Positions 1 to 64,000 of a DNA stretch of 64,000 nt are shown piece after piece. A model generated the notes under the pieces. The model was not told the DNA's origin and did not search any database. It saw nothing but the letters and a program-made list of their open reading frames with translations. Both the position numbers and the translations under genes were made by a program. Source of the DNA: Campylobacter sp. VBCF_01 NA2 (lineage in GTDB: Bacteria > Campylobacterota > Campylobacteria > Campylobacterales > Campylobacteraceae); the NCBI RefSeq assembly GCF_027797205.1, contig NZ_CP115607.1, positions 1,541,288 through 1,605,287 of the forward strand, in the 5' to 3' direction. Every line of letters begins with the position of its first letter. The first letter of the stretch is position 1.

Positions 1-1565
1 GCGAGGTCGAGCGCGTGCTAAAAATGGTCGATGGCGTTTTATTGCTCGTCGATGCACAAGAGGGCGTAATGCCACAAACCAAATTTGTCGTTAAAAAGGC
101 CCTATCTTTGGGACTTCGCCCAATCGTCGTGGTAAATAAAATCGACAAACCAGCCGCAGATCCAGATCGTGTGGTAAATGAGATTTTTGACCTTTTTGTC
201 GCACTTGATGCAAACGACGAACAGCTCGAATTCCCAGTCGTGTATGCTGCGGCAAAAAACGGCTATGCTAAACACAATCTAAGCGATGAAAATGTCGATA
301 TGAAGCCACTTTTCGAGACGATTTTATCTCATGTGCCAAGCCCAAGCGGTAGCGATGAAAACTCTTTGCAACTTCAAGTATTCACCCTTGATTACGACAA
401 CTATGTCGGTAAAATCGGAATTGCTAGAATTTTCAATGGTAGAATTTCAAAAAATCAAAGCGTAATGCTTGCCAAGGCTGATGGCACAAAGGTAACGGGC
501 AGAATTTCGAAGCTTATCGGATTTAACGGCTTGGAGCGTATCGATATCGACAACGCCGGCACTGGCGATATCGTCGCTATCGCTGGATTTGATGCGCTTG
601 ATGTAGGCGATAGCGTGGTAGATCCCGCAAACCCTATGCCACTAGATGCGCTTCATATCGAAGAGCCAACTCTAAGCGTAATTTTTAGCGTAAATGACGG
701 TCCGTTAGCGGGAACTGAGGGTAAATTTGTAACTTCAAACAAAATCGATGAGCGCTTAGCGGCGGAGATGAAAACAAATATCGCAATGCGATATGAAAAT
801 GTCGGCGAGGGTAAATTTAAGGTTAGCGGTCGTGGTGAGCTTCAAATCACGATTTTGGCTGAAAACATGCGCCGTGAGGGATTTGAGTTTTGCCTAGGTC
901 GCCCAGAGGTCATCATCAAAGAAATCGACGGCGTGAAATGTGAGCCGTTCGAGCACCTAGTAATCGACGCTCCTGATGATTGCACAGGCACAGTTATCGA
1001 AAAACTCGGCCGCAAAAAAGCCGAAATGAAGGTGATGAACCCCACAGGCGATGGCCAAACTAGAATCGAGTTTGAAATCCCTGCTCGTGGGCTAATCGGA
1101 TTTAGAAGCCAGTTTTTGACCGATACTCGTGGCGAGGGCGTTATGAATCACAGCTTTTTGGAATTTCGCCCGTTTTCAGGCGCAGTCGAAAAACGCCAAA
1201 ACGGCGCACTAACTAGCATGGAAAATGGCGTCGCGCTGGGATATAGCCTATGGAATCTCCAAGATCGTGGCGTGCTATTTATCGCTCCACAAGCCAAGGT
1301 TTATGTTGGTATGATTATCGGCGAACACAGCCGTCCAAACGACCTAGATGTCAATCCAATCAAAGGCAAAAACCTAACAAATGTCCGCGCTAGCGGTAGC
1401 GATGACGCGATTAAGCTAGTTCCGCCAAGAAGCCTAAATTTGGAGCGCGCATTAGAGTGGATCGAAGAAGACGAGCTAGTCGAGGTTACTCCGATAAATA
1501 TCCGCGTGCGCAAACGCTACCTAGACCCGACCACGCGCAGACGCATGTCGAAAACTAATTCGTAA
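1..1565 (+). CDS. typA: Translational GTPase BipA/TypA (5' end truncated by window)
   Basis: ORF runs from the window edge. The translation has EF-G-like domains and conserved BipA C-terminal motifs (e.g. [23 protein letters not shown]). Confidence 0.9.
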
Positions 1566-1638
1566 ATTTTAAAATTCGTGCGAAATTTGGCTAAATTTTG
1601 CACGAATTTTGCTCAAATTTTTCTAAATTTTACTCCTT

Positions 1639-1690
1639 AAATTCCGCTATCGCAACCTTGAAATACTGCCCCGAATTTTAAAATTCCAAA
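1639..1690. repeat. Dispersed intergenic repeat family B (aaattccgctatcgcaa..ttgaaatactgccccgaatttt), copy 1
   Basis: Near-identical to copies at 11600-11645. Diverged copies at 34211-34290 and 3455-3500. Confidence 0.8.
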
Positions 1691-1695
1691 AATCT

Positions 1696-1738
1696 CGTAG
1701 GGTGGGCATCCTTTCCACCATAAATTCTAAATTTTGCC
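1696..1738. repeat. Dispersed palindromic repeat family A (cgtagggtgggcatcc...), copy 1
   Basis: cgtagggtgggcatcctttccaccataaattctaaattttgcc. Related copies at 12521-12584 and 13633-13676. Confidence 0.75.
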
Positions 1739-1852
1739 TACAATGCTGTCATTGTGAGGAGCACAGAAAAGTGTCAAGAGCTTTTCCCACGACGAAGCAA
1801 TCTGGGGAAATCGTTGAATTTTGAAATTCAAAATTTAGTCAAATTTGCTTTT

Positions 1853-2034
1853 AAGTGTCATTGTGAGCCGTGCGAAAGCACAGCGTGGCAATCTACAAAG
1901 TCGAAATTAACGGCAGGGCAAATGGCAGAATTTTGAATTTCATTAAATTTGACTTTTAAAATTCTGCCATTTGCGCGGTTAGATTTTTAAATTTTGTAGA
2001 TTGCCACGCCCGCAAAGCGGGCTCGCAATGACAC
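1853..2034. repeat. Large nested inverted-repeat element (about 45-bp arms, each with an internal tetraloop hairpin, flanking a second 11-bp IR)
   Basis: Arms aagtgtcattgtgagccGTGCgaaaGCACagcgtggcaatctacaaa versus the reverse complement of tttgtagattgccacgCCCGcaaaGCGGgctcgcaatgacactt. Inner ggcagaatttt...aaaattctgcc. A third partial arm lies at 1747-1766. Confidence 0.8.
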
Positions 2035-2205
2035 TTAAAAAACAAAATTTAGCGAAATAAAAATTTCGGCACAGTGTTTAGAATTTGCGATAGCTAAATT
2101 TTGCCTGCAAAATTTGGTAAATTTCCCGTAAATTCGGCTATTAACACACCATAAAATTTCCGAATTTTTATTCTAGTTTTGTAAAATTTAACCAAAAGGA
2201 TTTTT

Positions 2206-2793
2206 ATGAAATTAGTTTGTTTTGACTTCGACGGGACGATTACCAGAGACGATTCGTTGCTCGAATTTATCGCCTATGTCGTGGGGTTTAAGAAATTTTT
2301 ACGCGGGATTTTTAGGCTTAGCCCTATTTTGCTGGGCTACAAGCTTGGGCTGTGTTCGAATAATTTCACGCGCAGGCGGCTAATGGTGCATTTTTTTGGC
2401 GGTATGAGCGTGGATAAATTCGCCAAAATTTGCAAAAAATACTCCACCACGCACATTGAAGATATTATCAAATTTGAAGCCATGGCAAAAATCAAAGAAT
2501 ACATCGCAAATGGCGATAAAGTCGTCATCGTAACGGCCTCTTTGGAGGATTGGCTAGCCCCTTGGTGCAAAGAAAATGGGCTCGAACTTTTGGGCACAAA
2601 AATTGAGAAAAAAGGTGGCGTAATCACCGGCGAAATCGATGGTTTAAACTGCTACGGGGCGCAAAAGGTGGCGCGCATAAAAGAAGCTTATGATTTGAGC
2701 GAATTTGAAAAAATCATCGCTTATGGCGATAGCAGGGGCGATAAAGAGATGTTAGAATTCGCAGATGAGGCGCATTTTAGGGCGTTTGAGTGA
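2206..2793 (+). CDS. HAD-IB family hydrolase (phosphoserine-phosphatase-like)
   Basis: N-terminal DxDGT motif (FDFDGTIT) and C-terminal GDSxGD motif typical of the HAD superfamily. RBS-like aaagga upstream. Confidence 0.75.
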   Translation: MKLVCFDFDGTITRDDSLLEFIAYVVGFKKFLRGIFRLSPILLGYKLGLCSNNFTRRRLMVHFFGGMSVDKFAKICKKYSTTHIEDIIKFEAMAKIKEYIANGDKVVIVTASLEDWLAPWCKENGLELLGTKIEKKGGVITGEIDGLNCYGAQKVARIKEAYDLSEFEKIIAYGDSRGDKEMLEFADEAHFRAFE

Positions 2794-2849
2794 AATTTTG
2801 CTAGTGCAAATTTGGGATATCGCGTCGAAAATCTAATAAAGGAGAAAAA

Positions 2850-3446
2850 ATGAAAAAAATTTTAATCCCAAGCCTTGTGGCTATGGGTTTTGTGTGTGGG
2901 TATGCGGATGAAGGGCCAAGAAGCTATGAATACTTCGCGGCAAACTTGCAAATCGCTAAGGCAAGGGTGCAAGAGTGCGCGAAAACGGGCTCTGTGGCTT
3001 ATATAGACGCGGTCGAGTGCAATAATGCTAGCAACGCCGTAAGCGAAGCGAACGAAAAAATTATGGCGAAGCTCCCACGCGAAAGAGTAGAAATTTTAAA
3101 TGGTTTAAGAAGGATTTCGGTCTTGCTTGATGATTTTTACGCATACCACACTGCTATGGGAAAATTTGAAAACCAAGTTGAGCAAATGACAAATATCCCA
3201 AACCCTATCGCCGTAGCTGGTAAAAACTGCGCCAAATACGCTACCATTGGCTCCCACGAAGTAGAAATCGCAATAGATAAAAATGACGAAATTTGCAAAG
3301 GGCTTGCTAGCGAATTTGAGAAAAATTTCGGGCAAAATAGTGCGTTTTCGCGCAAAGAAAATAGCGAAAAAAGCGATATTTGGACATTTGATGTCACGAA
3401 AAAATCTAGTAATTTTTACTATATTTTCTTAAACGCTGTGGAGTAA
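2850..3446 (+). CDS. Hypothetical secreted/lipoprotein
   Basis: Signal peptide with lipobox-like VCGYA. Strong RBS aaggagaaaaaATG. No recognisable domain. Confidence 0.55.
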   Translation: MKKILIPSLVAMGFVCGYADEGPRSYEYFAANLQIAKARVQECAKTGSVAYIDAVECNNASNAVSEANEKIMAKLPRERVEILNGLRRISVLLDDFYAYHTAMGKFENQVEQMTNIPNPIAVAGKNCAKYATIGSHEVEIAIDKNDEICKGLASEFEKNFGQNSAFSRKENSEKSDIWTFDVTKKSSNFYYIFLNAVE

Positions 3447-3454
3447 CTTAGAAA

Positions 3455-3560
3455 AATTTCGCTTCGCAAACCTAGATACTGGCGCGGGAATTTTGAATTT
3501 GGCGATTGCTTCGAATTTTGCAAAGCAAAATTCTCGCAATGACACTAAAAAGCAAAATTT
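3455..3560. repeat. Mosaic intergenic repeat: diverged family-B copy followed by a copy of the 'tcgcaatgacact-aaaaa-caaaattt' arm of the 1853-2034 element
   Basis: tttcgcttcgcaaacctagatactggcgcgggaatttt ... tctcgcaatgacactaaaaagcaaaattta matches 2021-2055. Confidence 0.65.
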
Positions 3561-3600
3561 AAAAATTCCGCGCCAAATTTCAAATTTAAAATTTCAAATT

Positions 3601-4020
3601 TCACGCTTTCGTAATTGCAATTTTGACAAGTTGCGAAAATTTCACACCTTTAAGTCCGCCGATTTTGGCGCTAAATTTCTCGATTTCGCCCATTTTGCCA
3701 CGCACATTTATGGTCTCTAAGCAGTTATCGTGATCGACATGGATATGGTTCGTGCAGACAACATCGATTTTAGCGTGGTGTTCGAGCTCGATTAGGTTTT
3801 CGAGCAGGTCGCTTTGGTGGTGCGAATACGCTATACAAATCACGCCAAGCCCCTCGCTGTCGCTGTTTTCATCGCTCCATTTATCATTTACGATTTTCTC
3901 GCGGATTAGGTCTCTGATATACTCGCTCCTGCTAGGATAGCCCTTACTTTGCACGCGCGAGTTTAGCTCGTCAAATAGCTCCTCTGGCAGTGAAACGCTA
4001 AATCTGATTACATTATCCAT
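3601..4020 (-). CDS. nikR: Nickel-responsive regulator NikR (ribbon-helix-helix + metal-binding C-domain)
   Basis: N-terminal RHH (IRFSVSLPEELFDELNSRVQSKGYPSRSEYIRDLIREKI). C-terminal HxH...H...C nickel site (CTNHIHVDHDNCLE) matches the NikR family. Confidence 0.85.
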   Translation of the reverse strand: MDNVIRFSVSLPEELFDELNSRVQSKGYPSRSEYIRDLIREKIVNDKWSDENSDSEGLGVICIAYSHHQSDLLENLIELEHHAKIDVVCTNHIHVDHDNCLETINVRGKMGEIEKFSAKIGGLKGVKFSQLVKIAITKA

Positions 4021-4030
4021 TTTCGCCCTT

Positions 4031-5326
4031 TTAATTTTCTTTTTTCTTGACCCTAAGCGAGGCTATCGAGGTGCCGTCCATCGCAAGCACGGTGTAATCG
4101 CAGTTTTCGTCGCTTATCTCATCGCCATTTTCTGGCAAACGACCAAAGAGATTAAAGACATATCCACCGATCGTGAGCTGCTCGGTCTCGTCGTCAAAGG
4201 CGATTTCCATTATCTCCTCGACATTTTCGATCTCGAAGCGACCTTTAAATTCGTAAGTATTATCGTCAATGCGGGTGAAATTTTGCTCTATATCGTCGTA
4301 TTCGTCCTCGATTTCGCCAAAAATTTCCTCGATTATGTCCTCCATGGTCAAAAACCCCGCCGTTCCGCCGTATTCGTCGATGACAAGGGCGGCGAAAATG
4401 CGCTCTTTATTCATCATTGATAAAATTTTCGTTATCGGGGAGTTTTCTGGCACGATAATGAGTTTGCGCACGATTTTATCGAAATTTTTCTCGCCGTTTT
4501 GTTGCATGATATCGCGGATATGGATTAGTCCTAGCACCGTGTCTTTGCCTCCGTCGATGTATGGGAAGCGGGTAAATTTCGACTCCAAAACTACGCGGTA
4601 ATTATCCTCGTAGCTTTCGTTTTTATCCAGGCAGACCATATCCTTGCGCGGAGTCATAATCTCCTTTGCCACAGTATCGCCAAAATCCACGGCGTTTTTG
4701 ATGATTTCGGTCTCCACGCTATCTAGCACTCCGCCTTTTAGGCTTTCGCTAGCGATGATTTTGATCTCTTCTTCGGAGTGGGCGACCTCGCTATCTTTGA
4801 CCGCGCGGATTCCAAAGAGCCTAACCACGCTTGATGCGACGAAATCAAATGCCTTAATCGCGGGCAGACACAAAACCCAAAAACAATAAAGCGGTCTAGC
4901 TATCCAAAGCACGATTTTTTCGGATTTTGCGATTGCGATTAGTTTTGGGGCCTGCTCGCCTAGGACGATATGCAGTGTCGTAATGATACTAAACGCGATA
5001 ATCACAGCCACGGTATGCACGCTAGCCTCGCCTAAATTTAGGCTAGCAAGTGGCTTGCGGATTAGGCTAGCTACGGCTGGCTCGCCTATCCAACCAAGGG
5101 CGAGGGAAGCCAGCGTAATGCCGATTTGGCAGGCGCTTAGGTAGGTATCGATTGAGTTTGTCATTTTTAGAGCGAGTGAGGCGTTTGCGACCTTGTCTTT
5201 GACGAATTCTTCGAGTTTTGAGCGTCGAACTTTAACAAGGGCAAATTCAGATAAAACAAAAAAAGCATTTAAAAAAATTAAAACAAAAGCGAGAAGTAAC
5301 ATAAAGACCGAACGATCCGTGTCCAA
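4031..5326 (-). CDS. CNNM/CorC/TlyC-family transporter (DUF21 membrane domain + CBS pair + CorC_HlyC)
   Basis: N-terminal four-TM DUF21-like region, tandem CBS domains and a C-terminal CorC/HlyC transporter-associated domain. Possible TTG start at 5326 with an aagga RBS. An alternative ATG start lies at 5302. Confidence 0.8.
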   Translation of the reverse strand: MDTDRSVFMLLLAFVLIFLNAFFVLSEFALVKVRRSKLEEFVKDKVANASLALKMTNSIDTYLSACQIGITLASLALGWIGEPAVASLIRKPLASLNLGEASVHTVAVIIAFSIITTLHIVLGEQAPKLIAIAKSEKIVLWIARPLYCFWVLCLPAIKAFDFVASSVVRLFGIRAVKDSEVAHSEEEIKIIASESLKGGVLDSVETEIIKNAVDFGDTVAKEIMTPRKDMVCLDKNESYEDNYRVVLESKFTRFPYIDGGKDTVLGLIHIRDIMQQNGEKNFDKIVRKLIIVPENSPITKILSMMNKERIFAALVIDEYGGTAGFLTMEDIIEEIFGEIEDEYDDIEQNFTRIDDNTYEFKGRFEIENVEEIMEIAFDDETEQLTIGGYVFNLFGRLPENGDEISDENCDYTVLAMDGTSIASLRVKKKEN

Positions 5327-5431
5327 AATTTAATCCTTTGAATTTAAAATAAAATGCAGATTATAGCAAAATTAAACTAATTTTCACAAATTTTTTTAAA
5401 TTTTAAAAGTGCGGAATTTTGAAATTTAGCT

Positions 5432-5458
5432 GGTGCGAAATTTCACAAATTTCGCACC
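5432..5458 (-). terminator. Hairpin terminator downstream of the M48 peptidase gene
   Basis: ggtgcgaaatttcacaaatttcgcacc. Confidence 0.5.
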
Positions 5459-5474
5459 GATGAAGCTTACGAAG

Positions 5475-6290
5475 CTATTTTTTACCTTTTTTGGCTTGTT
5501 CGTATAGTGGCATGACGAGCGGGATTGTTTTTTCTAGGTTTTTGATACGGGTTTCATCGCCTGGGTGAGTTGAGAAAAACTCAGGCGTTTTGCTACCACT
5601 TTCTAGTTTCGCCATTTTGCGCCATACATTTGGGGCTTCGTTTGGATTGTATCCAGCGCGCGCCATAAGCTCTAAGCCCATGATATCGGCCTCTGTTTCG
5701 TGTGAGCGAGAAAACGGCAGACTAAATCCATACTGACCTAAAATCGCTAATCCAGTCGCGCCCAAATCCCCTAGCCCAGCGGCTTGCGCGCCGATTGAAA
5801 TGCCTAGGTTTTTTATAGACTCTGTGCTGGCTCGCTCTCGTGAGTGTTCGCGAAGAGCATGAGCGATCTCGTGTCCTACGACAGCTGCTAACTCGCCATC
5901 AGTTAGGCTAAGCTTATTGATAATGCCTGTATAAACGGCAATGCGACCCCCTGGCATGCACCACGCATTTACGGTCGGATCTTCGATGACATTTACCTGC
6001 CAGTTCCAGTTGCGCGCATCTGGTCTGAAAACGCCTACTTGGTTAATCAATCTATTTGAGATTGTTTTGACCCTTTTGGTTTGTTTGGCGTTGGTGTTTA
6101 GCTTTTTTTGGCTTTTTGCTTGGCTGATTACTTGCGTGTATGAGCTTGCCGCTGCCTTGTCAAGCTCGGCTTCACTTACCGTGAGTAGCTGGGTGCGATT
6201 TACCCCCACAGCGCCGCCTTGGGTCGTGCTAGCACAACCGCCCAAAAAAATCGTGGCGAAAATCGCCAAAATTAAGGAAAGTTTTTTCAT
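5475..6290 (-). CDS. M48-family zinc metallopeptidase, lipoprotein
   Basis: Lipobox LGGCAS, HEIAHALREH HExxH motif and a downstream E. An inverted-repeat terminator follows. Confidence 0.8.
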   Translation of the reverse strand: MKKLSLILAIFATIFLGGCASTTQGGAVGVNRTQLLTVSEAELDKAAASSYTQVISQAKSQKKLNTNAKQTKRVKTISNRLINQVGVFRPDARNWNWQVNVIEDPTVNAWCMPGGRIAVYTGIINKLSLTDGELAAVVGHEIAHALREHSRERASTESIKNLGISIGAQAAGLGDLGATGLAILGQYGFSLPFSRSHETEADIMGLELMARAGYNPNEAPNVWRKMAKLESGSKTPEFFSTHPGDETRIKNLEKTIPLVMPLYEQAKKGKK

Positions 6291-6382
6291 CTTTTCTCCT
6301 TTGAAATTTGAAAATTTAAATTCGCCAAATTTTAGCCAAAATTTTTAAAATTTCATTATAATTGAGTAAAAAAGGAAAATTT

Positions 6383-7078
6383 ATGAAAAAAAATCTACTA
6401 GTTTTTATCCTCGCTCTGCTCGTTGGTTTGGGCGTTGGTGTGTATATGATGGGTGGGACTAACACTCACGGGGACGGCGGAAATGGCGAATTTAGCGCAG
6501 GCGAGCATTATTTGGTTTTGGATAAACCACTAAGTGTGGATAAGGGCAGTTTCGTGACGATTTCTAGCTATGCTTGTCCGTTTTGCTATAAATATTATCA
6601 AAATGTCCTGCCTGAAATTTTAGGCGAGATCTCGGCTACTTACGAGCCGTTTCACATGCACGCTATGGGCGAATTTGGCGTGAGTGTGAGTAAAATTTTG
6701 GCTGTGGCCAGAGTTTTGGATAAAAGAGAAAATATAGCCCCAAACTCGCCAAATTCGAAATTTAAGAAAATTTTATTTGCATATTTTGAGAGTTATCACG
6801 ACAAAAAAGAGCGCCCGAGTGCCGATATGGACGAGATGAAATTTTTGCAAACAGGCTTTGAAGCAGGCGGGATCACGCGCGAAATTTACGAGAGCGAATT
6901 GCAAAATAGCGAAGTTTTGGAGCTACTTGGGCTTTGGGACGAGGGCTATGATGTCGCACTTATTCAGGGCGTGCCGGCCTTTGTGGTGGGTGGTAAATAC
7001 CTCATAAAAACAGACAAAATAACTTCAACGGCTGAATTTGCGAATTTAATTAATTTTTTAGCGAATAAAAATGAGTAG
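6383..7078 (+). CDS. dsbA: Thiol:disulfide interchange protein, DsbA-like thioredoxin fold
   Basis: Signal peptide and CPFC redox motif (CPFCYKY). RBS aaaggaaaa. The ORF could also extend to 6362. Confidence 0.75.
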   Translation: MKKNLLVFILALLVGLGVGVYMMGGTNTHGDGGNGEFSAGEHYLVLDKPLSVDKGSFVTISSYACPFCYKYYQNVLPEILGEISATYEPFHMHAMGEFGVSVSKILAVARVLDKRENIAPNSPNSKFKKILFAYFESYHDKKERPSADMDEMKFLQTGFEAGGITREIYESELQNSEVLELLGLWDEGYDVALIQGVPAFVVGGKYLIKTDKITSTAEFANLINFLANKNE

Positions 7079-7703
7079 AGTGCTGTTTAAAATTTGCGCG
7101 TGGCAAAACAGCGCGAAGCCTTGGATTTATCTGATTTTCGTCTGCGCGCTTTTGATTATTATCGCGCACTATTTTTTCCAAGAATACCTATTTATGGCGC
7201 CTTGCGAGCAGTGTGTGTATATCAGACTAGCATTTTTTGTGATACTTTTGGGCGCGATTTTAGGCACGATTTGCGGGGGAAATTTGCTACTTAAATTTTG
7301 CGCTTATGGCGTGTGTTTTGTGGGCGCATTTTATGGAATTGCTCGCTCAATCCACCTATACAAGGTGCATAGCGCGATTTTAGGTAATCTGCCTTTTGGC
7401 GTGCATGGTTGCTCATTTAAGCCAAATTTCCCGCTAAATTTGCCACTTGATGAGTGGTTTGCTAGCTTTTTTAAGCCAACTGGCGATTGTGGCTTAGACG
7501 CGCCCATAATTCCGCTAGGAACGAGCCTAGATTCTATTCAAAGTTTTTTTGTGGATTTGTATTCTAATGGCTGGTATTTGATCCCGGGCGCGAAATTTGG
7601 CACAATGGCTGAGTGCATGATTTTAGCCTTTGGCGTGATTTTAGCGGTTTTATTTGTGATGATGAGTGCGCAAATTTACGCTATGTTTTCAAAGAAAATT
7701 TAG
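7071..7703 (+). CDS. dsbB: Disulfide bond formation protein DsbB-like membrane protein
   Basis: Polytopic membrane protein with CxxC (CEQC) in the first periplasmic loop and a second Cys pair (CGLD..). Overlaps the dsbA stop, which suggests coupling. Confidence 0.7.
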   Translation: MSRVLFKICAWQNSAKPWIYLIFVCALLIIIAHYFFQEYLFMAPCEQCVYIRLAFFVILLGAILGTICGGNLLLKFCAYGVCFVGAFYGIARSIHLYKVHSAILGNLPFGVHGCSFKPNFPLNLPLDEWFASFFKPTGDCGLDAPIIPLGTSLDSIQSFFVDLYSNGWYLIPGAKFGTMAECMILAFGVILAVLFVMMSAQIYAMFSKKI

Positions 7704-8293
7704 GGCAAAATTTTAAAATTTTGATGATCTAATTTTTGGATTTTTTTATTTTTGATTAGCTTATTTACAGCCACGGAGACATTTTGGCGCGGGGCTCCGA
7801 CGAAGCTTGCGATTTCGCTGACACCGCCATTTACATGCGCGACGCCCTCTTGTGAGATTTGGAGCAAAAATTTATATGTGCGGGTTTCGACGCTATCAAA
7901 AACCAGCTCTTTTATCACATTTTTTTGCATTGTCATATTTTTCAAAAACGAGTTAAAAAGATAAATCGCAAAGTCTTGGTTGAACTCAAACAGATCAATC
8001 ACGGTGGATAAATTTGCCTCTAAAATTTCAGCGTCTTTTGTGATTTCAAATGACGAAAAGGTATCGACTAGCACGAAAGAACCCGCCCCAAAGTAGCTTA
8101 GCACATACTCCCTGCCGCTTTCGTGGTAGGTATTTAGCTTGCCCTCGCCTTTTAGGATTATCATAAAAAGCTTTTTTTGAGCGTAAATCATCGAGCCTTT
8201 TTGATAGGAAATGCGTCTGAATTTATCCAAATCCTCTTTGCCGAAAAACGATAACTCCTCGCCCTCAAAAACCCCTGTCGTCCTAGTCCCCAT
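7700..8293 (-). CDS. Crp/Fnr-family transcriptional regulator
   Basis: cNMP-binding-like beta-roll followed by a C-terminal HTH (PRQNVSVAVNKLIKNKKI). Divergent from the torB/torA-like operon. Confidence 0.75.
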   Translation of the reverse strand: MGTRTTGVFEGEELSFFGKEDLDKFRRISYQKGSMIYAQKKLFMIILKGEGKLNTYHESGREYVLSYFGAGSFVLVDTFSSFEITKDAEILEANLSTVIDLFEFNQDFAIYLFNSFLKNMTMQKNVIKELVFDSVETRTYKFLLQISQEGVAHVNGGVSEIASFVGAPRQNVSVAVNKLIKNKKIQKLDHQNFKILP

Positions 8294-8351
8294 AAAATGC
8301 CTTTTTATTTTTATTATCTCACAAAAAGGTTAAGTATCGATAATAAAAACT

Positions 8352-8377
8352 AAATTTGTCATAAAAATGACAAATTT
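8352..8377. promoter_or_regulatory. Perfect 26-bp palindrome with Crp-like TGTCA-N6-TGACA core between the divergent crp/fnr-family gene and the torB/torA-like operon
   Basis: aaatttgtcataaaaatgacaaattt. About 50 bp upstream of the torB-like start. Confidence 0.5.
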
Positions 8378-8426
8378 TTATTTTTGTTTTTTATAAAATT
8401 TATCAAAATTTTACAAAGGAGAAAAT

Positions 8427-9011
8427 TTGAAAATTCTAAATTTAGCTCTTTGCTTAGGTCTTTTAACCTGCGCCGCAAACGCCCTTAGCGTGGGCGATAG
8501 CGCGTATAGCGTAGCTGTTAAAAATATCAGCCTAAGTGCAGATTTAAGCGAAAGTGTCGGAAGATTAATGCCGACAAATGAGATCAAAATCATCGAAGCA
8601 GATGATAAAAAGGTCAAATTTAGCCTTGAAGGCTACCAAAGCGCAAAGGCGCAAAATATCATTTATTTTACCCCTAAGGCGAGAATTATCTCGGTTGCTT
8701 TTTCAAAACAGGCGAAATTCGACGCTGAGGTTTTGGAGAATTTAGGCGAGTATAACAAGGTAAAAATCACAGCCTATACTTCACCAGACGCGCTAGAAAC
8801 GGATTTGAAAGCGATTTTTAGCACAGCGAAGAAAAACCACGAAGAAAACTGCGGCACCTGCCACCCGCTTCACAGAGGCGAAACTCAGGTCGCAAATAGA
8901 TGGCCTGCGCTGATTAAATCAATGCAATCACGCACGCCATTAACCCAAGATGAAATTTGGGTTATCACTCAGTATTTACAAAAACATTCAAAAGACATTA
9001 ATGTCGATTAA
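8427..9011 (+). CDS. Periplasmic monoheme c-type cytochrome (TorB/TorC-like partner of TMAO/DMSO reductase)
   Basis: Signal peptide and a single CGTCH heme motif. TTG start preceded by aaggag. Immediately upstream of the molybdoenzyme gene. Confidence 0.7.
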   Translation: MKILNLALCLGLLTCAANALSVGDSAYSVAVKNISLSADLSESVGRLMPTNEIKIIEADDKKVKFSLEGYQSAKAQNIIYFTPKARIISVAFSKQAKFDAEVLENLGEYNKVKITAYTSPDALETDLKAIFSTAKKNHEENCGTCHPLHRGETQVANRWPALIKSMQSRTPLTQDEIWVITQYLQKHSKDINVD

Positions 9012-9021
9012 AGGAGAAAAG

Positions 9022-11538
9022 ATGAAAAGACGAAGTTTCTTAAAAGGCAGCGTCGCTCTGGGTGCTGCTAGCGCAATTCCAAATTTTGCCCTTGGGGCAG
9101 AGGCAAATACCGCTTTGGTTAAAAACGGCGAAGTTCTCACTGCGGCGCACTGGGGAATTTTAAAAGCTACCGTAAAAGACGGCAAAATCGTAAAATCACA
9201 GGCTTGGAAAAAAACTTCAAATGTGCCAAATCCTTTGCAAACAGCCATGGACGATTTGGTTTATAAAGCAAGAATCAAAGCCCCAATGGTTCGCAAAAGC
9301 TACCTTGAAAACCCAGATAGCCCAAAACCTGAGCTTCGTGGCAAGGACGAGTGGGTCGAAGTGCCTTATGAAGAGGCTATCAAACTTGTCGCAAGAGAAC
9401 TTAAAAAAACACGCGAACAAAAGGGTATGAATAGCATTTGTGCAGGAAGCTACGCTTGGCAAAGCTCAGGCGCACTTGGCATGGCAAGAACACTTCTTCA
9501 TAGATTTATGAATATGACAGGTGGTTTTGTGGGCGTTACCGGGGATTTTTCAACCGGAGCTGCGCAAGTGATTTTACCGCATGTCGTGGGATCTAGCCAA
9601 GTCTATGAGCAACAAACCGTTTGGCCTGTGGTTTTAGAAAACTCAAAAGTCGTTGTGCTTTGGGGTATGAATCCAATCGGCACTTTGCGTTTGTCATTTA
9701 CGGTTTCTGATGAAGGCTCGTTTAAATATTTTGAAAAATTGCGCGATAGCGGTAAAGAAATCATTATAATTGACCCGCTCAAAACAATCACAACTAAATT
9801 TTTCGAAGGCAAAGCTACTCATATCAGACCTACTCCAAATACCGATGTCGCGATGATGTTAGCTATGGCAAATCACCTACTAAAATCAGGTAAATATGAT
9901 AAAGAATTTTTAAGCACTTACACCGTTGGCTTTGATAAATTTGAGCAGTATTTACTAGGCAAAGAAGACGGCGTAGAAAAAACACCTGAGTGGGCAGAGA
10001 AAATTTGCGGAATCGAAGCAAAAGTTATAAAAGAATTAGCCGAAAAATTCTTTGATAATCGCACTATGATTATGGCTGGTTGGGGTATGCAAAGAGCGCA
10101 CCACGGCGAACAAGTGCATTGGATGATAGTAACTCTTGCTAGTATGCTTGGTCAAATCGGGCTTCCTGGTGGTGGATTTGGTTTTAGCTACCACTATGCA
10201 AACGGCGGAACTCCAAGTTGCGTTGGTGGCGTGATTAAAACAATCAACGCAGGAAGCGTAGGCGTTATCAAAGACGGCAAATATATGGGTCCTGCTAATG
10301 CTGATGGGGCAAAAGAAAATGCAGCGCAATCTTGGCTATCTAATACTGCTTTGATGTCATATCCTGTCGCAAGAAACGCGGACGCTTTGCTAAATCCGGG
10401 TGCCACACTTGATGATAACGGAAATAAAATCACATATCCTGATATGGATTTTATCTACTGGGTCGGCGGAAATCCGCTCACACAACAACAAGACACAAAC
10501 AAAAATGTCAAGGCTTGGCGAAAACCACGAACTATCGTCGTAAATGAAATTTACTGGACACCGACAGCAAAAATGGCTGACATCGTTTTCCCTGTAACTA
10601 GTTCTTATGAAAGAAACGATATTTCTATGACAGGGGACTATACAAATATGCATATCGTCCCACAAAAACAGGTCGTAGAAAAACAATTTGGCGCAAAAGA
10701 TGATTATCAAGTTTTCGTTGATTTGTGTAAAGCTTATGCGGACGGACTTGCAGAAGCCTACACAGAAGGCGGCAAAACCGAAATGGACTGGATAAAAGAG
10801 TTCTATGAAACAGCGGCAAATCAAGTAAATGCAAACGAAGCTTTGGGAATAAAAATGCCAAGTTTTGAAGAGTGGTGGAACAAAAACGAACCGACTGAAT
10901 TTTTCCCTACAATGGAGAGCGAAAGCTATGTAACTTTTGCAGATTTTAGAGAAGATCCGATTTTAAATGCACTTGGCACACCAAGCGGACTAATCGAAAT
11001 TTACTCTGAAACTATCGAAAAAATGGGCTATGATGACTGCAAGGCTCACCCGACATGGTTTGAGCCAATCGAGTGGCTAGGTATGAAGGATAAACCAGCC
11101 AGATTCCACATGATAAGCCCACACCCAAATGATCGCTTACACTCACAACAAAACCAAACTAAGCTAAGAGATAGCTATGCAGTAGCTGGAAGAGAGCCGA
11201 TTTTCATCAACGAAGAAGACGCAAAAGAGCTAGGTATAAAGGGCGGCGATTTGGTAAGAGTTTTCAACGCTAGGGGTCAAATTTTAGCAGGTGCGGTTGT
11301 AAATGATGACACGCCAAGAAATGTCGTAAAACTATGCGAAGGTGCTTGGTATGATCCAAACGAAAACGGACTTTGCAAAAACGGCTCGGCAAATGTGCTT
11401 ACTATCGATATTCCGACAAGCAAACTAGCTAACGGAAATATCTCTCACACTTGCCTTGTAAATATCGAGCCTTATAAACCAAAAGACGGCGAAGACATTA
11501 CGCTAACTGCGTTTATGCCGCCAAAAGGCGCGAAATAA
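9022..11538 (+). CDS. torA: Tat-exported molybdopterin oxidoreductase, TMAO/DMSO/biotin-sulfoxide reductase family (TorA/BisC-like)
   Basis: Twin-arginine signal (KRRSFLKGS) at the ATG at 9022 (RBS aaggagaaaag). About 838 aa. The six-frame ORF start at 8950 is an over-extension. An inverted-repeat terminator follows the stop. Confidence 0.85.
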   Translation: MKRRSFLKGSVALGAASAIPNFALGAEANTALVKNGEVLTAAHWGILKATVKDGKIVKSQAWKKTSNVPNPLQTAMDDLVYKARIKAPMVRKSYLENPDSPKPELRGKDEWVEVPYEEAIKLVARELKKTREQKGMNSICAGSYAWQSSGALGMARTLLHRFMNMTGGFVGVTGDFSTGAAQVILPHVVGSSQVYEQQTVWPVVLENSKVVVLWGMNPIGTLRLSFTVSDEGSFKYFEKLRDSGKEIIIIDPLKTITTKFFEGKATHIRPTPNTDVAMMLAMANHLLKSGKYDKEFLSTYTVGFDKFEQYLLGKEDGVEKTPEWAEKICGIEAKVIKELAEKFFDNRTMIMAGWGMQRAHHGEQVHWMIVTLASMLGQIGLPGGGFGFSYHYANGGTPSCVGGVIKTINAGSVGVIKDGKYMGPANADGAKENAAQSWLSNTALMSYPVARNADALLNPGATLDDNGNKITYPDMDFIYWVGGNPLTQQQDTNKNVKAWRKPRTIVVNEIYWTPTAKMADIVFPVTSSYERNDISMTGDYTNMHIVPQKQVVEKQFGAKDDYQVFVDLCKAYADGLAEAYTEGGKTEMDWIKEFYETAANQVNANEALGIKMPSFEEWWNKNEPTEFFPTMESESYVTFADFREDPILNALGTPSGLIEIYSETIEKMGYDDCKAHPTWFEPIEWLGMKDKPARFHMISPHPNDRLHSQQNQTKLRDSYAVAGREPIFINEEDAKELGIKGGDLVRVFNARGQILAGAVVNDDTPRNVVKLCEGAWYDPNENGLCKNGSANVLTIDIPTSKLANGNISHTCLVNIEPYKPKDGEDITLTAFMPPKGAK

Positions 11539-11540
11539 GC

Positions 11541-11580
11541 AAAATTTGGCTAGGATTTTCTAGCCAAATTTTAAAATTCT
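11541..11580 (+). terminator. Rho-independent terminator-like hairpin after the torA-like gene
   Basis: aaaatttggctag-gatttt-ctagccaaatttt followed by an A/T run. Confidence 0.6.
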
Positions 11581-11599
11581 ACAAAATTTTGCAAATTTC

Positions 11600-11645
11600 A
11601 AAATTCCGCTATCGCAAATTTGAAATACTGCCCCGAAATTTTGCT
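11600..11645. repeat. Dispersed intergenic repeat family B, copy 2
   Basis: aaaattccgctatcgcaaatttgaaatactgccccgaaatttt. A partial related segment follows at 11686-11712 (acttcgcaagcttataata). Confidence 0.8.
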
Positions 11646-11761
11646 TTTTAAAATCCAACGAAATTTCTACGAATTCCTCAATTTACAAAGTTACTTCGCA
11701 AGCTTATAATAAATCAATACAAAATTTTGCACCACATAATCAAAATTTCAACCCATTTTAA

Positions 11762-11774
11762 GGGGGGGGGGGGG
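11762..11774 (+). repeat. Homopolymeric G13 tract immediately upstream of a TAGAAT -10-like hexamer (candidate phase-variable promoter)
   Basis: Sequence ttaaGGGGGGGGGGGGGtagaata. Lies 37 bp upstream of the ATG of the 11811 ORF. Confidence 0.9.
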
Positions 11775-11810
11775 TAGAATAAAACTTTATTTTTTTTCAA
11801 GGAGAAAACT

Positions 11811-12098
11811 ATGGATGAAGAGCTACACTTAGACTGCCCATTTTGTGGCAAGGACGACATCAAATACGGAGTATCAGTTTGCAGTGGTTGCCAAGCTGAG
11901 ATTAGATATGGTGTATCGTGGGCTCCAACTTTAATTTTGGGTGTAATATTGTTTATCGTAGGTGCTGCTATGGGTAGCGCTATTGGTGGCCTTGTTTGTA
12001 TCGGTGGATTGGTCGGTATCGTCATAGGTGCATATAGATTTTTACAAAATTTAAGCTATAAAAAAGGTCCTAAATTTTTCAGACGAGAATTTCGTTAA
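11811..12098 (+). CDS. Small membrane protein with N-terminal zinc-ribbon (CPFCG...CSGC) and glycine-zipper TM
   Basis: RBS aaggagaaaact. Has a CxxC...CxxC motif and a GxxxG-rich hydrophobic segment. Lies downstream of a G13 tract. Confidence 0.55.
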   Translation: MDEELHLDCPFCGKDDIKYGVSVCSGCQAEIRYGVSWAPTLILGVILFIVGAAMGSAIGGLVCIGGLVGIVIGAYRFLQNLSYKKGPKFFRREFR

Positions 12099-12105
12099 TT
12101 CTATG

Positions 12106-12145
12106 TTTATTTGTAGGTATCCAAACCTACAAATAATCGTTTATG
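12106..12145 (+). terminator. Hairpin terminator-like structure after the small zinc-ribbon ORF
   Basis: tttatttgtaggt-atccaa-acctacaaataa followed by tcgttta. Confidence 0.5.
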
Positions 12146-12163
12146 TGATATTAGAGGTTCAAT

Positions 12164-12511
12164 ATGGCTTATTATGACATGTGGGGAAATCGGTATGAAA
12201 AAGTTAGCAGTGGTGGAGGCATTCTTGGATTACTTCTCATAGTTGGTTTTATATGGCTTGTTTCAGGCGATAACACACCCTCTAATACACCGACAGATAA
12301 CAAGGTTATCAAAAGTATAAATCTAAGCAATAGAGAAAAAACCATGCAAATCCAGCGAATTCTTATCAAAAACGGCTATAAACTCAAAGCCGATGGCGTT
12401 TTTGGGAAAAAGACAATCAGCGCTGCAAAGAAATTTACAGGGCTAAATTCTGCGGATTTAAACACACTTTATATTGCTGTTAAAAATAAAGCAGACGGCA
12501 AAAAGAATTAA
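12164..12511 (+). CDS. Membrane-anchored peptidoglycan-binding-domain protein
   Basis: N-terminal TM segment and a C-terminal PG_binding_1-like motif (IQRILIKNGYKLKADGVFGKKTISAAKKF). Confidence 0.6.
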   Translation: MAYYDMWGNRYEKVSSGGGILGLLLIVGFIWLVSGDNTPSNTPTDNKVIKSINLSNREKTMQIQRILIKNGYKLKADGVFGKKTISAAKKFTGLNSADLNTLYIAVKNKADGKKN

Positions 12512-12520
12512 TATAATATC

Positions 12521-12584
12521 ATAGGGTGGGCATTTTGCCCACCATAAGGTTGCCGAATTTTCGGTGCAAAACGCCCACCCTACA
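12521..12584. repeat. Dispersed palindromic repeat family A, copy 2 (long hairpin: atagggtgggcattttgcccaccat ... gcccaccctac)
   Basis: The internal gtgggcattttgcccac is a perfect palindrome. The outer tagggtgggc/gcccaccctac arms pair. Located between convergent/tandem genes. Confidence 0.75.
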
Positions 12585-12607
12585 ACACTTCTAACCAAAG
12601 GATGGAT

Positions 12608-13471
12608 ATGAAAAATTTATTTTCATTTATGTTGGCTAGTGCGCTGTGCGCGGTGCTAGCAGGATGTGGTGGCGACGATAGCCAGTCTAGTGCAAATGCT
12701 GGGGGCGAGACCGAGAAACCAGCGCAAGAAGTCGCTCAAAAACCAATCGAGAGATCGGTAGAAAAGCCAAAAGACCCAGCGCTTGAAAAAGCAGAAAAAG
12801 AGGTCGAGGCGATGAGTTTGAAGGATTTTGTCGTTTTGTTCGAAAACGATGGTTGCTTTAAGGTAGATACGAACCAAACCGCCAAACTCGCTTGTGAAGG
12901 CAAATTTGAACCATATGCAAAGGAACTTTATAGTTCACAAAGCAGTCTTAAAAATGGTGCAGATAATGTACTATATTTATATTATGAGTTGGATTTTATA
13001 AATGATTATTTTAAAAAAAATAAAAAGCTAGGCTCTGTTTCGGATATGCTGGCTAGTAAGTCAAATATATCAGATATTAACAAAAACATATGGCGAAGGG
13101 CTGGTGTTATATTTATTAATGGGTATGGTAAGTATCTAATCATACGAGATAGTGATATCGATGTTGAAAATTCTACAATTACGCTTTCTGAAATGGACCA
13201 AGATATATACGATAAAGTTGATAAAATAAGTAAAGACTTGGGAGACACATATTTCATCACTTCAGATCATTATTTCTCTAATTTTCACAACAAAAAGCTT
13301 GCTCGCGAGGCCGAATTAAAGGATATATACCGAGAGTTAGCCTATGAAAAAGGCGAGCTAAAAGGTGCGGTTTTTGAGATAAAAGATGGTAAATATGTAG
13401 TTAAATTTCCACTTGCAGATGCGATGAAGGCAAATATTAAAAAAGCAAGGCAAATATTAAAAAAGCTATGA
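12608..13471 (+). CDS. Hypothetical lipoprotein
   Basis: Lipobox LAGCGG. RBS aaagga. No recognisable domain. AT-richer than the core. Confidence 0.55.
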   Translation: MKNLFSFMLASALCAVLAGCGGDDSQSSANAGGETEKPAQEVAQKPIERSVEKPKDPALEKAEKEVEAMSLKDFVVLFENDGCFKVDTNQTAKLACEGKFEPYAKELYSSQSSLKNGADNVLYLYYELDFINDYFKKNKKLGSVSDMLASKSNISDINKNIWRRAGVIFINGYGKYLIIRDSDIDVENSTITLSEMDQDIYDKVDKISKDLGDTYFITSDHYFSNFHNKKLAREAELKDIYRELAYEKGELKGAVFEIKDGKYVVKFPLADAMKANIKKARQILKKL

Positions 13472-13632
13472 AAAGGTGAGCACTAGTAAAATAGCTCATA
13501 TAAATTTCACTTTGCAAGCCGTGGTTTAAACTGCGGTTTGCAACTCGTAATAGAAATTTTAAATTTCAAATTGCTTTTATAAATTTTTGAAATTTAAAAT
13601 TTCAACCAAAAGCTATTTTGTGTTGCAGTTTC

Positions 13633-13676
13633 GTAGGGTGGGCATCCTTGCCCGCCCTAAATTAAAATTTTGCCCA
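13633..13676. repeat. Dispersed palindromic repeat family A, copy 3
   Basis: cgtagggtgggcatccttgcccgccctaaattaaaattttgccc. Confidence 0.75.
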
Positions 13677-13792
13677 TATCTTAAAATTTGAAATTTCAGA
13701 CGCAGTATCTACAAAGCAAAATTTAACGAGAGTAAAATTTAAAGAAAAGCAAAATTTGGAAAAATCCAAATTTTGCTAGGAATTTAAAAAGA

Positions 13793-14290
13793 TTAAGGCA
13801 CGAAAATATTCCCACCGGCGCGCGGATTTAGCGGATCGTCGCCGTATTTGTTAGCTCCGTCGGTGCCTTTTAAAATCGTAGAGATAAAAATAAAAATTAT
13901 AAGCCCCACAGCAACAAATAAAAACAGCATAGCCAAAATTCTAATTCCATCAGCAAACATTATCCCAAGCACGCATAAAAGAAAAATTGCGCCAAAATAC
14001 CACCCGCTGATATCTCTATCATGCAGTCTTCTCCACAAAACCGCAAATGATGGCACAAGCAAGCCCAAAGCAACCACGCTAGCTACGATTCCTATGACCT
14101 CTGGGTTGCCGTTTTTGTCAAAGCCCAAAACGATATTTGTGCCAAGCACAGCGTCGATTACGGAGGTTGCGACATTTACTAAAACGCTAAAAAGGTAAAA
14201 CCACCAATATTCGCTTCTGCTAGCCCTGCCAGAAAATGTGGCGTATTTTTGTTTGAGGCAAACGCTAATCGCCTCGCCAAAACTCATCAT
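13793..14290 (-). CDS. DUF805-family inner membrane protein
   Basis: SGRASRSEYWWFYLF motif characteristic of DUF805 (YhaH-like), with several TM helices. Confidence 0.7.
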   Translation of the reverse strand: MMSFGEAISVCLKQKYATFSGRASRSEYWWFYLFSVLVNVATSVIDAVLGTNIVLGFDKNGNPEVIGIVASVVALGLLVPSFAVLWRRLHDRDISGWYFGAIFLLCVLGIMFADGIRILAMLFLFVAVGLIIFIFISTILKGTDGANKYGDDPLNPRAGGNIFVP

Positions 14291-14299
14291 TTTTTCTCC

Positions 14300-15385
14300 T
14301 TATGATTTGATTTTGTTAAATTCGCTAATGTGAAATTTCAAATTCGTAAAATAATAGTTGTTTTTCGAAATTTCGAAATTTCGGCTATCTTTGGCACAAG
14401 CAATGATAAAAAGCGAATTTATAATCGAGCAAATTTGCACCGCGATTATCGCTAAAATCGGATTAAAATAGACTAAAACTAGCCCAATCACGCACGAGAG
14501 CGCATATACAAAAAACGCCTTAACGAAAATTTCGCACCCGCTCGTCTGGAAAAGCTCTTTGTAAATCAGCAGAGCAAAGCATGCGCCAAGCCCCGTAAAT
14601 ACTGCGCCGAAAACAAATACAACCAGGCTTTTATCCCCAAACATCATCATCAAAAACGGGATTAGCGCAAGGCCGTCAAATACGACAAAAAGGGTTAAAT
14701 TTCGCAAAAGCGTCTTTGAGCAAATTGTGCTAGCGATGAAATACGCGCTCATTGCAAGGCAGATTTGCCCCGCTGTTGAGGCGAGTTCGGCGCCATTAAT
14801 TTTGGTGCCAAAAATGTTTAAAACTGCCATTAAAATCAAAAGTCCGCACCCAATGTAAGCTAGCTGTCTAGCCGAGGCTAAATTCGTGCTTTTTTCTTCG
14901 AAATTTAGGCTTTGGCTGGGATTTTCGCTGGGATTATCGCTTAAATTTTCGATCTCGCACCCTGCGCTAAGATTTGCGCTATCTACCATTTTTTCTAAAT
15001 TGAAAAAATCGTGTATTATCCACGCCAAATAGGCTAAATTTGGCAGTGCAAAGACCATAATCGGTTTTATTAAATTTTCCCTAGCCCTAAGTGTATCTTG
15101 GTCGTCAAATTCGAGGCTTGGCCTTATGGAGCGCAAAATTTCGAGCGCGCTATCGTTTGATATCAAAGCATACGCCACCAAAAAGCAGACAAAGATGATA
15201 AACCCAAGTCCGCCAAGAAGCTGGAAAATCGCGCTTACATTTTTTTTCAGATAAAATCTGTGCGCGCTAAAAACCCCTAGTGTCAAATAGAGCGTGTAGG
15301 CGGTGTTGAGGTGAAATTTAGGCGCGTTTTGCGGGAGGGTTTGCATGGATTTCCTTTTTTTAAATTTGGGCGAAATTATAGCCAA
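14300..15385 (-). CDS. Polytopic membrane protein with N-terminal TM2-like domain
   Basis: GVFSAHRFYLKK motif (TM2 domain). The remainder is hydrophobic, multi-TM, with a low-complexity linker. Confidence 0.5.
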   Translation of the reverse strand: MAIISPKFKKRKSMQTLPQNAPKFHLNTAYTLYLTLGVFSAHRFYLKKNVSAIFQLLGGLGFIIFVCFLVAYALISNDSALEILRSIRPSLEFDDQDTLRARENLIKPIMVFALPNLAYLAWIIHDFFNLEKMVDSANLSAGCEIENLSDNPSENPSQSLNFEEKSTNLASARQLAYIGCGLLILMAVLNIFGTKINGAELASTAGQICLAMSAYFIASTICSKTLLRNLTLFVVFDGLALIPFLMMMFGDKSLVVFVFGAVFTGLGACFALLIYKELFQTSGCEIFVKAFFVYALSCVIGLVLVYFNPILAIIAVQICSIINSLFIIACAKDSRNFEISKNNYYFTNLKFHISEFNKIKS

Positions 15386-15464
15386 ATTTTAAAATTTTGC
15401 GCCAAAAAATAATTTATTAAATTTTATGAGATAAAATGTGTTTTATTTTTTACAAGGAGAAAAA

Positions 15465-15962
15465 ATGCAAGTAAAATTTTTAGGAAACCCCGTAAATTTG
15501 GGCGGAAATGAAGTAAAAGTCGGCGAGGCTGCGCCAGAAGTTGTAGTCGCTGGCAAGGATTTAGAAGATATCGTAATTGGCAAAAGCGAGAAAAAACAAA
15601 TCATCGTAGCCGTTCCGTCGTTAGATACGCCAGTTTGCGCTAGCGAGGCTCGCAAATTCAACGAAAAAGCAGCAAGCTTGCCAAATACCGAAGTAATCGT
15701 GGTTTCAATGGATTTGCCGTTTGCAATGGGTAGATTTTGCACGACAGAGGGTATCGAAAACTTGCGCACAGCGAGCGATTTTAGAGCGAAAAAATTCGCC
15801 AAAAGCTATGGAATTTTAATCGAAGATAGCGCGCTAGCAGGGCTAAATGCAAGAGCGGTTTTCGTCATCAGCGGCGGCGTAATTGCATACAAAGACATCA
15901 TGGCTGAAATCACCGAAGAGCCGAACTACGAAGCAGTTTTAGAGGCTGCAAAAAACGCATAA
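15465..15962 (+). CDS. tpx: Thiol peroxidase Tpx (atypical 2-Cys peroxiredoxin)
   Basis: VPSLDTPVCA peroxidatic Cys motif and a resolving Cys in FCTTEG. RBS caaggagaaaaaATG. Confidence 0.85.
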   Translation: MQVKFLGNPVNLGGNEVKVGEAAPEVVVAGKDLEDIVIGKSEKKQIIVAVPSLDTPVCASEARKFNEKAASLPNTEVIVVSMDLPFAMGRFCTTEGIENLRTASDFRAKKFAKSYGILIEDSALAGLNARAVFVISGGVIAYKDIMAEITEEPNYEAVLEAAKNA

Positions 15963-16017
15963 ATTTTTAGCTTCCCCCTTAAAAATACAGCGAAATTCCG
16001 CAAATTTTGCGGAATTT

Positions 16018-17535
16018 CTAATTTAGATTTAAAATTTCCTTCGCTCTTGTTTTTTTGTATAAAATCGACTTCAAATTCTGCATTTCACGCTCGTTTAAAG
16101 GGCTAGCGTCAAGCAGTTTGGCGCATTTTTTTTGCCTAGGGTTTTCGCAAAATTTAGGCGCGAAAAGCTCGCTAATACCGCCGTGAGTTTCTCCGCTTTG
16201 GAGCGGATTTTCGTGGCAGGCCTCGCAGGATTTGCCGATTTTTTGCACGCTATGAGGCGAAAACGGCTTCCAAACCTCGAATCTCTCGCCACTCTCGCCA
16301 AATTTAGCCACGCTAGCATTTTCATCTTTTATGCCAAGATTATAGCCAAACACAGGACGCGCTAGGGCGATTTTGCCGTTATTTTTGCGCACCAAAAGGA
16401 CATTTTCGAATCGTTCTAAACTAAACGCGCTATGCCAAATTCCAGGTTTTCTCTCGCCTCCAAGCGTGCGCGAAAACGGCGCAGGGCGCGTATTTTGGCG
16501 CAGGGCGCGTGCGTTAAATCGCTTGACGCTTGCGTCAAATTCGATTAAATTTTGCCAGTTTTCGTAATCCTTGCTAAAATCAAGCATAGCATTTAGTTCG
16601 TAAAAACTCCCGCCCCACGCGCTGTGGCAGGTGGCGCACTCCAAATTTTGGTGGAATTTGTGCGAGGTGTTATTTTGCGTGGCGGTTTCGTGGCAAGCCT
16701 CACAGCTTTTGGTTTCGCTCATTTTGTGGCAATCCGCGCACACTAGCCCCGCGCTAAAATGTGCGTCAGGGCGCAAATTTGCGTATGTCACGCCATGCCG
16801 TAGCCCTGGGAAATTTCCATTTTTTTGCAACGGCGTGCGGTAGTCTTTGTGTGTATTTTGTGGGAAAAGCCCCATAAAATCGGTGCCGATGAAGTATTTG
16901 TTGTGGCAAGAGGCGCAAACTTCATTATCCGCGCGCGAGAGCGTGTGTGTGCGCGAGTGTGGGCGCGCGCTAGTATTCGCGTCGCTGCCGCTGTATTGTG
17001 CGCTGGGTGCGTAGCTAGCGTGGCATGCCATGCAACCCTTTCCGTGAGCCGAAAAAAGGGATTTCTCGCCGTTATCATAGGCGTGGCATTTTAGGCATTT
17101 GCGCTCCACGAAGTCCGCCACCACGCGCTCTTTCGCGCTTAAATTTGGCAAATTTTGGCTTAAAAAATCTTGCAAACTAAGATTTAAATCCATGTTAAAT
17201 GCGCTAAAAATCGTTTTTATCTCGTTTTTGTGCGTGAAATGGTTGCTTTTTTCAAATTCGCTGATTTGCTTGGCGTGACAGCTGCCACAAAACTTGCCAT
17301 AATGCGCGGGGCTTGCTGGGTGAGCGATGATATTTTCGTGCGAAAATCCGCCAAATTTGGCTAAGCTTTGCGGGAAATCTGAGGGTGAAATTTTGCTTTT
17401 GTGACAACTTTCGCATGAAAAATTGTGATTTTGCGCGTCAAATTTCTCCACGCTATGGCAGTTTTCGCAGGATAAATTTTGAGAAAAAGCGAAATTTAAA
17501 AGCGCAAAAAATATCAAATTTATCACTCTAAACAT
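16018..17535 (-). CDS. Periplasmic decaheme c-type cytochrome
   Basis: Signal peptide and ten CXXCH motifs (CENCH, CESCH, CGSCH, CLKCH, CMACH, CASCH, CADCH, CEACH, CATCH, CEACH). Last gene of the eight-gene operon. Confidence 0.8.
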   Translation of the reverse strand: MFRVINLIFFALLNFAFSQNLSCENCHSVEKFDAQNHNFSCESCHKSKISPSDFPQSLAKFGGFSHENIIAHPASPAHYGKFCGSCHAKQISEFEKSNHFTHKNEIKTIFSAFNMDLNLSLQDFLSQNLPNLSAKERVVADFVERKCLKCHAYDNGEKSLFSAHGKGCMACHASYAPSAQYSGSDANTSARPHSRTHTLSRADNEVCASCHNKYFIGTDFMGLFPQNTHKDYRTPLQKNGNFPGLRHGVTYANLRPDAHFSAGLVCADCHKMSETKSCEACHETATQNNTSHKFHQNLECATCHSAWGGSFYELNAMLDFSKDYENWQNLIEFDASVKRFNARALRQNTRPAPFSRTLGGERKPGIWHSAFSLERFENVLLVRKNNGKIALARPVFGYNLGIKDENASVAKFGESGERFEVWKPFSPHSVQKIGKSCEACHENPLQSGETHGGISELFAPKFCENPRQKKCAKLLDASPLNEREMQNLKSILYKKTRAKEILNLN

Positions 17536-19331
17536 TTCGTCTCCCCTGCCCTAAATTTGGCCTTTGAGGCGTTAAAATCGGCATAAATTTTATCATCGTA
17601 GCGATCGTGACAGATAGCGCAGGCATAGGCGTCAAGGATTTTTTTCATTTGAGTTAAATTTAGCGTGGAATCGTTTTTAGAAATGATTTGATTTTGCGCT
17701 CCTGTGGGGCTAGCAAAGGCGTCAAGGGCGAAATTTAACTCGCCAAAATTTGCCAAATTTGGACTAAATGAAATCTCGCCGTTTTTATAGCCCAAAACAC
17801 CGCGCCCAAGCCCTAGCGAAGACGGCGAGAAGTGGCAAGCGGCGCAGGTTTTGCTCTTGCCAACGCTGTGTTGCGCCCAGCTGGCTAGGCTAAGGGCGTC
17901 AAAGTGCTTCGTGGCGCCATTTTCGTAGATACTAGCCACGACTTGACAGCCTGGGGCGAGGTTTGCGATTTTGCCGTCATTTCTCACGCCCAAAGCTGGG
18001 TCTTCGAAGCGCAAAAAACTACGCATTTCGCTCCACGCACCCTCGCTGTATTCGCCCTTTTGCCACTCAAACTGCTTTGCGCCCGCAAATCTTTGCTCGT
18101 GGCAACCAAAACAGCTTGCCACACTTTTTTCGTGGCAGGCTTGGCAGGATAAATTTGCGTGCAAAGGCTCGTGTGCTGGGTGTTTTAGCGCTGAAATTTC
18201 AAATTTTGCTCCGTCTTTTTTGCGCGTAAGGACTGCTTTTTCGCCCACTTTGGCGACATTGTAAAGCGGGAAATTTCCCTTTTTTGTGTAGGCAATGAGC
18301 GCGCTATCTGGGATATTTGGATTTGTTTTGGCTAAATTTCGCGCCATCTCGTTTGGTGGGGCAAAATTTGGCGCGTGGCAGTCCTCACATGCGATAATCA
18401 CGGCGTGGCGCATATTTGCGTGGTTTTTCTTATCGCCCATTACCCCAAGGCTAGTGTGGCAATCCACACACCCTAACCCTGCCCTTTCATAGTGAATATC
18501 GGCGCGCAAATCGTGAAAATGGCGCCCGTCGGAGAGCGTATGGCTCTGCTCGAAAGGCGCCTTGCTTCCCTCGCTTTCGAATTTTCCATAATACGCAAAA
18601 CCAATGCGAGCCGAGCGGTTGTGGCAGGCTAGGCAGTTTTGGCTAGGGATTGCGGTGGAAAATCGGGTGTGGGTTTTGGGCGCAGTGTTTGGGGAGGTTG
18701 CGTGCGCGCTGGAATTTACACTGGAATTTATGCTTAAATTTGGCGCAGAATTTGCATTTTTGCTAGCAAAAAACGGGGAGAGCAAGAAATTTTCATCTAA
18801 ATTTGAAGCCTTATGACACGCCCCACACCCGCCACCTTTGGCGATATTTTGATTTATAAAAACCTCTTTTTCTTGCGAGATATGACAACTGGCGCAGGCT
18901 TTGGCGTAGTGGTCCTTGGCGAATTTTTCGATTTGCTCTGCGTTAAAATCAGAGCTTGCGCCCTGCTTCGCCCACTCACCTAGCAAATTTTGCTTGATTG
19001 GATTTTGGGTTTGCATTACTGTGGTGCTAACGCGGGCGATTTGGTCCTTGTGACAGCGCGCGCAACGGCTTTTGGCGTTTTCTAGCGTGGCTGGATTTGG
19101 GATTAGGGCGATGTGAGCGAGCGATTTTTCGCTAGCAATCTCGTTGCCCCCATGGCAACTCTGACAGGCAACCTCATCGTGTGAGGGGCTTAGTGAGCCG
19201 TAATTTTCGTGGCAGGCGGTGCATGAGTTTATCTGCGAAAATGCGCTTACGCAAAAAAACAAAATAGCAAAATTTGCGAAAATTTTAAAATTTAGCCCTT
19301 TTAAAATTTCGCAAATTCTTCTCACTAGCAA
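17523..19331 (-). CDS. Periplasmic dodecaheme c-type cytochrome
   Basis: Signal peptide and twelve CXXCH motifs. Overlaps neighbours by 4-13 nt, consistent with translational coupling. Confidence 0.8.
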   Translation of the reverse strand: MLVRRICEILKGLNFKIFANFAILFFCVSAFSQINSCTACHENYGSLSPSHDEVACQSCHGGNEIASEKSLAHIALIPNPATLENAKSRCARCHKDQIARVSTTVMQTQNPIKQNLLGEWAKQGASSDFNAEQIEKFAKDHYAKACASCHISQEKEVFINQNIAKGGGCGACHKASNLDENFLLSPFFASKNANSAPNLSINSSVNSSAHATSPNTAPKTHTRFSTAIPSQNCLACHNRSARIGFAYYGKFESEGSKAPFEQSHTLSDGRHFHDLRADIHYERAGLGCVDCHTSLGVMGDKKNHANMRHAVIIACEDCHAPNFAPPNEMARNLAKTNPNIPDSALIAYTKKGNFPLYNVAKVGEKAVLTRKKDGAKFEISALKHPAHEPLHANLSCQACHEKSVASCFGCHEQRFAGAKQFEWQKGEYSEGAWSEMRSFLRFEDPALGVRNDGKIANLAPGCQVVASIYENGATKHFDALSLASWAQHSVGKSKTCAACHFSPSSLGLGRGVLGYKNGEISFSPNLANFGELNFALDAFASPTGAQNQIISKNDSTLNLTQMKKILDAYACAICHDRYDDKIYADFNASKAKFRAGETKCLE

Positions 19332-19660
19332 CCCTCAAACTGCGCTGGTGCGCCACTAGGTTTCGGCGCGGCGGCTTCGCTTTCATCGGCTTTGGCGCCA
19401 AATTCGTCTATCATACCTTCATCGGCTAGGCGTTGGATGACATCATCATAGCTTTCCCACGCTTTTTTGTTGTAAGCGTCTGCTTGAATCGCCTTTTTTG
19501 CGTATGCCCTAGCAAGTGTGAGATTATTTTTTGCCACAGCTTCGCGTGATAAATTTACAAAATGCTCCGCCTGCGCTTTTGAAGTATTGTAGCTTTGCAA
19601 ATTCTCCGCAAAACCAAAACTGCAAAGTAAAACCATGCTTAAAATTATCTTTTTCATCAT
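19325..19660 (-). CDS. Small secreted protein (TPR-like helical), operon member
   Basis: Signal peptide MMKKIILSMVLLCSFGFA. Helical repeat-like region and an Ala/Pro-rich C-terminus. Confidence 0.5.
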   Translation of the reverse strand: MMKKIILSMVLLCSFGFAENLQSYNTSKAQAEHFVNLSREAVAKNNLTLARAYAKKAIQADAYNKKAWESYDDVIQRLADEGMIDEFGAKADESEAAAPKPSGAPAQFEGC

Positions 19661-19666
19661 TTTCTC

Positions 19667-20287
19667 CTATGAATTTATCGTCACATAATAAACATTTGGT
19701 TCAAGTCCGTCGCTCTCTTTTAGGCGAGTTATACTTGTCGCCTTAGCCAAAATTTGCGAAACATCACTATTTGGGTCATTTAAATCGCCAAAATTTCGCG
19801 ATTTTCCCACGCAGGTGGTTACACAAGCCGGAAGCAAACCTTTATCCACTCTTGGGGCGCAAAATGTGCATTTATCGACGCTTTGCTTGTGTTCGTCGTA
19901 ATATCTGGCATTATACGGACAGGCTACCATACACGCCTTGCACCCTATACAAAGAGAGGGATCGACGATGACGATGCCGTCTTTTTCGCGCTTGAAACTA
20001 GCTTCTGTCGGGCAAACTGCCACGCAAGGGGAGTTTTCGCAGTGGTTACAAAGCACAGGCAAGAAATTTAAAATCGGATTTCCTGCGTTGTCTTCGTTTT
20101 CGACTTCAAAAACCCTTGTGCGATACGCTTCTTTGAAAAGCGGCACTTCCCACTCGGTTTTACACGCTACATAACACGCATCGCACCCGATACAGCGATC
20201 GCCGATAATCACCATAGCTAGGTTTTTTTCTTTTTTGTGATTTTTATTTATTAGTGAGTTCATCTTACGCCCTTTCAAGTCTAACAA
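19667..20287 (-). CDS. 4Fe-4S ferredoxin-type electron-transfer subunit (PsrB/PhsB/DmsB-like)
   Basis: Four Cys clusters (CIGCDACYVAC, CNHCENSPC..CP, CIGCKACMVACP, CTFCAPR). The true start is probably at MNSLINK (about 20263). Confidence 0.8.
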   Translation of the reverse strand: MLDLKGRKMNSLINKNHKKEKNLAMVIIGDRCIGCDACYVACKTEWEVPLFKEAYRTRVFEVENEDNAGNPILNFLPVLCNHCENSPCVAVCPTEASFKREKDGIVIVDPSLCIGCKACMVACPYNARYYDEHKQSVDKCTFCAPRVDKGLLPACVTTCVGKSRNFGDLNDPNSDVSQILAKATSITRLKESDGLEPNVYYVTINS

Positions 20288-22523
20288 AGCCGTTGTTTAA
20301 GCCGCTACAACCACTAACAGGATCAATGTCGTTACTACAAAAATAAACATCGCTAATGCCTTTATCAAAGCCGTTACTCCACTCTTTGCTAACATGCCCA
20401 AAGCCGTGGTGGATAAAGACATTGCCTTTGGTTATTCGCTTTGTGATTTTTATATTTTGCGGTTTTGATTTGAGCCCTGTTTTAGCATTTATCATTATGA
20501 CTTTATCGCCAGTTTTTAAACCTAAATTTGCAGCATCATCAGGATTTATCCAAATCGGGCTATCATCTTCAAGTTCGAGTAAGAGCTTGTTATTTTGGCT
20601 TCTTGCATGTGAGTGAGCAGGGCCTCTACCAAATAAAAGTCTAAATTCGCCTTCTTTTGGCTGTGGCGGTGCTACCCAAGTAGGCAGTGGCGCGCAGACA
20701 TCGCCGTATTCCTCATACATTTTTTCCATATCAGGGTTGTATAGATGAATTTTGCCCGTGCTTGTCGGGAAGCTTAGTGGTTTTCCGCTACTTTGCGGAT
20801 ACGCATCGGCTAAATAATCGCACAAAATGCCGTCTTTTTCAAATTTTTCTTTATCTTCGGGGCTGAGTGAATTTACGAAATTATTTATCGCGTCGCTTGG
20901 CGAAATGGTAAAATACTCGTCCATATCAAAGCGTTTGCAAATCCCACGCACTATGTCAAAAACATGCTTAGTATCGTATAGCGGCTTAATCGCAGCCTTT
21001 CTTACAGCCACAAACGGCACATCGTATTTTTGGATATATGGGCCGTCGTCTTTTTCTAAATATGTGCTTTCAGGCAAAACTATGTCGCAATATGCGCAAA
21101 AATCGTTCATCTGTGTATCTATCGACATAATAAAATCTAGCTTTTCGATTGATTTCATGACGCCGTTTGCTTCGACTGCCGTGTGTCCTAATGGATTTGT
21201 ATCGTAGGTCAGCCACGCTTTTATCGGATATGGTTGTTCGCTTAAAGTCGCGCGATAAATTTCGCCACTTAGTCCTAAATTTGGCGGATTAAACGGCCAC
21301 CTTGTGCCAACGCCATCAGCCCTTGGCTCCCTTACAGCCGGTGCTTCATCATCTTTTGGGAGCTTAGCTAAATTTATACTTTGATTTACCCAAGTTCCGC
21401 CCTTTACGCCGTAATTTCCCATAATCGCATTTAAAATCGCAATTGCTCTTGCTGTTTGCGTGTCGTTTGCGTATCTTGAAAATCTACGCGGTGCGATAGC
21501 TAGGACATGTGGAGCAAATCTGGCAAATTCCCACGCTACTTCTTCAATAGTTTCAGCCTTTATACCGCAAATTTCTTCTGCCCATTTTGGGGTGTATTGT
21601 TTGACATGACGGGCTAGTTTATCAAAGCCGTAGCAGTATTTATTGATAAATTCCATATTTGCTAGATTATCTCTAATTATGACATGGATTAGCGCTAGTG
21701 CTAGTGCCATATCGCACCCCGGTTTTATGCGAAGCCATTTGTGCGCTCTAACGGCACTTTCGCTCTGGCGTGGATCTACATAGACAAGTTTTGCGCCATT
21801 TGCTAGGCCTTCCATAAAATCTCTTGCTTCTCTGACTTGAATCGCTCCTGCCATATTTCTGCCAAATAAAATCATATATTTGGTGTTTGCCATGTCGTAG
21901 TTTTCATGACCCCCGATACCGCCGCCGCCAAATGTCAAAGACCAGCCAATCGCTCTACTGCCACGACACTCAGAAAATGAAGCGTAGCTTACATTTGGAG
22001 TGCCAAGCAAGCTAGCAAATTTGTGAAAATAAGAAGAACAGCTTCCATGAGCAAAGGCTGCAATGCTTTTTGCGCCGTATTTGTCGATGATTTTTTCTAA
22101 ATTTTCATGCACGAAGTCAAACGCTTCGTCCCAGCTGACCTTTTTCCATTTGCCTTCGCCCCGTTTGCCGACTCTAATCATCGGGTATTTTAAGCGATCT
22201 GGATCGTAAGTAGAATAAACCCCTGCATTTCCCTTAGCGCAAATCGTGCCGTAATTGTATGGATTTAGCTTGTTTCCTTCGATTTTGTGAATTTTGCCCT
22301 CTCTTGTAAAAACATTTACGCCACAATTCCAAAAGCACATTTCGCAGTAATTTGGAGTTTTTACGCCTTCGTCGTATTCTAATAAATTTGAAAGCTCGGG
22401 CGAATTTTTGTGCGTTTTTGCCATTAGCGGATTTGGAAGCCCTGTGATACCTGCCGTGCTGGCAACTGCGACGCTAGAAGCCATTTTTAGGAAATTTCGT
22501 CTTGTTATTTTAAGCTCTCTCAT
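20265..22523 (-). CDS. Tat-exported molybdopterin catalytic subunit, polysulfide/thiosulfate/tetrathionate reductase (PsrA/PhsA/TtrA) family
   Basis: Twin-arginine signal TRRNFLKMASS. N-terminal CxxC..C..C FeS0 motif (CEMCFWNCGV...C). Size and architecture fit MopB-family enzymes. Confidence 0.8.
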   Translation of the reverse strand: MRELKITRRNFLKMASSVAVASTAGITGLPNPLMAKTHKNSPELSNLLEYDEGVKTPNYCEMCFWNCGVNVFTREGKIHKIEGNKLNPYNYGTICAKGNAGVYSTYDPDRLKYPMIRVGKRGEGKWKKVSWDEAFDFVHENLEKIIDKYGAKSIAAFAHGSCSSYFHKFASLLGTPNVSYASFSECRGSRAIGWSLTFGGGGIGGHENYDMANTKYMILFGRNMAGAIQVREARDFMEGLANGAKLVYVDPRQSESAVRAHKWLRIKPGCDMALALALIHVIIRDNLANMEFINKYCYGFDKLARHVKQYTPKWAEEICGIKAETIEEVAWEFARFAPHVLAIAPRRFSRYANDTQTARAIAILNAIMGNYGVKGGTWVNQSINLAKLPKDDEAPAVREPRADGVGTRWPFNPPNLGLSGEIYRATLSEQPYPIKAWLTYDTNPLGHTAVEANGVMKSIEKLDFIMSIDTQMNDFCAYCDIVLPESTYLEKDDGPYIQKYDVPFVAVRKAAIKPLYDTKHVFDIVRGICKRFDMDEYFTISPSDAINNFVNSLSPEDKEKFEKDGILCDYLADAYPQSSGKPLSFPTSTGKIHLYNPDMEKMYEEYGDVCAPLPTWVAPPQPKEGEFRLLFGRGPAHSHARSQNNKLLLELEDDSPIWINPDDAANLGLKTGDKVIMINAKTGLKSKPQNIKITKRITKGNVFIHHGFGHVSKEWSNGFDKGISDVYFCSNDIDPVSGCSGLNNGFVRLERA

Positions 22524-23650
22524 TTTTCACTCTCCAAATTTAAAAATGTTTTTCCAAGTGCGTAAATAAAGAGCATTACGCCAATGCCTGAGATAAAAAT
22601 CGTGATTTCTGCCACGCTTGGGCAGTATGAGCCAAACTCTATCTTGCCTAAAAATTCGCTCTCTACTCTTACTAGCTGACCGCCCACAATGCCGTCAAAC
22701 CTAGCAAAAAATACGCCGATAATGGCTAAAATTCCAGCCAAAAATGAAATTTTTAAATTTTGAAATTTAGACAAAATAAGCAAAATCATCGGCAGCAAAA
22801 TTCCAATGCAAATTTCAAAAAAATAGAAATTAAACGACAAATTTCCGTTTGTAAAAACTTCGAAATTTTTTGCCAAATAACTTCCTGCGCCATAGCTTGA
22901 AATCACTGCGTTCCAAAAATTTATAAATAAAACAGCCAAAAGAAGCAAAAACATAAGAATATTCAAATTTCGCAAAATTCGCTCATTTAGGGCTTTTTTG
23001 CTTAAAATTACAAAGGCAAAAATCACGCTTATGCCACAAATCAAAGCTCCTAAAATAAATGAAATGGTAAAGCTTGGCGTATGCCAGATTGGTCTAGCTG
23101 AATTTACGGCAAAGACCATTGAAAGTGTGCTAAAAGCGATTATTCCCATTATAAATGCGACAATTCCTGCGTAAAACGAAGCTTTTTCGCTGTTTTTTAA
23201 CATTAAAATTAGCTCGATTATTAAAAGCGGAGTTTCGATGAGATAAAAAGTGCTCATCCACCAAATCGGGCTTTCTACTGCGAAATTAAAGTAATATCGC
23301 ACGAAGCGCAAAACTTGCAGTTTAAACGGGCTTCCAAGCTCCCAAAAAATCAGCCAAAATGCCGCTAAAAGCGCAGCAATAGCTAAAAGCTGTAAATGGC
23401 GTGAAATTTTAGAAAATGCGTGAAATCCAAAGAGATGATCAGCCGTAGCGATTGTGGCAACTCCCACGCTAATGCCCACAAAAAAGGCATATCCCATAAG
23501 CAAAAGCCCAAGCGGAACCTCGCGGCTGACATTGTAGCTAGCCTCTTGGCCATTTAAAAACACGCTACAAATCCCAATAAGCCCCACTGCGCACAGCGCA
23601 AGTGATAGAAAAAGAAGCCCAAATTTCGGGGTTTTGGCGACTTTTGTCAT
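22520..23650 (-). CDS. NrfD/PsrC-type polytopic membrane quinol-interacting subunit
   Basis: About 9-10 predicted TM helices, of a size typical of NrfD-family anchors. Overlaps both neighbours. Confidence 0.7.
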   Translation of the reverse strand: MTKVAKTPKFGLLFLSLALCAVGLIGICSVFLNGQEASYNVSREVPLGLLLMGYAFFVGISVGVATIATADHLFGFHAFSKISRHLQLLAIAALLAAFWLIFWELGSPFKLQVLRFVRYYFNFAVESPIWWMSTFYLIETPLLIIELILMLKNSEKASFYAGIVAFIMGIIAFSTLSMVFAVNSARPIWHTPSFTISFILGALICGISVIFAFVILSKKALNERILRNLNILMFLLLLAVLFINFWNAVISSYGAGSYLAKNFEVFTNGNLSFNFYFFEICIGILLPMILLILSKFQNLKISFLAGILAIIGVFFARFDGIVGGQLVRVESEFLGKIEFGSYCPSVAEITIFISGIGVMLFIYALGKTFLNLESEK

Positions 23651-24192
23651 CTTTGCTCCTTTAAATTTGATATTAAAAATTTGGCAAAATTTAAAATAAA
23701 CTCAAATTCTTTTAAATTTTCAAAATTTGCTAAATTTTTACTCAAAGGCTCTAAAAAGTCTAAAAATTTAGTAAATTTCAAAAATTTTTCCCACTCGCCC
23801 TGCTCTGCTAAAATCGCGCAAAATGCGAGTAAATTTGAGGCGTGGTCGCAGTTTTTTTCTACCACAAAACCACAAATTTCATAAAATTTGCAAATTTCAT
23901 TATAACTCTCGCCAAACATTTTTTTATCTAACCACACCCCAGCTAGAAGCGAAGTGCCGAATTTGGCTGAGTTTAAATCAAAATAAAAAATGTAATTGCT
24001 GATAATTTCGTCTAAATTTGGCGTTTTTAAATCGTTAAATTTGAAATTTGAAAATTTATTGAAGCGCTTGGCAAATTCGCCGTTTGCAAATTCGCCAAGC
24101 GCGCAGTATTTCTCGCGCCAACCCTCCGCTGGAAAAGCGAGCAGGTCGGCGCATAAGTCTAGGCAATCAATCGAAATTTGATTATTTTTCAT
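23647..24192 (-). CDS. TorD/DmsD-family redox-enzyme maturation chaperone
   Basis: About 180 aa with a DHASNLLAFCAILAE motif resembling the TorD family E(x)PDHxxxELxF signature. Its position next to a Tat molybdoenzyme supports the call. Confidence 0.55.
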   Translation of the reverse strand: MKNNQISIDCLDLCADLLAFPAEGWREKYCALGEFANGEFAKRFNKFSNFKFNDLKTPNLDEIISNYIFYFDLNSAKFGTSLLAGVWLDKKMFGESYNEICKFYEICGFVVEKNCDHASNLLAFCAILAEQGEWEKFLKFTKFLDFLEPLSKNLANFENLKEFEFILNFAKFLISNLKEQR

Positions 24193-25096
24193 CGCCTTTT
24201 AGCACTTTTCTTTTTGGCAAGTTCGAATACTCGACCATGCTTGCTTCGTAGTTTTTGACTTTGTCATTTCCCATGATATATTTTGTCGCAAACCAGCCAC
24301 CACTTGCGTGCCAGCCTGTGTTGCAATACCAAATTTGTGGTGCGTTTGGATCTAGACCTGCTGTTTTAAATAGCTCGCCAACAGCTTCTTTATCGGTGTT
24401 GATATAAAAAACGCCGTCGTTTTCTTTGGCAAGTTTGCCGATAAAGATATTTCCATCAACGCCCTCTAAGTGCCCTGCTTTGGCTGCTTTTGGGTGAGCT
24501 TTTTCGCCAGAGTATTGAGCTTCGATTCTGCCGTCAATTAGCGCTACGCTGTTTGTAACCACAGCCTCGTCGATATCGTAAGCAGTCGCAACGATGTCTT
24601 TGTTAAATTTAGTGATTTTAAAATCGCTTTTTTCTGGTGTGACGGCCTCTGTGCTTAGCTCGCCACCAGCTTTTTTCCAAGCGTCAATTCCGCCGTTTAA
24701 AATCGCTGTGTTTGTAAGTCCGTAGTATTCAGATACGAATAGAGCCAAAGTTGAAAGCGTATAATCAGGAGCGGCTTTTGCGTCGTTATAGAAAACTACT
24801 GCGCTAGTATCTTTGATACCGCTTTTTTGAAATAATCTCTCAACCGTAGTCGGAGAAGCGATAAATCCTGGCATTTCGCCTCTTGCCTCTCTGAAATCAG
24901 CCTCTTTCCAAGCAACTGCACCTTTGATATGACCTGCGCCGTATCCTTCGCCTTCTTGAAGGTCGATTAAAACTAGGTCTTTATCAGCCAAATTCGCTTT
25001 TAGCCACTCGACATCTACGACCTTGTTTTGTGGTAAATCTAGGGCAAATGCGCATGTGCAAGCAGCCGCTAGTAATGATGAAGTAAGTAATTTCAT
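24182..25096 (-). CDS. Periplasmic tandem-rhodanese sulfurtransferase (Sud/thiosulfate-sulfurtransferase-like)
   Basis: Signal peptide, two rhodanese-like halves and a catalytic Cys loop (YCNTGWHASG). First gene of the operon. Confidence 0.7.
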   Translation of the reverse strand: MKLLTSSLLAAACTCAFALDLPQNKVVDVEWLKANLADKDLVLIDLQEGEGYGAGHIKGAVAWKEADFREARGEMPGFIASPTTVERLFQKSGIKDTSAVVFYNDAKAAPDYTLSTLALFVSEYYGLTNTAILNGGIDAWKKAGGELSTEAVTPEKSDFKITKFNKDIVATAYDIDEAVVTNSVALIDGRIEAQYSGEKAHPKAAKAGHLEGVDGNIFIGKLAKENDGVFYINTDKEAVGELFKTAGLDPNAPQIWYCNTGWHASGGWFATKYIMGNDKVKNYEASMVEYSNLPKRKVLKGDEK

Positions 25097-25203
25097 GATA
25101 TCTCCTTAAAAAATGAAATTGTTGCAAAAAAAAATTGTAACAAAATTTAGTAATATTAAATTAAAAATTTATCGAAATTTTATAAGTTAGATTAAAATTT
25201 TCC

Positions 25204-25227
25204 GTGATTTTGTCACAAAAAATGTGA
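25204..25227. promoter_or_regulatory. Overlapping dyad symmetries (gtgattttgtcac / tcacaaaaaatgtga) in the divergent intergenic region between the rhodanese-molybdoenzyme operon and cmeA
   Basis: gtgattttgtcacaaaaaatgtga. TGTGA/TCACA half-sites arranged as two overlapping palindromes. Confidence 0.4.
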
Positions 25228-25344
25228 AAAATTTAGAAATATTAAATTTTCATTTACTTTTGTGTTAATAATTTGTTATGCAGAATTTGGATAAAATCGA
25301 CAGCTTTTTACTTTAATTATTAAAATTTAATAACCGAGGTTTGT

Positions 25345-26445
25345 ATGAAGAAAATTTTCTCACTAATTGCGACGCTAGCACTGCTTAGCGGATGTTCGTA
25401 TTTCGAAAAAAAAGAAGAGGGCGCAGGAGGGGGTGCCAAGGGCGCTGGCGGTATGCCGCCGCTTCAAGTAGCTGTTTTTAAAGCCCAAAAATCCGATGTT
25501 CCAATCGCACTAAAATTTAACGGCGAAACCGCGAGCGATTTAGATGTAACGCTAAAATCACAGGTTTCTGGCACGATAGAAAAACAGCTTTTCACCCCTG
25601 GCGTGCGCGTAGAAAAGGGCGAGGGGCTCTATGAAATCGACAAATCCCGCTACCAAGCGATTTTTAATAGCGCAAAAGCTAGCCTAAACAACGCTAGCGC
25701 AGATTACGAGCGCGCTAGGAAATTAAAGGCGAGCAATACCATTTCAGCGCGCGAATTTGACGGCGCAAAATCAGCTTACGAAGTGGCTAAGGCAAATTTC
25801 GAACGGGCGAAAATCGACCTTGATAATGCCCTTGTCAAAGCCCCGTTTGACGGTATTGTAGGCGATACGCAAAAAGACACTGGCTCGTTTGTGGGCGTGG
25901 GTGAAAATCTAGTCAGACTTACAAAACTAAATCCAATTTATGTGAAATTTGGAATTTCTGATACCGATAAGATGAAAATTGATAGAAATTTAGCCAGCAG
26001 CGATTGGTATATGAAAAATACAAAGGCTACAATTTCCTTTAATGACAAAATTTATGAAGGAAATGTAGTTTTCATCGATAGCGTCGTAGATAGCGCGACT
26101 GCGAGCGTGAGCGCCAAAGCGCAATTTAACAACCTAAATTATGAAATTCAACCAGGAATTTACACTAGAATTTCAGTCGATGGTTTCGTGCAAAAAGATG
26201 GCTTCCAAATTCCGCAAATCGCAGTTTTGCAAGATTTAAGCAACTCTATCGTTTATGTCGTAGATGCAAACAACACTGTGGCTAAAAAAATCGTAAAAGT
26301 TATAGCTCAGGATTCTACGACGATGACCATTTCAGAGGGTTTGAGCGAGGGCGATTTGATTGTTTTGGATAATTTTTCAAAAATTCAAGTTGGTGCTAAG
26401 GTAACCCCGCTTCCGCCAGAAACAGACGCGACAAAGGCTAGGTAG
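25345..26445 (+). CDS. cmeA: RND efflux periplasmic adaptor (membrane fusion) lipoprotein, CmeA-like
   Basis: Lipobox LSGCSY and a hairpin/biotinyl-lipoyl/beta-barrel MFP architecture. Followed by an RND pump gene. Confidence 0.85.
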   Translation: MKKIFSLIATLALLSGCSYFEKKEEGAGGGAKGAGGMPPLQVAVFKAQKSDVPIALKFNGETASDLDVTLKSQVSGTIEKQLFTPGVRVEKGEGLYEIDKSRYQAIFNSAKASLNNASADYERARKLKASNTISAREFDGAKSAYEVAKANFERAKIDLDNALVKAPFDGIVGDTQKDTGSFVGVGENLVRLTKLNPIYVKFGISDTDKMKIDRNLASSDWYMKNTKATISFNDKIYEGNVVFIDSVVDSATASVSAKAQFNNLNYEIQPGIYTRISVDGFVQKDGFQIPQIAVLQDLSNSIVYVVDANNTVAKKIVKVIAQDSTTMTISEGLSEGDLIVLDNFSKIQVGAKVTPLPPETDATKAR

Positions 26446-26451
26446 GCAAGT

Positions 26452-29400
26452 ATGTTTTCTAAATTTTTTATCAATCGCCCAGTTTTCGCAAGCGTTATTT
26501 CGATTATTATCGTTATTGCTGGAACGATTTGTCTATTTATCGCCCCTGTGGAGGAATACCCGCAACTAACCCCGCCTCAAATTTCAGTTACAGCCACATA
26601 TAGTGGCGCAGACGCGCAGACTATCTCAGATACCGTCGCTTCGCCACTAGAAAACGCAATTAACGGCGTCGATGATATGATTTATATGAGTTCATCATCT
26701 AGCTCGTCAGGTAGGGCAAATATCAGCGTGTTTTTCAAGGTCGGCACCGATCCGCAAGAAGCACTCGTAAATGTAAATAACAGAGTAAATCCAGCCCTAA
26801 CCACGCTTCCAGCCGAAGTGCAAAGAATGGGCGTTAGCGTTACGGAGCGTTCATCATCTATACTTTCTGCGTTTTTCTTTTATGACCCAACAGGTCAAAT
26901 GAGCCCACTTGAAATCCAAAACTATGTCAGCATTAATGTCGTCGATGAGCTAAAACGCGTTAGCGGTGTGGGCGACGCGCAGGCCCTTGGCACGAAGGAT
27001 TACTCAATGAGAATTTGGGTAAATCCAGGACTTATGGCCAAACACAATGTCGTATCATCTGACATAATCGCAGCCATTAGAGAGCAAAACAGCCAATACC
27101 CAGCCGGAAAGCTAGGCGAGCAACCAAACGATTTAGGTAACCCTTATGTCTATGCAATCCAGCCAGAGGGGCGTTTGAAAACGGTCGAAGAGTTCGAAAA
27201 TGTAATCATTAGAGCCAGTGATGATGGTAAATTTTTGCGTGTAAAAGATGTCGCTAGGGTCGAGCTTGGGGCTGAGAGCCTTATCATCAATGGTAAATAC
27301 CAAGGATACGACGCAACGCCAGTTTTCATCTATCAACAAAACGGCGCAAACGCCATTGCTACGCTTGATGCTGTGACTGCGCGTTTAGAGCAGTTAAAGC
27401 AAAATTTTCCAGGTGCGCTGACTTATAGCAACGGATACGACACGACAGAATTTGTCAAGGTTTCTATCGAAGAGGTTATTCATACTTTTATCGAAGCGAT
27501 GATTTTGGTCGTTTTGGTTATTTATATGTTCTTAGGAAATTTCCGCGCGACGATTATTCCAATGCTAGCGGTGCCAGTATCTATTTGTGGCGCGTTTATC
27601 GGAATTTACGCTTTTGGATTTTCGATAAATTTAATTACCCTTTTCGCCCTAGTTTTGGCTATCGGTATCGTCGTCGATGACGCTATTATCGTTATCGAAA
27701 ATGTGGAGAGAATTTTGCATGAAGAGCGAAATTTAAGCGTCAAAGAGGCCACGATTAAGGCAATGGACGAGATTGTAAGTCCGGTAATTTCAATCGTGCT
27801 TGTTTTGGCGGCGGTTTTCGTGCCAGTTGCTTTTATGGAGGGCTTTGTCGGCGTTATCCAAAGACAATTCGCGCTCACACTTGTCTCATCTGTGGTTTTC
27901 TCCGGATTTGTCGCCCTTACTCTAACCCCTGCGCTGTGTGCGCTTTTACTTCGTAAAAAAGAGGCCGAGCCGTTTTGGTTAGTGCGTAAATTTAACGAAT
28001 TTTTCGATTTTTCAACCCGCCTTTTCTCAGCAGGTGTTGCAAAAATTTTGCGCCATGTGATTTTATCGTTGTGCCTTGTGGGAATTATTATTTTTGTGAT
28101 GTTAGAGTTATTTAAAATTACTCCGGGCGGACTTGTGCCAGCCGAGGATAAAGGCTATGTAATGGGCTTTTCGACACTTCCGTCGGCTAGACCTTTGGTA
28201 GCTACTGAAAAGCACATGGATTTCTTGCGTGGCACACTTTCACAAAACCCAAATGTCGAAGCAATCACCACAATCGCGGGATTTGATATGATGGCAGGTG
28301 GTGCTAGGGAAAATTCAGGCGTATTTTTCTCTAAACTCAAACCTTGGGGGGTCCGTCCTGAGGCAAACCAATCAGCCCAATCAATCGCAAACGCGCTAAC
28401 TGGACAGCTTTTTGTCATGGATAGAAGCGCGATGACCTTTGCCCTAACCCCACCTCCAATCAATGGTCTATCAATGACTGGTGGATTTGAAGTGTATGCA
28501 GAAAATACTACGGGCAAAAACTATCAACAAATCGCCGATGATATGGCGCGAATAGTCGCCAAAGCTTCGCAAAATCCAGCTTTGCAAAATGTCCGCTCTA
28601 CGCTAGATGTAAATTTCCCGCAATACAATCTAAGCCTAGATAAGGAAAAAATCAAAATGCTTGGAATTTCAATCCCTGATATTTTTACGACGATAAATTC
28701 GACTATCGGACAATACTACATAAACGATTTTAACCTTTTGGGTAAGACATACCGCGTCTATATGAGAGCAGAACAGCTCTTCCGCGATACGCCAAATGAT
28801 TTAAGGACGCTTTATGTGCGCTCGGCTAGTGGAAATTTGGTTTCGCTTGATTCGGTTGTAAATTTAGAACGCGCCAAAGGCCCTGATATCGTCGATCGTT
28901 TTAATGGTTTCCCAGCAGCTAGACTTATGGGCGATCCTGCCCCTGGATATACTTCTGGTCAGGCAATTGACGCTATTAGAGATACGATTCTGGGCGAATT
29001 CCCTACTGGATACACACTTGGCTGGTCAGGCACGGCTTATCAAGAGGTAAATGCAGCAGGAACTGGCGCAAAGGCATTTGCGTTTGGACTTTTGTTTGTA
29101 TTTTTGATTTTGGCGGCGCAGTATGAGAGGTGGCTAATGCCAATGGCGGTTCTTACAGCCGTGCCATTTAGCGTGTTTGGTGCGCTTTTATTCACATGGG
29201 CTAGGGGATTAAATAACGATATATATTTTCAAATCGGACTTATTTTGCTTATCGGACTTGCGGCAAAAAATGCGATCTTAATCGTCGAATTTGCTATGCA
29301 AGAGTATCAACACGGCGGAAAAAGTATCGCAGAAGCGGCGATTAGTGCAGCAAAAATGCGTTTTAGACCGATTGTTATGACATCTTTGGCTTTTGGTCTT

Positions 29401-29598
29401 GGTGTTTTGCCTATGGTACTTGCCACAGGAGCAGGTTCTGCTAGTCGCCACGCGCTAGGAACTGGCGTGCTTGGTGGAATTTTGGCTGCTTCGACGATAG
29501 CGATTTTCTTCGTGCCGCTATTTTTCTACCTTTTGGAGAGCTTTAATGCGTGGCTAGATAAGCGAAAAATAAAATCAGAGGAAAAAGATGAAAACTAA
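26452..29598 (+). CDS. cmeB: RND multidrug efflux transporter, AcrB/CmeB family
   Basis: 1048 aa with 12 TM helices and two large periplasmic loops. Conserved AcrB motifs (e.g. [14 protein letters not shown]). Confidence 0.9.
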
Positions 29599-31039
29599 AA
29601 TTTTACTAGGAATTTTAACTGGCGCACTGATTAGTGGTTGTAGCTTTAAGCCTGATATGCCAGTTCGTCATATCGAGTATAGATCTGGATACGAGGCGAC
29701 AAATGTGAGCCAAATGTGGTGGAAAAGCTACAACGACACCCAGCTAAATGCGCTAATTGATAGTGCTTTGGCGAATAATTCTGATTTAATGCTGGCTTTG
29801 AATAATATCGAGCGCGCAAGGCTAAATTTGGGTCTAAGTAAGCTTGAATATCTGCCAAATATCGGAATTTCAGGCTCTGCAATGCGCCAGAATAATTATG
29901 CTAATATGCCTGATTCAAATTCTCACGCTTCTTACGCGATTTCAGCGCCACTTAGCTATGAGATTGATTTTTGGGGTAGGGTGCGAAACAGCGTGGGTGC
30001 TAGCGCGGCGCAGTATATGGGGACTAAATACGATTATGAAACAGCTAAAAACACAATCACTAGCGCGGTTGCAAGCTCGTATTTCACGCTTTTATCCCTA
30101 AAAGAGCAAGAAAGAATTCTAACTAAATCGCTTAAAAGCTACGAGCAGACGCAAAATTACCGCAAAAAAGAGCTAGAAGCTGGCGCGATAAATCAAATCA
30201 CGCTTAGCCAAGCAAGTGCTGCTGTGCAAAACGCCAAAGCAAGCCTAATCGCCGTGCAAAACCAAATTTCTCAGGTGCAAACCTCGCTTGCGATTTTAGC
30301 CGGCAAAAGCTACGACGGGGTCGTAAATCCGCAAATCCTCACAGCCGCAAAACTGCCTAATGCTCCACAAATCCCAAGTGGCGTGCCAAGTGATGTTTTG
30401 CTTCATCGCCCAGATGTGGCAAAGGCCTTGGAGGATTTGCGCGCTAGCAATTTCCTAGTCGGCGTTGCCAAGGCAGGGTATTTCCCGACTATCTCGCTAA
30501 CTGGGGCGTTTGGCTATGCAAGTAGCGATTTTGATAGGTTGATTAGCTCGACTACCAGCTCGTGGAGTATCGGTGGCTCGCTCGTGGGACCTTTGCTTGA
30601 TTTTGGGCGAACTAAAAAGAGGGTCGATATCGCAAATGTCGATCAAAATTCATCTTTTATCGCTTATGATAAGGCGCTAAAAACGGCTCTTGGCGATGTC
30701 AAAGACGCCCTAACTACGCTTAAAAACGCAAAAGAACGCAAAAAAGCGATGAACGATTTGCTAAGCTCGCAACGCAAAATTTACAAAGACGCGACCGAGC
30801 TTTACAACGCTGGATATTCTAGCCATTTAGAATTCCTAGACGCGCAACGCAATCTTTTGAACACAGAACTTGCCAAAGTGGGCGCTGATTTGGAAGAGCT
30901 AGAAGCTAGCGTAAATGCTTACAAAGCGCTTGGCGGGGGATTTAGCATAAGCGACGAGGAGCTAAAAGAGATTTTAGGGGCTGATGCCGATACTGCGCCT
31001 GATATGTCTGCTGTGCCGATAGATAGGATATTTAGGTAA
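29588..31039 (+). CDS. cmeC: Outer-membrane efflux lipoprotein, NodT/CmeC family
   Basis: Lipobox ISGCSF and TolC-like repeats. Overlaps the cmeB stop. A perfect palindromic terminator follows. Confidence 0.85.
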
Positions 31040-31071
31040 AATTTGCGGAATTTTAAAATTCCGCAAATTTT
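31038..31071 (+). terminator. Perfect 34-bp palindrome/terminator after cmeC
   Basis: aaaatttgcggaattttaaaattccgcaaatttt. Confidence 0.6.
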
Positions 31072-31120
31072 CAAATTCCAGCTTCAAATTTAAAATTTTA
31101 GTTATAATCCAAACCTTTTT

Positions 31121-31208
31121 AGACAGGTGTCCGAGTGGTCGAAGGAGCACGCCTGGAACGCGTGTGAGGTGCAAGCCTCCGAGGGTTCGAATCCCTTCCT
31201 GTCTGCCA
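31121..31208 (+). tRNA. tRNA-Ser (GGA anticodon, long variable arm)
   Basis: Acceptor stem agacagg/cctgtct, anticodon loop ccuGGAac, long extra arm, T-loop ggttcgaatcc, 3' CCA encoded. Confidence 0.8.
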
Positions 31209-31286
31209 GAATGCAAATTACAGAATAAATTTTATTTAAATCAAATTTTGCTTATAATTGCGCCTTAAATTTTATTATAAGGAGGG

Positions 31287-32711
31287 GTGATGTTTTCGCC
31301 TGTTTTGATTGGATTTGGTGGCGGTTTGGTCGCTATCGTGGTCATTTGTGTGCTTGCAGCTATGTATTTTAGGACCGTCGTGGAGACAAACGAGGTTCAT
31401 ATTGTCCAAAGCGCGCGCAAAACGCAAAGTTTTGGCAAAGACACTGGAAATGGAAATGTGTATTACAATTTCCCGGGCTGGGTGCCGATTTTAGGCGTTA
31501 GCAAGATAATTTTGCCAGTTTCAGTATTTAGTATCAAAATCGAGGCTTACGAAGCTTACGATGTGGGTAGGCTACCATTTGTCGTGGATATCACGGCGTT
31601 TTTCCGCATTGCTGATTCAAATTTAGCCGCCCAAAGGGTCAAAGACTTCGACGATCTCAAAAAGCAACTCACAGATATTATCCAAGGCTCAATCCGCTCG
31701 ATTTTAGCCAAACGAGAGCTAGAAGAAATCCTTACAATCCGCTCAGCCCTAGGCGAGGATTTTACCGTTTCGGTTCAATCCCAGCTCGAAAACTGGGGCA
31801 TTGCGCCTGTGAAAAATATCGAATTAATGGATATTAAAGACAAAGATGGCGAAAAGGTCATTTTCAACATAATGGAAAAGAAAAAATCCGCTATCGAAAA
31901 AGACAGCCGTGTCGAGGTCGCCGAAAACCGCAAACGCGCCCAAATCGCTGAAATCGAAGCCAAAAGAGAAACCGAGATCAAAGAGCAAGAAGCCCTAAAA
32001 CTCGTAGGCCTTAAAACCGTCGAGCAAGAGCGCGAGGTCGCAATCAGCAAAGAACAAGCCAAACAAGTGGTAAAAGAGCAGGAAAAAATCACCCAAGAAA
32101 AGGCAATGGAGGTCGTGCGCGTCCAAGATGTCAAAAAAGCAGAGATTAAAAAGCAAGTAGAAATCGTCCAAGCTGAGCAAGAACAGCGCAAAATCGAAAT
32201 CGACGCGGAGGCTAAGAAAACAGCCAAAATCAAGGAAGCCGAAGCCCAAAAAGAAAACCAAATCCTAATCGCGCAAGGCGATAAAGAAAGACAGTTTTTG
32301 GAGGCGGCTGCGCTTTTAGAAATCAAAGACAAAGAGAGCCAAGGTATCGCAAAAATAGGAACCGCTGAGGCTGAGGCTTTGAGATTGAAAGAGCTAGCCC
32401 CTGTCAATGCGCAAATCGAGCTAGCGCGCGAAATCGGCGAAAACGAGGGCTATCAAACATATCTAATCTCAATCGAGCAAATCAAGGCTAACCGCGACAT
32501 CGGCTTAGAGCAGGCCAAAGCCCTAACTAGCGCAGATCTAAAAATCATCGCAAACAATGGCAATGTAAGCGAGGGGCTAAATTCGCTTGGTGGCGTGCTA
32601 AGCGCGAATGGTGGCACAAAAATCGCCTCCATGCTAGAAGGGCTAGCTCAAAGCGAGCTAGGAAAACAGCTTGTCGATAAAATCACCAAGCCAAAAGAGG
32701 GCGAGAAATAA
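31287..32711 (+). CDS. SPFH/band-7 flotillin-like membrane protein (YqiK family) with long E/K-rich coiled coil
   Basis: N-terminal TM segment, an SPFH domain and an extended EA/KE-repeat coiled-coil region. Confidence 0.75.
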   Translation: MMFSPVLIGFGGGLVAIVVICVLAAMYFRTVVETNEVHIVQSARKTQSFGKDTGNGNVYYNFPGWVPILGVSKIILPVSVFSIKIEAYEAYDVGRLPFVVDITAFFRIADSNLAAQRVKDFDDLKKQLTDIIQGSIRSILAKRELEEILTIRSALGEDFTVSVQSQLENWGIAPVKNIELMDIKDKDGEKVIFNIMEKKKSAIEKDSRVEVAENRKRAQIAEIEAKRETEIKEQEALKLVGLKTVEQEREVAISKEQAKQVVKEQEKITQEKAMEVVRVQDVKKAEIKKQVEIVQAEQEQRKIEIDAEAKKTAKIKEAEAQKENQILIAQGDKERQFLEAAALLEIKDKESQGIAKIGTAEAEALRLKELAPVNAQIELAREIGENEGYQTYLISIEQIKANRDIGLEQAKALTSADLKIIANNGNVSEGLNSLGGVLSANGGTKIASMLEGLAQSELGKQLVDKITKPKEGEK

Positions 32712-32806
32712 AATTTAACCCCAAATTTGGGGTTAAATTTTATAATACTAGACTTGACATTAATTCGAAATCTAACTATAATACGCCCTAAATTTCAGGG
32801 GCAAAA

Positions 32807-33247
32807 ATGAAAAAAGAACGCAAAAGCATATTTTTAAGCGCACAGCTTGTAAGAGAGGCAAATGATTACATTATAAACGAATTTAAAAGGCTTGAAATTT
32901 TAGGGATTTCACCCAGCCACGGGGATATTTTTCACTATCTTTTTGGGGGTAAAATTTTAAGTCCAGCCCAAATTGCCACTAAAATCAACCGCACAAAAGC
33001 AACTGTTACAACCCTGCTTGATAGGCTCGAAATGGACGGCTATTTGGTGCGAGAAAAGGACAAAAACGACGCAAGAAGCGTAAATGTAAAACTCACGCCA
33101 AAAGGCGAGAGTTTAAAGCCGAAATTTGATGAAATTTCAAAGAATTTAAATAAAATTTTAGCGAAAAATTTTAGCGAATTTGAATTAGACGCGCTAGATA
33201 CGCTTTTAAGCCGTGCGATTAAAAATTTTAATAAAAAAATTAATTAG
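32807..33247 (+). CDS. MarR-family transcriptional regulator
   Basis: Winged HTH of MarR type (LSPAQIATKINRTKATVTTLLDRLEMDGYLVREKDKNDARS). Confidence 0.8.
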   Translation: MKKERKSIFLSAQLVREANDYIINEFKRLEILGISPSHGDIFHYLFGGKILSPAQIATKINRTKATVTTLLDRLEMDGYLVREKDKNDARSVNVKLTPKGESLKPKFDEISKNLNKILAKNFSEFELDALDTLLSRAIKNFNKKIN

Positions 33248-33263
33248 ATATCAAAGGAAATTT

Positions 33264-33794
33264 ATGAAAAAATTTACGATTTTTGCTGTTTTTGTGAGTC
33301 AAATTTTATGCGCTAATTCAAATTTAGCCCAAAGCTTAGAGCCAAATTTTAACCAAATTTGCTACCAAAGCAGGGTCAAATCCGAGTGCAACAAAGAGGC
33401 TATGGCGCACTTCCAAACCGCCATAAATACCGCTGATACCGCCTTGGCAGAGAAGCTAATAAACCAAAACGCTACATTTTTTACCCCAGTTTCCAAAGAC
33501 CCGCTTTATGGCGGCGCAGGGTATATCTCGGTGGTAAATTTCATGAGACAAAGCTTCCCTGATATCAAATGGCAAATCAAAGATATCGTCGCAAACGACG
33601 CTGTGGTGGCTGTTTTGTGGGAGTGTAGCGGCACACACGAGAGGGGCGAATTTTACGGCAAAAAGGCGGACGGAGCGAAATTTTCGTTTAGCACGATGAA
33701 TTTTTACTATTTTGACGAAAATGGCAAAATCACAAACGATGTCGCAGGCGAGGGGCTTGCGGGGCTTTTAATCGATCTTGAAATTTTAAAATAA
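33264..33794 (+). CDS. SnoaL-like/ester-cyclase family secreted protein
   Basis: Signal peptide and a NTF2-like fold signature (predicted ester cyclase-like). Start chosen at MKKFTIF. Overlaps the marR stop region. Confidence 0.5.
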   Translation: MKKFTIFAVFVSQILCANSNLAQSLEPNFNQICYQSRVKSECNKEAMAHFQTAINTADTALAEKLINQNATFFTPVSKDPLYGGAGYISVVNFMRQSFPDIKWQIKDIVANDAVVAVLWECSGTHERGEFYGKKADGAKFSFSTMNFYYFDENGKITNDVAGEGLAGLLIDLEILK

Positions 33795-33813
33795 TCTTAT
33801 TTAAGGAGAAAAA

Positions 33814-34200
33814 ATGAAAAACTACACTTTTGCAAGGCTCGATAGCAACGAGCGCGTCGAGTTTAAAGAGCTTTTGGGTCTAAGCGGTTGCGAGATTAGC
33901 TTAAACACCCTGCCGGCGGGCATTAGCGTGCCTTTCGTGCATGCGCATGTCCAAAACGAAGAGGTCTATATCGTCCTTGAAGGTAGCGGCAAGCTTTTCA
34001 TCGACGGCGAAGAAATCGCAATCGCTAAGGGCGATATTTTCAAAATCGATCCAAGCGGCGAACGCTGTATCAGCGCTGGCGATGAGACGATTAGATTCCT
34101 TTGTATCCAGGTCAAGGCAGGCTCTTTGGAGCAATACACCGACACCGACGGCGTTTTGCGCGAGGGGATTAAGCCAAGCTGGCTATTTAATGTAAAATAG
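33814..34200 (+). CDS. Cupin-domain protein
   Basis: Two His-containing cupin motifs (PFVHAHVQNEEVYIVLEGSG ... GDIFKI). Confidence 0.65.
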   Translation: MKNYTFARLDSNERVEFKELLGLSGCEISLNTLPAGISVPFVHAHVQNEEVYIVLEGSGKLFIDGEEIAIAKGDIFKIDPSGERCISAGDETIRFLCIQVKAGSLEQYTDTDGVLREGIKPSWLFNVK

Positions 34201-34210
34201 TGGAATTTGG

Positions 34211-34290
34211 AAATTCCGCTTCGCAAGCTTGTAATACTGCACCCGAATTTTAAAATTCGGCGCAAAATTAGAAATTTGCGAAGCGGGGAA
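34211..34290. repeat. Dispersed intergenic repeat family B, copy 3, embedded in an 11-bp perfect inverted repeat (ccgcttcgcaa / ttgcgaagcgg)
   Basis: aaattccgcttcgcaagcttgtaatactgcacccgaattttaaaattcggcgc...ttgcgaagcgg. The inner ccgaattttaaaattcgg is also palindromic. Confidence 0.75.
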
Positions 34291-34313
34291 AATTTAAAAT
34301 TTAAGGGGTTTTT

Positions 34314-34658
34314 ATGCCGTATATCGATGCGAAATTTAGCGCGAAATTTGATGAAAAAACACTACAAAGCGTCGCGGGTGCGCTTTGTAATGCCGTAAGT
34401 GAGGCGTTTGGCAAAAAAAGTGAGAGCATAATGAGCGCGGTAGAGTGCGACAAGGCGCTTTTTATCTCGCAAAATGCGGTTGCAAATGGCGCGTATATCG
34501 CAATCTCGCTGCTAGGAATTAGCGTAGAAAAGCAAAAATGCGAGGTTTGCGTTAGGCTTGTGAGCGAGGCGTTGCGTGGCTTTGGCATAAACCCCGATGA
34601 GGTGTATGTGACATTTCACCCAATCCTGCTATGGGGCAGAGGCGAGAAGATGTTTTAG
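34314..34658 (+). CDS. Tautomerase/MIF-superfamily-like small protein (N-terminal Pro-1)
   Basis: Starts MP(YIDAKF). About 114 aa with a beta-alpha-beta-like pattern. The assignment is tentative. Confidence 0.4.
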   Translation: MPYIDAKFSAKFDEKTLQSVAGALCNAVSEAFGKKSESIMSAVECDKALFISQNAVANGAYIAISLLGISVEKQKCEVCVRLVSEALRGFGINPDEVYVTFHPILLWGRGEKMF

Positions 34659-34738
34659 GGCGAAATGAGCTTTAAAATTTGGATTTAAATTTAGGCGAAA
34701 AATTTAGCCAAATTTCAAAATTTGGCTAAATTTTAAAT

Positions 34739-35278
34739 TTACTTGATTTTTTCTATCTGTTCGACTAACTCTTTTGCGATTGCGACAATGGCACCATTTT
34801 CGAAATCATCGCTTCTGTTTGCGCCAGCAATCGTTTTTAGGTTGCCAAAAAATCCAGGGTTATATCGCATTTTGTTGTTTTGGGTTACGGCTCTTACGAT
34901 TTCATTGTTTTTTATGATTTTGATTTCGTAAGTAAAGAAGATATTGCCGATAGAATCGGTTTTTGCAAAGGTTGCCTCCCCTACAAATTCTCTTTGATAA
35001 TCTAAATCTATATGAATTTGCTCACTAGAATTTGCGTTTAAAAGATTTTTTTGTGCTAGTTGATTTTTGATTTCATTGTTTAACTTGGTTTCTACGACGC
35101 TTTTGTCTTGATAAACAACTTTTTCTGGCTGATGATTTTGTATGAAATTTAGATTTATAGCATCAAATTTATACACGCCACTTATCGGCCGGGAGGGCGT
35201 TTGTGCGCTATTTCCCACGCAACCTGTTAAAAATAGGCTAAAAATTATAGCCAAAGCAAAAGAAAATAATTTTTTCAT
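34739..35278 (-). CDS. Hypothetical lipoprotein
   Basis: Lipobox LTGCVG. No recognisable domain. Confidence 0.55.
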   Translation of the reverse strand: MKKLFSFALAIIFSLFLTGCVGNSAQTPSRPISGVYKFDAINLNFIQNHQPEKVVYQDKSVVETKLNNEIKNQLAQKNLLNANSSEQIHIDLDYQREFVGEATFAKTDSIGNIFFTYEIKIIKNNEIVRAVTQNNKMRYNPGFFGNLKTIAGANRSDDFENGAIVAIAKELVEQIEKIK

Positions 35279-35399
35279 AAGGTCTCCTTAAAATTTTCAT
35301 TAGCAAGGCAGACGCCAAGCTCTGTTTGATTTTTAAATTCGAAAAATGATTTTATCGGTAAAATTTTAAAAGAAAGTAAAAAAAATTGATTTAAAAAAG

Positions 35400-35487
35400 T
35401 GGCCGGGAGATAGGGATTCGAACCCCAGGAGGTGTTACCCTCAACGGTTTTCAAGACCGCCGCTTTCGACCGCTCAGCCATCTCCCG
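35400..35487 (-). tRNA. tRNA-Ser (TGA anticodon)
   Basis: Reverse complement gives ggagagatggctgagcgg... with anticodon loop cuUGAaa, a long variable arm and T-loop ggttcgaatcc, ending CCA. Confidence 0.8.
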
Positions 35488-35493
35488 ATAGAA

Positions 35494-35646
35494 TTATTCT
35501 GTTTTTTCGCTGACCCACTCTGCGCCGTTATGAACCTTTTCCTTCGTCCATTGACCAGCGTTTTTTGAGTCTTGTTTCACGCCTTGCCATGTGTTTGAAC
35601 ACCCGCTAAACGCCAAAACTAAAAGTATCGTAACTATATATTTCAT
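35494..35646 (-). CDS. Small lipoprotein (about 50 aa)
   Basis: MKYIVTILLVLAFSGCSN lipobox. Short mature peptide. Wedged between tRNA genes. Start chosen to avoid overlap with tRNA-Cys. Confidence 0.45.
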   Translation of the reverse strand: MKYIVTILLVLAFSGCSNTWQGVKQDSKNAGQWTKEKVHNGAEWVSEKTE

Positions 35647-35664
35647 AGACTCTCCTTGTTGTTT

Positions 35665-35739
35665 TGGAAGCGACACCCGGATTCGAACCGGGGATCAAGG
35701 CTTTGCAGGCCCATGCCTTACCGCTTGGCTATGTCGCCA
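35665..35739 (-). tRNA. tRNA-Cys (GCA anticodon)
   Basis: Reverse complement ggcgacatagccaagcggtaaggc...cuGCAaa...ggttcgaatccgg gtgtcgct-t-cca. U73 discriminator typical of Cys. Confidence 0.8.
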
Positions 35740-35756
35740 CACTAAGCCGTTTTTGG

Positions 35757-35846
35757 TGGTGCCCGGAGCCGGACTTGAACCGGCACGGAAGAAAAAATTC
35801 CGAGGGATTTTAAGTCCCTTGCGTCTACCAATTCCGCCATCCGGGC
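35757..35846 (-). tRNA. tRNA-Leu (TAA anticodon, long variable arm)
   Basis: Reverse complement gcccggatggcggaattggtagacgc...cuUAAaa...long extra arm...ggttcaagtccggc tccgggc-a-cca. Confidence 0.8.
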
Positions 35847-35870
35847 ACATTTTCAACACATACAAAATCA

Positions 35871-35946
35871 TGGAGCGGGAAACGAGAGTCGAACTCGCGA
35901 CATCAACCATGGCAAGGTTGCGCTCTACCACTGAGCTATTCCCGCG
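35871..35946 (-). tRNA. tRNA-Gly (GCC anticodon)
   Basis: Reverse complement gcgggaatagctcagtggtagagcgcaacc uuGCCau ggttg...ggttcgactc...tcccgctcca. Confidence 0.8.
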
Positions 35947-36060
35947 TCAAAAACGAAAGCTGATTTTAGCAAATTAAAACTTAAAATTTTATTTTATTTG
36001 CAAAATTTCTCTTTTTTAAATTCATTATAAGCTAAAAAGTGTAAAATTACAGAGCTTTTT

Positions 36061-36136
<76 letters not shown>

Positions 36137-36373
36137 TTTTATTTTAAATCCACACTCATTTAACACTGCGCCGAATTTGAAATTTCATATATTTTATCAT
36201 TGTTGGTGAAGCGAAATAAGCGTGCTAATCTAGTAAAATTTAGAGAATTTTAAAAATTTGAGAATTGAAATTTGTTTGAATTTCGCTATATTGTTTGCCC
36301 GCGATGACAAACCGGCCAAATTTACAAAATTTCATCATTAAATGCTATACTCGAAAAAACAAAAGGAAATCCT

Positions 36374-36826
36374 ATGAAAAAAGCATTTAGTATGGTTGAG
36401 CTTGTTTTTGTGATTGTGATTGTTGGGATTTTGGTTGGCGTTGCGCTTCCACGCTTACAAGCTTCGAGAGATGATGCCTTGGTCGTGGCGGCCAAAAACG
36501 ACCTAAAAACCGCACTTAGCGATGTCATCGCCTATAATCTCACGCAGGGGCGGTATTCGACCAATATCAAGGACATGACGAGCGTGGATTTTAAAAACAG
36601 CGTTTTTCGCGTGAAAAAGCGGGATTGTTTGAAGTTTATTTTCCACGGCATGAGCGTTATGGAGGTGCGGATTGATAGAGCTGGGCTGTGCGGGAGAGTG
36701 CTAGAAGGCTCTGCGGTCGAACCATACCTCAAAATGGACGCAGGAGAGCTCAAACACAGCGATAGCGTATCATATATCCCGCTGGATAGTTCGACGATTT
36801 CTGCGATAAATGGAGCGAAATTTTAG
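36374..36826 (+). CDS. Prepilin-type N-terminal methylation-domain protein (type IV pilin/pseudopilin-like, competence/T2SS-associated)
   Basis: MKKAFSMVELVFVIVIVGIL, a class III signal with a hydrophobic alpha1 helix typical of type IV pilins. Confidence 0.7.
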   Translation: MKKAFSMVELVFVIVIVGILVGVALPRLQASRDDALVVAAKNDLKTALSDVIAYNLTQGRYSTNIKDMTSVDFKNSVFRVKKRDCLKFIFHGMSVMEVRIDRAGLCGRVLEGSAVEPYLKMDAGELKHSDSVSYIPLDSSTISAINGAKF

Positions 36827-36856
36827 TAAAATTCTGCAAATTTCAAAATTTAATGT

Positions 36857-36887
36857 AAAATTTTGGGCAAATTTTGCCCAAAATTTT
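36857..36887. terminator. Bidirectional palindromic terminator between the pilin-like gene (+) and the SBP gene (-)
   Basis: aaaattttgggcaaattttgcccaaaatttt. Confidence 0.55.
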
Positions 36888-37695
36888 AGAAAAACGATTT
36901 ATAAACATTGTCGAGTAGGAAGTATTTTTTATCAATCGTGCCCTTGTAAAACGGCTCAAAGGTCTCGTTATAGGCTTTTGTGAAAAATCCCTCTTTGCTC
37001 AGAGCGATGATTTGCTCGTTTAAAAATTCAAGCAAACTTGTGTTACCTTTTTGGATTGCGATTGATAGAAAAACGGTGTTGCCAAGGTTTGAGAGTTTGA
37101 CCTCCATTGTGGGGTCAAAAATCGGATAAGCATAGACAAAAAGGTTGTTATTGACATAGCCGTCAAGTTCGCCATTTTTGACTTTTTTATAGCAATCGAC
37201 GCTGTCGTTGCAATAAGTGATAGGAATCCCCTCTTTATTCAAAAATGCTTCGCCTGTGGTTTTAAGCAATGCGCCGATTTTTTTGCCTTTTAAATCCAAG
37301 ACAGACTTGATGTCGCTACCTTTTCTGGTGAGAAGACCCAAATTTACAGTAAAATACGGAGCCGTGAAGTCGGCTAAATGGGCGCGCTCTGGCGTTACAG
37401 ACACAGCGGCAACTATCATATCAGCTTTATTTTCTTGTAAAAGCGGAAAACGCACATCGTTGGTAACGCCCATGAGGCTTATGTGACCTTGTTTCTCGCC
37501 AAAAATCCTTTTTGCCAAAATTTCGGCAAGCTCGACCTCAAATCCCTCGAATTTACCATTGACAAGCTCGCCAAATGGCGGTTCAGCGTCATACACGCCG
37601 ATACGGATTTCACCTCGCGCTCTAATCTCATCGAGCGAATACGAAAATGCGCTTGTCGCAAGGACAGCCAATGCCAAAAGAAACTTTTTCATGGT
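36886..37695 (-). CDS. Amino-acid ABC transporter periplasmic substrate-binding protein (family 3, PEB1-like)
   Basis: Signal peptide MKKFLLALAVLATSAFS and an SBP_bac_3-type fold (GIDVELA/ASVTPERA-like motifs). The longer ORF to 37749 is probably an over-extension. Confidence 0.75.
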   Translation of the reverse strand, partial: TMKKFLLALAVLATSAFSYSLDEIRARGEIRIGVYDAEPPFGELVNGKFEGFEVELAEILAKRIFGEKQGHISLMGVTNDVRFPLLQENKADMIVAAVSVTPERAHLADFTAPYFTVNLGLLTRKGSDIKSVLDLKGKKIGALLKTTGEAFLNKEGIPITYCNDSVDCYKKVKNGELDGYVNNNLFVYAYPIFDPTMEVKLSNLGNTVFLSIAIQKGNTSLLEFLNEQIIALSKEGFFTKAYNETFEPFYKGTIDKKYFLLDNVYKSFF

Positions 37696-37757
37696 ATTTC
37701 CTTTTTGTAGTTTTGCGCAAATCTGCGCCTGGCAAATTGAAATTTGCAACTTTTGCG

Positions 37758-37765
37758 GGGGGGGA
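37758..37765 (-). repeat. Homopolymeric C8 tract (on coding strand) about 60 bp upstream of the substrate-binding-protein gene
   Basis: Plus strand gcGGGGGGGGattt. Lies in the leader/promoter region of the minus-strand SBP gene. Confidence 0.8.
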
Positions 37766-37916
37766 TTTACTCCTTTTTGATATTTTATCGCAAAGAGTAG
37801 CGAAAATTTAATTAAAATTTGATAATGTAGTTACAAATTTAATTTAAATTTTACAAAAATTCCAAAATTTAATAAAATTCAGTAAAATCACGGATTAAAT
37901 TTCACAAAGGCAGGTA

Positions 37917-38915
37917 ATGTTTTCATCGTTTTTCAAAAGTCCAAAATGGCGATTGTTGGCCTGGGGCGGACTAATTTTTATACTCGGTATTAATTTATTT
38001 CAAACCATTTTAAATGTCAAATTTAACGAGTGGTATAGGGCGTTTTACGATATGGGTGGCGAGATCGACAAGCACACGATTGATGAGTTTTATGAGGCTA
38101 TGCTTTTGTTTTTGTGGCTTGCGATGTGGTTTATAGCAGCGGCAGTTTCGGAGCGCTATATCACGCGCGTATGGGTGCTAAAATGGCGAGAGGCGATGAC
38201 ATTTTCATACATTGGCTTTTGGCGCAGGGTAGAGCGCGACATAGAGGGTAGCTCACAGCGTATCCAAGAAGATATTTATCGTTTCACCAAAACCCTCGAA
38301 GATGTCGGCATGCGAATTGTCTATGCCTTTATGACGCTATTTGCGTTTATTCCGATTTTATGGGGGCTTAGTAGCGGGATAAATTTGCCCTTTATCAAGG
38401 ATATTCCGGGCTCTCTTGTTTGGATTGCGCTAGCTGTGAGCGTGGGTGGGCTTGGCGTGTCGTGGTTCGTGGGACGCTACCTGCCACGCCTAGAATACAA
38501 CAACCAAAAAGTCGAAGCAGCCTTTCGAAAAGAGCTAGTTTTTGCCGAGGAGGACAAGGCGAATTACGGAAGCGAGGAGAAACTCATTTCGCTTTTTGAC
38601 AAGCTTAAATTTAACTACCACAAGCTATTTTTGCACTATTTGTATTTCGATACTTGGCTTCACACTTACTCGCAAATCCTTGTCATCGTGCCATATCTCA
38701 TCATGGGGCCAGGGCTTTTTACCAAGGTAATCACGCTTGGCGTGCTAATCCAAACGGCAAATGCCTTTAATAAAGTGCGCCAAAGTTTTAGCGTATTTAC
38801 GGAGAATTGGACGACGATAACCGAACTTCGCTCAATCCACATGAGGCTTAGCGAGTTTGAGAAAAACATAGGATATGATCCAAAACTAGCCTTACAGGCT
38901 GAATTTAGGGCGTAA
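37917..38915 (+). CDS. sbmA: SbmA/BacA-family inner-membrane peptide transporter
   Basis: Clear similarity to the E. coli SbmA pattern (MFSSFFKSPKW..., SQRIQEDIYRFTKTLE, NQKVEAAFRKELVFAEED, NWTTITELRSIHMRLSEFE). Confidence 0.8.
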   Translation: MFSSFFKSPKWRLLAWGGLIFILGINLFQTILNVKFNEWYRAFYDMGGEIDKHTIDEFYEAMLLFLWLAMWFIAAAVSERYITRVWVLKWREAMTFSYIGFWRRVERDIEGSSQRIQEDIYRFTKTLEDVGMRIVYAFMTLFAFIPILWGLSSGINLPFIKDIPGSLVWIALAVSVGGLGVSWFVGRYLPRLEYNNQKVEAAFRKELVFAEEDKANYGSEEKLISLFDKLKFNYHKLFLHYLYFDTWLHTYSQILVIVPYLIMGPGLFTKVITLGVLIQTANAFNKVRQSFSVFTENWTTITELRSIHMRLSEFEKNIGYDPKLALQAEFRA

Positions 38916-38916
38916 A

Positions 38917-40053
38917 ATGGCGAATATCAACGACTATCTTTTTTGGCGCGGGGATTTGAAATTTAGCGAGCGTAAATTTAACGAGCTAGACGCGCTTGTT
39001 TTGGCGAGATTTTCGTATTTGCCGTTTCATAAAATTTCACTTTGTAGTGGCGGAAATTTGGGTGAAATTTGCGAAAATTTGGCGAATTTAAGCGATGATG
39101 AGTTTTTGTGGGAGGGCGATAAAACACTCGCGCTAAATTTAGCCCAAAGCGCGCGTTTTGGGGATTTGCGCGTAAGCGATATAGAGCGAGATAACGACAA
39201 AGAGGCAATCAGGCAGTTTGGCGCGCTGTGTATTCATTTGGGCGTGGAAGAAATTTTTGTATCGTTTATCGGCACGGATAATTCGATTTTGGGCTGGCAA
39301 GAGGACTTTAACATGGCGTTTTTAAAAGAGCTTCTTTGCCAAATTTCAGGGCTTAAATATCTAGAAAAAATCGCGCAAAAATATCCGCATGCGCGCCTTA
39401 AAATCGGCGGACACTCAAAGGGCGGAAATGTGGCGATTTACTCGGCGCTTAGGGCAAATCCCGGCGTGCATGGTCGCATAATAAAGGTCTATAACTACGA
39501 TGGACCGGGGTTTTTGCCGGAATTTTACGAGCAAAATTTGAGTGGCGAAATTTTATCAAAAATCCAAACCTATATCCCAAATGAGAGCATTATCGGAAAT
39601 CTGCTAAGCCACAAAGAGAGCATAAAAATCGTGCAATCAAGCGCCAAACTTGTCTTTGCGCACGATATTTTTAGCTGGGAGGTGGGCAGGGGGGATTTTA
39701 TCTACGCCGAAAATCTTAGCAATTCGAGCAAGATTATTGATAAGACTTTGAGCGATTTTATGCAAAATACTACCGCCACTCAGCGCAAAATCGCAATCGA
39801 GGCGGTTTTTGAGCTATTTAATGCGACTAGCCTCGACACCTTCGCGCAAATCCCGCATAACCTGCCACTCGCGGTGCCTCAAATTTTGCAAAAATACAAA
39901 ACGGTTGCAAAAGATGATAAAAAAATGATAGCAAATATGCTTTTGCAAATCGTCTCTGCTTACCTCGAAAATCTCGCCAAGCACACGAACGATAAAATCA
40001 AGGATAAAAGGCAGTCTTATAAAGATAAATTCAAGGGAAAATGGCAAATTTAG
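38917..40053 (+). CDS. DUF2974 (Mbeg1-like) alpha/beta-hydrolase, lipase-like GHSKGG nucleophile motif
   Basis: GxSxG-type motif GGHSKGGNVA. Start is 2 nt after the sbmA stop. A bidirectional palindromic terminator follows. Confidence 0.6.
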   Translation: MANINDYLFWRGDLKFSERKFNELDALVLARFSYLPFHKISLCSGGNLGEICENLANLSDDEFLWEGDKTLALNLAQSARFGDLRVSDIERDNDKEAIRQFGALCIHLGVEEIFVSFIGTDNSILGWQEDFNMAFLKELLCQISGLKYLEKIAQKYPHARLKIGGHSKGGNVAIYSALRANPGVHGRIIKVYNYDGPGFLPEFYEQNLSGEILSKIQTYIPNESIIGNLLSHKESIKIVQSSAKLVFAHDIFSWEVGRGDFIYAENLSNSSKIIDKTLSDFMQNTTATQRKIAIEAVFELFNATSLDTFAQIPHNLPLAVPQILQKYKTVAKDDKKMIANMLLQIVSAYLENLAKHTNDKIKDKRQSYKDKFKGKWQI

Positions 40054-40056
40054 GCT

Positions 40057-40088
40057 AAATTTGGCGAAATTTTAAAATTTCGCCAAAA
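40057..40088. terminator. Bidirectional palindromic terminator between the DUF2974 gene (+) and nrdA (-)
   Basis: aaatttggcgaaattttaaaatttcgccaaa. Confidence 0.55.
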
Positions 40089-40106
40089 GGTAAATTTAAT
40101 TGTGCG

Positions 40107-42482
40107 TTATTGGCAACCTTCGCACTCGATACTTCTGTCTGCGACATCGGAGTTGAAATCATCTGTCGATGGACTTTCGCTCCTTAGATAATATGTCGAT
40201 TTAATGCCAAGCTCCCACGCAAGGGTATAAATGTCATTTAGCACCTTACCGCTAGCCTTATCAAGCGTGATAAAAATATTTAGGCTTTGACCTTGATCTA
40301 TCCATTTTTGGCGGATTGCACCTGCTTTTATAAGCAGCCTTTGATCTAGCTCGTATGCCGGAACATAGGCTTGCCAAGTATCGGGGCTTAGATTTGGCAC
40401 GACCACAGGAATCATACCGCTTAGGTTGTGTTCGAACCATTTTCGTTTATAAACAGGCTCGATAGTCTGCGTCGTGCCTACTAAAATCGAAATCGATGAA
40501 GTCGGCGCAATCGCCATTAAATAGCCGTTTCTCATGCCGTCTTTTTTGACTTTTGCGCGAAGTGCGTCCCAGTCGCAAGAGTTATCTTCAAAAAGCCCCC
40601 CACGACCGACCAGTTTTTTAGCATTTTCGTTTGCTAAATCGATTGGGAAAATTCCTTGCGACCATTTTGAGCCCTCAAATTCAGGGTATTTGCCCTTTTC
40701 AAGTGCTAAATTTGATGAAGCGTAAATGGCGTTGTAGCTTATGTTTTCCATGATTTTATCTATTGTTTCAAAATGCTCGTAACTACCCCAAATAATGCCC
40801 TTTTCTGCAAGCATTTGCGCTTCGCCCATTACGCCTAAGCCTATGGCGCGAGAGCGTAAATTCGTGCGTTTTACCTTTGCGTGTGGGTAAAAATTTAGCT
40901 CAATTACATTATCTAGCATTCGCACGGCTATCGGCACGACGCGTTTTATGTCTTCTTGGGTGTGAATTTTGCTTAAATTCAGACTTGCGAGATTACAAAC
41001 TGCCGTTGCGCCTTCATCTACGCCCTTTTCGACGATGAAAATGTCTTTGCCGCCAATTGTATCAAGTGCCGTGATTTTTTTGGCTTTTTTGGTGATTTTG
41101 CCATTTACGACGACTTCTTCATTTTCTTCGAAAAGCTCTTCGCTTCCGTCAGCGTAAATCACTTTTGTTTTGTAGTGATTTGGCTGTGTATTTTGGAAAA
41201 TTTCGGTGCATAAATTCGAGCTTCGAATTAGCCCTTTGTGCGAATTTGGATTAACCCTGTTTGCGTTATCTTTAAAGCACAAAAACGGCATTCCCGTCTC
41301 AAAATAGCTAGTTAGGATTTTTTTCCAAAGCTCTTTTGCTAGAACGGTTGATTTGCTGATATTTGGGTCGTTTTCGTAGGCGATATATTTTTGCTCAAAT
41401 TCTTCGCCCCATACATCGCACAAATCAGCCACATCGACAGGGTCAAAAAGCGTCCATTTTTCGTTATTTGCTAGGCGTTTCATAAACAAATCGTTTATCC
41501 ACAAAGCAGGGAAAATTTCATGCGCTCTGCGGCGTTCTTCGCCTGAGTTTTTACGCAAATCCAAAAAGTCGTTTATATCCATGTGCCACGGCTCGATATA
41601 CACGGCGATTGCGCCTTTTCTGGTGCCTAGTTGATCGACCGCAACGGCTATGTCGTTTGTGATTTTTAAGAAAGGTATTATGCCGCCTGCGGCGTTTTTG
41701 TGCCCGTCGATACTACCGCCCATGGCTCTAACTTTGCACCAGTCCCAGCCGATACCGCCACCGAATTTCGATAAAAGCGCCATTTCTTTGTAGCTATCAA
41801 AAATCCCTTCGATATTATCAGGCACAGAACCAACATAGCAAGAGCTTAGCTGGTGCCTTGTAGTTCTTGCATTTGAGAGTGTCGGAGTGGCTAACATGAC
41901 TTCAAATTTGCTTATTAAATCGTAGAATTTTTTCGCCCAACTTTGGCTATCTAGCTCATTTTGCGCCAAAAACATCGCAATCGCCATAAACATGTGCTGT
42001 GGAAGCTCAATCGGTTTTGCTTGCCTGTCTTTTATGAGATAGCGATCATAAAGCGTTTTAATGCCAAGATAGGTAAATTGCAAATCGCGCTCTGGCTTAA
42101 TGTAGGCGTCTAGGTCGTCTAAATCGTATTTTTCTTTTAGTCCTAGCATGATGCGACCCTCGCTCTCACCGCGCTCAAAGTAGGTTTGAAGCGATTGATA
42201 GCCGGTGAAGCCAGATACTTTGTGATACAAATCATAAAGGAAAAGTCGCGCTGCCACAAATGTCCAGTTTGGGCGGTCTATGTCGATTTTATCGACGGCG
42301 GTTTTGATAAGGGTTTGCTGAATTTCCTCTGTGGTAATCATATCGCGAAACTGAATTTTCGCATCGACTTCTAGCTCGCTAAGGCTGACATTTTCAAGCC
42401 CCGCTACCGCGTCCCCAGTGAATTTTTTGATTTTTGAAATATCGAGTTCTTCGGTTCTACCGTTGCGTTTAATTACTTTCAT
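40107..42482 (-). CDS. nrdA: Ribonucleoside-diphosphate reductase alpha subunit (class Ia)
   Basis: N-terminal ATP-cone (VIKRNGRTEELDISKI), catalytic Cys/Asn/Glu motifs and a C-terminal CxxC tail (CEGCQ). Confidence 0.9.
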   Translation of the reverse strand: MKVIKRNGRTEELDISKIKKFTGDAVAGLENVSLSELEVDAKIQFRDMITTEEIQQTLIKTAVDKIDIDRPNWTFVAARLFLYDLYHKVSGFTGYQSLQTYFERGESEGRIMLGLKEKYDLDDLDAYIKPERDLQFTYLGIKTLYDRYLIKDRQAKPIELPQHMFMAIAMFLAQNELDSQSWAKKFYDLISKFEVMLATPTLSNARTTRHQLSSCYVGSVPDNIEGIFDSYKEMALLSKFGGGIGWDWCKVRAMGGSIDGHKNAAGGIIPFLKITNDIAVAVDQLGTRKGAIAVYIEPWHMDINDFLDLRKNSGEERRRAHEIFPALWINDLFMKRLANNEKWTLFDPVDVADLCDVWGEEFEQKYIAYENDPNISKSTVLAKELWKKILTSYFETGMPFLCFKDNANRVNPNSHKGLIRSSNLCTEIFQNTQPNHYKTKVIYADGSEELFEENEEVVVNGKITKKAKKITALDTIGGKDIFIVEKGVDEGATAVCNLASLNLSKIHTQEDIKRVVPIAVRMLDNVIELNFYPHAKVKRTNLRSRAIGLGVMGEAQMLAEKGIIWGSYEHFETIDKIMENISYNAIYASSNLALEKGKYPEFEGSKWSQGIFPIDLANENAKKLVGRGGLFEDNSCDWDALRAKVKKDGMRNGYLMAIAPTSSISILVGTTQTIEPVYKRKWFEHNLSGMIPVVVPNLSPDTWQAYVPAYELDQRLLIKAGAIRQKWIDQGQSLNIFITLDKASGKVLNDIYTLAWELGIKSTYYLRSESPSTDDFNSDVADRSIECEGCQ

Positions 42483-42667
42483 TTTTGCGTCCGTTTCTAA
42501 GAAAAAATAATTGTGCGATTGTATCTTTTTAAAGCTTATGATTTAAGAAAATTTATCAAAATTTAGCTTTGGAGTTTTGCTAAATTTTTAGTTAAATTAT
42601 TATGGGAAAATTTGGGTGTTTTTTGATTTTATGACAGAAAATTTAGCCCAATATGGGCTAAATTTAT

Positions 42668-43996
42668 TTACCCAAACACCCTAGCGAAAATTTTATCCAC
42701 ATTTTTTGTGTAATAATTGTAATCAAAGCAAGATTTAATCTCATCTTCACTCAAAGCTTTTCTTAGGTCGTCGTCGGCGAGTAAATTTTGCAAATACAAA
42801 CTTTGTCCGTTTTCATCGATAGCTTTTTTGCCTTCTTGCAGGTCAGCCCAAACTTTCATCGCATTTCTTTGCACGATCTTATAGGCATCTTCGCGGCTCA
42901 AACCTTTTTTAGGAAGTTCCAAAAGCACCCTTTGAGAAAAAACTAGTCCGCCCGTTAAATTTAGATTTTTCATCATATTTTCAGGATAAACGACTAAATT
43001 TTCGATCAAATTTGCAAGGCGATTTAACATAAAATCAGCCGTCACAAAGCCATCAGGCAGTATAAATCTCTCAACCGAACTATGGCTAATATCTCTTTCG
43101 TGCCACAAAGCGACATTTTCCATAGCAGGTATCGCCATACTTCGCAAAACCCTGCAAAGCCCCGTTACATTTTCGCTAAGCACAGGATTTCGTTTGTGTG
43201 GCATAGCTGAGCTTCCTTTTTGTCCGGGAGCAAAATACTCTTCGCACTCATAAACTTCGGTTCTTTGGTAGTGGCGGATTGCCACGGCGATTTTCTCGCA
43301 GCTTGAAGCCAAAATCGCTAGTGCGTTCATCACTTGCGCGTAGCGATCTCTTTGTATGACTTGATTTGACGCCGGAGCTGGTTTTAAGCCTAGATTTTGG
43401 CAAACTAGCTCTTCAAGTTCTAATGGAGCGTGGGCGAAATTTCCCATTGCACCGCTGATTTGACCCACACTTATGACGCCATAAGCGTGTTTTATAAGCT
43501 CTAATGCGCGGTTAATTTCATCATGCCAAATCGCCAAAACTAAGCCAAAAGTTATCGGTTCGCCGTGAATTCCATGGCTTCTGCCGACCATAAGCGTATT
43601 TTTGTGTTTCATCGCTTGATTTTTGATTGCTGATTTTAGGGCTTCGATGTCAGCGATAATCAAATCCAAGCTATCTTTTATCTGCAACGCCACAGCCGTA
43701 TCGATACAATCGCTACTTGTCATACCATAATGCACAAATCTGCTCTCTTCGCCCAAGCTCTCGCTCACGCTGGTTAAAAACGCAATCACATCGTGCTTTG
43801 TCGTTTTTTCGATTTCGTCTATGCGTTCGACGCTAAATTTAGCGTTTTTGCAGATTTTTTCGCAATCATCATCCGGGATAAAGCCGAGCTTGTTCCACGC
43901 TTTAACTGCGGCGAGTTCGACTTTTAGCCAAGCGTCGTATTTGGCAAACTGCGTCCATTTGTCTTTCATAATTTTTCGTGCGTATCGCTCTACCAT
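42668..43996 (-). CDS. purB: Adenylosuccinate lyase
   Basis: Fumarate-lyase family signature (GSSAMPHKRNP) and PurB-typical N-terminus MVERYARKIM. Confidence 0.9.
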   Translation of the reverse strand: MVERYARKIMKDKWTQFAKYDAWLKVELAAVKAWNKLGFIPDDDCEKICKNAKFSVERIDEIEKTTKHDVIAFLTSVSESLGEESRFVHYGMTSSDCIDTAVALQIKDSLDLIIADIEALKSAIKNQAMKHKNTLMVGRSHGIHGEPITFGLVLAIWHDEINRALELIKHAYGVISVGQISGAMGNFAHAPLELEELVCQNLGLKPAPASNQVIQRDRYAQVMNALAILASSCEKIAVAIRHYQRTEVYECEEYFAPGQKGSSAMPHKRNPVLSENVTGLCRVLRSMAIPAMENVALWHERDISHSSVERFILPDGFVTADFMLNRLANLIENLVVYPENMMKNLNLTGGLVFSQRVLLELPKKGLSREDAYKIVQRNAMKVWADLQEGKKAIDENGQSLYLQNLLADDDLRKALSEDEIKSCFDYNYYTKNVDKIFARVFG

Positions 43997-44066
43997 TTTT
44001 GTGCCTTTATTTGAAATTTGATATAATCCAAAATTATATTAAAAAAGGGCTGAAAAGTTAGTTAAT

Positions 44067-44972
44067 ATGGCGTATGAGAAATTTAGTTTAGGCGAATTTA
44101 ACGGACGGCGAATTTTTGAGATTTTGCTGGGTTTGGGACACGATATGAAAGGCGCTCAAAGGCTGTGTGATAAGGGCAGGGTGCTGGACGGCTCTGGCGT
44201 GGTAATGGCAAAAAACAGCGTGGCAAATGGCGAAATATTTTTGATAGATTATAAATGTGAGCCAAAGGGAGTGCGCGCGATTTTTGAATGCGAAGAATTT
44301 GGGGTTTTTGATAAACCTAGCGGAGTGCTTTCTCACCCAAACGGCAGGCATTGCAAATATTCACTTTATGATGAAATTTGGTCGCTTTATGGTCGCTCTG
44401 CGGCGGTCGTGCATAGGCTCGATAAAGAGACAAGCGGCGTGATACTGGTCTCAAAAAATTTGGTTAGTTTAAATGCGTTAAAAATGCTTTTTGAAAATAG
44501 GGCGGTGAAAAAATCATATTTTGCTTTGGCGAGCGGGAGAGTGGAGCGAGAATTTGTAATCGATGAGCCAATAGGCGAGAGTTTGGAAACTGACGAAGTA
44601 ATGATTAAAATGCGAATTTGCGAAAACGGCAAAAAAGCGATAACTGAGATTTATCCGATAGAATATTTTAGCGAATTTAATGCGACTTTGATTCGAGCCG
44701 TGCCGCTGACGGGAAGACAGCACCAAATTCGTTTGCATTTGTTTCATGTGAAACACAAAATTTTAGGGGACCCGCTTTACGGCACAGACACGGCGACTTT
44801 TGAAGCGATTTTGGACGAGAAATTAAGCGTGAGTGAGCGGATAAATTTAACAGGCGCTTCTAGGCTTTGTCTGCATGCGGCAAATTTGAGTTTTGAATTT
44901 AACGGACAAATTTACGATATTCAAACGAAGGCTGATTTTAAAAGCGAGTTTTTGAAAGCGTTAAAATTTTGA
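44067..44972 (+). CDS. RluA-family pseudouridine synthase
   Basis: HRLDKETSGVILVSK catalytic Asp motif. No N-terminal S4 domain. Confidence 0.75.
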   Translation: MAYEKFSLGEFNGRRIFEILLGLGHDMKGAQRLCDKGRVLDGSGVVMAKNSVANGEIFLIDYKCEPKGVRAIFECEEFGVFDKPSGVLSHPNGRHCKYSLYDEIWSLYGRSAAVVHRLDKETSGVILVSKNLVSLNALKMLFENRAVKKSYFALASGRVEREFVIDEPIGESLETDEVMIKMRICENGKKAITEIYPIEYFSEFNATLIRAVPLTGRQHQIRLHLFHVKHKILGDPLYGTDTATFEAILDEKLSVSERINLTGASRLCLHAANLSFEFNGQIYDIQTKADFKSEFLKALKF

Positions 44973-45107
44973 AACAAAAGAGATATAAAAATATTGCTTC
45001 AATAAATTCTGTATTTATTACAAATTCCTAAATTTGATAAACTGATTGGTATTATGAAAAAACGGTAGCTAAACCAGCTAAAATTTGCAAATTTAAGCAA
45101 ATTTTAG

Positions 45108-45120
45108 GGGGGGGGGGGGT
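45108..45120 (+). repeat. Homopolymeric G13 tract immediately upstream of a TAGAAT -10-like hexamer (second copy of the same promoter architecture)
   Basis: Sequence tttaGGGGGGGGGGGGGtagaata. Lies 52 bp upstream of the ATG of the 45172 lipoprotein gene. Confidence 0.9.
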
Positions 45121-45171
45121 AGAATACGGAAATTGAATTGTGTCAAATAATTTTATTAAAAAGGATTTTCT

Positions 45172-45609
45172 ATGAAAAAATCATATTTTATTTATGGAGC
45201 AGTCTTATCTTTTGTTTTGGTTGGTTGTAATTATACTCCGCCACCGAAACACTCAGACATATATTTAAATGATGAAGCTAAAAGCGTTTTACTTAGCGAA
45301 GGAACTATGGTAAATTGTCGTGTATTAGGACAGGTTGAAGGTAAAGATGAAAGATATAAAGGAGAATATCCGCCTGCGATTTACACGCAACTTGATGAAA
45401 ATGCAAAAAATGATTTGAGAAACAATGCTTCTGTGTATAATAAACAAGATAGATTGATAAGCGTTAGAATTTTAAATAAAGAAATTCATTGCTTTGACCC
45501 AAGACTTGGCTGGACAAATTGCAGTAGCGCATATATGAAAGCATACCCTAATAGTGCAGTAAAATATGTAAAATATAAAGGTGAAATTTTAGATTGTGGT
45601 GAAAGATAA
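45172..45609 (+). CDS. Hypothetical lipoprotein (145 aa)
   Basis: Lipobox LVGCNY. RBS aaaaaggatttt. Lies downstream of a G13 tract. AT-rich. Confidence 0.55.
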   Translation: MKKSYFIYGAVLSFVLVGCNYTPPPKHSDIYLNDEAKSVLLSEGTMVNCRVLGQVEGKDERYKGEYPPAIYTQLDENAKNDLRNNASVYNKQDRLISVRILNKEIHCFDPRLGWTNCSSAYMKAYPNSAVKYVKYKGEILDCGER

Positions 45610-45737
45610 ATTTAAAAATTTGCGAATTTTTATTTTAGAATTCGCAAATTTACTCTTTTTTTTCATTTAAAACTACATAAAAAATTCCACAAATGCCGAT
45701 TATAGCGACGATTGCGATAAAAACTACTTCGATTATA

Positions 45738-46808
45738 TCAAGGGCGGTCATTTTTGCTTCTTTCTTTGAGTTGTCCGCACGCAGCACTTATGTCAAGCCC
45801 CTTGCTTTGGCGAATCGTGCAGGTTACGCCATGCGCACTGAGATAATCTTGGAATTTCACCATATTTTCGGTGCTTGGGCGCAGATACGGGCTTCCTTCG
45901 TGTGGGTTAAAATATATCAAATTCACCTTTGCTTTTATGCCGTGAAGTAGCTTCACAAGGGTTTTTGCGTCGTTTATGCTATCATTTACGCCGCCCATTA
46001 CGAGATACTCGAACATCACTCGTTTTCGCATATCTATGGGGAAATTTCGCACGGCGTCCATAACCGAAGCTATGTTGTAGGCTTTGTTTATCGGCATTAG
46101 CTTGGCACGAAGCTCATCGGTTACGGCGTGAAGCGAAATGGCAAGTAAAACGCCCAGATCCATTTCACCCAGCTTTTTTATCTGTGTAGCTAGACCGCTC
46201 GTGCTGATAGTCTGACGACGCGGAGCAATCGCTAAGCCGTCATTTTCTTTTAAAATTTGCACAGCTTTTGAGACATTTGCTAGGTTGTCAAGCGGTTCGC
46301 CCATACCCATATATACGACATTGACGCGTCTTTCGTAAGGGATTTGGTTTGCGATTTTTATGTATAAAATTTGCCCGATGATTTCACCTGCTGTGAGATT
46401 TCGCACAAATCCGCCTTTGGCAGTTAGGCAAAACGCACAGCCCATTTTGCAACCTACTTGCGAACTAACGCAGATTGTGTATCTTGCATGGCGTGAAATT
46501 TTGCCGTTTTCATCGGCGACTTCGTCTTTCATAGGAAGCAAAACGCTTTCTATGGTTTTGCCGTCTTTTAGCTCGAAAAGATATTTTTTGCTTCCGTCGA
46601 TACTCTCTTCGCATTTTGCGCATTTTACGGGGTCTAAATAGAAATTTTCGCTTAAATTTGCTCTTAATTCCTTTGGTAAATTTAGCATTTCATCGAAATT
46701 TTTAACACCTTTTTTGTAAATCCACTCGTAAATTTGCTTGGCTCTAAATTTTGGCGTTACAAGCTCGGATAGTTCATCAAGTGTGAAATCTAGGATATTT
46801 TTCAAATT
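45738..46808 (-). CDS. rlmN: 23S rRNA/tRNA adenine-C2 methyltransferase RlmN (radical SAM)
   Basis: CxxxCxxC radical-SAM motif (CKMGCAFC) and a downstream catalytic Cys. The six-frame ORF is over-extended at the N-terminus. A likely TTG start (LKNILDF...) is preceded by aaaaggaat. Confidence 0.8.
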
Positions 46809-47317
46809 ATTCCTTTTTGTTTTAAGTAATTTTCTAAAATTTCTTTGGCTTTTGCGTGATTTTTCAAAAAATCTGCGTGTGCGTTTTGGTTGCAAAAATT
46901 CGTCGCGACGAAAATTCCGCGAGCTGGGATTTTGAAACTTTCGGCGACTTTGACGACAGAGTAAAATTCCATATTTTCGATTTTGTAGCCGAGTGTGGCG
47001 AATTTTTGCGCGCAAATTTCATCTGTGGTGATGAAATTTGATGAGTTACAAAATGTTTCATATGAAACATTTGGGTCAAAAATCGGGCTGTATGAATAGC
47101 CTAAAATCTCGGAAATTTCGTGGTTTGTGGCCGTTTCGCATTCGAAAATATCAAAAATTTTACCTTCATTATACAGACCGCAACTCCCTACAAACAAAAT
47201 TTCGCTATGTTTTTCGCTTGCTAAAATTTTGGTTAAATTGATAGCACAATCCACGAGCCCCACGCCGACAGCGCGCGCGAAGTCGAATTCTTCGCCGTTT
47301 CCTGCGCACACTATCAA
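46802..47317 (-). CDS. PNP/MTA-nucleosidase-family protein (futalosine-hydrolase-like)
   Basis: About 171 aa with a phosphorylase family-1 fold pattern (VGSCGLY). Start overlaps the hisF stop (ATGA). Confidence 0.45.
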
Positions 47318-48072
47318 CTTCGAACCCTTATGCCGTTTTGCAAAAGATAGGCTTTTAAATCTTTGATTTTTATCTCGCCGAAGTGAAAAATACTCGCTGC
47401 GAGTGCCGCGTCAGCCCCACACTCAAAGGCTTCTTTAATATGCTCCATATTTCCTGCACCGCCACTTGCGATGACGGGGATTTTTAGCATTTTGCTAATT
47501 TTGCCCGTAACTTCCAAATCAAAGCCGTTTTTGGTGCCGTCGCAGTCCATAGAAGTGAGCAAAATCTCCCCCGCACCGCGGTTTTGCACTTCCTCTGCCC
47601 ACGCATAAGCGTCCAGGCCAGTATCCTCTCTGCCACCTTTGACAAAGACATTGTAGCCCTCACCAGTTCGTTTGACATCGATTGCCACGACGACGCATTG
47701 AGAGCCGAATTTTTTCGCCGCTTCGTCGATTAAACCTGGGTTTGCGATAGCCGATGAGTTTAGGCTAACCTTGTCGCAACCCACATCCAAAAGTCGCGAA
47801 ATATCGTCGATTTTGCGGATTCCGCCACCTACGGTTAGCGGGATAAAAAGCTGTTTTGCCACGCTTTCGACCACATGCACGATAGTGTCGCGGTTCTCAA
47901 AACTAGCCGTAATGTCTAAAAAACAAAGCTCGTCCGCACCCTCGTCGTTATAGCGTTTTGCGATTTCGACAGGATCGCCTGCGTCGCGTAAATTTACGAA
48001 ATTTACGCCCTTTACCACGCGTCCATTTTGCACATCTAGGCATGGAATTATTCGTTTTGCAAATGTTTTCAA
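47314..48072 (-). CDS. hisF: Imidazole glycerol phosphate synthase cyclase subunit
   Basis: Highly conserved HisF sequence (RIIPCLDV..., GADK, DEL...D). TIM-barrel. Confidence 0.9.
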
Positions 48073-48159
48073 AATTTTGCCCTTTAAAATTTTTGTAAAT
48101 TTTAGCCAAATTTCGCTTATATAACCATTTTATAAGTAAAAATTGGATAAAATCTCTCG

Positions 48160-48963
48160 ATGATAGTTGCAAAGAAAAAATTCGGACAAAATTTTTTAAA
48201 AGATAGTTTGATTTTAGACAAAATTATCCAATCGATTCCCAAAAATGCTGAAAATATCGTAGAAATTGGGCCTGGCTTGGGTGATTTAACTCGTAATCTT
48301 TTAAAGAGTTATAAAGTAAAAAGTTTCGAAATTGATAATGATTTATATCAGATTTTGTGCCAAAATTTCGCCACAGAGATAAAAAACCGCGATTTGGAGC
48401 TGGTTTTGGGCGATGTTTTGGAAATTTGGGAAAATTCTCTTAGCGAAAAACCATATTTTTTGGTTGCGAATTTGCCGTATTATATCGCGACAAATATAAT
48501 CCTGCGAGCCATTGAAGACCCGCTGTGTGAGGGTTTGGTCGTAATGGTGCAAAAAGAGGTAGCGCAGAAATTTTGCGCAGTTTCTGGGAAGCGGGAATTC
48601 GGCGCGATTTCGGTTTTGGCTAGCCTTTGTGGCGGGGCGCAGTATCTTTTCGAGGTGCCTCCACACGCTTTCGAGCCAGCTCCGAAGGTCATTTCAGCCG
48701 TGATGAGGATAGAAAAGACGCGCAATCCTTTCCAAAGCGTGGAGCAAAAGCGTGAATTTGAGGCGTTTTTGAGAGTGTGTTTTGCCTCTCCTAGAAAAAC
48801 ACTAGCCAAAAATCTAAGCGCAATCGCGTCCAAATCAGATATAACCCAAATTTTCGAAGAACTAGAAATTTTTGAAAACACAAGACCGCACGAGTTAAAT
48901 TTCGCCTTATTTTTAGATATTTTTAAAAAATTAAAGGTGAAAAATGGAAGAGAAAAAAACTAA
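48160..48963 (+). CDS. rsmA: 16S rRNA (adenine1518/1519-N6)-dimethyltransferase
   Basis: KKKFGQNFL start, VVEIGPGLGDLT SAM motif and NLPY motif. Confidence 0.9.
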   Translation: MIVAKKKFGQNFLKDSLILDKIIQSIPKNAENIVEIGPGLGDLTRNLLKSYKVKSFEIDNDLYQILCQNFATEIKNRDLELVLGDVLEIWENSLSEKPYFLVANLPYYIATNIILRAIEDPLCEGLVVMVQKEVAQKFCAVSGKREFGAISVLASLCGGAQYLFEVPPHAFEPAPKVISAVMRIEKTRNPFQSVEQKREFEAFLRVCFASPRKTLAKNLSAIASKSDITQIFEELEIFENTRPHELNFALFLDIFKKLKVKNGREKN

Positions 48964-50998
48964 CAACCAAGCGCAAAACTCTGATTTTACAGGCCCTGAG
49001 CGCTTAAAAAAGGTAAATAGACGCCGCAGACACAGGGAAAATTTAAAAAAATCGTTTGATGAGAGCAAAAATCAAAAAGACGAGCAAAAAACCCCAGCAA
49101 ACGAAAACAAAAAAAATAAAAAATCAAAAAGCGAAAAAGCGCAAAATCTATCCAGCGAAACAGCCGCGCAAAGCCCAAATTCAGAGGAGGGCGCCAAAAA
49201 GAAAAAACGCTCCAAACGCAAAACAAATATGCCAAAAAGCCTAACCGGTACCGAGCCGTGGCATGTGGCTATGGACGAGGCAATCGCAGCGAATAAGGCC
49301 ATGCACGAAGCAAGGCTCTATCCACTAAAAAATGCGAATTCTAGTGAAACTATCCGCATAACTCCGCTTGGCGGACTTGGCGAGATTGGCGCGAATATGA
49401 CGATTTTCGAGACCGCTACGAGCGCGATTATCGTCGATGTGGGTATGAGTTTCCCTGATGATAATATGCCCGGCGTGGATATTTTGATCCCTGATTTTAG
49501 CTATGTTCGCAAGATCGCTGATAAAGTCAAAGGTATCATCATCACGCACGCGCACGAGGATCACATTGGCGCAATGCCGTATTTTTTCAAGGAATTTCAA
49601 TTCCCAATCTACGCTACGCCGTTGCCTTTGGGTATGATTTCAAACAAATTTGAAGAGCACGGCTTAAAGGCGGAGCGAAGCTATTTCCGTCCGGTGCAAA
49701 AGCGCAAAATTTACAAAATCGGCGATTTTGAGGTCGAATTTATCCACATAACACACTCGATTATCGACGCTAGCGCGCTTGCGATTACAACAAAGGCTGG
49801 CACGATTATCCACACGGGCGATTTTAAAATCGACCACACCCCAATCGACGGCTATCCGACCGATTTAAACCGCTTGGCGCATTATGGCGATCGTGGCGTA
49901 ATGCTACTGATGAGCGATAGCACGAATTCTCACAGAGACGGCATTACCAAATCCGAAAATTCGGTAGGCAGGACATTTGACGGCATTTTTGCTAGCTCGA
50001 AAGGGCGCGTGATTATGAGCACATTTAGCTCAAATATCCACCGCGTCTATCAGGCGATTGAGCGCGGTGTGAAATACGGCCGCAAGGTCTGCGTGATAGG
50101 GCGAAGTATGGAGCGAAACCTATTTACAGCAATGGAGCTAGGCTATGTCGAGCTTGATCGTAAAATTTTCATCGATCCAGATGAGGTCAGCAAATACCCT
50201 GACAATGAGGTTTTAATCGTAACCACAGGCTCTCAGGGCGAGACTATGAGCGCGCTATATCGCATGGCCACAGACGAGCATAAATATATAAAAATCAAAC
50301 CCACAGATCAAGTCATCATCTCGGCAAAAGCAATCCCTGGTAACGAAAACAGCGTCTCAACCGTGCTAAATTTCTTACTAAAAAGTGGCGCAAAGGTGGC
50401 GTATCAGGATTTCAGCGAAATCCATGTCAGCGGACACGCTGCCCAAGAGGAGCAAAAACTAATGCTTCGCCTAATCAAGCCGAAATTTTTCCTGCCTGTT
50501 CATGGCGAGTATAACCACATAGTCAAACACCGCGAAACTGCGATAGAATGCGGGATTGATGAGAAAAATATCTATTTGATGAACGACGGCGATCAAATGG
50601 AGATTTGCGAAAAATACCTAAAACGAGTCAAAACCGTCAAAACTGGCAAGGTTTTCATTGACAATCAAATCAATAAGCAAATTTCCGATGAAATCGTAAA
50701 ACACAGGCAAAATTTGGCCGACGCTGGCGTGGCTGTAATCATCGCTCAAATCGACAAAACAGCCAAAAAGCTTATCAAATCTCGCGTCATTACCTACGGG
50801 CTTGTCGCAGAGTCGCAGACATCTGCCTTTACCAAGGATATGGAGGGCTTAATCGAGCAGTTTTTGGCAAATATGAAAACCGAAATTTTGCTTGATAACC
50901 GCGTGTTAGAGTCGCAAATCCGCCAAGCCGTGCGAAAGCATATTTTTAGAAAAACGAAAAAATATCCGACAATCGTGCCGGTTATTTACCTAATGTAA
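48944..50998 (+). CDS. rnj: Ribonuclease J with Lys-rich N-terminal extension
   Basis: Metallo-beta-lactamase motif (HAHEDHIGA), beta-CASP and C-terminal domains. An N-terminal low-complexity K/E-rich extension of about 130 aa resembles that of epsilonproteobacterial RNase J. Confidence 0.85.
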   Translation: MEEKKTNNQAQNSDFTGPERLKKVNRRRRHRENLKKSFDESKNQKDEQKTPANENKKNKKSKSEKAQNLSSETAAQSPNSEEGAKKKKRSKRKTNMPKSLTGTEPWHVAMDEAIAANKAMHEARLYPLKNANSSETIRITPLGGLGEIGANMTIFETATSAIIVDVGMSFPDDNMPGVDILIPDFSYVRKIADKVKGIIITHAHEDHIGAMPYFFKEFQFPIYATPLPLGMISNKFEEHGLKAERSYFRPVQKRKIYKIGDFEVEFIHITHSIIDASALAITTKAGTIIHTGDFKIDHTPIDGYPTDLNRLAHYGDRGVMLLMSDSTNSHRDGITKSENSVGRTFDGIFASSKGRVIMSTFSSNIHRVYQAIERGVKYGRKVCVIGRSMERNLFTAMELGYVELDRKIFIDPDEVSKYPDNEVLIVTTGSQGETMSALYRMATDEHKYIKIKPTDQVIISAKAIPGNENSVSTVLNFLLKSGAKVAYQDFSEIHVSGHAAQEEQKLMLRLIKPKFFLPVHGEYNHIVKHRETAIECGIDEKNIYLMNDGDQMEICEKYLKRVKTVKTGKVFIDNQINKQISDEIVKHRQNLADAGVAVIIAQIDKTAKKLIKSRVITYGLVAESQTSAFTKDMEGLIEQFLANMKTEILLDNRVLESQIRQAVRKHIFRKTKKYPTIVPVIYLM

Positions 50999-51008
50999 GG
51001 GGCATTTT

Positions 51009-51968
51009 ATGGGCATTTTAGAAAACGCAAAAGAGGTTTTAAGGCTCGAAGGTAGCGAGCTTTTACGCCACGCAGAGCTTATCGGCGATGAAATCGAAAG
51101 AGTTGTAAATTTGATTTTAGAGTGCAAAGGCAAACTCATCGTTACAGGCGTGGGAAAAAGTGGTCATATCGGCGCGAAAATCGCTGCGACTTTGGCAAGC
51201 ACAGGAACGCCTAGCTTTTTCATGCACCCCACAGAAGCCCTGCACGGCGATCTTGGCATGGTAGGCAAAGATGATTTGGTTTTGGCTATTAGTTTTAGTG
51301 GCGAGAGCGAAGAGTTGGTGCGAATTTTGCCCCACATTAAGCGATTTGGCGTAAAAATCATCGCAATGGCAAGTAATAAAAATAGCTCTCTTGGGCGAAT
51401 AAGCGATGAATTTATCAGCCTAAAAATCGAAAAAGAAGCGTGTCCGTTAGGAGCCGCGCCTACGGTTTCTACCACGCTAACACTTGCACTTGGTGATGCG
51501 TTAGCAGTGTGTTTGATGAGTGAGCGAAAATTTCAAAAAGAAGATTTCGCAAACTTCCACCCGGGCGGAAGTCTTGGCAAACGGCTATATCTAAAAGTTA
51601 GTGATGTCATGCGAACTAACGATTTGCCGATTGTTAGCGAGAGTGTTAGCCTAAAAGAAGCCATAAATGCGATGACGCACGGCAAACTAGGCACCGTTTT
51701 GCTAACTAACACTAACGGCAAACTAACGGCGATTTTAAGCGACGGAGATTTGCGTAGGGCTTTGATGAGCGAGAATTTTAGCCTTGAAGAAAGCGCGATT
51801 AAATTTGCCACAAAATCGCCAAAAACCATTGAAAATTCGCAAATTTTAGCTTCCAAGGCGTTAGAGATGATAGAAAATTTCAAAATTCAGCTTCTTGCCG
51901 TTACGGACGAAAACGGCACCCCAATCGGCACCGTGCATATCCACGACCTTAAAAACATAGGGCTGTAA
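51009..51968 (+). CDS. kpsF: Arabinose-5-phosphate isomerase (SIS + tandem CBS), KpsF/GutQ family
   Basis: SIS domain GVGKSGHIGAKIAATLASTGTPS and C-terminal CBS pair. Confidence 0.85.
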   Translation: MGILENAKEVLRLEGSELLRHAELIGDEIERVVNLILECKGKLIVTGVGKSGHIGAKIAATLASTGTPSFFMHPTEALHGDLGMVGKDDLVLAISFSGESEELVRILPHIKRFGVKIIAMASNKNSSLGRISDEFISLKIEKEACPLGAAPTVSTTLTLALGDALAVCLMSERKFQKEDFANFHPGGSLGKRLYLKVSDVMRTNDLPIVSESVSLKEAINAMTHGKLGTVLLTNTNGKLTAILSDGDLRRALMSENFSLEESAIKFATKSPKTIENSQILASKALEMIENFKIQLLAVTDENGTPIGTVHIHDLKNIGL

Positions 51969-51970
51969 AA

Positions 51971-52741
51971 ATGGAAAAAATGCGTTTAAATAAATTTATC
52001 TCGCACAACACAGGCTATTCGCGCCGTGAAGCCGACGAGCTAATCAAAAACGGCAAAGTTAGCATAAATGGGCGAGTTGTTAGTGAGTTTGTCGAAGTTA
52101 GCGGCGAAGAGAAAATTCGCATAAATGGGCGAATAATCAAGAAAAAAACCGAATTTAGCGTAATTGTCTATCACAAACCAAAGGGTGAGTTAGTCACCAA
52201 AAAAGACGACCGCGGTCGCAAGACGATTTATGACAGCTTGCCAAACGGATTTTCTAAATTTGTTAGTATCGGACGGCTGGATTTTGCTAGTGAAGGGCTT
52301 TTGCTATTAACTGACGCCCCTGCGATCGCCACGGCTCTGATGAAAAGTGACATCGAAAGGGAATACTACCTAAAAGTCAAAGGCGAAGTAACTGATGAGG
52401 TCGTAACGGCGATAAAAGAGGGCTTTTACGCGGACGACGCCACCAAGGGCGCACATGCTAAAAGCAAAATCAAATCAATGGAGTTTAAGCCGTTTTTGGC
52501 GTATCGCATAATGCCAAGCAGCGGCGGCTACACCAAAATCAAAGCTATCATAAACGAAGGGCAAAACAGAGAGTTAAGGCGGTTTTTTGGGTATTTTGAT
52601 CTAGAAGTGGTGGATCTTAAACGCACGGCATTTGGGCGAGTTACGCTGGGAACTTTGAAGCCGGGCAAATGGCGATATTTGGATAGTAGCGAGTATGATG
52701 ACCTGCGAGACTTTTTGAAGCAAGAAAAGGTTTATTATTAA
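51971..52741 (+). CDS. RsuA/RluB-family pseudouridine synthase with N-terminal S4 domain
   Basis: S4 motif (RLNKFISHNTGYSRREADELIKNGKV) and catalytic GRLDFASEGLLLLT motif. Confidence 0.85.
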   Translation: MEKMRLNKFISHNTGYSRREADELIKNGKVSINGRVVSEFVEVSGEEKIRINGRIIKKKTEFSVIVYHKPKGELVTKKDDRGRKTIYDSLPNGFSKFVSIGRLDFASEGLLLLTDAPAIATALMKSDIEREYYLKVKGEVTDEVVTAIKEGFYADDATKGAHAKSKIKSMEFKPFLAYRIMPSSGGYTKIKAIINEGQNRELRRFFGYFDLEVVDLKRTAFGRVTLGTLKPGKWRYLDSSEYDDLRDFLKQEKVYY

Positions 52742-52750
52742 GAGCGTAAA

Positions 52751-53929
52751 ATGATTATTATAGATATTGAAGAAATTGATTTTCAAGAAATTTTAAATCA
52801 AATTTCATCTTATTCAGACGATGCGTTTAAACTAGCATTACAAAATATTTTTAATAAAAAAATATCAAAAGTAATTGAAAAACAAGTAGATTGTTTTGAT
52901 ATTGTTGTTAATACATATATTAGTTCTGAAATTTCATTTGCTGATATAAAAAAGGTTGGCGGCTTACCCATTGATGACATAAAAATATTTTTTAAAAGAA
53001 AAGATATAGATAGCCTAGTAGATATAAATTTCCCCAATGAATATAAAAGTGGTTTTTATGTCAAACAGGATAAAAAAATTTTGTATATTGAGCCTATGCC
53101 TTATAAAATAGAGCCAATAGTTCAAAAACGAGCAATAAAATATAAAAAGCAAATACAAAATATTATTATTCCAAGCGAAAAATTTATTATAAATTCAAAT
53201 ATTATTAAAAATTGTTTATGTGAATATAAAAATATTTTTCCTATTTTTAAATCTTGTGTTAGAGAATATACTATGTGGTATTGTTGCATTTGTGGAAAAG
53301 AATACATTTGTTCTTGTTTTAAAAATGCAATACAAATAATGCAAAAAAAATTTATTGGTGGCTCTATTACACAAAATTTAAAATATGATTTACAAAAGAC
53401 TACTTTTATGGATAATATTTGTCATATGTGTAGAAAAATTCCATCTTCCCATATTTTTTATCTATATGGTGGCAAAATTGGAAAATATTATCTTCCATAT
53501 ATTATGCGTGAGCAATATGAAAAAAATATTGATTATAAAGAAGCAGAAAATAATATTAGAGTAGAATTGGGTATTCCTAAGATTGGCGAAGGTTGGGTTT
53601 CTCAAACACAACTTTACTACACGATTAACTTTTTGTTTCCAGAATATGAAATTCAACGAGAAGCTAGTCCAGAGTGGCTTGGGCGACAAAGATACGATAT
53701 ATATTTTCCAAATGAAAAACTTGCAATAGAATATCAAGGAAAACAACACTATGAGCCTGTAAATTTATTCGGCGGAGAAGAGGGCTATAAAAACACAATA
53801 GAAAGAGACAAAGAAAAATTAAAAAAATCAAAAGAAAATGGTGTCGATATTATATACATATCATACAAGGATAAATTCGATGAAAATACGCTATATAAAC
53901 GCATAAAAAAATATTTGGAAAATAAATAA
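52751..53929 (+). CDS. Cys-rich protein with C-terminal DUF559/Vsr-like PD-(D/E)xK endonuclease motif (AT-rich islet gene 1)
   Basis: Central Cys cluster (CLCEYKN..C..WYCCICGKEYICSC...CHMC). C-terminal D-x-YFP...KLAIEYQGKQHYEP pattern matching the DUF559/Vsr-like endonuclease core. Very AT-rich codon usage. Confidence 0.6.
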   Translation: MIIIDIEEIDFQEILNQISSYSDDAFKLALQNIFNKKISKVIEKQVDCFDIVVNTYISSEISFADIKKVGGLPIDDIKIFFKRKDIDSLVDINFPNEYKSGFYVKQDKKILYIEPMPYKIEPIVQKRAIKYKKQIQNIIIPSEKFIINSNIIKNCLCEYKNIFPIFKSCVREYTMWYCCICGKEYICSCFKNAIQIMQKKFIGGSITQNLKYDLQKTTFMDNICHMCRKIPSSHIFYLYGGKIGKYYLPYIMREQYEKNIDYKEAENNIRVELGIPKIGEGWVSQTQLYYTINFLFPEYEIQREASPEWLGRQRYDIYFPNEKLAIEYQGKQHYEPVNLFGGEEGYKNTIERDKEKLKKSKENGVDIIYISYKDKFDENTLYKRIKKYLENK

Positions 53930-55182
53930 TGGAATTAGCAATATTCTCGCTTAAATTTAGTTTTATATTTGGAATAAATGGCAACAGTGATAAACCATTT
54001 TGTGATTTCGTCAAAATTTTTGAATTAAAAATAGATAAAGAAAATAGAATTGTTGAATTAATTAGAGAACAGACATATAGTAAGGAATTAAAAAATAAAT
54101 TAAGCATTTTTAGAGACAAGTATGTAGAACAAATACCACGACTGCACCAATTGGTTCAAATTTTTCAAAAATTAGAAGAAAATGAATTATTTTATGTATA
54201 TTCTAGAACAGAATTTGATACATTTGATACGGCTAAAATAATTGAACTCACAAAAGAACTCAACTTGGCTAATAATAATAATTCTTGTGAAGTTATACCA
54301 AAAGAATGCGAAAATATCGTAAAAAATTATAATATGATTATTTTTTGTTTTAATGAAAATAGAAAAATCAAAATAGGACATGGCTTAAAAAAAGATAGAG
54401 TTTGCAGGTTTTGTGGTAAAAAATATGGCGAAACTACTTTTAATTCCGAAGCTCACGCAATATCAGAAGCTCTTGGAAATAAAAAATTAATTATAAACGA
54501 TGAGTGTGATGAGTGTAACAAATTTTTTGATAAAAATATAGAAAAAGATTTTATTATATTTAATGATTTTTTTAGAGTATTTTATGAAATAGAAAATAAA
54601 AAACATAAAACACCAAATATTAAAAATAATGAATTTAATTTATCAAATAAAGGCGATAATAACATTTTTATTAGTGTAAAAGATAATTTTGACGGCAATA
54701 ATTTACATTTGCATTTTGGAAATGGAAAGCCGCAAAATTTATATAAAGCATTATGTAAATTTGCAATAAGCGTAATAGATGAAAAATATTTATATAATTT
54801 GCAAGAAACCATACAATGGATTATGGGCAAAAAAGAAACAAAAAAACTTCCAAAAGTAATCGAAATTTTTAATCCTTACAATGTTGTAAAAGAGCCTAAT
54901 ATAGTTGTTTTTATTAGAAAAAACAATAGTGATTTACCTTTTATGTTTGCCACGCTGTCTTTTACTGCTATTGCATATACTTTTATAATACCTTTTTCAA
55001 ACAAAGATAAATTGGATTATACAATCGAAAATAATTATAGTAAATTTTTAAATTTATTGCCTTTTTCTGAAAACAAAAATATAAAATTTCGCGATTTTTC
55101 TAGTAATGAAGAACAAGAATTTAATACAAATATAAATTTTGAGCAAAGAAAAATCGATGAAAATCACAAATTTAAGGCTTAG
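53929..55182 (+). CDS. Zinc-finger protein with HNH-like nuclease motif (AT-rich islet gene 2)
   Basis: CRFCGKKYGETTFNSEAHAISEALGN...NDECDECN. A CxxC-H-N-CxxC arrangement resembling the HNH beta-beta-alpha-Me finger. Start overlaps the gene 1 stop (TAATG). Confidence 0.55.
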   Translation: MELAIFSLKFSFIFGINGNSDKPFCDFVKIFELKIDKENRIVELIREQTYSKELKNKLSIFRDKYVEQIPRLHQLVQIFQKLEENELFYVYSRTEFDTFDTAKIIELTKELNLANNNNSCEVIPKECENIVKNYNMIIFCFNENRKIKIGHGLKKDRVCRFCGKKYGETTFNSEAHAISEALGNKKLIINDECDECNKFFDKNIEKDFIIFNDFFRVFYEIENKKHKTPNIKNNEFNLSNKGDNNIFISVKDNFDGNNLHLHFGNGKPQNLYKALCKFAISVIDEKYLYNLQETIQWIMGKKETKKLPKVIEIFNPYNVVKEPNIVVFIRKNNSDLPFMFATLSFTAIAYTFIIPFSNKDKLDYTIENNYSKFLNLLPFSENKNIKFRDFSSNEEQEFNTNINFEQRKIDENHKFKA

Positions 55183-55184
55183 AA

Positions 55185-55676
55185 ATGTCCAAAAAAATCG
55201 AAAAAACAAACGCTTGTCGCATACTTGACGGGCTTAAAATTCAGTATGAAATTTTAGAATACGAAGTAGATGAAAACAACCTTGACGCTGTGCATGTGGC
55301 AAATTCGTGCCAAAAGCCTATCGAGCAGGTCTATAAAACGATAGTTTGCGAGTGCGGAAATGAATATATCACGGCGTGTTTGCAAGGCGATTTAAACCTT
55401 GATTTAAAGGCGTTAGCTAGAATTGCGAAAGTCAAACGCGCCGAACTAATGAACTTAAAAGAGCTAACAAAAATCACAGGTTATGTTAGGGGCGGTTGTT
55501 CGCCGCTTGGCATGAAAAAGCACTTTCGCACATTTATCGACTCACGCGCACTAACACAAACGCAAATTTGCGTTAGCGCAGGAGTGCGGGGCAAACAAAT
55601 TTGGCTAAATCCAAACGATTTAGCGACCGCGACAAAAGCTGAATTTGGCGAATTCGCCGTGAAATTAGAAGGCTAA
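55185..55676 (+). CDS. ybaK: Cys-tRNA(Pro)/Cys-tRNA(Cys) deacylase YbaK
   Basis: YbaK/ProX editing-domain motifs (TNACRILD..., GYVRGGCSPLGMKK). Confidence 0.8.
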   Translation: MSKKIEKTNACRILDGLKIQYEILEYEVDENNLDAVHVANSCQKPIEQVYKTIVCECGNEYITACLQGDLNLDLKALARIAKVKRAELMNLKELTKITGYVRGGCSPLGMKKHFRTFIDSRALTQTQICVSAGVRGKQIWLNPNDLATATKAEFGEFAVKLEG

Positions 55677-55720
55677 ATTTCGGCGCTCGAATTTACCCTA
55701 AATTTAAAAGCTAAATTTCG

Positions 55721-56674
55721 CTAAGAGCGCATTTCGTTTAGCAAAGCCGTAATCTTTGGCTCTTCGCTTGCTTTGATTTCGCTAGTGGCGAAGGGAGCGA
55801 GATTTCGCGCGATTTCTATCATCATATTTATGCTTAAAATCACATTTGCGTTTTGGTTCGTGTCTATGCGAGTAAAGAGCGTGTCGTTCGAAACCGCGAT
55901 AAATACGGAGTTGCTCACAGCGTGCATTTGCACTGGGGAGTTTAGGCTAATGCTGATGAGTTCGAGTGTGGTTAGGATTTTGCCGTCTTTTAAAACCTCG
56001 CTGTCAAAATTCTCGCCAGCGTAAATGTCGAAAATATCGGACTTGGCGATATTTGCCTTTTGGAGTTTGAGGTGCGGGGTTTGGAGCATAAACTCACCCT
56101 TGCCAATTGCCGAAAAATCGCTAGCAAAGGCGAGCGGATAGTCAAATTTCGCTATAAATCCAGTGTAAATTTTGCCGTCATTTATGCGCCCCCACTCGAA
56201 TTTATCGAGCCCTAACAAACTTTTTTTTCGTTTGTTAGTGCGCGTTAGCGCAGCATCGCCAAATTTAGCCTCGATTTCACCTATTTTGCCTACTAGTGAT
56301 CGTTTGCAAACGCATGTGTTAGCGTCTTTTTTAATCGGAAGCGAGCTTAAATCCTCTAAAAAAAATGCGCCAAAGGGCTTAAAAGTAAGCCCAGTTTCCT
56401 TGGCGATCCAAAGCAAAATTTCATTATCAAACGCCTTGTCGAGCAGAGCTGAGAAGTGCTGTTTTTGGTTTTTGTCAAAATACGAGTGCGCCAAAATCCC
56501 GCAAATCCCAATCAAACAGCCCAAAATGATTTTAAATTTCAGCGAATATCCGCCACTTAAAATCAAAAACGCCAGCGCACAAACCATGCAAACGACGATA
56601 ATTAGCCGTTTTTTCGCGCTCGCTTCATTTTCTAAAATCGTCTTTTTTTTCAGCTCAAACGATACTATACTCAT
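55721..56674 (-). CDS. DUF3137-like membrane protein (LemA-associated), paralog 1
   Basis: N-terminal double TM. About 310 aa. Paralogous to the next gene. Lies downstream of lemA in the same orientation. Confidence 0.5.
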   Translation of the reverse strand: MSIVSFELKKKTILENEASAKKRLIIVVCMVCALAFLILSGGYSLKFKIILGCLIGICGILAHSYFDKNQKQHFSALLDKAFDNEILLWIAKETGLTFKPFGAFFLEDLSSLPIKKDANTCVCKRSLVGKIGEIEAKFGDAALTRTNKRKKSLLGLDKFEWGRINDGKIYTGFIAKFDYPLAFASDFSAIGKGEFMLQTPHLKLQKANIAKSDIFDIYAGENFDSEVLKDGKILTTLELISISLNSPVQMHAVSNSVFIAVSNDTLFTRIDTNQNANVILSINMMIEIARNLAPFATSEIKASEEPKITALLNEMRS

Positions 56675-57594
56675 ATTTTCTCCACAAATGCTTTTTGATT
56701 ATTTTTCAAAATTTTAGCCAAAATTTTAAATTTTTCCAACTCCTTTTTTAGCGTGACGGCTGGGGAGTTTTCGCCAAGGAGCGGGTATGAAATATTTGGC
56801 TCGAAGCTGTTTTTACCAAGCGCGATATATAGCCAAATTTTGCCTCCCTCGCACGCTAGGCTAAGCGGGGCTTTGAAATAATCCCTAAGTGCGATTAGCT
56901 GCTCCATAAATTTGGGCGTTAGTATGTAATGCGCGCTGATAGGATCATTTGAGTATGTGCGGAAATACTGCTCAAACTCAGCGTTATCCATACTAACGCG
57001 TTTTAGGTGTGAGTTAGCTCTGGCGTTAGTGTCGATGACATGGAGCGTGGAGGCGAAATTTTGGTTAAATTCGGCTATAAGCGTTATGCCATAAAACAGG
57101 GTTGTTAGTTTGGGCGTTTGTTTTTGGTTAGTGTGTGTTTGTGTTTGTTTGGCGAGGTAAATATCGCAAAACTGCGCCTTCACGCCCTCGATTTCCCCGG
57201 CGAAAAAATCATCGCCTCTATACACGCTAAAACCGCTTTCATAAAACCCGGGCGCGTTAAATTCGGCGAATTCGAAAAATCTCTTGCGCTCGTAGCTTAA
57301 ATTTTCGTCTTTGGCGATTAGGCTTAGGATTTCGTCCTTAAAACGCGCGTTAAAGGGCGTTATAAGCCTAGCGTGCGAAATACTAAAAAACATAAGCGAG
57401 GCAAAAACGCAAATTATGCTAGAAATGAGCAAATCAGGCACAAATCGTAGCAAAATGGGAAGCAGGACGAAAATCAGAGCAAAGGAAGCGACCTTTAAAA
57501 TGCGTAAATTTTTGGCGATTTTTGCGCGCTTTTTTTCTAAAATTTCCAAATTTTGGATAATTTCTTCGTTTTTAAATTTTAAAATTTTTTCCAT
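56671..57594 (-). CDS. DUF3137-like membrane protein (LemA-associated), paralog 2
   Basis: Same architecture as the neighbour. Overlapping start and stop codons. Confidence 0.5.
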   Translation of the reverse strand: MEKILKFKNEEIIQNLEILEKKRAKIAKNLRILKVASFALIFVLLPILLRFVPDLLISSIICVFASLMFFSISHARLITPFNARFKDEILSLIAKDENLSYERKRFFEFAEFNAPGFYESGFSVYRGDDFFAGEIEGVKAQFCDIYLAKQTQTHTNQKQTPKLTTLFYGITLIAEFNQNFASTLHVIDTNARANSHLKRVSMDNAEFEQYFRTYSNDPISAHYILTPKFMEQLIALRDYFKAPLSLACEGGKIWLYIALGKNSFEPNISYPLLGENSPAVTLKKELEKFKILAKILKNNQKAFVEKI

Positions 57595-58154
57595 TATTTT
57601 AGCATTTCTGATAAATTTGGCGCGCGTTTTTCGCTATCATCGGCGGCGAAAAATTCGCTTTTTTTGAAGTGAAAAAAGCTAGCGATGAGGTTTGTGGGAA
57701 ACATTTCGCATGCGTTGTTATACACCATAACTGCGCCGTTGTAAGCGCGTCTAGCTGCGCTGATTTGCTCTTCGACTTCGCTTAGCGTGGCTTGGAGATG
57801 AAGGACATTTTCGTTGGCTTTTAGCTCTGGGTAGTTTTCCACAGCGATTTTTAGCGAGCCAAGAGTGCGCGAGAGTTCGGCGTTTAGGGCGAATTTTTGC
57901 GCGTCGTTTGTGGCGCTCATCGCTTCGCTTCGCAAAGCCGTGATTTTGCTCAATACTTCGCGTTCGTGCGTTAGGTAGGCTTTGACAGAGGCGAGTAAAT
58001 TTGGGATCAAATCGTAGCGTTTTTTAAGCTGTGTATCGACGCTAGAAGCGATATTCGAGACCTGATTTCGTTTGGCGATTAATGAGTTATAAATGCCAAT
58101 AACGGCAAAAATTAAAACTGCAATTATGGTTAAAAAGATAGTTAAAACGCCCAT
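57594..58154 (-). CDS. lemA: LemA-family protein
   Basis: Single N-terminal TM followed by the LemA helical domain (LIAKRNQVSNIASSVDTQLKKRYDLIPNL). ATG at 58154 has RBS aaaggga. The longer ORF to 58274 would overlap a tRNA. Confidence 0.75.
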   Translation of the reverse strand: MGVLTIFLTIIAVLIFAVIGIYNSLIAKRNQVSNIASSVDTQLKKRYDLIPNLLASVKAYLTHEREVLSKITALRSEAMSATNDAQKFALNAELSRTLGSLKIAVENYPELKANENVLHLQATLSEVEEQISAARRAYNGAVMVYNNACEMFPTNLIASFFHFKKSEFFAADDSEKRAPNLSEMLK

Positions 58155-58269
58155 ATTTTCCCTTTGAAAATGAAATTTTGCTATTTTAGCATAAATTATA
58201 TTTAAAATTTTGCGCTTTTTAAATTTTATATAAGTAAAATTTGGATAAACTCCATTTTTCCTACAATGT

Positions 58270-58346
58270 GTCAAGGTAGCTCAGCTGGTTAGAGCGCTGG
58301 TCTCATAAGCCGGAGGTCGAGAGTTCAAGTCTCTCTCTTGACACCA
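58270..58346 (+). tRNA. tRNA with CAT anticodon (elongator Met or lysidine-modified Ile2)
   Basis: gtcaaggtagctcagctggttagagcgctggt cuCAUaa gccgg...gttcaagtctctc tcttgac-a-cca. The anticodon stem lacks the three G-C pairs of an initiator tRNA. Confidence 0.75.
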
Positions 58347-58377
58347 TTTTTTTATACGATTTTAAATTACACCGATT

Positions 58378-59274
58378 TTAGCTTAGCGTCAATTCTTTTA
58401 GCGTTTGGATATGCGCTTTTGGGGGCAGTCCATACATGCGCGCGTATTCTCTGCTAAACTGACTTGTGCTCTCATAGCCCACATCAAATGCCACTTGCGA
58501 GACCGAAGTCGTGGTATTTAGCAGCATAAATTTCGCCTCTTCTAGCCTAATTCGCTTTTGAAATTCTAGCGGCGAAAGGGCGGTAAATTTTTTGAAATTG
58601 TGGTAAAAAGACGAAACGCTAATGCCGATTTTTTCAGCCAAATCGCTCATATTTATCGCTTCATTAAAATGCGCTGAAATCTCGCTGATAGCGTGTGCGA
58701 TTTGGTTTTGCATGGTGCCGTTTAGGATAAATTTGTATAAGAAATTCGCAGCCCCCTCATCGCCACTCATCAGCGAATACAAAACCTCTTTTACCGATAG
58801 ATTTACCAAATACTCGCTGTGCGCGCCACCTCGTTCTAGCAAATGCACCAGCCTAGCGATAGAATCAGCCAAATCGAAGCCGATTTTGCTCACATACAGG
58901 CTCTCTTTTAGCTTTTTTTTCGACGGAGTGAAATTTATGTTTTTGATCGCCTCTGCCAAATCATCGACTTTAAATTCGACAATAATTGACAAAAGTGGGC
59001 ATTGCGTAACCCTGCCCGAAATTGGTATGTGAGTAGGGGTGAGCATGAATTGGTCTTTGTTATAAAAATACTCTTTGCCGTTAAATTTCACTAGCTTGTT
59101 TCCGCGTAGAGCGATACAGATACTAGGCTTGTAAATTCCGCTGCGAAACTCGGTAATTTCGTCTGCGCGGTAAAATTTAATCTGCTCGATTTGTGTATCT
59201 ATAATGCCGTAATTTGGATAATTTTTATCAATAAAATTTGCGATTTCATCTAAAATTTTGTTTTTATCTTTCAT
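58378..59274 (-). CDS. AraC-family transcriptional regulator (cupin-like N-domain + dual HTH)
   Basis: C-terminal AraC HTH signature (VSQVAFDVGYESTSQFSREYARMYGLPP). Confidence 0.8.
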   Translation of the reverse strand: MKDKNKILDEIANFIDKNYPNYGIIDTQIEQIKFYRADEITEFRSGIYKPSICIALRGNKLVKFNGKEYFYNKDQFMLTPTHIPISGRVTQCPLLSIIVEFKVDDLAEAIKNINFTPSKKKLKESLYVSKIGFDLADSIARLVHLLERGGAHSEYLVNLSVKEVLYSLMSGDEGAANFLYKFILNGTMQNQIAHAISEISAHFNEAINMSDLAEKIGISVSSFYHNFKKFTALSPLEFQKRIRLEEAKFMLLNTTTSVSQVAFDVGYESTSQFSREYARMYGLPPKAHIQTLKELTLS

Positions 59275-59412
59275 TTTTACCCCTTTTGAAATTTTGATTT
59301 ATTTTAGCAAAGAATTTTAAATTTTGCAGAATTAGGCAATAAATTTGTAAAATTTGTCTATAAGAATTTTGTAAATTCGGTTATAATGTGCGAAATTTTT
59401 TAAAGGAGAATT

Positions 59413-60555
59413 ATGGAAAATTTCAGTTTTAAAAACCCTGTGCAGGTCGAATTCGGCAAGGGTAAAGAGAAAAATATCGGCGAGTATATGGCGAAATACG
59501 GCGTGAAAAAGGCGCTTGTCGTCTATGGAAGCGATAGAGTGAAAAAATCTGGGCTTTTTGATACAGCCGTAAATTCGCTCAAAGCGCACGGCATAGAATA
59601 CGCCGAGCTTGGCGGGGTCAAAAGCAATCCAGTGCTTAGCAAAGTCCATGAGGGCGTGAAAATCGCGAAAGAATTCGGTGCAGATAGCGTGCTAGCAATT
59701 GGTGGCGGAAGCGTGCTAGATAGCTGTAAGGCAATCGCGGCAGGAGCGTGCTATGAGGGCGATGTGTGGGACTTTTTCTTCGCAAAAGAGGTTCAAAAAG
59801 CACTTATGATTTTTGACATTATCACACTTGCCGCGACTGGTTCTGAGATGAATAGAGGCGGCGTAGTCACAAACGAAGCGACAAAGCAAAAATTTGGCAT
59901 AGATGGCCCAGCTTTGTTCCCAAAAGTTTCAGTTATAAACCCAGAGCTTCAAGCTACCGTAACGCCTGAGTATTTGGTGTATTCGGCTAGCGATATCATC
60001 GCGCACTCGATCGAGGGCTATTTCACAGCCACAAAACACCCTGAAATCATCGATATGTATATCGAAGCAAACATCAAAACCGTTATGAAAACAACTGAAA
60101 TTTTGCTTAAAAACCCTGATGATTACGAGGCTAGGGGCGATTTCGCGTGGGCTGCGACAATGGCGCTAAATGGGCTAACTTATGTGGGCGTGAGCGGTTA
60201 TAGCTACCCAAATCACATGCTAGAACACGCAATGAGCGCGGTGGTCGATTGTGCGCACGGAGCGGGGCTAAGCGTGATAATGCCAGCATGGATGAAATGG
60301 TATAAGAAAAATAATGAAGCCAAATTCGCGCGTTTTGCCAAAGAAATTTTTGGGCTTGACAGCGCAGAGGCTGGAATTAACGCGCTTAAAGCGTGGTTTG
60401 ATAAAATCGGCACCCCGACTACGCTTGGCGGGGTAAAAATTGGTGAAGCCAATGTGGGCGAAGTCATGGAAATCATCGTGCGAGACGCACCAAAATGGGG
60501 CTTACCACAATACGACGCAAAAGCTGTGAAAGAGATTTTTGATCTAGCAAAATAG
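59413..60555 (+). CDS. Iron-containing (group III) alcohol dehydrogenase
   Basis: Fe-ADH family motifs (GGGSVLDSCKAIA, Fe-binding His in HSIEGY/HAMSAVVDCAHG). RBS aaaggagaattATG. Confidence 0.85.
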   Translation: MENFSFKNPVQVEFGKGKEKNIGEYMAKYGVKKALVVYGSDRVKKSGLFDTAVNSLKAHGIEYAELGGVKSNPVLSKVHEGVKIAKEFGADSVLAIGGGSVLDSCKAIAAGACYEGDVWDFFFAKEVQKALMIFDIITLAATGSEMNRGGVVTNEATKQKFGIDGPALFPKVSVINPELQATVTPEYLVYSASDIIAHSIEGYFTATKHPEIIDMYIEANIKTVMKTTEILLKNPDDYEARGDFAWAATMALNGLTYVGVSGYSYPNHMLEHAMSAVVDCAHGAGLSVIMPAWMKWYKKNNEAKFARFAKEIFGLDSAEAGINALKAWFDKIGTPTTLGGVKIGEANVGEVMEIIVRDAPKWGLPQYDAKAVKEIFDLAK

Positions 60556-60559
60556 TCTG

Positions 60560-60594
60560 AAATTTGGCGGAATTTTAAAATTTCGCCAAAATTT
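60560..60594. terminator. Bidirectional palindromic terminator between the Fe-ADH gene (+) and the Sel1-like gene (-)
   Basis: aaatttggcggaattttaaaatttcgccaaaattt. Confidence 0.55.
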
Positions 60595-60597
60595 AAT

Positions 60598-61041
60598 TTA
60601 ATATCCCTCAGATTTTAACCATTCGCAGGCGCTTTGTTCGCCGTTTTTACACCTGCTTCTGAAATGTTCGACTGATGCCAAACCTCTTTGATAAACACTG
60701 CAAGCATTATCGGCATGCTCTTTGTCGCAACTTAGTTTTAGATATTTTAGTGTTTTTGGCGAATTTTCCTGTGCGCAATTACCGCGGTTGTAAATGCTGG
60801 CTAGTCTTATACAAGCAGTATAAATATGGGCTTCGTTGGAATTACATATTTTTTCATAGTATTTTATGGCTTTTGCGCCAACTTCAAAATTTTTGGTTTT
60901 ATCGCAACTATTTTCTAAATTTGTCGCCAACTCAAAGCATTTATCTAAATTTCCACCCTCGCACTCTTTTTCGAGCCCTGAAATTTGTGTGTTAGCAAAC
61001 GCACTAACACACAAAACCAAACAAAAAACAAAATTTTTCAT
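60598..61041 (-). CDS. Secreted cysteine-rich Sel1-like-repeat protein (Hcp-like)
   Basis: Signal peptide MKNFVFCLVLCVSAFA. Paired Cys spaced as in Helicobacter cysteine-rich (Sel1/TPR-like) proteins. Confidence 0.55.
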   Translation of the reverse strand: MKNFVFCLVLCVSAFANTQISGLEKECEGGNLDKCFELATNLENSCDKTKNFEVGAKAIKYYEKICNSNEAHIYTACIRLASIYNRGNCAQENSPKTLKYLKLSCDKEHADNACSVYQRGLASVEHFRSRCKNGEQSACEWLKSEGY

Positions 61042-61070
61042 AAATTTGTTAGCCTTTGTTAGCGCGTGAT

Positions 61071-62054
61071 TTACGCCATTATTACGCCATTTCCCTCGCA
61101 CACTTCGCCGATAACATATCCGTCAGTGTTAGCTAACACAAAATCAGCGTTAGCCTTCGGTGTGACTAACACCAAACCCACGCCGTTATTAAATGTGCGC
61201 TCCATTTCGCTAGCTTCGACCTTTTTGGCTAAAATTTTAAAAATCTCAGGCGTTTTGATTGCGTTTTTCTCGATTTTCGCGCCAAGCCCAGCAGGGAATA
61301 CACGAGGCAGATTTTCTACTAAACCACCACCCGTGATATGCGCGCAGGCGTGAATTTTATCTTTCAGTGCCAAAAACTCTTTTACATAAATTCTAGTCGG
61401 CTCCAAAAGCGTGTCGATTAGAGTTTTTTCGCCGATTTTCTCGTCAAATTTCAACCCTAGCTCAGAAACTACTCTACGCGCTAGTGAAAAGCCGTTTGAG
61501 TGCAAACCGCTACTTGGCAAAGCAATCAAAACATCGCCACGCTCTACAAATTTCGTGCGATCTATCTCGTCTTGCTCGGCGATTCCTACGGCAAAACCAG
61601 CCAAATCGAAATCTTTGCCCTCATACATCGACGGCATTTCGGCTGTCTCGCCGCCGATTAGCGCGCACTGCGCCATTTTGCAGCCCTCGGCGATACCTGC
61701 TACTACGCGTTTTGCGCTTGCGATTTCTAGTTTTGCTGTAGCGTAATAATCTAGGAAAAATAGCGGTGTAGCGAAGTTGCAGATGAGGTCATTGACACAC
61801 ATTGCGACTAGATCGATACCCACGCCGTCAAGCTTGTCTGTGTCGATTGCTAGGCGAAGTTTGGTGCCTACGCCATCTGTCGCGCCCAAAATCGCTGGTT
61901 TTTTATACCCGCTTGGTAGCGCGAACGCACCGCTAAATGAGCCAATTCCGCCAATCACGCCTGGGGTCATTGTGGATTTGACTAGGGGTTTTATACTTTG
62001 CACAAACTCATTTCCTGCGTCGATATCGACACCTGCTTCTTTGTAGCTAATCAC
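61071..62054 (-). CDS. purM: Phosphoribosylformylglycinamidine cyclo-ligase (AIR synthetase)
   Basis: PurM signature (SYKEAGVDIDAGNEFV, GIGSFSGAF, HITGGGL). Confidence 0.9.
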   Translation of the reverse strand: MISYKEAGVDIDAGNEFVQSIKPLVKSTMTPGVIGGIGSFSGAFALPSGYKKPAILGATDGVGTKLRLAIDTDKLDGVGIDLVAMCVNDLICNFATPLFFLDYYATAKLEIASAKRVVAGIAEGCKMAQCALIGGETAEMPSMYEGKDFDLAGFAVGIAEQDEIDRTKFVERGDVLIALPSSGLHSNGFSLARRVVSELGLKFDEKIGEKTLIDTLLEPTRIYVKEFLALKDKIHACAHITGGGLVENLPRVFPAGLGAKIEKNAIKTPEIFKILAKKVEASEMERTFNNGVGLVLVTPKANADFVLANTDGYVIGEVCEGNGVIMA

Positions 62055-62135
62055 GGTTTTTCCTTTTTTTGGATTTATTAGAAAATTAAATTATTTTAGC
62101 TAAAATTGCATAAAAACGCTATAAAGGGGTGTGAA

Positions 62136-62732
62136 ATGGCATATAAAAATGGTTATGTAATCACAGGCTCGATAGGATCTGGCAAATCTAGCGTTAGTAA
62201 AATTTTGCGTGATTTGGGCTATCAAATCATCGACGCAGACGAAATCTCGCACCAGCTACTGGACAAATCCTGGATAGATATTTCAAAAATTTTTGGCAAT
62301 GAATACATTATAAAAGACGGCAAATCCGTGCGAATCCGCAGGAAAAAGCTAGGCGATTTGGTCTTTAACGACAAGGCAGAGCTTGTCAAACTAGAAGCAA
62401 TCTTGCACCCAAAAATCAAAGATGAAATTCTAAGACAATCTGAAATTTTAGAACACCTAAATAAGCCGTTTTTTGCCGATATTCCGCTGTATTTCGAGCG
62501 CCAAAAATACGATGAATTCGACAAAATCATAGTCGTATATGCCCCGCACGACTTGCTTATAGAGCGCATTATGGAGCGAAACGCACTAACGCGTGAGCAA
62601 GCCGAGCTTAGAGTTAGTTTGCAAGCAGATATCGAATTTAAGCGTGCAAACGCAAATTTTGTTATAGAAAATGTTAGCGATAAAATAACACTTGAAAAAA
62701 ATGTGAAAAAATTTTTAAAGGAGATAAATTGA
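62136..62732 (+). CDS. coaE: Dephospho-CoA kinase
   Basis: P-loop ITGSIGSGKSS with a CoaE-typical layout. ATG at 62136 with RBS aaagggg. Confidence 0.8.
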   Translation: MAYKNGYVITGSIGSGKSSVSKILRDLGYQIIDADEISHQLLDKSWIDISKIFGNEYIIKDGKSVRIRRKKLGDLVFNDKAELVKLEAILHPKIKDEILRQSEILEHLNKPFFADIPLYFERQKYDEFDKIIVVYAPHDLLIERIMERNALTREQAELRVSLQADIEFKRANANFVIENVSDKITLEKNVKKFLKEIN

Positions 62733-63580
62733 ATTTTTCAAAGTATAACGCATGCGGAAATGATTTTGTAGTAGTTGAGTTTTCACAAAGTGCCGAGCGT
62801 GGCAGTCTAGCTAGGGTGCTTTGCAACCGCGCAGAGGGTATCGGGGCGAATGGATTTATTTCGTTAAGCAACCAAAAAACCCCTGGAAGTAAAGACAATA
62901 ATATCATTGTGGAATATTACAACCCAGACGGCACTAGAAGCCCGATAAGCGCAAACGCCGCAATGGTCGTGTGTATGTATGCTTATGAGCGATTTTTGGC
63001 TGGCAAAAATGTGAAATTCAAAAACGACGCCAATGTAATAAACGGCGAAATTCGCGGATTTGACACAGGCAGAAGCGTGAGTTTTGGCACAAAAAAACGA
63101 GATTCGAATTTTGGTCAAATTTATGGCATGGGCTCAAACCGCGCAATCACAGCAAATGTCGAGGTCGAGTTTGATAATGTCAATCGCCTTGGCGAGGGAT
63201 TTATGAGCAATGGCCACATGTGGTATTTATACGAGGTCGGTATGCCAAATGTCGTAACCTTTGTCAAAGATTTGAGCGCATACAACCACACCCTAGCTAC
63301 CGAGTTTAGCGAGAAATTTAATGCCAATGTAAGTTATGCTGAGATGAGTAACACGGGGGTTAGGGTGCGCACATACGCACACGGCGCGAAAAAAGAGGTG
63401 CTATCATGCGGAACTGGCATAGCTAGTGCATATATCGCGGGCAGAGCGCACTATAATCTGAGCGAAAACGCAAATATGGCGTGCGTGAGTGGCGAAAAAA
63501 TCGGCGTAAAAATGCGTGGCGAGACTGCGTGCATATCAGGCGATGTCAGACACCTTTTCGACGGCGATTTTATCGCGTAA
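62729..63580 (+). CDS. dapF: Diaminopimelate epimerase
   Basis: N-terminal F(S)KY(N)ACGNDFVVV motif and second active-site Cys (SCGTGIASAY). Confidence 0.8.
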   Translation: MNFSKYNACGNDFVVVEFSQSAERGSLARVLCNRAEGIGANGFISLSNQKTPGSKDNNIIVEYYNPDGTRSPISANAAMVVCMYAYERFLAGKNVKFKNDANVINGEIRGFDTGRSVSFGTKKRDSNFGQIYGMGSNRAITANVEVEFDNVNRLGEGFMSNGHMWYLYEVGMPNVVTFVKDLSAYNHTLATEFSEKFNANVSYAEMSNTGVRVRTYAHGAKKEVLSCGTGIASAYIAGRAHYNLSENANMACVSGEKIGVKMRGETACISGDVRHLFDGDFIA

Positions 63581-63589
63581 GGGGAGATT

Positions 63590-63964
63590 GTGAAAATCAA
63601 AAATATCGATCACTTTGTGATTTTAAGCGCAAATTTAGAGGCGACGCTGAAATTTTACGGCGAAATTTTAGGCCTTGAAATCGTGCAAAACGGCGCCAAA
63701 ATGGCGGTTAAATTCGGAGATTCTAAAATCAATATCCACCAAAAACTAGCCGAATTTCTACCCGTAGCGAAAAATCAAACCTACGGCTCGGCTGATTTTT
63801 GCCTAATCGCTCAGGGCGACATCGATGAAATCGCGCGCGAAATCACCTCTCGTGGCGCTGTGATCGAGTTAGGACCTGTGGAACGAACCGGCGCGCTTGG
63901 CAAGATGAAAAGCGTGTATTTATACGATCCAGACGGAAATTTGGTCGAAATTTCTGTTTATTAA
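63590..63964 (+). CDS. Glyoxalase/VOC-family protein
   Basis: VOC fold motifs (IDHFVILSANLEATLKFYGEILG). GTG start preceded by aaggggagatt. Confidence 0.65.
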   Translation: MKIKNIDHFVILSANLEATLKFYGEILGLEIVQNGAKMAVKFGDSKINIHQKLAEFLPVAKNQTYGSADFCLIAQGDIDEIAREITSRGAVIELGPVERTGALGKMKSVYLYDPDGNLVEISVY

Positions 63965-64000
63965 ATTTGGGCTAAAATTTCAAAATTTCATAAATTTATC

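Follow-up and report, generated by a model that had tools for sequence, protein, structure and literature searches.

A G13 tract in the putative core promoter of a predicted DUF4156-family lipoprotein gene of Campylobacter as a probable site of phase variation

The run of 13 G residues that stands directly before TAGAATA upstream of a 145-aa lipoprotein gene in the window, i.e., the whole 64-kb stretch of DNA analysed here, is probably a hypermutable simple sequence repeat within a core sigma-70 promoter, in which slippage in the spacer would tune or switch the transcription of a gene for a probable DUF4156-family lipoprotein. A second G13-TAGAATA is present elsewhere in the window. We refer to the lipoprotein-gene locus as locus 2 and to its sister locus as locus 1. 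The initial annotation of this DNA described both tracts as phase-variable promoters placed before genes for small envelope proteins. Both downstream genes do encode such proteins. Hypermutable tracts, tract lengths that differ between strains at both loci and a -10-like TAGAAT were also found, and switching itself is probable. From these data we infer where transcription starts, that expression depends on tract length, which length is ON, and that switching takes place within a population.

Organization of the two loci

The tract region of locus 2 reads ...gcaaattttaGGGGGGGGGGGGGtagaatacgg..., and its G13 tract (45107..45119, + strand), which forms the 3' part of the putative promoter spacer, is flanked by ...AAATTTAAGCAAATTTTA on the 5' side and by TAGAATACGG on the 3' side. 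The putative -10 box TAGAAT (45120..45125, +) follows immediately, with the final G's of the run occupying the extended -10 position. A -35-like element, TTTAAGCAAA (45092..45101, +), assigned by comparison with the C. jejuni consensus TTTAAGTnTT, is separated from this box by a spacer of 18 nt at G13 and is kept in the orthologues on contigs L001 (G14), L002 (G13), and L185 (G15). The ATG of the lipoprotein gene (145 aa, 45172..45609, +) lies 52 nt from the -10 box and is preceded by a ribosome-binding site AAGGA (45161..45165, +) that matches the C. jejuni consensus. A predicted intrinsic terminator, a hairpin with a T run at about 45616..45661 (+), closes the single-gene unit. The gene and its upstream flank are indeed AT-richer than their surroundings, as had been noticed initially: the GC content is 32% in the gene and 22% in its upstream spacer without the tract, compared with 41.4% in the window and 42-43% in the two flanking genes.

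Locus 1 has the context ...CCCATTTTAA-G13-TAGAATAAAA (cccattttaa before and tagaataaaa after the G13), with the tract at 11762..11774 (+). Its putative -10 box TAGAAT (11775..11780, +) is replaced by TATAAT in orthologues with G10, and its weaker -35-like element TTCAACCCAT (TTnAA; 11747..11756, +) is likewise separated from that box by 18 nt at G13. A 95-aa ORF (11811..12098, +) has its ATG 36 nt downstream of the tract. The encoded protein carries a zinc-ribbon-like motif, CPFC...CSGC, at its N terminus, its C-terminal half is hydrophobic, and a terminator-like hairpin is predicted 3' of the gene (12107-12136). The -35-like element of locus 1 (TTCAAC) is a poor one. An antisense ORF of 103 aa (11714-12025), in which the tract would encode a run of Pro residues, was rejected as spurious, since the conserved 95-aa gene occupies the opposite strand; a gain or loss of G's not divisible by three would alter only the C-terminal end of the product of this ORF.

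In every orthologue of the two loci, a TAnAAT hexamer abuts the tract, and the substitutions in it are confined to position 3 (G, T or A), the variants being TAGAAT and TATAAT at locus 1 and TAGAAT and TAAAAT at locus 2. Thus the junction, described at first as identical at the two loci, is identical in the window and is not fixed, since orthologues have G10-TATAAT or G15-TAAAAT. Judged by its position and evolution, TAGAAT apparently behaves as a -10 box. TTnAA starts exactly 28 nt before this box at both loci, which gives the same 18-nt spacer. In C. jejuni, the experimentally derived consensus comprises -35 TTTAAGTnTT, -16 TTTTTTTG, and -10 TATAAT (PMC3824568), 5'UTRs are mostly of 20-50 nt, and the RBS is AAGGA (PMC3656092). 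The distance from the -10 box to ATG is 36-52 nt at the window loci vs. 31-66 nt in other Campylobacterota examples, with RBSs of AAGGA type. A transcription start 6-8 nt past TAGAAT would give 5'UTRs of about 40 nt at locus 2 and about 24 nt at locus 1, consistent with the lengths known from C. jejuni. A generic scan of the window for sigma-70 promoters of TTGACA type did not call the G-tract promoters, because the -35 element of Campylobacter differs, and its matches were no commoner than in shuffled sequences.

The 145-aa product of locus 2 begins with MKKSYFIYGAVLSFVLVGC and contains the lipobox LVGC. Its own match to DUF4156 (PF13698) scores 18 bits, below the cut-off of 28.9 bits. An exhaustive search provided about 25 remote relatives of similar size, and all 26 of 26 aligned family members match PF13698 at E <= 0.01 (best 1.1e-10). 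The lipobox residues G18 and C19 show almost no variation in the family alignment, and the family shares four conserved cysteines and an A-x-NDLRN-x-A motif. The AlphaFold (AF2) model (pLDDT 85.7) has a small alpha/beta fold, and a fold search with this model against the PDB gave no match at E <= 0.001. We regard the protein as a probable divergent member of the DUF4156 family and as a predicted accessory, low-GC envelope lipoprotein encoded by a single-gene cassette.

Rarity and length variation of the tracts

Runs of nine or more G's occur only twice in the 64-kb window, and both are G13. A G9 pattern is expected 0.05 times, and none of 100 dinucleotide-preserving shuffles reached the observed count. 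In the spectrum of G or C runs, the two G13 tracts are followed by a single G8 and then by a few 6-mers. The hypermutability threshold of poly-G/C tracts has been set at seven or more (PMC4965091), and both window tracts exceed the length (at least 7-8) from which such tracts are hypermutable in Campylobacter.

The locus 2 sequence G13-TAGAAT of the window corresponds to G14-TAGAAT in assembly GCA_027737225.1 (98.2% identical over 6.4 kb), to G15-TAAAAT in the related strain JMF_01 NE2 (GCA_027737365.1), and again to G13-TAGAAT in the Logan contig L002, which is 83-91% identical. Contig L003 (about 80% identical) ends exactly at TAGAAT of locus 2, as expected if its assembly broke on the G run; as a sign of length change within the population, this break is only suggestive. 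A more distant homologue on contig L004 (66% amino-acid identity) is preceded by A7G7-TAAACT, 35 nt before its ATG. At locus 1, an alignment of five genomes across about 300 nt shows an intergenic region with 98% identity apart from the run itself, which is G13, G14, G10, G14, and G15, although the whole aligned stretch including the coding flanks is only 93-95% identical. Two more contigs from metagenome-assembled genomes (MAGs) carry G10. In 20 metagenome contigs with distant homologues of the 95-aa protein, which served as a control, no G run is longer than 5, and no length change was seen in the upstream/promoter regions of these G-tract-free contigs. Tract length is therefore polymorphic between conserved flanks at both loci (G13-G15 at locus 2, G10-G15 at locus 1), contrary to the absence of length variation that the initial annotation had allowed for, and the G tract alone is hypervariable, the DNA around it being conserved.

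Differences of one nucleotide in long homopolymers between assemblies can include errors of consensus calling. The proteins identical or nearly identical to those of the window are labelled in databases as coming from 'unclassified Campylobacter', with JMF_01 NE2 among the strains; a literature search on JMF strains found nothing.

A spacer-length mechanism

In the mechanism that we consider probable, slipped-strand mispairing in replication would add or remove single G's. Each G would shift the spacer between -35 and -10 by 1 bp, so that the upstream elements, i.e., the Campylobacter-type -35 element TTTAAGCAAA and the A/T-rich DNA 5' of it, would stand at another distance from the -10 box TAGAAT and in another rotational phase to it. 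Descendants would then transcribe the lipoprotein gene at different levels, in an ON/OFF or graded manner, and the change would be heritable and reversible. Locus 1 would have the same geometry and would switch independently.

Campylobacter spacers are 15-19 nt long, mostly 17-18 nt, as measured from the end of the -35 10-mer (PMC3824568). The orthologue series G10-G15 translates into spacers of 15-20 nt, and the 18-nt spacer of G13 would belong to the commonest class by the C. jejuni convention. From these published spacer statistics, G12-G13 would be optimal: the window strain (G13) is predicted to express the gene maximally or nearly so, levels would fall progressively at G14-G15, and G10 would be at the short end.

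In C. jejuni, an extended -10 box (TGxTATAAT) is accompanied by a periodic A/T-rich pattern and no strong -35 box, this pattern standing in place of the -35 box in 89% of promoters (PMC3656092), and deletion of the -35 element lowered the activity of one promoter about threefold and did not abolish it (PMC3824568). As the -35 element is weakly used in Campylobacter, the effect of tract length may be modest or graded and not of ON/OFF type. At its extreme, this leads to a different explanation, namely that the tract is hypermutable with little or no effect on expression, transcription being constitutive via the extended -10 box and the polymorphism neutral. We regard this as rather unlikely, although the weak conservation and dispensability of the -35 element in C. 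jejuni (PMC3824568, PMC3656092) speak for it. The low frequency of TTnAAG at -35 among candidate promoters of the window (1 of 66, a crude control set, the one being locus 2 itself) can be read in its favour as well.

The same rarity, set against the frequent occurrence of the motif in G-tract promoters, fits the opposite idea that the G's, by replacing the T-rich -16 region, would make the promoter rely on the -35 element, so that a change in the length of the spacer would affect it. When one genome per species was scanned for G>=9-TAGAAT, at least 120 loci were detected, with about 23 from Campylobacterota among the matches listed; the pattern makes the tract abut TAGAAT by construction, and the frequencies are not unbiased. 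Of 27 independent Campylobacterota G-tract sites (among the matches listed), 13 have TTAAG at a distance of 25-29 nt 5' of the -10 box, as would be expected if these promoters depended on it. Many Campylobacterota sites among the matches listed read TTTAAGC-N6-12-Gn-TAGAAT and are located 31-66 nt before the gene, and nearly all products of the genes concerned (among the matches listed) begin with a signal peptide, a lipobox or a membrane helix. One orthologous G-tract promoter is shared by five species-level Campylobacterota MAGs, with G10, G13, G14, G10, and G15. Only four other tracts of G>=8 were present in the fetched Campylobacterota loci, and these look intragenic from their flanks, as judged without ORF comparison. 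Outside Campylobacterota, TTGAC[AT] occurs upstream in 35 of 93 G>=9-TAGAAT sites among the matches listed, with a spacer of 14-20 nt in 34 of the 35 and a control rate of 0.02 per site. A neutral role of the tract agrees poorly both with this recurrence of the same placement before genes of envelope proteins in many lineages and with the strong avoidance of long G tracts, only two runs in the 64 kb being longer than G8.

Position of the tract relative to the transcript

The G run could also act after transcription. If the mRNA started at a promoter further upstream, the run would be a part of its leader and could work through a C/U-rich small RNA of the RepG kind, leader structure or translation, and several G-tract genes could then be tuned together. 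A second -10-like hexamer is indeed located exactly 51 nt 5' of the tract at both loci, TATTAT at 45050-45055 in the case of locus 2 and TATAAT at 11705-11710 in the case of locus 1; the latter has TTTACA 17 nt before it, and this upstream element is an 11/12 match to TTGACA-17-TATAAT. Transcription could thus begin there in some cases, and the G run would then be part of the leader. At locus 2, the stretch from the upstream gene to the tract contains no predicted terminator, and in the same phylum a variable G-repeat is reported to be under RepG-type control (PMC8295292). Promoter-like matches of the upstream kind, however, are no commoner than in shuffles, and an Rfam scan of the 64-kb window, in which small-RNA families were sought, returned only tRNAs.

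The boundary of conservation at locus 2 weighs further against a leader function. Contig L002 carries an extra acetyltransferase gene upstream of the lipoprotein locus, and its homology to the window starts only about 27 nt 5' of the tract, just upstream of the -35 element. Whereas the DNA beyond about -27 shows no relationship to that of the window, L002 has retained the tract, TTTAAGC, and the -10 box. A homology that starts at this point indicates that the conserved unit consists of the core promoter, the gene, and the terminator, so that the core promoter, and not the DNA further upstream, appears to travel with the lipoprotein gene. The constant abutment of TAnAAT on the tract, with position 3 alone varying, and the occurrence of -35 elements at promoter-like spacing across many taxa are likewise features of a promoter rather than of a leader. 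The tract lies 5' of the best -10 box and is thus absent from the predicted main transcript. Altogether, a post-transcriptional role of the run is unlikely.

Still less probable is an extended form of this idea, in which upstream starts would place the G run in the leader and a trans-acting factor recognising G-repeats (a RepG-like RNA or a protein) would tune the set of G-tract envelope genes together; if it were true, such a factor would provide the coordinated behaviour proposed in the initial annotation. In a milder version, TTTAAG-N-Gn-TAnAAT may be a phylum-wide convergent layout reserved for small accessory envelope-protein cassettes.

Relationship between the two loci

The initial annotation took the common architecture of the two loci as a sign of a duplicated, reusable promoter module. 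According to this explanation, ATTTTA-G13-TAGAATA would be a mobile or duplicated element copied within the genome, and the identity of the immediate flanks (ATTTTA 5' and TAGAATA 3' of the tract) and of tract length in the window is in line with it. The upstream regions of the two promoters are identical in register at 29 of 60 nt, whereas control promoters taken from the window reach 18-19 +/- 4-6 and mononucleotide shuffles 18.6 +/- 3.3. Both regions also contain the -10-like hexamer 51 nt upstream; this similarity is suggestive at most. Downstream of TAGAATA, on the other hand, the identity of 12 of 53 nt is at the chance level, the -35 elements differ (TTTAAGC vs. TTCAACC), and orthologues alter both the junction (TATAAT, TAAAAT) and the tract (G10-G15). 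Outside ATTTTA and TAGAATA, the two promoters show no clear homology.

The same layout is also found at unrelated promoters in other species. In contig L036, the slot of locus 2 (pseudouridine synthase/rlmN) is occupied by a different gene with its own G9-TAGAAT promoter. A metagenome scan for ATTTTA-N0-12-G8-TAGAATA revealed further unrelated examples, and orthologues of either window locus were not found by it. The shared look of the two loci can be accounted for by the general sigma-70 layout of Campylobacterota, which turns up at many genes and in many species that are unrelated. A copying event is therefore very unlikely, and the two loci are best read as two probable cases of a promoter design that is general and has evolved repeatedly.

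The coordinated switching of both loci that had been expected was not borne out either. The pairs of tract lengths at locus 1/locus 2, 13/13 for the window and 14/14 for GCA_027737225.1, are suggestive of coupling, but the third strain, JMF_01 NE2, has 14/15, on account of which coupling was rejected. By its mechanism, slippage at one tract is independent of slippage at another that is unlinked to it, and nothing mechanistic links the tracts of the window. The matched +1 at both loci in GCA_027737225.1 could be an effect of consensus calling.

Although homopolymer lengths are error-prone and one assembly is longer by one at both loci, it is hardly credible that errors of sequencing or assembly produced the long G run from a shorter one, a concern raised in the initial annotation, since runs of G10-G15 are present at the same place, in-contig and between unique conserved flanks, in no fewer than six independent assemblies or metagenome contigs.

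Comparison with known systems

Classical promoter-spacer phase variation is known from Neisseria meningitidis, where the poly-G tract of porA and the poly-C tracts of opc and fetA are located between the -35 and -10 elements. The likeness to the window loci lies in the presence of a G/C homopolymer between these elements; in Neisseria, slippage there alters the spacer and the transcription of surface proteins. The differences concern the -35 element, which is of TTGACA type in Neisseria and TTTAAG with A/T periodicity here, the phylum, and the tract itself, which in the window abuts the -10 box and is longer (G10-G15). The effect on expression is known in the former case and predicted in the latter.

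In Helicobacter pylori, the sabA tract is reportedly a poly-T run adjoining the -35 element, whereas the window tracts are poly-G runs abutting the -10 box. The sabA 'rheostat' resembles the window loci in having a homopolymer by the core promoter, which reportedly gives a graded, length-dependent transcription through changes in the alignment of promoter elements (PMC4081817). H. pylori tlpB, a target of RepG, similarly has a variable G-repeat 5' of the coding region in a member of Campylobacterota; unlike the window repeats, which are located 5' of the -10 box, the tlpB repeat is reportedly placed in the transcribed leader and is the target of a small RNA (PMC8295292).

In the same phylum, H. 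canadensis genes HCAN_0075, HCAN_0234, and HCAN_0714 have promoter-associated tracts of G13-G14, with reads of G10-G17 (PMC2823697). The tracts of that species and those of the window agree in their length, in their location in predicted promoters, and in length heterogeneity, but the variation was found within one culture there and between strains here, and the downstream genes differ. In Campylobacter, intergenic tracts are found in 20% of phase-variable gene groups (PhasomeIt, PMC6321876). C. jejuni NCTC11168 has three intergenic poly-G tracts, including those of cj0565 and cj1321, and the ON lengths of intergenic tracts were termed arbitrary (PMC4965091). The window loci share with these the genus, the repeat type, and the presumed mechanism (PMC6321876, PMC4965091). 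The catalogues assign tracts to promoters by proximity only (PMC6321876, PMC4965091), and they concern other species, while the genes described here encode a probable DUF4156 lipoprotein and a zinc-ribbon membrane protein.

If phase variation is confirmed, these two small envelope proteins will join the phase-variable repertoire of a poorly studied lineage. The natural length series G10-G15, together with the -10 variants, offers material for studies on the control of Campylobacter promoters by spacer length. Judging from the survey across phyla, a G tract that stops at the -10 box appears to be a common design with independent origins, which may aid the automatic annotation of phase-variable promoters. 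The current understanding of phase variation is left unchanged by the window loci. Promoter-located poly-G tracts have already been catalogued in Campylobacter and Helicobacter, among which the case of the window is an ordinary, well-supported example, and its anatomy, with the -10 box directly after the tract, TTTAAG at 25-30 nt, and small envelope cassettes downstream, is a useful description and not a new principle.

Upstream regions and tract lengths of the two G13 promoters

The 270-nt intergenic region located 5' of the 95-aa protein gene of locus 1 (11539-11810) is 98% identical in the five genomes of the alignment of this locus (A1), while the identity over the full aligned stretch, including the coding flanks, is 93-95%, and that of the 95-aa proteins themselves only 67-78%. 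Phased AAATTT(T)GCAAATTT-like motifs are abundant in this intergenic region, which may carry regulatory information beyond that of the core promoter alone.

Each of the two G13 tracts is preceded, exactly 51 nt upstream, by a second -10-like hexamer: TATAAT (11705-11710) in the case of locus 1 and TATTAT (45050-45055) in the case of locus 2, the locus of the DUF4156-family lipoprotein gene. In the register set by these hexamers, and only in this register, 29 of the 60 upstream positions match between the two loci. The paired hexamers and the partial match could reflect tandem promoters, a shared ancestry of the two regions, or chance.

Both tracts (11762-11774 and 45107-45119) consist of 13 G residues in the window and of 14 in the assembly GCA_027737225.1 (contigs L125 and L001, respectively), while in a third strain, JMF_01 NE2, their lengths are 14 and 15. 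The matched values of 13/13 and 14/14 are attributable either to chance or to a systematic one-base offset in the calling of long G runs in one of the assemblies.

A G8 run is present at 37757-37764, in the intergenic region of two divergently oriented genes: one on the minus strand, with a likely ATG near 37692 and a product with a signal-peptide-like N-terminus, and one on the plus strand, which encodes a membrane protein (ATG 37917). The run may represent a shorter contingency tract, but it differs in design from the two G13 promoters, because no TAnAAT hexamer follows it.

An accessory insertion, a putatively acquired low-GC island and tRNA genes of the window

Just 3' of the first G13 locus lies a segment of about 1.6 kb (12176-13796) with genes for a PG_binding_3 protein of 115 aa and a lipoprotein-like protein of 289 aa (LAGC). 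Two related genomes, L127 and L128, lack this segment and have DUF805/TM2 genes directly after the locus, so that the segment is an accessory insertion. At 52751-55182 the GC content drops sharply, to 24.5% (vs. 41% in the window); this low-GC island contains two adjacent genes, whose products measure 392 and 417 aa. The first product lacks a Pfam match, whereas an HNH_5 endonuclease domain (E = 5.6e-08) is present in the second. The island resembles a two-gene cassette gained by horizontal transfer, which might serve in defence. Five tRNA genes are clustered on both strands at 35403-36133, and two more are located at 31121 and 58270.

Promoters of similar layout in other genomes

A contig of an uncultured Campylobacter MAG (L036, 5909-6317) is syntenic with the window region 44067-46018, but the slot between its pseudouridine synthase and rlmN genes holds different cargo: an unrelated 120-aa membrane protein gene with its own G9-TAGAAT promoter, and two more genes. 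This slot looks like a hotspot for cassettes of putatively phase-variable envelope genes. Five species-level Campylobacter MAGs (L012, L038, L085, L086, and L115) have in common an orthologous promoter (…gctcaaattca-Gn-tagaattaca…), with tracts of G10, G13, G14, G10, and G15, respectively. The gene behind it encodes the same small membrane protein in all five, with a length of 84 aa or, in L086, 61 aa. In metagenome contigs of about 30% GC (L130, L138, L142, L144, L147, L150, L151, L154, and L160), the promoters of the type ttttacatagattttataggac-G8-11-tagaataatg…agattaactaa form a multi-copy family, with up to three copies per contig, 5' of paralogous genes whose products start with MIATTGLG or MMATTGIG. 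These genes look like a paralogous, presumably phase-variable family of a low-GC organism.

What the first reader, a model, noticed from the sequence alone, without database searches (positions are those of the whole stretch)
52751..55182. Very AT-rich 2.4-kb two-gene islet encoding two distinct nuclease-motif, Cys-rich proteins, inserted seamlessly into a housekeeping operon
The segment between the RsuA/RluB-family pseudouridine synthase gene (ends 52741) and ybaK (starts 55185) has strikingly lower GC than the flanks. Its codon usage is full of AAA/AAT/ATA and its proteins are Ile/Asn/Lys-rich, against roughly 45% GC in the neighbouring genes. It carries two overlapping ORFs (TAATG junction) of 392 and 417 aa. 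Gene 1 combines a central Cys cluster (CLCEYKN...CCICGKEYICSC...CHMC) with a C-terminal D..YFP...KLAIEYQGKQHY motif, which I read as a DUF559/Vsr-like PD-(D/E)xK endonuclease core. Gene 2 carries CRFCGKKYG...EAHAISEALGN...NDECDECN, an HNH-like beta-beta-alpha-metal finger, inside otherwise unrecognisable sequence. There is no integrase, transposase or direct repeat, and no intergenic space on either side (10-nt and 2-nt gaps), so the islet is co-transcribed with kpsF-rluB-ybaK. Two different nuclease folds in a compact horizontally acquired cassette is the architecture of many anti-phage, restriction-like or toxin systems. I cannot match it to a named system from sequence alone, so it is a candidate undescribed defence or selfish nuclease module.
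Basis: partly seen in the sequence, partly recalled or inferred. Interest (0 to 1): 0.85.

Follow-up and report, generated by a model that had tools for sequence, protein, structure and literature searches.

The report
Swappable nuclease-gene slot in Campylobacter
The AT-rich 2.4-kb insert is real, but it is not a two-part system: it holds two unrelated stand-alone DNA-cutting genes sitting in a chromosomal slot where sister strains carry other restriction-type nucleases, so it is most likely ordinary but uncharacterised anti-foreign-DNA cargo.

Summary
Observation confirmed. Two intact ORFs (52751-53929, 392 aa; 53929-55182, 417 aa) fill the space between the rluB stop and the ybaK start. GC is 0.243 against 0.42±0.02 elsewhere (z = -7.6). 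GC3 is 0.16 against 0.40-0.51.

The "two-gene cassette" reading fails. In 80 ORF2-family loci and 160 ORF1-family loci the two families never co-occur, and neither has a conserved partner.

The rluB|ybaK junction is a strain-variable slot. Close relatives carry hrgA there, or an ORF2 orthologue plus the Type IV enzyme Mrr. The ORF2 orthologue shows dN/dS 0.24.

Best reading: two independent, methyltransferase-less, restriction-like or selfish nucleases, exchanged by flank homology and expressed by operon read-through. Function is untested. Moderate interest; new variant of a known kind.

The parts
52742..55184 (+). Strain-variable cargo segment of the rluB|ybaK slot (AT-rich islet)
   Evidence: Homology between the window, L249 and L002 stops right after the rluB stop codon and resumes about 3 nt before the ybaK ATG. 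GC 0.243, z = -7.6.
52751..53929 (+). ORF1, 392 aa: stand-alone Vsr-like/EDxHD nuclease with a zinc module and a variable N-domain
   Evidence: AF2 pLDDT 93.2. No Pfam, NCBIfam or PADLOC family.
52751..53200 (+). ORF1 N-terminal domain (aa 1-150), the most variable part of the family; putative target-recognition domain
   Evidence: 17% mean identity to family members, against 52% in the nuclease domain. Most homologues replace it with unrelated sequence. No significant structural match.
53213..53431 (+). ORF1 Cys-rich double-zinc module (aa 155-227): CxC...CxxC plus CxC...CHxC
   Evidence: C187, C189, C224 and C227 are invariant in 61/61 sequences and H225 in 60/61. C155/C157/C178/C181 are present together in about 43/61 and lost together in the rest.
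53534..53926 (+). ORF1 Vsr-like / EDxHD-type nuclease domain (aa 262-392)
53929..55182 (+). ORF2, 417 aa: stand-alone HNH_5-family nuclease
   Evidence: AF2 pLDDT 89.3. The orthologue in L002 shows dN/dS 0.24.
54403..54552 (+). ORF2 HNH (ββα-Me) finger, aa 159-208: C159xxC162...H176...N184...C193xxC196-N197
   Evidence: PF14279 E 5.6e-8, above the gathering score. All seven residues are invariant in 62/62 sequences.
53929..54363 (+). ORF2 family-specific N-terminal domain (aa 1-145), the fastest-evolving part
54562..55179 (+). ORF2 family-specific C-terminal domain (aa 212-417)
   Evidence: Found in 464 50%-identity clusters out of 1.84 billion. Nearly all are 400-450 aa proteins with the domain at the same position, so it is not seen with other effectors among the best 150 hits listed. 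No PDB match.
51971..52741 (+). Left conserved flank: rluB/rsuA-type pseudouridine synthase
   Evidence: PF00849 + S4. 98-99% aa identity to L002 and L249, dN/dS 0.03.
55185..55676 (+). Right conserved flank: ybaK-type aminoacyl-tRNA editing gene
   Evidence: PF04073. The protein is identical in strains that carry a different cargo.

Best explanation
The islet is the current cargo of a strain-variable 'nuclease slot'. The slot lies exactly between the stop codon of rluB and the start codon of ybaK in this Campylobacter clade.

The cargo is two independent, stand-alone nuclease genes placed side by side, not a two-component system.
- ORF1 = variable N-terminal (presumed target-recognition) domain + Cys8 double-zinc module + Vsr-like 'EDxHD' nuclease of the type used by phage homing endonucleases.
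- ORF2 = family-specific N-domain + CCCC-zinc HNH(N) finger + family-specific C-domain.

Neither gene has a cognate methyltransferase, an immunity gene or a conserved partner. Sister strains hold, at the identical position, hrgA (wHTH + PD-(D/E)xK, the 'restriction-endonuclease-replacing gene') or an ORF2 orthologue followed by the Type IV restriction enzyme Mrr.

Inferred mechanism:
1. Cassettes are exchanged by homologous recombination through the conserved flanks after natural transformation.
2. They are transcribed by read-through from the ksgA-rnj-kpsF-rluB operon.
3. Each protein acts alone as a methyltransferase-independent (Type IV-like) restriction or defence nuclease. It cuts foreign DNA that its variable domain recognises, for example modified or otherwise non-self DNA. 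ORF1 may also retain homing-type selfish behaviour.

Shown: anatomy, folds, conserved catalytic residues, independence of the two families, slot polymorphism, purifying selection on ORF2.
Inferred: recombinational exchange, read-through expression, target class, defence role.
For: - Slot polymorphism. Among 9 contigs with an identical YbaK protein, 4 carry ORF1+ORF2 and 5 carry a single 319-aa gene that NCBI names HrgA. Related Campylobacter contigs carry an ORF2 orthologue (81% by BLASTP local alignment; 79% over full length) plus Mrr, which matches PADLOC mREase_IV at 2e-61.
- Break-points are exact at the rluB stop and the ybaK start. No repeats, integrase or transposase.
- Independence. 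Zero co-occurrence in 80 + 160 loci and no conserved neighbours. The closest ORF1 relatives (55-56%) are followed by other genes.
- Active-looking nucleases. ORF1 E266/D316/H333/D353 are invariant and Q329 is in 60/61. They map onto I-Bth0305I E170/D196/N208/H213/D222 and Vsr E25/D51/H64/H69/D97, on a Vsr-like fold. The ORF2 CCCC + H176/N184/N197 residues are invariant.
- ORF2 is under purifying selection (dN/dS 0.24), with dS (0.435) similar to rluB.
- No methyltransferase family recurs among 142 ORF2-family or 110 ORF1-family neighbours. The neighbours are instead a mix of integrases and resolvases with REases, ApeA, GajB, DpdF, PDC-S05/06, Tiamat, Mokosh, GmrSD_N and DUF4238.
- ORF2 relatives are on 95 plasmids but in only 2 of 50,697 phage records.
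- Homologues of both genes are AT-richer than their host loci wherever sampled.
- Precedent: hrgA/hpyIIIR exchange by homologous recombination and methylase-independence of HrgA in H. pylori (PMC3045609).
Against: - No recognised modified-DNA reader domain (SRA, EVE, YTH, Mrr_N and the like) or any other sensor was found in either protein. The accessory domains have no Pfam hit and no significant structural match. Target choice and self/non-self discrimination are therefore unexplained.
- Neither family is in PADLOC v2, and no experimental paper was found.
- Defence-island association is only qualitative. No enrichment statistic could be computed.
- ORF1's catalytic domain is closest to bona fide homing endonucleases, which favours a selfish reading for that gene.
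- Read-through transcription rests only on the absence of predicted terminators and on tiny gaps.
Confidence: 0.55

Rival explanations
1. Selfish free-standing homing-endonuclease genes. ORF1, and perhaps ORF2, cuts the alternative or empty allele of the rluB|ybaK junction in incoming or sister DNA. Recombinational repair then copies the nuclease gene into the site ('intronless homing'), as with the seg/mob genes of T-even phages.
For: - ORF1's nuclease domain matches phage 'group I intron-associated VSR homing endonuclease', 'intron-encoded nuclease' and free-standing 'homing nuclease' genes. It also matches the I-Bth0305I catalytic-domain structure.
- PHROG hits are annotated as homing or HNH endonuclease.
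- The insertion is exact, between two conserved genes, with mutually exclusive alternative occupants.
- The genes are strongly AT-rich relative to every host sampled.
Against: - Full-length ORF1 relatives sit in many unrelated contexts rather than in one conserved target gene.
- ORF1 lacks the NUMOD/HTH DNA-binding modules of known EDxHD enzymes (PMC3239194).
- ORF2's family is nearly absent from phages.
- The other occupants of the slot are restriction-type proteins (Mrr, HrgA), not homing endonuclease genes.
- The ORF2 orthologue has co-diverged with the flanks (dS similar to rluB), which suggests long residence and not recent invasion.
Confidence: 0.2
2. One reading: ORF1 and ORF2 are the two subunits of a single dual-nuclease defence or toxin system and need each other.
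For: The 1-nt TAATG overlap suggests translational coupling. The two genes are always adjacent in the 4 contigs that carry them. They have the same extreme GC and GC3.
Against: - No ORF1 relative near any of 80 ORF2-family genes, and no ORF2 relative near any of 160 ORF1-family loci.
- The ORF2 orthologue at the same site lacks ORF1 and is still under purifying selection.
- The closest ORF1 relatives lack ORF2.
- The same TAATG overlap joins rluB to the ORF2 orthologue in L002.
- All 4 co-occurrences are identical sequences from one clade.
Confidence: 0.08
3. Sensor-activated abortive-infection nucleases. The accessory domains sense a phage protein or process, and the nuclease then degrades cellular and phage nucleic acid (possibly RNA, as for Vsr-like RAP/FASTKD domains). 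They would not be constitutive restriction enzymes for modified DNA.
For: - No modified-base reader domain is detectable.
- ORF2's N- and C-domains are unique to the family and conserved, as expected for a dedicated sensor.
- Vsr-like effectors have been predicted in CoCoNuT III-B systems thought to target RNA (PMC11090510).
Against: - No NTPase, STAND or other switch module is present.
- The companions in the slot are classic DNA restriction-type proteins.
- The N-domain variability of ORF1 (17% identity) looks more like sequence- or target-specificity swapping.
Confidence: 0.12
4. Inert passenger genes or decaying remnants with no current function.
For: Rare families: 431 hits among 5.8 billion clustered proteins for ORF1, and 464 hits among 1.84 billion cluster representatives for the ORF2 C-domain. 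Sporadic distribution. No own promoter is evident.
Against: Both ORFs are full length relative to their families. All catalytic and zinc ligands are intact. dN/dS is 0.24 for ORF2 between lineages. AF2 models are highly confident.
Confidence: 0.05

Closest known systems
I-Bth0305I / 'EDxHD' (Vsr-like) homing endonucleases, including phage Hef-type and Staphylococcus-phage intron-associated VSR homing endonucleases
   Different: There are no NUMOD/HTH modules. Instead ORF1 has a 260-aa N-terminal region with a variable α/β domain and a Cys8 double-zinc module. It is chromosomal, between housekeeping genes, not in an intron, intein or phage. Homing activity is untested.
E. coli Vsr and DUF559 proteins (e.g. 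NGO0050, PDB 3hrl)
   Different: No match to Pfam DUF559 or to Vsr by HMM. No dcm partner. Gln replaces Vsr His64. Multi-domain architecture.
hrgA / hpyIIIR replacement locus of Helicobacter pylori (HrgA = DUF511, wHTH + PD-(D/E)xK)
   Same: Mutually exclusive nuclease genes occupy one fixed chromosomal position in a naturally competent epsilonproteobacterium. They are exchanged through flank homology and are methylase-independent (PMC3045609). An HrgA homologue is literally one of the alternative cargoes of this slot.
   Different: Here the flanks are housekeeping genes (rluB, ybaK), not an R-M methyltransferase. The cargoes are Vsr-like and HNH nucleases, not HrgA. Exchange was not demonstrated here.
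Type IV (modification-dependent) restriction enzymes such as Mrr and McrA
   Same: Solitary nuclease with an N-terminal accessory domain and no methyltransferase. A bona fide Mrr shares the slot with the ORF2 orthologue. McrA is also a His-Me (HNH) enzyme (PMC5714182).
   Different: No recognised modified-base reader domain. No sequence or structural similarity outside the catalytic cores. Modification dependence is untested.
Pfam HNH_5 (PF14279)
   Same: ORF2 scores above the PF14279 gathering threshold and has the CCCC + H/N/N signature.
   Different: PF14279 covers only about 50 residues (aa 159-208). The remaining roughly 365 residues are unannotated. In the His-Me finger classification of PMC5714182, one group (group 8) is PF14279-only, with 158 bacterial and 0 viral sequences and no characterised member. 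Whether ORF2's family corresponds to that group was not tested.

Membership tests
EDxHD / Vsr-like homing endonuclease family (I-Bth0305I type) | Vsr-like α/β nuclease fold in the catalytic domain | tested here: met
EDxHD / Vsr-like homing endonuclease family (I-Bth0305I type) | Conserved composite catalytic residues E, D, (x), H, D | tested here: met
   E266, D316, H333 and D353 are invariant and Q329 is in 60/61. The mapping follows motif order and the alignment to phage ORF194 and PMC3239194. It was not made by explicit structural superposition.
EDxHD / Vsr-like homing endonuclease family (I-Bth0305I type) | Detectable sequence similarity to recognised members | tested here: met
   tblastn hits to 'group I intron-associated VSR homing endonuclease' and 'homing nuclease' genes in 318 phage records. 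BLASTP E 9e-10 to 0305phi8-36 ORF194.
EDxHD / Vsr-like homing endonuclease family (I-Bth0305I type) | N-terminal NUMOD/HTH DNA-binding modules | tested here: not met
   No Pfam hit at E≤1. The N-terminal 260 aa are a different α/β domain plus a zinc cluster.
EDxHD / Vsr-like homing endonuclease family (I-Bth0305I type) | Residence in an intron or intein, or as a free-standing gene in a phage, with homing into a cognate empty site | not testable with these tools
   The gene is chromosomal, between rluB and ybaK. No intron or Rfam element. Cleavage specificity needs an experiment.
Pfam DUF559 (PF04480) | Match to the family HMM | tested here: not met
   No Pfam family at E≤1 for ORF1. Only fold-level similarity to the DUF559 structure 3hrl.
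HNH / His-Me finger, Pfam HNH_5 (PF14279) | HMM score above the gathering threshold | tested here: met
   33.0 bits against a 27.5 cutoff, E 5.6e-8, aa 159-208. All 120 listed homologues but one carry PF14279.
HNH / His-Me finger, Pfam HNH_5 (PF14279) | Catalytic His, structural Asn, metal-ligand Asn/His and CCCC zinc ligands | tested here: met
   C159, C162, H176, N184, C193, C196 and N197 are invariant in 62/62.
Type II restriction-modification system | Adjacent cognate DNA methyltransferase | tested here: not met
   None in the operon. No methyltransferase family recurs (≥2 members) among 142 and 110 family neighbours.
Type IV (modification-dependent) restriction enzyme | Nuclease without a methyltransferase | tested here: met
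Type IV (modification-dependent) restriction enzyme | Recognisable modified-DNA reader domain (SRA, EVE/YTH/ASCH, Mrr_N, DUF262 and the like) | tested here: not met
Type IV (modification-dependent) restriction enzyme | Cleavage dependent on DNA modification | not testable with these tools
   Requires biochemical or phage assays.
Multi-gene defence system (obligate ORF1+ORF2 pair) | Conserved co-occurrence of the two families across lineages | tested here: not met
   0/80 and 0/160 loci. The pair is seen only in 4 identical contigs of one clade.
Named anti-phage systems (PADLOC-DB v2.0.0) | Match to any system HMM | tested here: not met
   Only noise hits (E 0.008-0.03) for ORF1 and none for ORF2 or its orthologue.
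Self-mobile element (IS, transposon, integrative island) | Integrase or transposase, terminal repeats or target duplication | tested here: not met
   No such genes. Only AT-rich chance repeats. The break-points coincide with the gene ends.

The most novel reading that the evidence does not exclude
ORF1 and ORF2 each found a previously unrecognised family of single-protein, methyltransferase-independent restriction nucleases. Their target-recognition domains have no structural precedent and may be aimed at the hypermodified DNA of Campylobacter phages. The rluB|ybaK junction would be a recombination-driven 'nuclease shuffling' slot in which such enzymes (ORF1, ORF2, Mrr, HrgA) compete or alternate.
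Probability: 0.3. Interest if true: 0.6.

Novelty: new variant of a known kind. Interest (0 to 1): 0.4.

Why it matters
If the two proteins are active, they add two uncharacterised single-gene nuclease families to the set of methyltransferase-less restriction and defence enzymes. One is Vsr/EDxHD-based with a double-zinc module. The other is HNH_5-based with two domains of unknown fold.

They would also give HrgA, long an orphan "restriction-endonuclease-replacing" protein, a clearer context: one of several interchangeable nucleases at a fixed chromosomal slot.

The slot itself is a handy natural experiment on how naturally competent Campylobacterota swap defence cargo by flank homology without any mobility genes. 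It could also be used to mine further candidates.

It does not reveal a new principle. Solitary nucleases in variable hot spots are a familiar theme.

Tried and rejected
- Pfam, NCBIfam, PADLOC and PHROGs on both proteins. Only HNH_5 for ORF2 and function-poor PHROGs were found.
- PDB sequence searches with single sequences and family profiles gave nothing.
- I tested whether the 292-aa gene overlapping an ORF1 homologue (L001) is a diverged ORF2. It is not.
- I looked for conserved neighbours of either family by all-vs-all BLAST clustering. At most 6 loci share any neighbour.
- I looked for flanking repeats, terminators and structured RNAs in the islet. None were found.
- Literature searches for PF14279/HNH_5, the protein accessions, and Vsr-like defence proteins found no study of either family.
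- I considered Cap5-like (HNH + SAVED) and PtuB-like identities for ORF2, from memory. I rejected them because the PDB fold searches returned no significant match of any kind and PADLOC gave no hit.
- An 'empty' rluB-ybaK junction was not found. All three configurations recovered are occupied.
Full report

Yes. Two ORFs lie on the + strand at 52751..53929 (392 aa) and 53929..55182 (417 aa). They are joined by a one-base TAATG stop/start overlap. They fill the space between a pseudouridine-synthase gene (rluB/rsuA type, PF00849+S4, ends 52741) and a ybaK-type tRNA-editing gene (PF04073, starts 55185). The gaps are 9 nt and 2 nt.

The 2,443-bp segment has GC 0.243. All other 2.4-kb windows of the 64-kb window have mean 0.42, sd 0.023 and minimum 0.36, so z = -7.6. 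It contains the lowest 1-kb bins of the window. GC3 is 0.155 and 0.158, against 0.40-0.51 in the five flanking genes.

There are no flanking repeats beyond AT-rich chance matches. There is no integrase or transposase and no Rfam element. No +-strand terminator-like site occurs between kpsF and the end of ybaK. The genes ksgA, rnj, kpsF, rluB, ORF1, ORF2 and ybaK form a same-strand array with gaps of at most 10 nt. Read-through transcription is therefore plausible, but it is inferred and not shown.

**2. ORF1**

No Pfam, NCBIfam or PADLOC family matches. A database search finds 431 relatives among 5.8 billion clustered proteins. Only four besides the query itself (P0001) are similar over the whole length (47-56%). 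Most share the C-terminal two-thirds, and many share only the last ~130 residues, inside proteins of 500-600 aa.

A 61-sequence alignment (A1) shows an identity gradient:
- N-domain: 17%
- Cys cluster: 27%
- linker: 37%
- C-terminal domain: 52%

Invariant residues are C187, C189, C224 and C227 (with H225 in 60/61), and E266, R270, D316, E327, H333, D353 and K356. Q329 is in 60/61. A second Cys set (C155, C157, C178, C181) is present together in about 43/61 sequences and absent together in the rest. This fits two zinc sites, one of them accessory.

- several Vsr-like RAP domains

The paper on I-Bth0305I (PMC3239194) gives the active-site equivalences E170/D196/N208/H213/D222 = Vsr E25/D51/H64/H69/D97. 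The conserved ORF1 residues E266/D316/Q329/H333/D353 follow the same order and similar spacing.

Sequence-level links also exist. tblastn with aa 255-392 hits 318 phage records. These include genes annotated 'group I intron-associated VSR homing endonuclease', 'putative intron-encoded nuclease' and 'homing endonuclease'. BLASTP to the free-standing 'homing nuclease' ORF194 of phage 0305phi8-36 gives E 9e-10 and aligns the D...E-x-(Q/N)-G-x-Q-H...(E)xD motifs.

The domain does not match Pfam DUF559 itself. It is closest to the EDxHD homing-endonuclease branch. The N-terminal 150 residues and the zinc module have no significant structural match.

**3. ORF2**

Pfam HNH_5 (PF14279) matches aa 159-208 above threshold (33 bits against 27.5). 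At least 233 relatives exist. Most of the 120 listed cover 85-98% of the query and are 400-450 aa long, apart from shorter, probably truncated, sequences. All but one carry PF14279.

In a 62-sequence alignment (A2), C159, C162, H176, N184, C193, C196 and N197 are invariant. This is a CCCC-zinc HNH finger of the H-N-N type. Regional identity is 26% in the N-domain, 65% in the HNH region and 36% in the C-domain.

An exhaustive HMMER search with the C-domain alone finds 464 cluster representatives among 1.84 billion. Nearly all are 400-450 aa with the domain at the same position. The architecture is therefore monolithic. Among the best 150 hits listed, the C-domain is not seen attached to other effectors.

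The His-Me-finger classification lists a PF14279-only group with no characterised member and no viral sequences (PMC5714182).

**4. Are the two genes a system?**

No evidence supports this, and several tests go against it.
- I fetched 80 genomic loci encoding ORF2 relatives. I searched all six frames with the ORF1-family profile and found no hit within ±6 kb.
- I fetched 80 viral and 80 metagenomic loci encoding ORF1 relatives. I searched them with the ORF2 profile and found no hit.
- Clustering of neighbours shows no conserved partner for either family. At most 6 loci share any neighbour.
- The closest ORF1 relatives (50-56% identity) are followed by unrelated genes. Two of them are preceded by a divergent Xre/CI-type HTH gene.
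- The ORF1+ORF2 pair is recorded only in four contigs carrying identical sequences from one 'unclassified Campylobacter' clade.

**5. The locus is a strain-variable slot**

Look-ups of the flanking proteins were decisive. Nine contigs encode a YbaK protein identical to the window's. Four have ORF1+ORF2. Five have, at the same place, a single 319-aa gene. NCBI names this gene 'HrgA protein'. Its GC is 0.30, it has a weak HARE-HTH N-terminus, and it shows a visible PD...EMK motif.

Related Campylobacter metagenome contigs (L002-L005) have core proteins 96-99% identical to the window's. They carry, after rluB, an ORF2 orthologue and then an Mrr gene (Mrr_N+Mrr_cat; PADLOC mREase_IV 2e-61), followed by ybaK. 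The orthologue is 81% identical by BLASTP local alignment, or 79% aa and 85% nt over the full length. Its GC is 0.23.

Alignments of the junctions show that similarity between the three configurations ends immediately after the rluB stop codon and resumes about 3 nt before the ybaK ATG. In L002 the ORF2 orthologue's ATG overlaps the rluB stop as TAATG. This is the same arrangement as ORF1/ORF2 in the window, so that overlap is not evidence of functional coupling.

Between the window and L002, the ORF2 orthologues have dN/dS 0.24 (N-domain dN 0.17). Their dS is 0.435, comparable to rluB (0.435). Core genes have dN/dS 0.03-0.09. ORF2 is therefore a functional gene. It has probably resided in the slot since before the two lineages split, while ORF1 and Mrr were added or lost on either side.

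HrgA has a documented history of exactly this behaviour. In H. pylori it replaces the restriction gene hpyIIIR. The two are mutually exclusive and are exchanged by homologous recombination. HrgA (DUF511, wHTH + PD-(D/E)xK) appears to be methylase-independent (PMC3045609).

**6. Wider context of the two families**

Immediate neighbours of ORF2 relatives (142 proteins) are heterogeneous. They include resolvases, integrases and IstB. They also include Type I/II/III restriction subunits, ApeA, GajB, DpdF, PDC-S05/S06, RhuM, AAA_21 and others. No methyltransferase family recurs.

ORF2 relatives occur on 95 plasmids, 77 of them in Acinetobacter, many on large conjugative plasmids. They occur in only 2 of 50,697 phage records and in 6 viral contigs.

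Neighbours of ORF1 relatives (110 proteins) include integrases, HTH/S24 repressors, DUF4238, nSTAND3, patatin, Tiamat, Mokosh and GmrSD_N. On an Aliarcobacter plasmid an ORF1 relative lies next to DUF2971, an HNH endonuclease and a DUF262 protein.

In every host sampled, the homologues are AT-richer than their surroundings.

These patterns fit mobile, accessory, defence-island-type genes. I could not compute an enrichment statistic.

**7. Most likely mechanism**

Shown:
- two intact nucleases with complete catalytic and zinc-ligand sets
- mutual independence of the two families
- no methyltransferase, immunity gene or NTPase
- a polymorphic slot shared with Mrr and HrgA
- purifying selection on ORF2

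Inferred:
- cassettes are exchanged by homologous recombination via the conserved rluB and ybaK flanks in a naturally transformable host
- expression is by operon read-through
- each protein acts alone as a methyltransferase-independent (Type IV-like) restriction or defence nuclease, with target choice residing in its variable accessory domain(s)

The weak point is that no known modified-base reader or sensor fold is detectable. Self/non-self discrimination is therefore unexplained.

For ORF1, a selfish homing-type role is a serious rival, because its catalytic domain is closest to phage homing endonucleases. A sensor-activated abortive nuclease is another possibility. The obligate two-nuclease system is unlikely.

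**8. Novelty and score**

Both catalytic domains are known kinds. The combination of a solitary nuclease with a variable hot spot is familiar.

What is new:
- the ORF1 architecture (variable domain + Cys8 zinc module + EDxHD nuclease)
- the two ORF2 domains with no solved-structure match
- the rluB|ybaK slot with at least three alternative nuclease cargoes, one of them HrgA

Neither family is in PADLOC v2, and neither was found in the searchable literature.

I rate it a new variant of a known kind, with interest about 0.4.

Noticed in passing
L249:4039-4998 (GCA_027737105.1; same position as window 52742-55184): Sister strains with an identical YbaK protein carry a 319-aa HrgA homologue in place of ORF1+ORF2. 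It has a weak HARE-HTH N-terminus, a visible PD...EMK motif and GC 0.30. A 209-nt spacer follows rluB. Current Pfam gave no DUF511 hit for it.
   Followed up: partly
L002:6001-8311 (also L003-L005): In related Campylobacter contigs the same slot holds an ORF2 orthologue followed by a Type IV Mrr gene. The 187-nt spacer between them contains a GC-rich hairpin (GAGACCACGAAGTGGTCGAAG). In L003 the region after ybaK also differs, with extra Excalibur-domain and 278-aa genes.
   Followed up: partly
window 48944-49300 (5' end of the RNase J gene, 48944-50998): RNase J carries a roughly 100-aa Lys/Arg/Asn-rich low-complexity N-terminal extension (AT skew up to 0.52). The homologue in L002 is 820 aa against 684 aa here, so the extension varies in length between close relatives.
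   Followed up: no
L246:115-504 and L247:251-652: The two closest ORF1 relatives (55-56% identity) each have a divergently transcribed Xre/CI-type HTH gene (129-133 aa) immediately upstream. This is reminiscent of a controller or repressor. The window copy has none.
   Followed up: no
L257 (A. baumannii plasmid pD4, NZ_KT779035.1: 47788-49176) and 76 other Acinetobacter plasmids: A 28%-identical full-length ORF2-family 'HNH endonuclease' is widespread on large Acinetobacter plasmids. In pD4 it lies next to an ISAba25 (IS66-like) element and near an H-NS gene.
   Followed up: no
window 55721-58274 (- strand): Convergent with ybaK is a three-gene array: a 317-aa protein with no Pfam match, a 307-aa DUF3137 protein and a LemA-family protein. 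It is followed by tRNA-Met (58270-58346). It is conserved in all slot variants.
   Followed up: no
window 13001-14000 and 45001-46000: Two other moderately low-GC kilobase bins (0.33 and 0.34, against about 0.42). They were not examined.
   Followed up: no
L001:7115-7993: An ORF1 homologue (50% identity) in a 71-kb metagenome contig is overlapped at its 3' end by a 292-aa gene with no Pfam or PADLOC match. This gene is unrelated to ORF2. A BrnT/BrnA toxin-antitoxin pair lies just downstream.
   Followed up: partly
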